A DNA stretch of 64,000 nucleotides from Clostridia bacterium (lineage in GTDB: Bacteria > Bacillota > Clostridia > TANB77 > CAG-508), in assembly GCA_022796855.1 (NCBI GenBank), contig JAAWJM010000004.1, forward strand, positions 464-64,463, given 5' to 3'. Position 1 is the stretch's first letter, and every line of letters begins with the position of its first letter. A model generated the notes under the pieces. That model was given only the letters and a program-made list of their open reading frames with translations. It was not told the origin of the DNA and made no database searches. Positions 1 to 64,000 of this stretch are shown in pieces. The position numbers were made by a program, and so were the translations under genes.

Positions 1-29564: not shown

Positions 29565-30020
29565 ATGTTTTTAACTTTTTCATTTCCTGTCGAAGATGAA
29601 ACATCATCTACAGAGATCCGGAATCAAGTCAAACGGATTAATCGCTTTTTTCAAATGAAAGCAGATTTATCTGGTAAATCGCGTTCTTTTGGCATCCAGC
29701 TTTTGACACCAACTAACGTACGACTTAAACGTTTATCGATTGACGACGGAAATTATTATCTTTTTTGTAAGTTTTTCAATCCTCAACGTGAAGAGCAACA
29801 AAAGTTAGCACTCTTCTTAAAGCTTGGAACAGACAAAGACGTCGCTTATGCCTATAAGACTGATGTAACTCGTCTTTCTCATATTTCCAGTTTGCCACTT
29901 CGACAGGTTGCTTTTTGCTATAAATCGAAAAGTATTATTATTGAAGTTGAACTTGCGGATAAGTATCAGATGGACATAGACGCATTTTTGGAAATATTAT
30001 CTCTTGACTCAGAAAACTAA
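29565..30020 (+). CDS. Hypothetical protein (151 aa), compositionally atypical
   Basis: GAAAGGAG RBS and a terminator at 30032-30070. Rich in CGN codons, including two in-frame CGG (29619-29621, 29634-29636). No motif recognised. Confidence 0.55.
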   Translation: MFLTFSFPVEDETSSTEIRNQVKRINRFFQMKADLSGKSRSFGIQLLTPTNVRLKRLSIDDGNYYLFCKFFNPQREEQQKLALFLKLGTDKDVAYAYKTDVTRLSHISSLPLRQVAFCYKSKSIIIEVELADKYQMDIDAFLEILSLDSEN

Positions 30021-30125
30021 TCAGATTTTTCGCCTACTTGAATATCAATTCTTTCAAGTAGGCTTTTTCTATTGATATTTTTCTATTTTCTTCATATAAT
30101 ATTACTAACAGGAAAGGGGATTTTT

Positions 30126-31523
30126 ATGTTTGAAAATGAAATTGATTTATTAAAAGATGATGTGATTACTTCGACTTGTGAATTAGTTCGAATTCCAAGT
30201 GTATTATCAGAGTCTTCAAACCCATCTATGCCTTTTGGTGAAAATTGCAATAAAGCATTAGAATATATGCTAGATTTAGGAAATCGTTTAGGTTTTCGTA
30301 CAAAGAATGTTGATGGATATTGTGGTTATATTGAATTTGGTGAGGGTGATGAGTTAGTTGGAATTGTTGGGCATTTAGATGTTGTTCCAGAAGGTGAAAA
30401 CTGGACGTATCCTCCTTTTTCAGCTACAATTTCTAAAGATAAAATTTATGGTCGTGGTACTATTGATGATAAGGGACCTGTCATTGCTAGTCTGTATGCT
30501 ATGAAAGTCGTAATGGAAACTTGTAAAATAACAAAACGTGTTCGTTTGATTTTAGGCTTAAATGAAGAAAATGATTGGAAATGCATTGAATATTATAAAA
30601 AACATGAGGAAATTCCCAGTTTTGGTTTTAGTCCAGATGCTGACTTTCCTTGTATTTATGCCGAAAAAGGCTTATTAAGTGTATTCATCTGTTCTCCTAT
30701 CGTAAAAGAAAAAATACAAATTGTAAAGATTGATTGCAATCAAAATGCCATTAATGTAGTTCCAAAATATTGTAAAATTACATTATCGGTGGATAAGTCT
30801 ATTTCTTTGGACGACTGTATTCACAATTTACAAAACCTTGTGGATTCACATCATTTTTCTATCTCCATTCATAAAGAATTCATAGAAAAAAATATTTTTT
30901 CTATGAATTCTCATGGCGTAAGTGCTCATGCGGCTCACCCCGATTTAGGAACTAATGCCATCTCGCAAGCACTTGTAGTACTTTATGAATTTTTCGAAAT
31001 GTATGGAATAACAAATGATTTATTATCTTACTTTTATAAAAATTTAAACTTAGAATATAATGGAAAAAGCTTAGGAATTGATGTACAAGATGAGTCAGGT
31101 TTCCTTACTTTAAATGTAGCACAATTAAATATACAGGAATCTAACTTGGTTCTTGGTATGAATTTACGAATTCCCATTCATACTACCATTGACTTTATAA
31201 AAGAAAACATAACGGCTTCTCTTCCCTCTTCTATGGCAGTTAGTTTTTCTGGCGAAAAGAAAGCCTTGTATCTTCCAAAAGACAATTGGCTAATTCAAAC
31301 TCTATGTGAAGTTTTCCATAAAACGACTGGGCTTGATGCCACTCCTATTGCCATTGGAGGAGCAACCTATGCAAGAGCCTTCCCAAACTTTGTATCCTTT
31401 GGAGCAAATATGCCAGGAAATAAAGATATGTGTCATCAAATTGATGAGTTTATCTCGGTTGATAACTTAATGCTAGCAACTAAAATTTATACAAATGCCA
31501 TTTATGAGCTTTGTAAAAGGTAG
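30126..31523 (+). CDS. pepV: M20-family dipeptidase (PepV/Sapep type)
   Basis: GHLDVVPEGENWTYPPFSATISKDKIYGRGTIDDKGP...GGATYAR. ATG at 30126 (MFENEIDLL). Confidence 0.85.
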   Translation: MFENEIDLLKDDVITSTCELVRIPSVLSESSNPSMPFGENCNKALEYMLDLGNRLGFRTKNVDGYCGYIEFGEGDELVGIVGHLDVVPEGENWTYPPFSATISKDKIYGRGTIDDKGPVIASLYAMKVVMETCKITKRVRLILGLNEENDWKCIEYYKKHEEIPSFGFSPDADFPCIYAEKGLLSVFICSPIVKEKIQIVKIDCNQNAINVVPKYCKITLSVDKSISLDDCIHNLQNLVDSHHFSISIHKEFIEKNIFSMNSHGVSAHAAHPDLGTNAISQALVVLYEFFEMYGITNDLLSYFYKNLNLEYNGKSLGIDVQDESGFLTLNVAQLNIQESNLVLGMNLRIPIHTTIDFIKENITASLPSSMAVSFSGEKKALYLPKDNWLIQTLCEVFHKTTGLDATPIAIGGATYARAFPNFVSFGANMPGNKDMCHQIDEFISVDNLMLATKIYTNAIYELCKR

Positions 31524-31549
31524 AATGGTTTTCTCCATTCTGCCTTTTA

Positions 31550-32026
31550 CTATTCTACTAAATCTTCTAATAATATTTTTCTTATTCTGTCAATATCAGG
31601 AAAAATCAAATTAATTCCATTTTCTTTTAATCTAAAGATTTTCTTTACTTTTTCTGTAATCATACGTCTTGTTTCAGAAGGAACTTGTAGAGCTTGTCCA
31701 TTTACTGTATCAATATGGTCAATGTATTTTGAAGTAATGGGGAACATATTTTGTATTAAAAAAGCATGTTCTCTACCTCTATAATTTCCAATTACAATTG
31801 TATCACATTTCTTATATTTACTTATTTTGTTTTCAATAATAGTTTTATATTTTTCTATTTTACTACTCATCGGAATAAACCACATTACTTTATCATCATT
31901 CATTTGTAAACAAAAATAATTTGGTCTTGTCAAATTTCCTTCATGATTTTTCATTAATTTTTCATCGTTTACAAATTCAAAATAACTTTCTTTAATATGA
32001 TATACATAGCCTTGTTTTATTTCCAT
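31550..32026 (-). CDS. Type III toxin-antitoxin toxin, ToxN/AbiQ/CptN-like endoribonuclease (tentative family)
   Basis: 158-aa protein immediately downstream of promoter, tandem repeats and hairpin, which is the canonical type III TA layout. The RPNYFCLQ...WFIPMSSKIEKYK region resembles the ToxN/AbiQ core. Confidence 0.65.
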   Translation of the reverse strand: MEIKQGYVYHIKESYFEFVNDEKLMKNHEGNLTRPNYFCLQMNDDKVMWFIPMSSKIEKYKTIIENKISKYKKCDTIVIGNYRGREHAFLIQNMFPITSKYIDHIDTVNGQALQVPSETRRMITEKVKKIFRLKENGINLIFPDIDRIRKILLEDLVE

Positions 32027-32045
32027 TTATACACCCCTAAAACAA

Positions 32046-32075
32046 GTCCTTTGTTCTTGATATAGAACAAAGGAC
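32046..32075 (-). terminator. Hairpin between antitoxin repeats and toxin gene (attenuating terminator)
   Basis: Perfect 11-bp stem GTCCTTTGTTC / GAACAAAGGAC with an 8-nt loop. Confidence 0.65.
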
Positions 32076-32083
32076 CACTAAAT

Positions 32084-32190
32084 TTACAAAATGATATGAT
32101 TTATTACTCGCACCAATCACAAGCGAGAACATTTGACGAAATGATATGATTTATTACTCGCACCAATCACAAGCGAGAACATTTACTTTC
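32084..32190 (-). ncRNA. Candidate type III antitoxin RNA: 2.1 tandem repeats of 50 nt
   Basis: 32089-32133 and 32139-32183 are identical 45-mers at a 50-nt period. A partial third unit begins at 32184. Each unit has an internal CTCGC...GCGAG stem. Confidence 0.65.
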
Positions 32191-32197
32191 TATATTT

Positions 32198-32227
32198 ATT
32201 ATACAATCCTTTTACTTTAAAAGTCAA
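32198..32227 (-). promoter_or_regulatory. Sigma-A promoter of the type III TA operon
   Basis: Minus-sense TTGACT (32222-32227), 18-nt spacer, TATAAT (32198-32203). Confidence 0.6.
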
Positions 32228-32331
32228 GCGCTTTTATACAATAAATATATTATATTTTATGCAATTCTTTTAAAAATATTAATTTCTGGCAACAAAAAAT
32301 GACCCCAAGGGTCATTTTCTTGTTTACTATA

Positions 32332-32613
32332 TTATTCTGCTGAATCTTCTGCTACTTCAGCATCTGGAGCATCATAAGCTTCTAAGATAGCTGCTTGGAT
32401 TTTCTCTCTTGTTTCAGCATTGATTGGATGAGCTATATCTTTGAAATCTCCGTTTGGAGTTTTTCTGCTTGGCATAGCTATAAATAATCCATTTTGGCTT
32501 TCGATAACTTTGATATCGTGTATTACGAATTCATTATCGAATGTTACAGAAGCAACAGCTTTCATTCTGTTCTCTGAATTTACTTTTCTTAAACGTACAT
32601 CTGTAATTTGCAT
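32332..32613 (-). CDS. spoVG: Septation/sporulation regulator SpoVG
   Basis: [65 protein letters not shown]. Confidence 0.93.
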
Positions 32614-32890
32614 ATTGCGCACCTCTTTCTCATGTTTTATATTTGTACATAAAATTGTACTATCTATGTACAAATATATTATTCGTCAAAAATAACTTTT
32701 TTCCTTCTTGTTTTTACAAAAAAGAAAAACTTTTTTACGAAATTGTTCCTTTTCTTTTATAGGATACATATTTTTAACACTTTTTATACATAATACATAA
32801 AATAATATTGAAAAAAAAACGGTTACAGTATATAATTGTTTTGTTGTAAATTATATACTATGATTTGTAAAATAAAAGGGGCGAAAAATC

Positions 32891-34276
32891 TTGGCAAATA
32901 TTGATAATATAAAAAAATATAAACACGTACATATGCTTGGTATTGGTGGAGTTAGCATGAGTGGCATCGCGGAAATTTTACATCGTTTTGGTTTTACGGT
33001 TACTGGTTCTGATGCAAACGATTCTTCTATTATTCGCAAATTACAAAAAAATGGTATCCCAGTTACCATTGGGCATGATTTTGATCATTTAAAAAAAGCA
33101 GATGCGGTTGTATATACTGCTGCGATTAAACAAGATGATCCTGAAATGGTTGTTGCTAAACAACAAGGTATTCCTATGATTGAACGTTGTGATTTTTTAG
33201 GTGAGCTCACGAAATCGTTTTCCAATACAATTGGCATTTCTGGTACTCATGGTAAAACTACTACTACTTCTATGGTTTCCGTTTGCTTTTTAAAGGCAGG
33301 GCTTGACCCTAATATTCAAGTTGGTGGTATTGTAAAACAAATTGATGGCAATTACCGTGTAGGAAATAGCGATTATTTTATTATTGAAGCTTGTGAATAT
33401 GTTGAAAGTTTTCTAAAATTTAGACCAAAAGCAGAAATTATTTTAAACATTGATAATGACCATTTGGATTATTTTAAAACCTTTGAAAACATTAAAAATG
33501 CTTTTGTAAAATATGTAAAATTATTACCAGATGACGGTTTTTTGGTGTTAAATGCAGATGATAAAAATTGTCTCGATTTAACTAAGTACACTAAGGCTTC
33601 TTATACAACATATGGCATTGAAAACAAAGATGCTATTTTTACCGCTCGCCAAATTGAATTCGATGATAATGGGTTTGCGAAATTTGATGTATACAAAAAT
33701 AACGAATTGTTTGAACATATTGAATTATCGGTCGCTGGCATGCATAATGTGTTAAATGCTCTTGCTTGTATTAGCTTATGTGACCATTATGGAATTTCTA
33801 GTAGAACAATGAAAGAGGCCCTAAAAGAATTTACTGGAGCTGGTAGACGTTTGGAATATAAAGGTAGCTTCCACGATATTTCGGTTTTTGATGATTATGC
33901 TCATCATCCTACCGAAATAAAAGCAACTTGTCATGCTTTAAACAATAAGAAATTTCATGAATCATGGGTTATCTTTCAACCTCATACCTATAGTAGAACG
34001 AAAAACCTATTAGATGATTTTGTAAGTGCCCTTAGTGAATTTGACCATATTATTGTTGCTGATATTTATGCCGCACGTGAATCCAATACTTATGGTGTTT
34101 CCTCAAAAGACATTGTCGACCGAATTAACTCGGTAAGAAGCACAAACCATTGTGAATATATTTCAGATTTTAAGGATATTGTTTCCTATGTAAAAAACAA
34201 TGCTAAACCACATGATATTGTCTTAACCTTAGGTGCAGGCAATGTAACCGATATTGGACCTATGATATTAGAATAG
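32891..34276 (+). CDS. murC: UDP-N-acetylmuramate--L-alanine ligase
   Basis: HMLGIGGVSMSGIAEIL...GISGTHGKTTTTSM...DDYAHHPTEI. TTG start at 32891. Confidence 0.93.
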   Translation: MANIDNIKKYKHVHMLGIGGVSMSGIAEILHRFGFTVTGSDANDSSIIRKLQKNGIPVTIGHDFDHLKKADAVVYTAAIKQDDPEMVVAKQQGIPMIERCDFLGELTKSFSNTIGISGTHGKTTTTSMVSVCFLKAGLDPNIQVGGIVKQIDGNYRVGNSDYFIIEACEYVESFLKFRPKAEIILNIDNDHLDYFKTFENIKNAFVKYVKLLPDDGFLVLNADDKNCLDLTKYTKASYTTYGIENKDAIFTARQIEFDDNGFAKFDVYKNNELFEHIELSVAGMHNVLNALACISLCDHYGISSRTMKEALKEFTGAGRRLEYKGSFHDISVFDDYAHHPTEIKATCHALNNKKFHESWVIFQPHTYSRTKNLLDDFVSALSEFDHIIVADIYAARESNTYGVSSKDIVDRINSVRSTNHCEYISDFKDIVSYVKNNAKPHDIVLTLGAGNVTDIGPMILE

Positions 34277-34280
34277 CAAA

Positions 34281-34312
34281 AAGCGAGCCAAGTACACTCC
34301 TTGAGCTCGCTT
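34281..34312. terminator. Terminator after murC
   Basis: AAGCGAGC ... GCTCGCTT stem followed by TTGTTTTG. Confidence 0.6.
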
Positions 34313-34322
34313 TTGTTTTGAC

Positions 34323-34749
34323 TTACCAGAAACAACGCCCATTTTGTTGCTTATATGCAAATGTCATCTCCCCATTTGTCGGTTCTTGCCATTTCCGGCA
34401 ACGAAGAACACAAAATTCTTCATTGTTATAAATTCCTACTCGAATTTCCGGATGTGCAGCTACCCCAAAATTAAATATCTGCTGTGATTTTTTCGACTGA
34501 AAAATGAAAAAGTATTCCTTTCCATCATCAATCTTTTTCCTTGAAGCTGGCAAAAAAAGAGGCTGACCATATACACTTATATCAATTGGCGTACATTTCA
34601 TTTTCTCTTCTGTATCATGTCGTGTTACTGTATAACACTGTTCGGCTTTGTTCCGAAAAACGGGAAGGCATTTTTCGACCTTTCCATTTTTCTTAACTTG
34701 ACCAATCATTCCATATAAAAATAAATTTCCTATTTCCATACGGTTTCCT
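34323..34749 (-). CDS. Hypothetical protein (141 aa), compositionally atypical
   Basis: GGAGGAAACCGT RBS before the ATG at 34749 (MEIGNLFLYG...). GC-richer codons. Two in-frame CGG (34653-34655, 34395-34397), and the ORF stays open under standard decoding. Confidence 0.5.
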
Positions 34750-34823
34750 CCTATAAGTCTTTGAATTATACAATACGTTACATAATGCATTATAACTTAC
34801 TATTACGCATTTTGTCAATAGCA

Positions 34824-36057
34824 TTACCTTACTTCTCGTGCTTGTTTGATCATTAGGTCGGCAAATACGGCGTAGCCGGTTTCGGGGTCTCCTACTAGTA
34901 CATGAGTTAGGGCTCCTATTACTTTATCATTTTGAATAATTGGGCTTCCACTCATTCCTTGTATAATTCCCCCTGTTTTTTCTAATAGTTCTTTATCTGT
35001 TACTTTTATTAACATACTTTTATTGTTTTCGTTATTGTTTCTATAAATTCTTTGTATTTCAATTTCATAGGCTTGTTTTTTACCATCTTCTAACATGCAT
35101 AGTATGGTTGCTTTTCCTTCTTTTATTTCATCTCTTGAAGCAACTTCCATGGCATCTTTTACATTTATATTTAGAAGACCTGTATTGCTAAGAGTACCAA
35201 AAATCCCAAACTCTGTGTTTTTGGACACCCTACCAATGACACTACTATTTTCAATAGAACCTTGTATTTTTCCAGGATTTCCTCTTTTTCCTTTTGTGAT
35301 AGAAATAATTTTTGTTGTTACAAAATCTCCTTTTGCAATTTCAATTAAGCTACCTGTATCCACATCTTGAATACCATGTCCTAAAGCAGCAAAGGTTTTG
35401 GTTTCTGGCTCATAAAAGCTAACCGTTCCTACTCCTGCTGCAGCATCTCGTACCCATAGTCCTAATTTGTAATGATTATCGGTTCCTTTTGCTGGTATCA
35501 TAGTCGTTTGTAAGGTATCCTCTCCTTTTATATATTGTACCATAACTTCTTTTCCACCTGAGGCATTTACTTCGTTTATTAAGTCTGCTGTACAAGTAAC
35601 CGTATTTTGATTAATTGCAATAATTCTGTCTCCTTCTTCAATTCCACTATTTTCATATGGTTTATATTTCACATGGTCATTTCCCTCTATTTCTCCCATA
35701 CCTACTACCAATACACCGGCTTGTGTATAGTTTTAGTCCCACAACATTTCCAAGTGGTACCACATAACTTTTGGGAATGACATTTACACTAATTTCTTTT
35801 AAAGGAATCGCACCAAATAGGTTTAATGTATAGTCTTTTCTACCTATTTTTTCGTTACTTTCCGATAAATTACTAGAAGCTTGAACTACCTCATAATTTT
35901 GTGTTTTTTGGGTTATATTAATACCAAGTAAGGTTTTTAAATGATATTTTTCTCCTTGAAATAGCATAATATTTTTAGGAATGGATGTAATATTACATGT
36001 ATATAAGAATAACAATAATAAAAAACTAACAATAAATATTTTTCTAAAATGTTTCAT
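34824..36057 (-). CDS. spoIVB: Stage IV sporulation signalling protease SpoIVB (S55); needs a +1 shift at CGG 35716-35718
   Basis: N-terminal TM, then ...VVGLKLYTS. The +1 frame then gives GVLVVGMGEIEG... (PDZ) and GMSGSPIIQNDKVIGALTHV (catalytic Ser). Length 1234 = 3n+1. Confidence 0.88.
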
Positions 36058-36122
36058 TTTTACCCTCGCATTTTTAATATTTATTATTAGTCTTTCCATA
36101 TTTTTTAAATTTCAAACATAAA

Positions 36123-37619
36123 TTAATTTGCTATTTTGTAATGTTTTAACATTTTTGTTATTTTATCTAAATCATAACGTTCTCTAGCCAAAGCTCTGTA
36201 ATAGCTTTCTTGTAATACTTTTGGCAATTTTTTAAATACTTCTTCATCTACTTCCTCATTTAACGAGTTGACAACACAAGTATAGCATGCATATTCTGGA
36301 TGTTTATAATGATATTTTGTATGGTCTAATGAATTTTGTACTCTCTTTAATTCAATACTTTTGTAACCTACCACATGACTATTATTATTAATACTTTCTT
36401 CTAAAATTGGGCAATTAATTCGATGATAGGTATCTAGTCCATCTACAATAAAATAAAGGGAATCTGCATTTACATATTGTTTATTGGCTGTTGTGGTTAC
36501 AATCGAATAATTATTATAAATTTTGGTTCCTACTTGAATTCCTTGCATAAAGCTAATCATATTTACATTAGTCAATATCTTTTCCCAATCTTCATCGGTT
36601 AAAATTGGCATTTTAAAATTCGCATTTGTTCCCATACTTGGTGAATGTTCATTATACACTTTAATGGCATTATTCAAATTTTCTTGAATTGACCTTTTCA
36701 TGATTTCTCTTTTATGTTGTGTAAAAACTGCTTCCCTTTTTTCTGGATCATTATCTGATGATATATTTAAAATTTCTGTATGATCATTAAGAAATTCCCC
36801 ATCGTATTCTCGGTAATACTGTCCATCACTTCGCACGGCATTATGTGGAGTTACAACACTTTTTAGAGATGCATCATTAATAATCATTTTGGTAAAATCA
36901 TATGCTTCTTGATAATATTGTTTTGAAGCACTACTATCACTTTCTATGTCATTTCCCTGTTCATTACGTTGCCTTAATTTTTCTACTTCCATTGTATTTA
37001 ATTTATTTTCTCCTGGCATTTGATATTTTATGACATTACCATTACTATCTACTTCTATTTTACTTGTATCAATCAAATAGCCCGAACATGATACATATTT
37101 ACCATTCAAATAACCATATATTGTTACATAATTGTCTAATGAATAATTGACAATGATATCATTATTCGATGATGTTTTGTACCTTCCTGTGTAATGAATA
37201 TATGGTTTTAATATATGTTCATAACCAGTTCTTTGTTCTCCATTATATTCATAATTATATTCATGTGGTGAATAAATATAGTAACCATCATATAATGTAA
37301 ACACCAATGCTGGAATATATGCCATAACCGAATTTTTGCCCGCACCTGATGTACCAAAATTAACAGCAAGTGAAGTAGAAAATGTATTAATGGCAGCTTT
37401 AATATCACGTCTTATCGAATCAGCATTTGTTGAATATTTGTTATTCACCGTGTTTAATTCAAAAGCTACTACTGCATCATGTGTTGCATCAATTAATCTA
37501 GTATCATATTTTTGTGAAAGTAGTATGGTATCCATTTGTACACCAATATAGGCAGACAAAATTAAGGTGATTGGTATTATAATGATTGAAAATATCACCG
37601 TCAAGCTTTGTAATTTCAT
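36123..37619 (-). CDS. Membrane-anchored hypothetical protein (498 aa), last gene of the Tad-like locus
   Basis: N-terminal hydrophobic helix MKLQSLTVIFSIIIIPITLILSAYIGV. Co-oriented and tightly spaced with the upstream pilin-like genes. Confidence 0.6.
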   Translation of the reverse strand: MKLQSLTVIFSIIIIPITLILSAYIGVQMDTILLSQKYDTRLIDATHDAVVAFELNTVNNKYSTNADSIRRDIKAAINTFSTSLAVNFGTSGAGKNSVMAYIPALVFTLYDGYYIYSPHEYNYEYNGEQRTGYEHILKPYIHYTGRYKTSSNNDIIVNYSLDNYVTIYGYLNGKYVSCSGYLIDTSKIEVDSNGNVIKYQMPGENKLNTMEVEKLRQRNEQGNDIESDSSASKQYYQEAYDFTKMIINDASLKSVVTPHNAVRSDGQYYREYDGEFLNDHTEILNISSDNDPEKREAVFTQHKREIMKRSIQENLNNAIKVYNEHSPSMGTNANFKMPILTDEDWEKILTNVNMISFMQGIQVGTKIYNNYSIVTTTANKQYVNADSLYFIVDGLDTYHRINCPILEESINNNSHVVGYKSIELKRVQNSLDHTKYHYKHPEYACYTCVVNSLNEEVDEEVFKKLPKVLQESYYRALARERYDLDKITKMLKHYKIAN

Positions 37620-37698
37620 CTTTCTACCACCACCTTATCTTATTGTATTTATGTTTCATTTATTTAGGGCAATAAAAGGTATCAGCCCCTTATCATTC

Positions 37699-38232
37699 TT
37701 ACTTTTCGCTTCCATTTGCCATGACTACTCCTGAATGAGATGCCGTTATGGCGTAGGTATCATTTCCCGTAATACTATAAAAGAAGTTTTTTAACATTTG
37801 TCCAATTGTTGTATTGGTATTTTTAACATTAACAGAAATAATATCTCCTTCTTTTAGTTTCATTGTTTTTGTATTACTATTATTGATTTTATCTAAAATT
37901 TGTGACGTATATTCTGAATAGTAAATATTTTCACCAATTTTATCACCACTAGTTTGTGCTGTTTTTTTACCTGGATTTTCATCCAATACTTTTAATTCTA
38001 ATTCAACATCATAGCTATTGCCAGTTGCTGCTAATGTTTGGGTATAAGAAGAATAATTTTCTTCTGTTATCCTTCCTGTTTGACGAATATTATCAACAAA
38101 TTCAACCGTTGCTGTTTGAGCTGCCATTTGTGCTATGTCATCATTTCTTTCTGATATCGACATTAGTGGAAACACAAACATTAAGATTGCTGCTAAGAAA
38201 ATGGCTACAATTGTAATTAATGAATCACCCAT
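37699..38232 (-). CDS. Pilin/pseudopilin-like protein with N-terminal hydrophobic helix (177 aa)
   Basis: MGDSLITIVAIFLAAILMFVFPLMS. Lies within the Tad-like locus. Confidence 0.5.
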   Translation of the reverse strand: MGDSLITIVAIFLAAILMFVFPLMSISERNDDIAQMAAQTATVEFVDNIRQTGRITEENYSSYTQTLAATGNSYDVELELKVLDENPGKKTAQTSGDKIGENIYYSEYTSQILDKINNSNTKTMKLKEGDIISVNVKNTNTTIGQMLKNFFYSITGNDTYAITASHSGVVMANGSEK

Positions 38233-38265
38233 TTTAATTCCTCCCTTTTTGTTTTCTTTATATCA

Positions 38266-39084
38266 TTATTGCATAATGTATATAATTTCTAATTTCTTAT
38301 TTCCTCGTATTGTTTCAATCGAGTCTTCTCCATCGGTTAGTGTTTCACCACTTGTTGCAATTTCAATAAATTTTTCTTTAAATTGTCTATTTTTATATTG
38401 CGACAAGTTTTTTCCATAGTATGTAACAGCATAAGAGCCATAATCCTTAACATAAGTACCATTGGGAACCATATCTGCACGAATTCGATCTACTGTATCT
38501 GTATCAGGTTCTCCTACCCAAGGTGATACTACTGTAATAATATCCGATCGATCATTCGTTTTTCCATAATATAATAAACGGTTCATAGAAGTTAATAAAG
38601 TCGATTCATTTCCAATATAGTCCATTATATTAACATTGGTTCCTAACTCATTATTCACTACTGATTGTACTTGCTGTAATCTTGCTTCTACCTCTTTCAC
38701 TCTCGCCTCAGCATCCGTTTTATTTTTTTGATTACCACTGTTCAAATTTTTAATTGTTTCATTCCAGTTTGCCATAAAGCCTTCTGTATATAGGTCATAG
38801 CGAACAATTGGAATGCCTGTATGATCAAATATAGTCACTGCATATTGCTCTTTGGCATAGCGATGAATGGTAGGAAGCATTGTTTCAAAACTAACAATTC
38901 GATCTTCCCTTGTATTATAACTTTCTTCCGTAGCATAATCATAAAAATTTGTTTTATCAGTTGCTTGAAAAACAATGTCTGCTACTACTCTTGCTTGTCC
39001 TATTACAGAGAAAGTTAGTGCTACGGCAATCGCAAACACTAATAGGGCAAACCCAATTTTAAGTGCATCTACTGCATTTTCCAT
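38266..39084 (-). CDS. MENA-family pilin-like protein 4 (272 aa)
   Basis: MENAVDALKIGFALLVFAIAVALTFSVIG. Confidence 0.55.
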   Translation of the reverse strand: MENAVDALKIGFALLVFAIAVALTFSVIGQARVVADIVFQATDKTNFYDYATEESYNTREDRIVSFETMLPTIHRYAKEQYAVTIFDHTGIPIVRYDLYTEGFMANWNETIKNLNSGNQKNKTDAEARVKEVEARLQQVQSVVNNELGTNVNIMDYIGNESTLLTSMNRLLYYGKTNDRSDIITVVSPWVGEPDTDTVDRIRADMVPNGTYVKDYGSYAVTYYGKNLSQYKNRQFKEKFIEIATSGETLTDGEDSIETIRGNKKLEIIYIMQ

Positions 39085-39109
39085 AACACTTTCCTCCTAA
39101 TGATAATTT

Positions 39110-39550
39110 CTATTTTGAACCATTTTTCGTAATAACAGCTTTATTTACTAAACCTGCATCGCTATATTCTAATACTACTGTGTAGGTTGCACCTGTATTA
39201 ATTTTAGCTCTTGCAGAAGACATTAAATTGGTGTTTAGTTGGTCTTTTGTAGCAGTAATTTCAGTTCCATCAATTGAAATAGATACTAATTTTCCTTCTA
39301 TTTCTTGATTCGTACTATTATTTGACATCGCATTTCCAATTAATGCTTTTACTTTATTTCCACTAACTTTTTCTCCTTCATAGTTTATATAAGGTTCATT
39401 AAACATCATTTTTTCTTGTTGGCTCATCTGTCCAAGACCTTCTTCGATGTTTCCGATTGCTCCTTGGTATATCATCATACCAACCCCAATCAATAAAATA
39501 CAAATTAGAATTGCTCCTGCAATTAGTAACGCTTTTGATGCATTCTCCAT
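39110..39550 (-). CDS. MENA-family pilin-like protein 3 (146 aa; candidate major subunit)
   Basis: MENASKALLIAGAILICILLIGVGMMIY. Small and Ser/Thr/Asn-rich globular part. Confidence 0.55.
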   Translation of the reverse strand: MENASKALLIAGAILICILLIGVGMMIYQGAIGNIEEGLGQMSQQEKMMFNEPYINYEGEKVSGNKVKALIGNAMSNNSTNQEIEGKLVSISIDGTEITATKDQLNTNLMSSARAKINTGATYTVVLEYSDAGLVNKAVITKNGSK

Positions 39551-39651
39551 AATTTTTTCCTCCTTTGAATTTGTTTATTTTTTATATAAAATTAGATTAA
39601 TTTTTAATCTAAAAGTTAATAACATCTTTTTTAGTTTTTCGTTATAGACCA

Positions 39652-64000: not shown

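Follow-up and report, generated by a model that had tools for sequence, protein, structure and literature searches.

We report that the minus strand of the DNA analysed here (64,000 nucleotides of contig JAAWJM010000004.1 from a Clostridia bacterium, hereafter the window) carries between positions 32262 and 31550 what is very probably (at roughly 0.92) a functional type III toxin-antitoxin cassette of the CptIN family. Read on that strand, a promoter is followed by a short leader, two tandem cptI units, a hairpin, a ribosome binding site (RBS) and a 158-aa open reading frame (ORF; Table 1). Membership of the CptIN family is supported by the toxin profile, the toxin fold and the RNA structure, and the cassette is an ordinary further member of the family described in 2012. 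A preliminary description of this DNA had already read the region as a complete type III module; this is borne out by the CptIN profile, the CptN fold and the pseudoknot repeats, and the coordinates it gave on the minus strand all hold with small corrections only.

Table 1. Features of the CptIN cassette and its surroundings (window positions), and contents of the corresponding site in other genomes of the genus (genome:contig:positions)
Feature	Position	Strand	Basis or remarks
Conserved upstream element, GCATAAAATATAA + TATATTTATTGTATAA	32234..32262	-	alignment of 15 promoter regions
Sigma-70-type promoter	32198..32227	-	TTGACT 32227-32222, 18-nt spacer, TATAAT 32203-32198
cptI unit 1 (50 nt), AAAUGUUCUCGCUUGUGAUUGGUGCGAGUAAUAAAUCAUAUCAUUUCGUC	32135..32184	-	repeat finding, junctions, pseudoknot pair counts
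Unit 1 stem S1	32177-32173 with 32161-32157	-	pseudoknot pair counts
Unit 1 stem S2	32170-32166 with 32145-32141	-	pseudoknot pair counts
Unit 1 A-rich loop L2	32156-32146	-	pseudoknot model
cptI unit 2 (49 nt)	32086..32134	-	first 46 nt identical to unit 1
Intrinsic terminator/attenuator between cptI repeats and cptN	32035..32076	-	13-pair stem, 6-nt loop, UGUUUU tail; MFE fold
RBS AGGGGUG	32038-32032	-	AGGGG 8 nt before ATG
cptN toxin gene (158 aa)	31550..32026	-	ORF, CptIN profile, AlphaFold model
Imperfect 29-nt inverted repeat	31500..31563		spans cptN stop codon and convergent dipeptidase 3' end
spoVG	32332-32673		beyond the promoter end of the cassette
Empty site	G021:C15:19807-19814		flanks 6 nt apart
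Gap at site	G016:C7:24458-24588		129 nt
120-aa zinc-ribbon-like ORF at site	G005:C13:27963-28595		
836-aa pilin-like/leucine-rich-repeat protein at site	G022:C9:16116-18749		

The RBS and the 158-aa ORF noted in the preliminary description are both present (ORF 32026..31550). The profile search that it had proposed for the ORF gave the NCBIfam CptIN equivalog (NF047359.1) over profile positions 1-150 of 150, with 176 bits against a cut-off of 90 (E 4e-52), while the Pfam ToxN model PF13958 had no match to the ORF at any reported level and the PADLOC AbiQ profile matched it weakly (E 7e-5, 21 bits); the toxin, which had been called ToxN/AbiQ-like, is thus CptN instead. Resemblance to type III toxins, on which that earlier reading was made to depend, was found both in sequence, where phmmer matched the CptN of PDB entry 4RMO (E 7e-24, residues 4-149), and in fold (TM ~0.8). 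The AlphaFold2 model, built with 29 homologues, has a mean pLDDT of 90.2 and its top Foldseek match is 4RMO_A (TM 0.79/0.81, rmsd 3.1, E 8e-12), followed by AbiQ, ToxN-Bt and then toxins of the MazF/CcdB fold. The predicted fold, in which helices flank a twisted antiparallel beta-sheet, is accordingly closest to that of the 4RMO CptN.

In the Eubacterium rectale toxin, CptN-Er, the catalytic triad is Ser51-Ser52-Arg53 (PMC13682666), and the putative active-site triad of the window CptN, S54-S55-K56, aligns with it. Both serines are conserved to 90% or more, and family members have K, R or Q in third place; Lys56 is therefore best read from the alignment as a conservative variant. Six further residues (R34, P35, W49, K59, Q92 and Y101) do not vary among 29 sequences with identities down to 35%. 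D81, S85 and Y104, which place the scissile adenine in CptN-Er (Rao 2015, PMC4627078), align with R, H and D in the window protein; the precise position of the cut and the contacts to the base may therefore not be those of CptN-Er, as would be expected for a co-evolving enzyme-substrate pair. As a separate observation, four relatives (L007:4001-4480, L008:4001-4480, L013:4001-4480 and L014:2993-3480) have an in-frame CGG at cptN codon 137 with a stop few codons later, and a one-base skip at the CGG restores the conserved GINLIFP(D/N)VD tail (+1 frameshift); the window gene reads AAT GGA at that point, has no CGG and needs no shift.

Directly upstream of the toxin gene and on the same strand lie tandem direct repeats (TRF: period 50, 2.1 copies, score 194), with 96% identity between the two 50-nt copies at 32083-32182. 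AAAU junctions at 32184, 32134 and 32085 delimit two complete units of 50 and 49 nt that differ only in their last few bases; the third junction (32085-32082) follows directly after unit 2, and the short leader between the promoter and the units ends with GUAAAUG. From two perfect 45-nt cores with a 50-nt period and a partial third unit, as first described, the two copies with that period and the third junction stand, while the identical core is 46 nt. The repeat number of 2.1, which had been likened to CptI, falls within the 1.9-3.4 copies of the 2012 cptIN survey. AAAUG is invariant at the junctions of 25 distinct units from 16 loci, and AAAU is common to distant CptIN loci as well. An Rfam scan of positions 31000-33000 with E values up to 10 gave no family on the repeats and chance matches only, the best of which (STnc540, 27 bits) lies off the repeats on the spoVG terminator.

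The 50-nt unit, whose folding had also been proposed earlier, was read from the sequence as an H-type pseudoknot and this structure was examined on an alignment. The alignment comprises the 25 units mentioned above, which come from the window and 15 fetched loci upstream of homologous toxins (64-91% protein identity) in unrelated genomic contexts, namely MAGs labelled Clostridia, Clostridiaceae and Bacilli, and metagenome contigs. Stem S1 pairs unit positions 8-12 with 24-28 (CUCGC/GCGAG, 5 bp), and S2 pairs positions 15-19 with 40-44 (GUGAU/AUCAU, 5 bp). For these 10 pairs, standard pairing is found in 250/250 cells and four of the 10 show compensatory double changes (C-G to U-A, G-C to A-U twice, and U-A to C-G), in sequences that are related and provide few independent events, and from which the structure itself was read. 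When the 3' partners were slid by 1-3 columns, 20-64% of the cells were paired and zero compensatory changes were seen. The L2 loop of 11 nt, UAAUAAAUCAU, is A-rich and its UAAUAAA nearly invariant. Together these data argue that the cptI unit is an H-type pseudoknot with an A-rich L2, supported by covariation. An alternative register for S2 (unit positions 35-39) was rejected since the variants A17 and C37U break it, while 40-44 covaries. We also set aside a plain minimum free energy (MFE) fold of the whole array, in which the two units pair with each other and which has no means of showing a pseudoknot; it is informative for the terminator only.

The hairpin between the repeats and cptN has perfect arms of 12 nt each (32046-32057 and 32064-32075), so that the perfect hairpin reported at 32046-32075 is there but with 12-13 bp rather than 11, and its UGUUUU tail runs into the RBS. 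Two terminator-like sites were observed in the region against 0.3 expected from shuffles. All relatives have a hairpin at the same position, with a different sequence in L004, L005, L006, L019 and L023. In uncultured Bacilli MAGs (L006 and L009-L012) we noted a conserved spacer of ~130 nt from the terminator to the toxin ATG, compared with 18 nt in the window; Blower 2012 (PMC3401426) had already observed such gaps. At the other end of the gene, the imperfect 29-nt inverted repeat is probably a bidirectional terminator shared with the dipeptidase gene. It is not conserved between cassettes, the similarity between loci stopping at the toxin stop codon.

The consensus promoter seen in the preliminary description is present and matches 11 of 12 consensus positions, and in an alignment of 15 loci in differing genomic contexts its region is conserved, with the TTGAC of the -35 box and the -10 box invariant. 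The conserved element upstream of it forms the 5' limit of the similarity between cassettes, and in its second half the -10/start region recurs in inverted form. The two arms of this 16-nt inverted repeat (88% complementary; 32191-32206 and 32234-32249 on the minus strand) bracket the -35 box, one lying 5' of it and the other over the -10 box/transcription start. Complementary arms occur in 13 of the 18 related cassettes compared, where, the sequence being AT-rich, 10-nt arm matches are only moderately unlikely by chance; the repeat is absent in L019 and L021. The arms exist in three sequence states in which both change together (TATATTTATT/AATAAATATA, TATAATTATT/AATAATTATA and TACTTGATAT/ATATCAAGTA), and in a poorly resolved toxin tree the well-supported branches force just one change of the repeat. 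For CptIN or other type III systems we found no description of a promoter-bracketing inverted repeat in the literature examined. A divergent or second upstream promoter was considered as its explanation and dismissed, as neither strand has an acceptable -35 box. We regard the repeat as a lead rather than a finding, and a role as regulatory operator or insulator in the CptIN clade as rather unlikely. Separately, the motif GCATAAAATA(T/G)AA at 32250-32262 marks the 5' edge of the cassette, and GCATAAAATA also precedes the promoter in a distant CptIN class with 38% identical toxins (upstream regions of L030, L032, L033 and L034). There it directly abuts the -35 box, so its spacing is unlike that in the window; the motif may act like an UP element or serve for recognition.

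The cassette is bordered on one side by a convergent dipeptidase gene (30072-31523), which turns its 3' end towards it, and on the other by the spoVG terminator (32296-32318). Across genomes of the same genus the contents of this site (window 31524-32295) differ and in one of them, G021, it is empty (Table 1), and the cassette therefore appears to be an accessory insertion of ~0.7 kb at a variable spot; in one further genome (G004, MAG locus L001) it is present and 99% identical. Cassettes in different contexts are similar from GCATAAAATAT (window 32262) precisely as far as the stop codon of the toxin gene. Neither a mobility gene nor a target duplication was seen at the cassette, and a MITE-like element was rejected because there are no terminal inverted repeats or conserved 3' end, the similarity ending at the stop codon.

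The genome (1.8 Mb in 57 contigs) encodes three CptN paralogues, with 100, 45 and 39% identity to the query, each having its own distinct repeat pair. The two further loci are G000:C42:8317-8802 (L025) and G000:C56:53876-54343 (L026); one has 2.1 x 50-nt repeats and the other two 48-nt units too divergent for TRF, and by eye the stem pattern is apparently kept in both. That hosts may carry multiple cptIN loci has been known since 2012 (PMC3401426). In plasmid records CptN homologues were found at ≤45% identity only, and cultured-phage records had no CptN homologue. A viral contig (L018) carries one with 37% identity and its own repeats. Beside a tRNA gene, L031 (G037:C4:129904-130365) is a decayed copy of the cassette with a single repeat and several stop codons in the toxin.

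Among known systems the closest is CptIN of E. rectale (4RMO), which has the same order of promoter, ~2 tandem repeats, terminator and toxin, the same toxin fold (TM 0.8) and a Ser-Ser-basic triad that is retained in the window CptN. It is likewise chromosomal and from a gut Firmicute, in a family for which paralogous loci within a genome are known. CptI-Er, 45 nt long, forms an H-type pseudoknot whose L2 is A-rich, and its 3' A carries a cyclic phosphate (Rao 2015, PMC4627078); its L2 (A27-G35) has an A-minor twist with a kink at U30, which the window L2 recalls. The window RNA likewise combines a short L1 with a long A-rich L2 having an AA-U-AAA motif. The two differ in that the toxins are only ~32-37% identical, Arg53 is replaced by Lys and D81, S85 and Y104 by R, H and D, the window units are 50/49 nt instead of 45 (most of the difference lying in a 4-nt linker between the stems and in a longer single-stranded tail at the 3' end), and a conserved inverted repeat brackets the window promoter.

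ToxIN (Pectobacterium atrosepticum, Bacillus thuringiensis) and AbiQ (Lactococcus) work on the same principle, a toxin endoribonuclease processing its own repeats into pseudoknot inhibitors with a terminator likewise setting the RNA:toxin ratio, and their folds are related to that of the window model (AbiQ 4GLK, TM 0.73; ToxN-Bt 4ATO, TM 0.66). However, their sequence similarity to the window toxin is negligible, ToxI units are 34-36 nt and form heterohexamers, and abortive-infection activity has been demonstrated for them. TenpIN (Photorhabdus; enterobacterial plasmids, PMC13682666) also has two ~50-nt repeats forming an H-type pseudoknot with a long A-rich L2, in a heterotetrameric complex (PMC13682666), but its toxin belongs to a different family to which the window protein has no profile match, and TenpI repeats are often non-identical whereas those of the window are 96% identical.

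The anatomy of the cassette, the toxin family and fold, the kept Ser-Ser-Lys/Arg triad and the covariation-supported pseudoknot are those of CptIN, and by homology to characterised systems we infer self-processing at AAAU, stoichiometry, toxicity and neutralisation; for the processing, indirect support comes from the invariant AAAUG junctions on either side of each unit. The scheme is the canonical one of type III systems, known from published work on ToxIN and CptIN. In it a strong constitutive promoter would drive transcription through the short leader into the pair of cptI units. The majority of transcripts would end at the hairpin terminator and the antitoxin RNA would therefore be in excess, a read-through minority serving as cptN mRNA. 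CptN, whose fold is a twisted beta-sheet as in MazF/Kid, would act as an RNase A-like endoribonuclease. Cleavage of the precursor at each of the three conserved (G)U(N)AAAU junctions would generate 2',3'-cyclic phosphate ends and set free two pseudoknotted RNAs of ~49-50 nt. Spanning the active sites, these would remain attached and lock the toxin, inactive, in a ring of RNA and protein; in the structure determined for E. rectale the ring is made of two proteins and two RNAs (PMC4627078). If transcription stopped, or if the RNA were degraded or titrated, e.g. upon phage infection or DNA loss, free CptN would cleave cellular RNA and arrest growth.

That the features merely persist in an inactive or decaying remnant, with a non-working toxin and/or antitoxin, is suggested by decayed relatives, such as the copy in G037 (L031) with its multi-stop toxin and single repeat, or L033 with one repeat, and by several relatives in which the toxin frame is broken after the CGG codon. 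For the window cassette we consider this very unlikely: its ORF runs over the full length, contains no CGG and requires no shift, the catalytic residues and those invariant in the family are retained, both cptI units and all three junctions are intact, the promoter fits the consensus at 11/12 positions, and the cassette of G004 is 99% identical. The preliminary description had also taken the 50-nt unit to be longer than in the known families and suggested a variant family. According to Blower 2012 (PMC3401426, Table 2), however, units are 40-48 nt in 33 cptIN loci, 39-57 nt in tenpIN and 31-62 nt in toxIN, so the window period is 2 nt above the 2012 cptIN range, and the profile-positive CptIN loci that we fetched have periods of 46, 48, 49, 50 and 51 nt, including a second 50-nt array within the same genome. 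A separate, undescribed type III family, or a ToxIN/AbiQ or TenpIN system, whose RNA unit would be longer and whose assembly would differ, could be argued from these 2 nt, from the 4-nt inter-stem linker and the 3' single-stranded tail of 6 nt vs 2 in the 46-nt unit of L016, and from adenine-specifying residues unlike those of CptN-Er. Against this, the CptIN equivalog model is passed at nearly twice its cut-off, the best match in both sequence and fold is the 4RMO CptN, other profile-positive CptIN loci have 48-50-nt units (among them two paralogues in the genome), and the window unit shares pseudoknot topology, A-rich L2 and AAAU junction with CptIN. The same layout of S1, S2, A-rich L2 and AAAU is seen in distant CptIN loci (L016, L018, L026 and L028-L035) with units of 46, 48 and 49 nt. 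We therefore regard a separate family as extremely unlikely and the suggested variant family as unsupported, since relatives and paralogues alike carry 46-51-nt units.

A functional CptIN cassette is compatible with more than one role, and it is quite possible, at somewhat below even odds, that the present one is a selfish addiction or stabilisation module and not an abortive-infection defence; this reading concerns nothing but the role and fits the molecular mechanism given earlier. CptIN-Er stabilised plasmids and aborted none of the coliphages tested, and the Ruminococcus torques CptIN was likewise without phage resistance (PMC3401426, PMC4627078); in the window a bare ~0.7-kb unit lies among housekeeping genes with no recognisable defence island, and there are three paralogous copies in the genome. 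On the other hand, the ToxIN, AbiQ and TenpIN relatives abort phage infection (PMC3401426), the phage tests of CptIN were made in a heterologous host with six coliphages only, and the CptN homologue with repeats on the viral contig L018 fits a conflict between phage and host or between phages. A role of the window CptIN cassette in phage defence may be inferred from its relatives; CptIN loci in E. coli gave no phage resistance, and a defence role for the CptIN family is unproven.

In summary, the window contributes a further CptIN cassette, intact and so far unannotated, from a gut Clostridium lineage that is uncultured, and leaves the existing knowledge of type III systems unchanged. The locus illustrates how cassettes of ~0.7 kb appear between housekeeping genes without a mobility gene. 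If the inverted repeat at the promoter were regulatory, it would give the CptIN clade added transcriptional control or insulation from read-through. The natural pair variants in the stems (A-U/G-C, G-C/A-U, U-A/C-G and C-G/U-A) represent ready-made compensatory mutants for tests of toxin-RNA co-evolution, and the documented length of the CptI unit is extended to 50-51 nt with the pseudoknot topology unchanged.
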